A DNA stretch of 9,923 nucleotides from Candidatus Nanopusillus sp. Lineage in GTDB: Archaea; Nanobdellota; Nanobdellia; Nanobdellales; Nanobdellaceae. Where the stretch lies: contig JBMSAQ010000039.1 of NCBI GenBank assembly GCA_049414405.1, positions 1-9,923 of the forward strand. The letters run 5' to 3'. Position 1 is the first letter of the stretch. Every line of letters starts with the position of its first letter. This document shows positions 1-9,923 of the stretch, piece by piece. The position numbers and the translations under genes are program-made. The notes beneath the pieces were generated by a model that was not told where the DNA came from, searched no databases, and saw only the letters and a list, made by a program, of their open reading frames with translations.

Positions 1-647
1 ACATATGCTCCATAGAATGTATCTGTTAATATTCTAGCTAAAATAACTAATAATAAAAAAGTAATAGCTTTGTATATTATTAATCCTATTTTTTCATGTA
101 TGTAATCTTTAAAATATTTTAAATTTAATATTTTATTAAAAATTTTAATTATTTTGTCATAATATATTATTAAATTAATAAACAATTCTTTCAAGAAAAA
201 TTTATTAATTTTATATTTTTCTTTTATATAGAATTTTTTATTTCCTAAATATGTTAATAAAAAATTTTCATATATTTTGATGTTTTTCCCAAATATTATA
301 TAAGAATCTATTAAATGAAAGATTAAGAATTTTTTTCTTATTAAACTGATAAACCCATCTTTAAATTTTCTTTTTCTATATATATCGTAAATATTTTTAT
401 TTACATTATTGTATATTATTATATTATTTCCTTCAATTTTTAATTTTCTGATATCTTTTTTATTTTCTAACAAATAAAATGTTAGATTATACCTGTCTTT
501 TAATTTAAGTGCTATGTCTTTATATTTTTTATATGTTATACAAATTAGATTCAAATTATTTTTTTGGCAAAAATCGTATAATAATCTAATATTATAAATT
601 AATTTTTTTGTATCTTTATTTAAAAAAATATAAATTACATTATCCAT
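1..647 (-). CDS. hypothetical protein, partial (C-terminus runs off the left window edge); third gene of the aglB-led minus-strand operon
   Basis: Found by manual minus-strand translation. The ATG is at 647..645 (MDNVIYIFLNKDTKKLIYNIRLLYDFCQKNN...) and an in-frame TAG lies just upstream at 662..660. I checked all 215 plus-strand triplets from 3 to 647 and none is TTA, CTA or TCA, so the frame is open to the edge, in DNA where stop codons are compositionally common. The start overlaps the upstream gene's stop (642..640) by 8 nt. A hydrophobic segment (IGLIIYKAITFLLLVILARIL) begins near the edge. It is probably absent from the ORF track because no stop codon lies in the window. I recognise no family. 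Confidence 0.6.
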   Translation of the reverse strand, partial: MDNVIYIFLNKDTKKLIYNIRLLYDFCQKNNLNLICITYKKYKDIALKLKDRYNLTFYLLENKKDIRKLKIEGNNIIIYNNVNKNIYDIYRKRKFKDGFISLIRKKFLIFHLIDSYIIFGKNIKIYENFLLTYLGNKKFYIKEKYKINKFFLKELFINLIIYYDKIIKIFNKILNLKYFKDYIHEKIGLIIYKAITFLLLVILARILTDTFYGAY

Positions 648-1650
648 ATAAAAAAGCTGCTATCGTTATTACAATTTGTAATAAAATTATTGTATATACC
701 ACCATTTTTTCTGTTGCTTTTCCAAATAATTTTTTATTTATCCTAATTGCAAGATGAGTAATGCTGTATATTTTGTTATATGGTTCTTTTAAATTATTAT
801 TTTCATCAGGTATTCCAAAATTTTCTTTATATACGTGATTTAATAATCCTCTAATAAACAATATTAATTCTAAGAAATATAGCGTAAATAAAATTAATCC
901 AAATTTTTCAAAATTTCCTAATATTACTATTGCACCGAATAAGGATCCAATACCATATGTAAATGCATTTCCTGGAAATACTTTTGATGGATGCCAATTA
1001 AACATTAGAAATGCCATTATTGAAAATATCGTTATCAAAGATATCTCTGCTAGATAATAATTACCAGTTAAATATGATTTTAGTCCAACAGCGCCAATCA
1101 ACAAGATACCCATAGATCCTTCTAGACCATTATATCCAGCAATCATATTGAATGCATTTGATGTACCCATTATTACAATTGGCACTATTAATAGTGGATA
1201 TAATATTCCAAGGTTTACTTCTCCTATAAATGGTAGATTAATATATGAGCTACCTGCTGATATTATCATTAATGGTAATGCTAATATAAATGAGAGAATT
1301 GCCTTTTGTAAAGGTTTCATGCCTTTTTTCCATCCCAATATATCATCAAATAACCCCAATATTGTAATTAATGATAATAGTGTCAATATTGAAAATACTT
1401 CTACTAAATTTTGCGTAGTTCCAAATATATATACTTTTAATCCTATATATAATAGTATTCCAAATATTGTACCGATTATTGCATATAAACCTCCAATTTC
1501 TGCTACTTTTGGTTTATCATACTTATTCATATCTTTTCCCACATATCCTTCTCTATGAGCAACAGGTATCCACTTTTTTATTAGATAATATGAAACAAAA
1601 AAAGACAATATTAGTGGTAATGTAGCAATTAAAATTTCTTTATACATCAT
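640..1650 (-). CDS. aglH: UDP-GlcNAc:dolichyl-phosphate GlcNAc-1-phosphate transferase (glycosyltransferase family 4, MraY/WecA/GPT superfamily; AglH-like)
   Basis: The 336-aa polytopic membrane protein carries the family motifs FDDILG (D102, D103) and NAFNMIAGYNGLE (165-177). The latter matches the eukaryote/archaeal GPT form N-A-x-N-x-x-A-G-x-N-G-L-E rather than the bacterial DGxDGL form. PSKVFPGNAFTYGIG aligns with the family's GD(T/S) motif region. The start (ATGATG at 1650..1645) overlaps the aglB stop (1642..1640). Confidence 0.85.
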   Translation of the reverse strand: MMYKEILIATLPLILSFFVSYYLIKKWIPVAHREGYVGKDMNKYDKPKVAEIGGLYAIIGTIFGILLYIGLKVYIFGTTQNLVEVFSILTLLSLITILGLFDDILGWKKGMKPLQKAILSFILALPLMIISAGSSYINLPFIGEVNLGILYPLLIVPIVIMGTSNAFNMIAGYNGLEGSMGILLIGAVGLKSYLTGNYYLAEISLITIFSIMAFLMFNWHPSKVFPGNAFTYGIGSLFGAIVILGNFEKFGLILFTLYFLELILFIRGLLNHVYKENFGIPDENNNLKEPYNKIYSITHLAIRINKKLFGKATEKMVVYTIILLQIVITIAAFLYG

Positions 1651-4600
1651 AATAACTTTTTAAATTCTCATAATAGGCTAAGTTATATATTCTTCCACAT
1701 TCATTTATTTGTTGAATATTCGTTGCAAGATAAATACAATATAAGTGGTCAGGAACTGTGAAATTTTCAGGGAAATTTATCTTCCATACTTTTGCTGGTG
1801 GGATATCATAATATATTATTGGAGAGAATCCGTATAGTAAATTTGAATAAAATACGAGCTCAAATGTTCCATTATAATTATTATTTAAAAAGTAAAGTTG
1901 TACCCAATTATATTGTGTGGCTTTTTGTGATATGAAATATGCATATAAGAACAATCCTAGAGGATTTTGCTGTCTTAATAATGAATAGGCTGGAGATATA
2001 TATAATAACCCACCATATTGGGAATCATTAAATGTAACTAATTGTCCGTTTATATATACATGTTTTAATGAAAGTGTATATTGTTGATTATTTAATGGAT
2101 TATAGATATATACATATGCTTCTATTAAATTGTCTGGATTAATATTGTTTATATCTAATGTTTGATATATTCCAGATCTTCTTACTATAGATTGGTTAAA
2201 TAATAATTGAACACCTGTTATTATTCCACAACTATTTTGATTAATTATACCCTTATTATGTACATATATACACCTATTTATTATTGTCCCATTAATATTT
2301 AAAGTTTCATCCAATGGTTCTTGACCAAAGTAAAATAAACTATTGTTTGTTGCAAATATATAATATCCATTATAATATACTGATGGTATTGCTGGTCCTG
2401 GATTTGCTGTTGTTCCAGATACAAACAGAGATATCCAAGATTCTTTGTCATAGCTTTCATTTGATCCTAAAAATTGAAATGCAAAAGATTTTCCTATATC
2501 TGTAGGATCTATGTATAAATATGCCGGTTTCAAATAATTCATTTCATATAATTTTTCTAGTAATTCTATATTTCTTTGAGATAAATTATACGATGAAATA
2601 GATTCAGAAGAACCGTTGAATTGATATAATAGATTTATCCAATTTTTATATCCCAATGAATCTTTTAATTTTTTAATTTCATTTACTTCACTTTCATTAA
2701 ATCCTAAGTATATATATAAATAATCATAAAATATAGAGTTTTTATTGAATAATTCTAATGTTTTAAATGTTTGATAATTATAATTTGCATGTACATAAAA
2801 TAATTCTAATGTTTGTGTTATATTTTCTGAAGATAATCCGTATCTGCCCATTAAATGGTTCCAATATGGGTAAGAATTTGCACCATTTATCCAGGCAGTT
2901 CTATTTCCTATCACATAAATATAATATCCATAATCCCACCAAGAATTTATAATGGAGTCTTGGGGAGTATTTTGACTTATCCATAAGAAAGTATTTATTA
3001 AATAGTCTGGAGTTCCGTATGGAGCAGCACTTGAAAAATAGTTAATTATGTATCCAGGATATCCGTAAATTCTATTATTTATAGAAAATAAAGCACCAAA
3101 TATTGTAAATAAGATTAAACTATATTTAAATAAATTAAATAAATCTAAATATTTATTCAATATATACCCATATAGAATATATATTGCTAAAAATACTAAT
3201 GGAATTAAGAATAAAAATATTTTTGTTGATATAAATAGAGATATTCCAGAAATAGATGAAATTAATAATAATATTAATATTAAATTTTCTTTTATAATAT
3301 TTTTTAACCTAGAAAATTCGTCCCTAAATAAATTAAATATTTCTATACCGAGTATATATAATAGTGGAAGAGCTAGACCACTGTAAAAGACCAATCTATA
3401 TGTATATTTTCCTAAAAGAAGAGCTATAAGCGATAGTAATAATATAAAGATTTCTTTGTCGCTTAGATTTCTATTAAATAATGAAATGTAAATTAATAAA
3501 ATTAAAAAAGAAATCCAAGATATAAACATATTTATAAATATACCATTAATTACTAAATCTGAAAATATTATAAATTGAAGCGCAATTGACAACGCAGATA
3601 CTTCAAAAATTGTCTTTATTAAAATATATTTATTATTTTCTCTATTATATGATATTATAAATGCAGAATATATTAGTAAATAAAATATTAAAATATATAT
3701 AGAAGGGCTAATGAGAAGTTCTGATACAGCTAATATAAATATAAATAAGAATTGTGAAATTAAAAGATTTTTAGGTTTAGTTCTATCAAATATTAAATAT
3801 CCTAAACCTAAATAAGTTAATACTAAGCCAATCTGTCCAAATAAACTTAAATAATATCCTGCGGTGGTTGGTTGAAATTCTGCAACTGTGGAACCAATTC
3901 TTTCATAGGTAAATGGGTTATACAAGAAAGATATAATTAATTTATTAATTAAAAAAGGCAATGATATGGCAAGAATTATTAGAAATATTATATATTTTTT
4001 TAGTAATTTGTTGTCTTTGATATACTTTCTTATAATGTATATTAATATTCCCGGAATTATTCCAGATAAAATAGATAATATCAATAGATATGTTTTATTT
4101 TCAGTAATTATTTCCAATATCTTATTATCTTTGAATATTTCATATAAAAATAATACAAGCATTGAAAGTTCTATAAACAAATTCTCATAACTTAAAAACA
4201 AATCAATTCCTAAAGATCCAGGTATTATTAATTCGTCTAATATTCCAGTAAATCCTATATATGGTAGGTAGAAGTATATATCCTTATAATCTCTATCATA
4301 AAAGTATCTAACCAATAATATTAAACCAAAAACAATTGGTATTATTATCCAACCACCCCAACCTTTCCTAGCTAATGCGGTAGTAAATATTAATAATGTT
4401 AGATAATAAGCTCTCGATCCTTTAAATATTGGATATAATAATAAGAGTATAAAGAAGAATATAAATAATTCAATTGTTAAATATACGTCAGGATTTGGTA
4501 ATAAAGACGTTTTATAAAATATTATTAAGCTAATAATAGAATAAAGAATTAAGAGTAACTTTTTGTATTTGTTATCTTCTGGTTTTGCATTAAGATATTT

Positions 4601-5218
4601 AATTATAAGGTAAAAAGATAGTACTAAAAAAATAATTGCACCCAATTCAGTATCAAACGAGATCAATCTTGTTGTCAAGAACGGGTTTATAGCAAGAATT
4701 ATAGAAGAAAAAAATGCTAAATATCTATCTTCAAATATATTTTTTGCTAAGAAATAAAATATAATTGAAGCAATTGCTGATACGTATACGTTGGTAAAGT
4801 TTGCTGATAACCATAATATATTATTGGATGCCGGATATATTTGTAAAATATTTAATAATGCGATAATCTGACTGCCAAAATTTTGGAACATTAAATAAGA
4901 TAAAAATGCTAAATAAGATACAAGATTTTTATTGTACAAATAAAATGGTAATGGATAATGTAAATCATAGGTAATACTATTTAATGTATGATTAAATACT
5001 AAAGATTCAAAATATTTAAACATTAAATATGCATCAGGCCCTACTAAAGAATAATCTCCCAAGAAATTAATTAATAAACCTTTTGATCCTAAAGCAAATA
5101 AAAATATAAATATAATTATTAATATGTCTATAAATATATTCTTTGATAATATTTTTCTAAATCTATTAAATTTTGTTTCTTGATGATTATTATTTAAATC
5201 AGAATTTTCAGATATCAT
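1640..5218 (-). CDS. aglB: dolichyl-(pyro)phosphooligosaccharide-protein glycosyltransferase, STT3/AglB family, unusually large (1192 aa)
   Basis: The signature WWDYGY is at residues 760-765 (nt 2941..2924), followed by GNRTAWINGANSYPYWNHLMG, which resembles the eukaryotic STT3 NRTT..WNNTHIA block. An EL5 motif STVAEFQPTT (T444-E447, nt 3889..3878) resembles STT3 SVSEHQPTT. SFDTE (D189, E191) resembles STT3 SYDNE. GPDAY (D62) lies in the first loop. A DK-type motif TDIGKSFAF (D907-K910, nt 2500..2489) resembles STT3 DDINKFLWM. Many TM helices occupy the first ~715 residues. Confidence 0.92.
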   Translation of the reverse strand: MISENSDLNNNHQETKFNRFRKILSKNIFIDILIIIFIFLFALGSKGLLINFLGDYSLVGPDAYLMFKYFESLVFNHTLNSITYDLHYPLPFYLYNKNLVSYLAFLSYLMFQNFGSQIIALLNILQIYPASNNILWLSANFTNVYVSAIASIIFYFLAKNIFEDRYLAFFSSIILAINPFLTTRLISFDTELGAIIFLVLSFYLIIKYLNAKPEDNKYKKLLLILYSIISLIIFYKTSLLPNPDVYLTIELFIFFFILLLLYPIFKGSRAYYLTLLIFTTALARKGWGGWIIIPIVFGLILLVRYFYDRDYKDIYFYLPYIGFTGILDELIIPGSLGIDLFLSYENLFIELSMLVLFLYEIFKDNKILEIITENKTYLLILSILSGIIPGILIYIIRKYIKDNKLLKKYIIFLIILAISLPFLINKLIISFLYNPFTYERIGSTVAEFQPTTAGYYLSLFGQIGLVLTYLGLGYLIFDRTKPKNLLISQFLFIFILAVSELLISPSIYILIFYLLIYSAFIISYNRENNKYILIKTIFEVSALSIALQFIIFSDLVINGIFINMFISWISFLILLIYISLFNRNLSDKEIFILLLSLIALLLGKYTYRLVFYSGLALPLLYILGIEIFNLFRDEFSRLKNIIKENLILILLLISSISGISLFISTKIFLFLIPLVFLAIYILYGYILNKYLDLFNLFKYSLILFTIFGALFSINNRIYGYPGYIINYFSSAAPYGTPDYLINTFLWISQNTPQDSIINSWWDYGYYIYVIGNRTAWINGANSYPYWNHLMGRYGLSSENITQTLELFYVHANYNYQTFKTLELFNKNSIFYDYLYIYLGFNESEVNEIKKLKDSLGYKNWINLLYQFNGSSESISSYNLSQRNIELLEKLYEMNYLKPAYLYIDPTDIGKSFAFQFLGSNESYDKESWISLFVSGTTANPGPAIPSVYYNGYYIFATNNSLFYFGQEPLDETLNINGTIINRCIYVHNKGIINQNSCGIITGVQLLFNQSIVRRSGIYQTLDINNINPDNLIEAYVYIYNPLNNQQYTLSLKHVYINGQLVTFNDSQYGGLLYISPAYSLLRQQNPLGLFLYAYFISQKATQYNWVQLYFLNNNYNGTFELVFYSNLLYGFSPIIYYDIPPAKVWKINFPENFTVPDHLYCIYLATNIQQINECGRIYNLAYYENLKSYYDV

Positions 5219-5271
5219 TTTTACATAATTTTAATAAAAGATTTAAAAATTATTTTATAATTACTTACAAT
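5219..5271. promoter_or_regulatory. 53-bp divergent promoter region between aglB (-) and rps28e (+) with a central A/T-only TATA-like element
   Basis: This is the whole spacer between the two divergent ATGs (5218 and 5272). ATTTAAAAAT at 5241..5250 is centred about 26.5 nt from the rps28e ATG and about 27.5 nt from the aglB ATG. That is the usual archaeal TATA-to-TSS spacing if both mRNAs are leaderless. A-rich BRE-like sequence flanks it on both sides. A second TATA-like TTTTATAA lies at 5253..5260. There is no experimental support. Confidence 0.4.
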
Positions 5272-5565
5272 ATGCCTAAAAGAGTTGTATCGAAAACTGG
5301 TGAAGAAGGCATAAGAAATGCTGAAGAAAATATTGTAAAAGAAAATATTGTAACATGGACTAAAGGATATAAAGCAGAAGTATTAGATGTTGTAGGAAGA
5401 ACCGGCATGAGGGGTGAAGCCACACATGTTATTGTGAGGGTACTTGATGGTCCAGATTCTGGAAAAATCCTCAGAAGAAATGTAATAGGACCTATTAGAA
5501 AGGGAGATATGGTATTATTAAGGGAGACAGAGATATCAGCTATGCCAATTGAAAAGAAAGATTAA
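5272..5565 (+). CDS. rps28e: 30S ribosomal protein S28e (eS28) with an N-terminal extension
   Basis: The core AEVLDVVGRTGMRGEATHVIVRVLDGPDSGKILRRNVIGPIRKGDMVLLRETE is a clear match to the S28e pattern (..GRTG..G....V.V.......G....RNV.GP.R.GD...L.E.E). I chose the start at the ATG of MPKRVV (5272). The track's 5173 start would overlap aglB and the promoter spacer and adds only low-complexity sequence. Confidence 0.9.
   Translation: MPKRVVSKTGEEGIRNAEENIVKENIVTWTKGYKAEVLDVVGRTGMRGEATHVIVRVLDGPDSGKILRRNVIGPIRKGDMVLLRETEISAMPIEKKD
5326..5355 (+). repeat. in-frame 15-bp tandem duplication (2 copies, 14/15 identical) inside the rps28e N-terminal extension
   Basis: GAAAATATTGTAAAA (5326..5340) is followed directly by GAAAATATTGTAACA (5341..5355). 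The copies encode ENIVK-ENIVT. This was read directly from the sequence. Confidence 0.7.
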
Positions 5566-5567
5566 TT

Positions 5568-5747
5568 ATGGTCGTTAAAAACAAGTGTTCATATTGTGGA
5601 AGTGAAATTGATCCAGGTACTGGGATAATATATGCTTTAAATAGTGGTATTGTTTTATATTTCTGTTCGAGGAAGTGCATTAGGAATTGGGAAATGAAAA
5701 GGGATAATAAAAAACTAAAATGGACAATTTTTTATAATAAAACATGA
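5568..5747 (+). CDS. rpl24e: 50S ribosomal protein L24e (eL24), 59 aa; not in the supplied ORF track
   Basis: Manual translation gives MVVKNKCSYCGSEIDPGTGIIYALNSGIVLYFCSRKCIRNWEMKRDNKKLKWTIFYNKT. The C-x2-C...C-x3-C zinc-ribbon arrangement and the C.YCG..I.PGTG.......G....FCS.KC pattern are typical of archaeal L24e. It starts 2 nt after the rps28e stop, and its TGA overlaps the ndk ATG (ATGA at 5744..5747). Confidence 0.85.
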   Translation: MVVKNKCSYCGSEIDPGTGIIYALNSGIVLYFCSRKCIRNWEMKRDNKKLKWTIFYNKT

Positions 5748-6337
5748 ATGGAAGACATTTAATACAAAGGACATTAGTGATATTAAAACCAGATAGTGTT
5801 AAAAGGGGAATTATTGGGGAAATAATATCTAGATTTGAAAGGGCTGGTTTAAAAATTGTGGGATTAAAAATGATAAAATTAACTAGGGAACAGGCAGAAA
5901 AATTTTATTATGCAGATGAAAAATGGTTAGAAAGCGTTGGAAATAAGACAACAACAAGATATAAGGAGGTAGGATTGGATCCTGTAAAAGAATTTGGGAC
6001 TGATGATCCAAAGAAAATTGGGAGTATAATAAGAGGATGGCTGGTAGATTTTATAACATCTAGTCCAGTAGTTGCTATAGTATTGGAAGGTGTTAATTGT
6101 GTAGAAGTAGTTAGAAAATTAGTTGGACCTACAGAACCTTTAAAAGCTCCACCAGGTACTATTAGAGGCGATTATGCTCATGTATCAATAGCTTATGCAA
6201 ATTGGAATAAGATTGTTTTAAGAAATGTTGTTCACGCATCCGAGACTGAGAAAGATGCGGAAAGGGAAATATCTATAATATTCAGGCCAGAAGAAATATA
6301 TAATTATGAGAGGAATATTGAAGAAGTCATCTATTAA
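5744..6337 (+). CDS. ndk: nucleoside diphosphate kinase, long form (197 aa) with two insertions
   Basis: RTLVILKPDSVKRGIIGEIISRFERAGLKIVGLKM, SSPVVAIVLEG.N.VEVVRKLVGPT.P..A.PGTIRGDY and NVVHAS (catalytic His164, nt 6233..6235) all match the NDK family. The position after rps28e-rpl24e matches the gene order I recall as conserved in archaea. Confidence 0.92.
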   Translation: MNGRHLIQRTLVILKPDSVKRGIIGEIISRFERAGLKIVGLKMIKLTREQAEKFYYADEKWLESVGNKTTTRYKEVGLDPVKEFGTDDPKKIGSIIRGWLVDFITSSPVVAIVLEGVNCVEVVRKLVGPTEPLKAPPGTIRGDYAHVSIAYANWNKIVLRNVVHASETEKDAEREISIIFRPEEIYNYERNIEEVIY

Positions 6338-6968
6338 AGATAAAATTTTGATTTTTTTAATAGTATTTTCGATTGTCATGATAATAGCATCAATAATGTA
6401 TAGATATTTATTTCATCCAGTATACTCTCTTAAATTACCATATGTTTACGATATTTTAGATAACGAAACTGAAATTGGATATTATGAACTAAATTTAACA
6501 ACTTATGATATAATTAAAATATCAATAAATGGTGTACTTAATCCAAAAAATCTTAATTTTAATAATCCAAATATTTCTGTAGAATTTATTAATAAAGTAA
6601 ACAATCATTTATTGAATAATTCTTTATATATGAAAAATTACGAATTGTATTATAAAAAATTAAACATAATATATCCGCAATATTCGTTTATACTATGCAT
6701 AGAAGATTCCTGTGGGGCTTTTGTATTTACTAGTAATGGGATTACAAATATACCAATTTCATATATAAGTAATATAAATAATACGTTGGTAATTTATCTT
6801 TCGTATCCAATGTCAGAAAAGATTTTAAATTATTTAGAATATAATGATGGAAATTTTGTAGATATAATTAAAAATGGGTTAGAAAAGGGGGAAATTAAAG
6901 TATTAAATAATAATCAATTAGTTCAAAATATTCTTAATTTGTACACCCTTAATATTAGTATAGAATAA
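6306..6968 (+). CDS. hypothetical membrane-anchored (predicted extracellular) Asn-rich protein
   Basis: This 220-aa ORF has a basic N-terminus (MRGILKKSSIKDK) followed by one hydrophobic helix (ILIFLIVFSIVMIIASIMY). The rest is Asn/Tyr/Ile-rich with 6 N-x-S/T sequons (N53, N63, N89, N104, N158, N216) and 2 Cys. The start overlaps the ndk 3' end by 32 nt. Later starts would truncate the helix. I recognise no family. Confidence 0.55.
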   Translation: MRGILKKSSIKDKILIFLIVFSIVMIIASIMYRYLFHPVYSLKLPYVYDILDNETEIGYYELNLTTYDIIKISINGVLNPKNLNFNNPNISVEFINKVNNHLLNNSLYMKNYELYYKKLNIIYPQYSFILCIEDSCGAFVFTSNGITNIPISYISNINNTLVIYLSYPMSEKILNYLEYNDGNFVDIIKNGLEKGEIKVLNNNQLVQNILNLYTLNISIE

Positions 6969-6975
6969 AATTAAA

Positions 6976-7842
6976 CTATGTTTCAAATGGACTAATTGAT
7001 TTTAATAATATGATAAACATAACAGTACCCATAGGTAATATTAATAGTATACTCATTAGCTGAATAAATTTTATATATTGAAAGTCCGTTCCAGAGATAG
7101 ACCCCATTAAAGTAGTTAATATAATTACAAATATGACCCCAACAATTATTAGTGTTATATATATTTCTAAAAATATTTGCATATTATTTGAATATTCTAT
7201 TATCTTTCTTTTATATTCTTCAAACAATTTAGAAGCTTCATTATATAAATATTCTTCAATATTTCCACCTTCAACTATTATAGATCGCATACCATTTAAT
7301 ATTGAGGCCCATTTTTTTGATGGGGAATATTCAGCTTTTCTCTCTAATGCTACTGGTAATGATAATCCTACCGTATCTATTAAATATATTATTTCAGATG
7401 CTTCTTTTTTTATTTCCGAAAATTCACCATATTTTGATAATAATTCGAATAATGCTTTTGGAGTAGCACCAGAAGAAACCAAAGATGCCATATACAATAT
7501 AGCATAATATAGAGAATTATCTATTTTTCTAGCTCTATTTTGTTTTTCTATTGAAGGATATTTCTTAAATAATAATAGAGATCCAAAGAATCCCAAAATA
7601 CCGGCAAGTATTCCAAATATTATCGGAAAAACTGGATTAAAAGAATTATTTACTTTTATATTATATATTAAAAGGGAAAAGAATGTTAGTATTGATAATG
7701 ATATAGATATTCCTATGGAGTATATTGTAGCTTTATATATATAACTAGAAGGACTTTCTTTAGAATTAATTATTAATAAATCTTTTTCTATACCACTAAA
7801 GAATTGATCAAATATACTGACCATATATTTAAATATTAACAT
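6976..7842 (-). CDS. type IV filament platform protein, single T2SSF domain (resembles the N-terminal half of archaeal FlaJ/PilC/TadC-like proteins)
   Basis: The 288-aa protein has two TM helices, then a cytoplasmic domain RKIDNSLYYAILYMASLVSSGATPKALFELLSKYGEFSEIKKEASEIIYLIDTVGLSLPVALERKAEYSPSKKWASILNGMRSIIVEGGNIEEYL, then two more TM helices. That domain matches the T2SSF pattern (LP..l.ym..l..aG..p..a.......G.d...AL......pS......G.......GG......L). The start may instead be Met7 (ATG at 7824..7822, MVSIFDQFF); see the promoter feature. Confidence 0.75.
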   Translation of the reverse strand: MLIFKYMVSIFDQFFSGIEKDLLIINSKESPSSYIYKATIYSIGISISLSILTFFSLLIYNIKVNNSFNPVFPIIFGILAGILGFFGSLLLFKKYPSIEKQNRARKIDNSLYYAILYMASLVSSGATPKALFELLSKYGEFSEIKKEASEIIYLIDTVGLSLPVALERKAEYSPSKKWASILNGMRSIIVEGGNIEEYLYNEASKLFEEYKRKIIEYSNNMQIFLEIYITLIIVGVIFVIILTTLMGSISGTDFQYIKFIQLMSILLILPMGTVMFIILLKSISPFET

Positions 7843-7859
7843 CTAAAATTAAAAGTATA
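7825..7859. promoter_or_regulatory. compact bidirectional promoter between the two T2SSF genes with two crossed TATA-like boxes
   Basis: TTTAAATA at 7828..7835 is centred about 28 nt upstream of the plus-strand ATG (7860). TTTTAATTTT on the minus strand (7854..7845) is centred about 25 nt upstream of the alternative minus-strand ATG at 7824. The annotated starts (7842 and 7860) are only 17 bp apart, which leaves no room for a BRE/TATA promoter for either gene. Confidence 0.35.
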
Positions 7860-9116
7860 ATGATAGCCAATAAATATAATAGGAGAATAAATCAAAAAGG
7901 ATTTATTGAAAGATTTATAGATCAATTTTTCAATATAAGAGATCCATTACACTATAAGGAAATAAATGTTTTTGGTTCATATATTAAGGAAGATAAGTTT
8001 GTATTGTATATATCTATCCTATTTGCAGCAATTATTGGAATATTTGGATTAATATTTAAATTACATGAAAATTACATAACATTTTCAATTTTGATATTGG
8101 TTATATATTTTGTAGGAGGAGTTCCATATTTATTTTATAAGTATATTGAAAGTAAAATATATGAAAATATATATAATAATTATACATACTTTTTATCTTA
8201 TTTATCTGAAAGTTTAGCATCCGGAATGACATTATTAGATGCTTTATCATATTTATCATCAGTAGATTTGGGATATTTATCCATTTTAGTTAAAAGGTTG
8301 TATAATTGGATTGCTTGGGGTATGCCATTTGAAAAGGCGTTTACATTATTTAATATGTACTTTGAAGATCTTCCAAATATAAAAATGATTAATTATGTAA
8401 TACTAGAAACATATAAAGGTGGAGGAGATATTTCAAAAGTTTTAAAAAAATTATATAATGATTTAGAGTCTATAAAAGAATTAGATAGGCTAAAGAAGGC
8501 ATATATATCACAACAAATTTTGGTTTTATATGCTATATTTGTTATATTTATAGGATTATCTATTTCTATATTAAATACAATTAAACCATTGATAGCAAGC
8601 CAAATTTCAGCAGCTACTGTTCAAACATCTTTTAATTTCTTTTCTTCTTCAATAGATTATCCTTGGTTAAAATTTATTACAGCCTTATCAATAATTTTAG
8701 TAGGAATTTCATCATCAATTGTAATGGGTATTGCTGAAAGCGGAAAAATAAGATCATCGGTAAAGCATTTAGCAATAAATAATTTAATAGGATTATTGTC
8801 TATAATAATATTTGTTTTGCCATCTTTTGTATCATTTAATTTACAGGTGTTCCCAACAAATGCTTATATATATACCCCAATAAATATACAAGTGTATGGA
8901 TATATTGATGCACAACCAATAACAAATGCTCCATTGGCGATATATGTAATAAATTCAACTGGAGATTATGTTTATCAAAATTTTCAAATATTACAGAATG
9001 GATACTATTCCCAGTCTATTATATTGAATAATACTGGTACGTATATTATAGAAGCCATATTGGATTATAATGGTAAAAAATACATACAAAAGCAGAGCAT
9101 TAATGTAATAATATGA
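7860..9116 (+). CDS. type IV filament platform protein, single T2SSF domain (resembles the C-terminal half of FlaJ/PilC/TadC-like proteins) fused to a C-terminal beta-sandwich-like domain
   Basis: The 418-aa protein has two TM helices, then YTYFLSYLSESLASGMTLLDALSYLSS...WGMPFEKAF...YKGGGDISKVLKKLYNDLE, which is a T2SSF pattern and visibly paralogous to the divergent gene. Three further TM helices follow, including the FlaJ-like GIAESGKIRSSVKH segment. Residues ~326-418 are non-hydrophobic with alternating beta-strand-like periodicity. Confidence 0.75.
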   Translation: MIANKYNRRINQKGFIERFIDQFFNIRDPLHYKEINVFGSYIKEDKFVLYISILFAAIIGIFGLIFKLHENYITFSILILVIYFVGGVPYLFYKYIESKIYENIYNNYTYFLSYLSESLASGMTLLDALSYLSSVDLGYLSILVKRLYNWIAWGMPFEKAFTLFNMYFEDLPNIKMINYVILETYKGGGDISKVLKKLYNDLESIKELDRLKKAYISQQILVLYAIFVIFIGLSISILNTIKPLIASQISAATVQTSFNFFSSSIDYPWLKFITALSIILVGISSSIVMGIAESGKIRSSVKHLAINNLIGLLSIIIFVLPSFVSFNLQVFPTNAYIYTPINIQVYGYIDAQPITNAPLAIYVINSTGDYVYQNFQILQNGYYSQSIILNNTGTYIIEAILDYNGKKYIQKQSINVII

Positions 9117-9799
9117 AGTCTCAAAGTTGGATTGAAGTATTAATTACACTTGCTGTATTTTTATACATTATAATTTATATTTATCAGAGTATAGTTAGTG
9201 GAGTAGCACAGTATTCATCCGGATTGTATAAAATGTCAGAATATCAAAAATTATATATTAGTTCATTTTATTTTTCTCAATTCCATGATCCATGGCAAAT
9301 ATATAATTATTTAAATTTTTCTTTTTCATATTATTATGTTCCAAAAGTTATATTTTTGTCTACAAATTCGCATATTTGTAACAATTGCATAGAATTTTTC
9401 TATAATACTAGTTCAAATGCTATAGGAATAATACAGAGATCTTATGTGAATGTATCATCAGTTTTGCAAGTTTACATATATGGATCAACACAGAATATTA
9501 GTATAATAAATAACTCAGCATATTATAATTGTTATGATCATCTAAGTTCATCTTTTTTTGCAGTATATACAAGAACTTATCTATATTGTAATTTTAATTT
9601 AATTGGAAATTCTAGTATTTACATAAATACAAATGAAAAATTTTTAATTATAAATAATTATAATACTGTACTATACTTATATAATGGAGATAAGATTGTA
9701 GGTCTTCCAAATATATTAATGAACGTTTATCCAACAGTACATTTAAATTATTTCCAATATTTTAATGGATCTATAAATTATATATTTTTATATGGATAA
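9113..9799 (+). CDS. putative type IV pilin-like / class III signal peptide protein, sequon-rich
   Basis: The 228-aa ORF's ATG overlaps the upstream TGA (ATGA at 9113..9116). The N-terminus MKS|[21 protein letters not shown] fits a prepilin-peptidase site, with K at -2, a small residue at -1, Q at +1 and E at +5, followed by a ~20-residue hydrophobic helix. The rest carries 7 N-x-S/T sequons (N68, N98, N113, N128, N133, N166, N218) and 4 Cys, including CNNC. The CDS call is fairly safe. The pilin assignment rests on motif and context only. Confidence 0.5.
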
Positions 9800-9806
9800 T
9801 GAAAAA

Positions 9807-9816
9807 TTTATATAAA
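9807..9816 (+). promoter_or_regulatory. candidate TATA box for the tRNA-Lys gene
   Basis: ATTTATATAA lies about 28-37 nt upstream of the mature tRNA 5' end (9844). This fits an archaeal TATA with a short leader. The region is entirely A/T, so specificity is low. Confidence 0.3.
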
Positions 9817-9843
9817 AATCATAAATATAAATTAAATATTGCT

Positions 9844-9917
9844 GGGCCCGTAGCTTAGTCTGGTAAAGCGTCGGGCTTTTAACCCGAAGATCGGGGGTTC
9901 GAATCCCCCCGGGCCCG
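9844..9917 (+). tRNA. tRNA-Lys: tRNA-Lys (anticodon UUU), 74 nt, no intron, CCA not encoded
   Basis: Cloverleaf folded by hand. Acceptor GGGCCCG (9844..9850) pairs with CGGGCCC (9910..9916). D stem GCTT pairs with AAGC, with loop AGTCTGGTA. Anticodon stem TCGGG pairs with CCCGA, with loop CTTTTAA (anticodon TTT at 9878..9880, preceded by T33 and followed by A37). The variable loop is AGATC. T stem GGGGG pairs with CCCCC, with loop TTCGAAT. The discriminator is G9917, followed by GGT, not CCA. Confidence 0.93.
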
Positions 9918-9923
9918 GGTTCG

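Follow-up and report, generated by a model that had tools for sequence, protein, structure and literature searches.

We have analyzed a pair of head-to-head genes in a 9,923-nucleotide stretch of DNA from Candidatus Nanopusillus sp., a tiny hot-spring archaeon (contig JBMSAQ010000039.1; hereafter the window). We consider it probable that the two genes encode a single membrane platform divided into an N-half and a C-half subunit, that this platform serves a type IV pilus (T4P)-like machine other than the archaellum, and that the split was inherited from a DPANN operon. The locus belongs to the known two-gene platforms; only its gene arrangement is unusual. The positions of its features are collected in Table 1.

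Table 1. Features of the Nanopusillus platform locus, in window coordinates
Feature	Position	Strand	Description
N-half platform gene (ORF1)	6976..7842	minus	288 aa as listed; single T2SSF domain; 4 predicted TM helices
T2SSF cytoplasmic helical domain, ORF1 aa 115-242	7117..7500	minus	Pfam, AF2, fold match
Divergent spacer, 35 bp	7825..7859		two TATA-like boxes; 35-38 bp across Nanopusillaceae
TATA-like box TTTAAATA	7828..7835	plus	centered ~28 nt upstream of ORF2 ATG; putative C-half promoter
TATA-like box TTTTAATT (minus-strand reading)	7847..7854	minus	centered ~27 nt upstream of Met 7824; putative N-half promoter
C-half platform gene (ORF2)	7860..9116	plus	418 aa; single T2SSF domain; 5 predicted TM helices; predicted extracellular C-terminal beta domain
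T2SSF cytoplasmic helical domain, ORF2 aa 111-237	8190..8570	plus	Pfam, AF2
C-terminal all-beta domain, ORF2 aa 324-417	8829..9110	plus	predicted Ig-like sandwich; AF2, Foldseek, topology
Pilin-like gene, 228 aa	9113..9799	plus	4-nt overlap with C-half stop

Each ORF contains exactly one T2SSF domain, as the first-pass annotation had claimed (Pfam PF00482; E = 3.5e-15 and 56.5 bits for ORF1, E = 3.5e-14 and 53.3 bits for ORF2, both well above the gathering cutoff of 25.2 bits), and the sequence motifs that it had quoted are all present where it had placed them. In both proteins hydropathy and the positive-inside rule put a K/R-rich domain of 128-130 aa between TM2 and TM3, and the N- and C-terminus of ORF1 are both predicted to be cytoplasmic. 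Taken together the two ORFs have 4 + 5 TM helices, like the fused architecture of about nine. An (I/F)DQFF-like motif lies near the N-terminus of both halves. The AF2 models (pLDDT 89.6 for ORF1 and 81 for ORF2) give an all-helical cytoplasmic domain in each case. Searched with Foldseek, that of ORF1 has as its top PDB matches 2vmb/3c1q (EpsF), 2whn (PilC) and 5nbg (OutF), with target TM scores of 0.66-0.73 and an rmsd of ~3 Å; the list for ORF2 consists mostly of matches to its Ig-like domain. Sequence searches of the PDB with ORF1 and ORF2 returned nothing relevant.

The two domains had also been described as visibly paralogous. Pairwise comparison by BLASTP gives an E value of 5.8, which is not significant, whereas profile-profile alignment with hhalign gives E = 2.2e-6 and a probability of 89% over 116 columns. 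The paralogy of the two T2SSF halves is thus supported at the level of profiles only.

The halves occupy complementary parts of two-domain platform proteins. On the NCBIfam ArlJ/FlaJ model NF004704 (555 positions) ORF1 aligns to positions 11-248 and ORF2 to 269-542, and on NF004705 (465 positions) they align to 2-174 and 191-453. Four fused two-domain relatives of the Methanomicrobia type (P0197, P0202, P0210 and P0253) give the same partition: ORF1 matches their N half at 78-90 bits and their C half at -2 to 24 bits, and ORF2 matches their C half at 36-51 bits and their N half at no more than 5 bits. The halves of a fused haloarchaeal protein (Salinibaculum, L092) are likewise matched by the N and C family profiles. 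These profiles matched 89 and 88 ORFs, respectively, with zero overlap at E < 1e-10. The assignment of ORF1 to the N half and ORF2 to the C half therefore stands, neither spanning both repeats, and the alignments support the view that the two are complementary single-domain platform proteins. In the fused platforms (FlaJ/ArlJ, PilC3-type, UpsF and BasF), to whose first T2SSF half N aligns and to whose second C aligns, a single polypeptide carries what the Nanopusillus pair divides between two, and where they have a charged cytoplasmic linker the pair has the C-terminus of one subunit and the new N-terminus of the other. The most reasonable reading is that the two halves act together as one platform.

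ORF1 and ORF2 were tried as ArlJ/FlaJ equivalogs and rejected. Against NF004703-5 ORF1 scores 91, 65 and 29 bits and ORF2 60 and 34 bits, far below the equivalog cutoffs of 400-570, and each covers half of the model.

That the pair might nevertheless be a split ArlJ/FlaJ of a nanoarchaeal archaellum is suggested by the identity of the best NCBIfam matches, by public annotations that say FlaJ, and by an archaellin gene ~9 kb away in Nanoclepta. We regard this as highly unlikely. The best scores, 91 and 60 bits, are to be set against equivalog cutoffs of 550 and 400. The nanoarchaeote Nst1 has a separate full-length FlaJ of 549 aa (arCOG01809), and a FlaJ gene of 1650 bp is listed for a related Yellowstone nanoarchaeote. 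In addition the ATPase in the operons of the relatives is PilB3-type, without FlaH, FlaG or FlaF as neighbors. Judged by its own neighbor genes, the Nanopusillus pair lies outside any archaellum (fla/arl) cluster.

The first-pass annotation had tied the separation of the halves to the split-gene tendency of Nanoarchaeum, and had asked whether relatives carry a fused gene. Outside Nanopusillaceae the nearest relatives come from 68 loci of Undin-, Nanohalo-, Woese-, Aenigmat- and Micrarchaeota. The N and C genes are separate, adjacent and co-directional in 67 of the 68, N preceding C, and in 62 of the 68 a PilB3-type ATPase gene lies directly upstream, giving the order ATPase-N-C. The operon ATPases carry T2SSE and PilB3_C domains. 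Separate tandem N and C genes in such operons are found in at least five DPANN phyla besides that of Nanopusillaceae; the N and C profiles match their members at 100-170 bits, and the membrane topology is the same. Practically all loci examined have one N gene and one C gene, side by side.

The split relatives match ORF1 at 150-169 bits and ORF2 at 116-133 bits, far above the fused ones (83-98 and 36-51 bits), and the split state therefore appears to have been inherited. In a neighbor-joining tree the fused N halves fall outside a single clade that unites all the split N proteins. A lineage-specific fission within Nanoarchaeota, with the halves then set head-to-head, would be compatible with the clean mapping of the halves onto fused proteins, one on the N part and the other on the C part, and with the position of Nanopusillaceae in this tree on a branch of its own, sister to the other split DPANN sequences and not nested among them. 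Against it, the 68 loci from at least five further DPANN phyla have N and C as separate genes, each ORF finds its closest relatives among split and not among fused proteins, and split platforms have been documented as well in euryarchaea whose genomes are not reduced. A second, independent fission would have to strike the same domain boundary again, which is unparsimonious. We judge a lineage-specific fission to be very unlikely, and the tie to Nanoarchaeum is not supported.

Some AT-rich DPANN genomes contain a second type of split-platform operon (L089, L090), again with an ATPase, an N-like and a C-like gene in that order and one T2SSF domain per platform gene. Its ATPase is shorter (~515 aa) or contains inteins, a small ORF lies in between, and the N-like protein has an N-terminal extension of 150-170 aa. 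At 55-78 bits, its proteins are far more remote from ORF1 and ORF2. Three IMG genes in the supplement of Jarett 2018 (2735310732-734), annotated as an ATPase of 1494 bp and two T2SSF genes of 1380 and 825 bp, appear to fit this second type better than they fit the Nanopusillus pair.

Archaeal platforms encoded by two genes have been described before. Two tadC-like genes per locus are frequent in archaeal T4P (Makarova et al., 2016; PMC4858521), and both EpdJ and EpdK are needed for piliation in Methanococcus maripaludis (PMC4371748). By analogy with EpdJ/EpdK, both Nanopusillus halves may be necessary for filament assembly and may be in physical contact. Gene fission has been proposed as the origin of the Epd-like and Tad pairs, and archaeal two-gene platforms have been tied to TadB/TadC (Denise et al., 2019; PMC6668835). 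EpdJ/EpdK and TadB/TadC are likewise two single-T2SSF platform genes, thought to stem from fission of a two-domain ancestor. The link between archaeal and Tad architectures, raised in the first-pass annotation, has already been published (PMC6668835). Across DPANN archaea this pilus family normally has its platform encoded by two genes, and the question of the relation to Tad is not newly opened here. No secretin, TadZ or CpaB-type component is found at the Nanopusillus pair. When one Azospirillum Tad locus was compared with the N and C profiles, TadB scored 15 and 22 bits and TadC -3 and 11 bits, values too weak to tell the halves apart. The PilB3_C domain on the related operon ATPases points to clade 2 of Makarova, not clade 1.

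What is specific to Nanopusillaceae is the inverted gene, the absence of an ATPase within 10 kb, and the conserved spacer with its two TATA-like boxes. The DPANN two-gene operons are tandem; in contrast, the N/C pair is divergent in every Nanopusillaceae locus, spanning 13 species genomes (the complete ones being CP010514, AP019769 and AP031373), and stands apart from the ATPase. Around it lie genes for ribosomal proteins, NDK and family-specific membrane proteins, and an N-glycosylation cluster. As had been noted for the window, no ATPase or prepilin peptidase is encoded there, and this extends to the 10 kb around every Nanopusillaceae locus. A profile search of all these loci at relaxed thresholds still found no ATPase. 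The ATPase encoded by a hot-spring Nanoarchaeia operon (L029), searched against a large protein collection, gave 7882 matches, and the best 120 of the 7882 include none named Nanopusillus. Candidate partners in trans do exist: of the five VirB11-family ATPases in the Nst1 nanoarchaeote, three belong to clade 2 (PMC4858521 supplement).

The missing ATPase, together with the reduced genome of a symbiont, might be taken to mean that the pair is a decaying, non-functional remnant of an operon. This is extremely improbable. Neither ORF is disrupted in any of the 13 Nanopusillaceae species genomes or in any metagenomic copy, both platform genes are under purifying selection with omega of 0.10-0.15 (~0.13 for ORF2), and the spacer and the pilin-like neighbor are conserved.

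It is quite unlikely, too, that the genes are independent paralogues belonging to different machines, each acting alone and neighbors by chance. A single platform gene can act alone, as in the TadB-only systems of actinobacteria, and the Nanopusillus genes do lie on opposite strands with no common ATPase nearby; moreover, Nanoarchaeota have several T4P-like systems, and their ATPases outnumber the obvious platforms. Yet the halves are complementary, not identical, they keep their 1:1 adjacency from locus to locus, and across the family both adjacency and spacer have been retained while the proteins diverged to 46-57% identity.

The ATG of ORF1 at 7842 is not kept in the more distant Nanopusillaceae, whereas the Met at 7824 is. 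The most likely start on this comparison is therefore Met 7824, giving a protein of 282 aa and a spacer of 35 bp, in agreement with the short shared spacer recognized in the first-pass annotation. Aligned across 10 members of the family, the spacer region reads CAT-ATATTTAAATATT...AAAAT(T/A)AAAAGTATA-ATG. Identity is 80-89% over the outermost 13 nt at either end of the spacer, compared with 41-47% in the adjacent coding sequence and 49% in the middle of the spacer. Against close Nanopusillus/Nst1 relatives just 1-2 of the 35 nt differ, where synonymous divergence pS is 0.35-0.40.

The archaeal TATA box lies at about -26/-27. The positions of the two TATA-like boxes, ~27-28 nt from their start codons, suggest that both genes are transcribed divergently from the spacer as leaderless transcripts, which would probably be co-regulated. 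TATA-like strings are common in a genome of 24% GC, and this promoter model rests on sequence conservation. The shared spacer is a candidate minimal bidirectional archaeal promoter.

The history and operation that we favor, those of one inherited two-gene platform, may be outlined as follows. An ancestral DPANN operon would have had the order ATPase (PilB3-like), N, C, the old split being passed down. In Nanopusillaceae one gene would have been inverted and the linkage to the ATPase lost. N and C would be fired divergently from the conserved 35-38 bp spacer by its back-to-back TATA-like boxes, and the two proteins would assemble in the membrane into a pseudo-two-fold unit like a fused FlaJ/PilC-type protein. 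The N/C unit would be the docking site for an ATPase from another part of the genome, and pilins would be inserted through it, the 228-aa pilin-like protein being among the candidates. The locus offers a clean natural example of the rearrangement of genes for a putative two-subunit membrane complex from tandem to divergent, with a tiny, conserved and putatively shared control region retained, and it shows pilus components to be scattered in Nanopusillaceae genomes.

A more elaborate proposal can be made. The nanoarchaeon is an obligate ectosymbiont. An orphan platform might be shared or exchanged among several of its unlinked VirB11-family ATPases, with the extracellular Ig-like domain directly touching the base of the filament, the S-layer or the host cell, and the conserved 35-bp spacer, as a bidirectional promoter, enforcing a 1:1 ratio of the halves. 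We think this improbable.

Two further features of the locus deserve mention, a predicted extracellular Ig-like domain on the C-half subunit and a pilin-like gene downstream. Type IV pili are suspected of mediating host attachment in these organisms. The beta domain of ORF2 is modeled by AF2 with eight strands at pLDDT 85-92. Its Foldseek matches are macroglobulin MG domains (2p9r, TM 0.67-0.72) and a Pyrococcus CARDB domain (3idu, ~0.6). It follows TM5, is predicted to lie outside the cell, and contains two N-glycosylation sequons (N365 and N390). A predicted extracellular Ig-like domain of this kind is unusual on platform proteins, and no sequence similar to it was found outside Nanopusillaceae. 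A C-half extension of similar length, lacking detectable sequence similarity, occurs only in relatives from Nanoarchaeia/Woesearchaeota. In support of the Ig-like assignment, a relative (P0115) contains Pfam Big_3_5.

The pilin-like gene is probably co-transcribed with the C-half gene, because the two overlap. All Nanopusillaceae loci have it conserved downstream of C, and no other loci do. Its product has seven N-glycosylation sequons, and omega is 0.17-0.19. The N-terminus reads M-K-S/Q-S-W-I-E-V-L-I-T...; a hydrophobic helix comes after a short signal of class III type, and relative to the putative cleavage site (slash) position +1 is Gln and +5 is Glu. Among the pilin-like proteins the motif M[KR][SG][QI][SH]WIE[VF]L is nearly invariant and the remainder is divergent. 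The KS/Q or KG/Q N-terminus resembles the KG/Q processing sites of the Epd pilins (PMC4371748).

Each of the two divergent genes carries exactly one T2SSF domain in a Pfam profile search (E = 3.5e-15 for ORF1, E = 3.5e-14 for ORF2), and the first-pass annotation's descriptions of both are borne out in the sequence. Its assignment of ORF1 to the N half and ORF2 to the C half of a platform protein is upheld by profiles and by fused relatives. On the NCBIfam ArlJ/FlaJ profile of 555 positions, ORF1 covers 11-248 and ORF2 269-542, with no overlap, and both score far under the equivalog cutoffs. When 1.84 billion representative proteins were searched exhaustively with a profile, 3031 relatives of ORF1 were recovered. 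Among the best 150 of these, single-domain proteins of 280-300 aa are the majority and four are fused, with two T2SSF domains in 624-699 aa; two of the four come from Methanomicrobia. ORF1 matches the first half of the four fused proteins with 78-90 bits and the second with at most 24 bits; ORF2 matches the second half with 36-51 bits and the first with at most 5 bits. The family profiles give the same pattern on a haloarchaeal fused platform. Neither ORF spans both repeats, nor do the two fall on one shared half. The two proteins are complementary halves, co-inherited and co-located. The proposed paralogy of the domains was not detected by BLASTP (E = 5.8), but it emerged in a profile-profile comparison (E = 2.2e-6). 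In many relatives (including P0189, P0207, P0225, P0240 and P0252), a lone N-like T2SSF module sits at the very C-terminal end, after 140-740 aa that match nothing in Pfam; two of these are annotated as Woesearchaeota.

Hydropathy predicts four transmembrane helices for ORF1, with both termini inside, and five for ORF2, with the C-terminus outside. AlphaFold2 models are confident (pLDDT 89.6 and 81.1, respectively). In a fold search, the modelled cytoplasmic domain of ORF1 matched the solved domains of EpsF, PilC and OutF with TM scores of 0.66-0.73. Residues 324-417 of ORF2, which contain two N-glycosylation sequons, are modelled as an eight-stranded Ig-like sandwich resembling macroglobulin MG and CARDB domains. 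Operons of Nanoarchaeia/Woesearchaeota include C proteins that bear an extension of similar length, to which the Ig-like domain showed no detectable sequence similarity.

To trace the origin of the split, one genome from each prokaryotic species was scanned with an alignment of ORF1 relatives. All 80 loci returned are from DPANN archaea. ORFs were called in every locus, and profiles were made for the two platform families, N and C, as well as for the adjoining ATPase. The N profile matches 89 ORFs and the C profile 88, with none in common at E<1e-10. In Undinarchaeota, Nanohaloarchaeota, Woesearchaeota/Nanoarchaeia, Aenigmatarchaeota and Micrarchaeota (68 loci), C directly follows N on one strand in 67; the sole exception is truncated where its contig ends. 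In 62 of the 68, the gene immediately upstream of N encodes a T2SSE ATPase, and four of the remaining six are at contig ends; these ATPases bear Pfam T2SSE and PilB3_C domains. Nanopusillaceae (Nanopusillus, Nanobsidianus Nst1, Nanobdella, YN1 and Nanoclepta; 13 species genomes, three complete, plus metagenomic copies) have a divergent C/N pair in every locus. The absence of a secretion ATPase, noted earlier for the window, extends to 10 kb around the pair in every Nanopusillaceae locus, even at a relaxed threshold.

The proteins of the split operons score much higher (150-169 bits for ORF1, 116-133 bits for ORF2) than fused proteins (83-98 and 36-51 bits), and neighbour-joining places all split N proteins in a single clade apart from the fused N halves. 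The most parsimonious reading is that an ancient split was passed down to Nanopusillaceae, in which one gene was later inverted and the ATPase separated. A fission tied to the split genes of Nanoarchaeum, as originally suggested, is not borne out, since N and C are already separate across other DPANN lineages.

Two-gene platforms have been described before. Makarova et al. (2016, PMC4858521) reported archaeal type IV pilus loci with 'two TadC components', and two tadC-like genes in many clade-2 euryarchaeal loci. Epd-like archaeal systems and bacterial Tad have two single-T2SSF genes apiece; gene fission was argued as their origin, and the N half was aligned with TadC, the C half with TadB (Denise et al., 2019, PMC6668835). 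Scored here against the N and C profiles, TadB of one Tad locus, from Azospirillum, gave 15 and 22 bits and TadC -3 and 11 bits, values that do not discriminate between the halves. Both EpdJ and EpdK are essential for piliation (PMC4371748). Yellowstone Nanoarchaeota have several FlaJ/TadC homologues, and two type IV pilus systems plus an archaellum (Jarett et al., 2018). Public annotations of ORF1- and ORF2-type proteins read 'type II secretion system F family' or 'FlaJ (TadC family)'. The relation of archaeal to Tad architecture, to which the first-pass annotation held the fission relevant, is therefore already in the literature; the observation stands, and its interpretation is only partly supported. 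ORF1 and ORF2 belong with the known archaeal two-gene platforms and show a Nanopusillaceae-specific rearrangement of gene order.

The start of ORF1 is probably misplaced. In distant Nanopusillaceae the ATG at 7842 is absent and the Met at 7824 is kept, and gene callers give 277-282 aa from the equivalent Met, so ORF1 probably has 282 aa, 18 nt less than the 288-aa annotation, which leaves a spacer of 35 bp. In the longer version, codons 1-6 (MLIFKY, 7825-7842) overlap a conserved palindromic ATATTTAAATAT element. Across all Nanopusillaceae the spacer measures 35-38 bp and reads CAT-ATATTTAAATATT...AAAAT(T/A)AAAAGTATA-ATG. Identity within the family is 80-89% in the outer 13-nt block at either end, against 49% in the middle and 41-47% in adjoining coding sequence. 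Close Nanopusillus/Nst1 relatives differ at 1-2 of 35 spacer positions, compared with 35-40% of synonymous sites. TATA-like boxes in the outer blocks are centred 27-28 nt from the far-side start codon. From established promoter spacing, this is the geometry expected if the spacer comprised two divergent leaderless archaeal promoters.

Both platform genes are under purifying selection (omega 0.10-0.15). The 228-aa ORF, which has seven N-x-S/T sequons, overlaps the stop codon of ORF2; its conservation is confined to Nanopusillaceae. Its nearly invariant N-terminus, M[KR][SG][QI][SH]WIE[VF]L, comprises a short basic leader that runs into a hydrophobic helix. Cleavage after K-S/G would place Gln at +1 and Glu at +5, a pattern reminiscent of pilins and similar to the KG|Q sites in Epd pilins (PMC4371748). 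The likely role of this Nanopusillaceae-restricted protein is that of a minor pilin or a pilin-like substrate.

The N and C halves would build a pseudo-two-fold unit, as a fused platform does, powered by a PilB3-type ATPase encoded elsewhere. The unit would support polymerisation of pilins processed by a prepilin peptidase, likewise encoded elsewhere. ATPases acting in trans are plausible, given five VirB11-family members in Nst1, three of them in clade 2 (PMC4858521), and three ATPase genes (2244, 1785 and 1494 bp) listed in a related Yellowstone genome (Jarett et al., 2018).

Two AT-rich (28-29% GC) archaeal contigs (L089 1330-8179, L090 4269-8382) carry a split-platform operon of another kind, in the order ATPase, small ORF, N-like protein (extended N-terminally by 150-170 aa) and short C-like protein. 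The ATPase is ~515 aa in L090 and 1486 aa in L089, where it contains intein and LAGLIDADG domains. In size these genes agree with genes 2735310732-734 listed for a Yellowstone nanoarchaeote (Jarett et al., 2018, supplement), and Nanopusillaceae may therefore carry two split platforms.

Features of the window
Feature	Position	Strand	Remark
GT4 glycosyltransferase	640-1650	-	follows the 1192-aa protein gene
1192-aa polytopic membrane protein	1640-5218	-	WWDYG motif
Ribosomal protein S28e (mechanical ORF)	5173-5565	+	Pfam match aa 64-123
Ribosomal protein L24e			
Nucleoside diphosphate kinase (NDK)			
220-aa membrane-anchored ORF	6306-6968	+	family-specific
ORF1, N half	6976-7842	-	288 aa as listed
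ORF2, C half	7860-9116	+	418 aa
228-aa membrane-anchored ORF	9113-9799	+	family-specific

The window is ~24% G+C. ORF2 shares 100% identity with a protein from a JGI hot-spring metagenome and 87% with Nps_01915 (Candidatus Nanopusillus acidilobi); the best genomic match to ORF1, in a Nanopusillus MAG, is 98% identical. These matches mark the source as a nanoarchaeon of the Nanopusillus type, an obligate ectosymbiont whose genome is ~0.6 Mb. The 1192-aa protein had no Pfam match at E<=1; its WWDYG motif is typical of AglB/STT3 oligosaccharyltransferases. It is followed by the glycosyltransferase, and relatives add a Polysacc_synt flippase-like gene; these genes are probably an N-glycosylation cluster adjoining the pilus genes. 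The 220-aa ORF overlaps the NDK gene end by 32 nt and is convergent with ORF1, 7 nt separating the stop codons. Restricted to Nanopusillaceae, it has an invariant C..DSC motif and no Pfam match, and is not pilin-like. The S28e ORF is 130 aa from a TTG; its true start is internal, given the extent of the Pfam match and the 72-97 aa called in relatives. Within positions 1-640, the first 500 nt are only 14% G+C and lack any ORF of at least 50 aa. In Nanoclepta (L006), a phage-type integrase gene (6297-7235) is found ~1 kb outside the conserved block, on the side of the C gene, just after the 228-aa ORF and a gene for an NTP-transferase; synteny with Nanopusillus breaks down there. An archaellin gene lies ~9 kb off on the opposite side.
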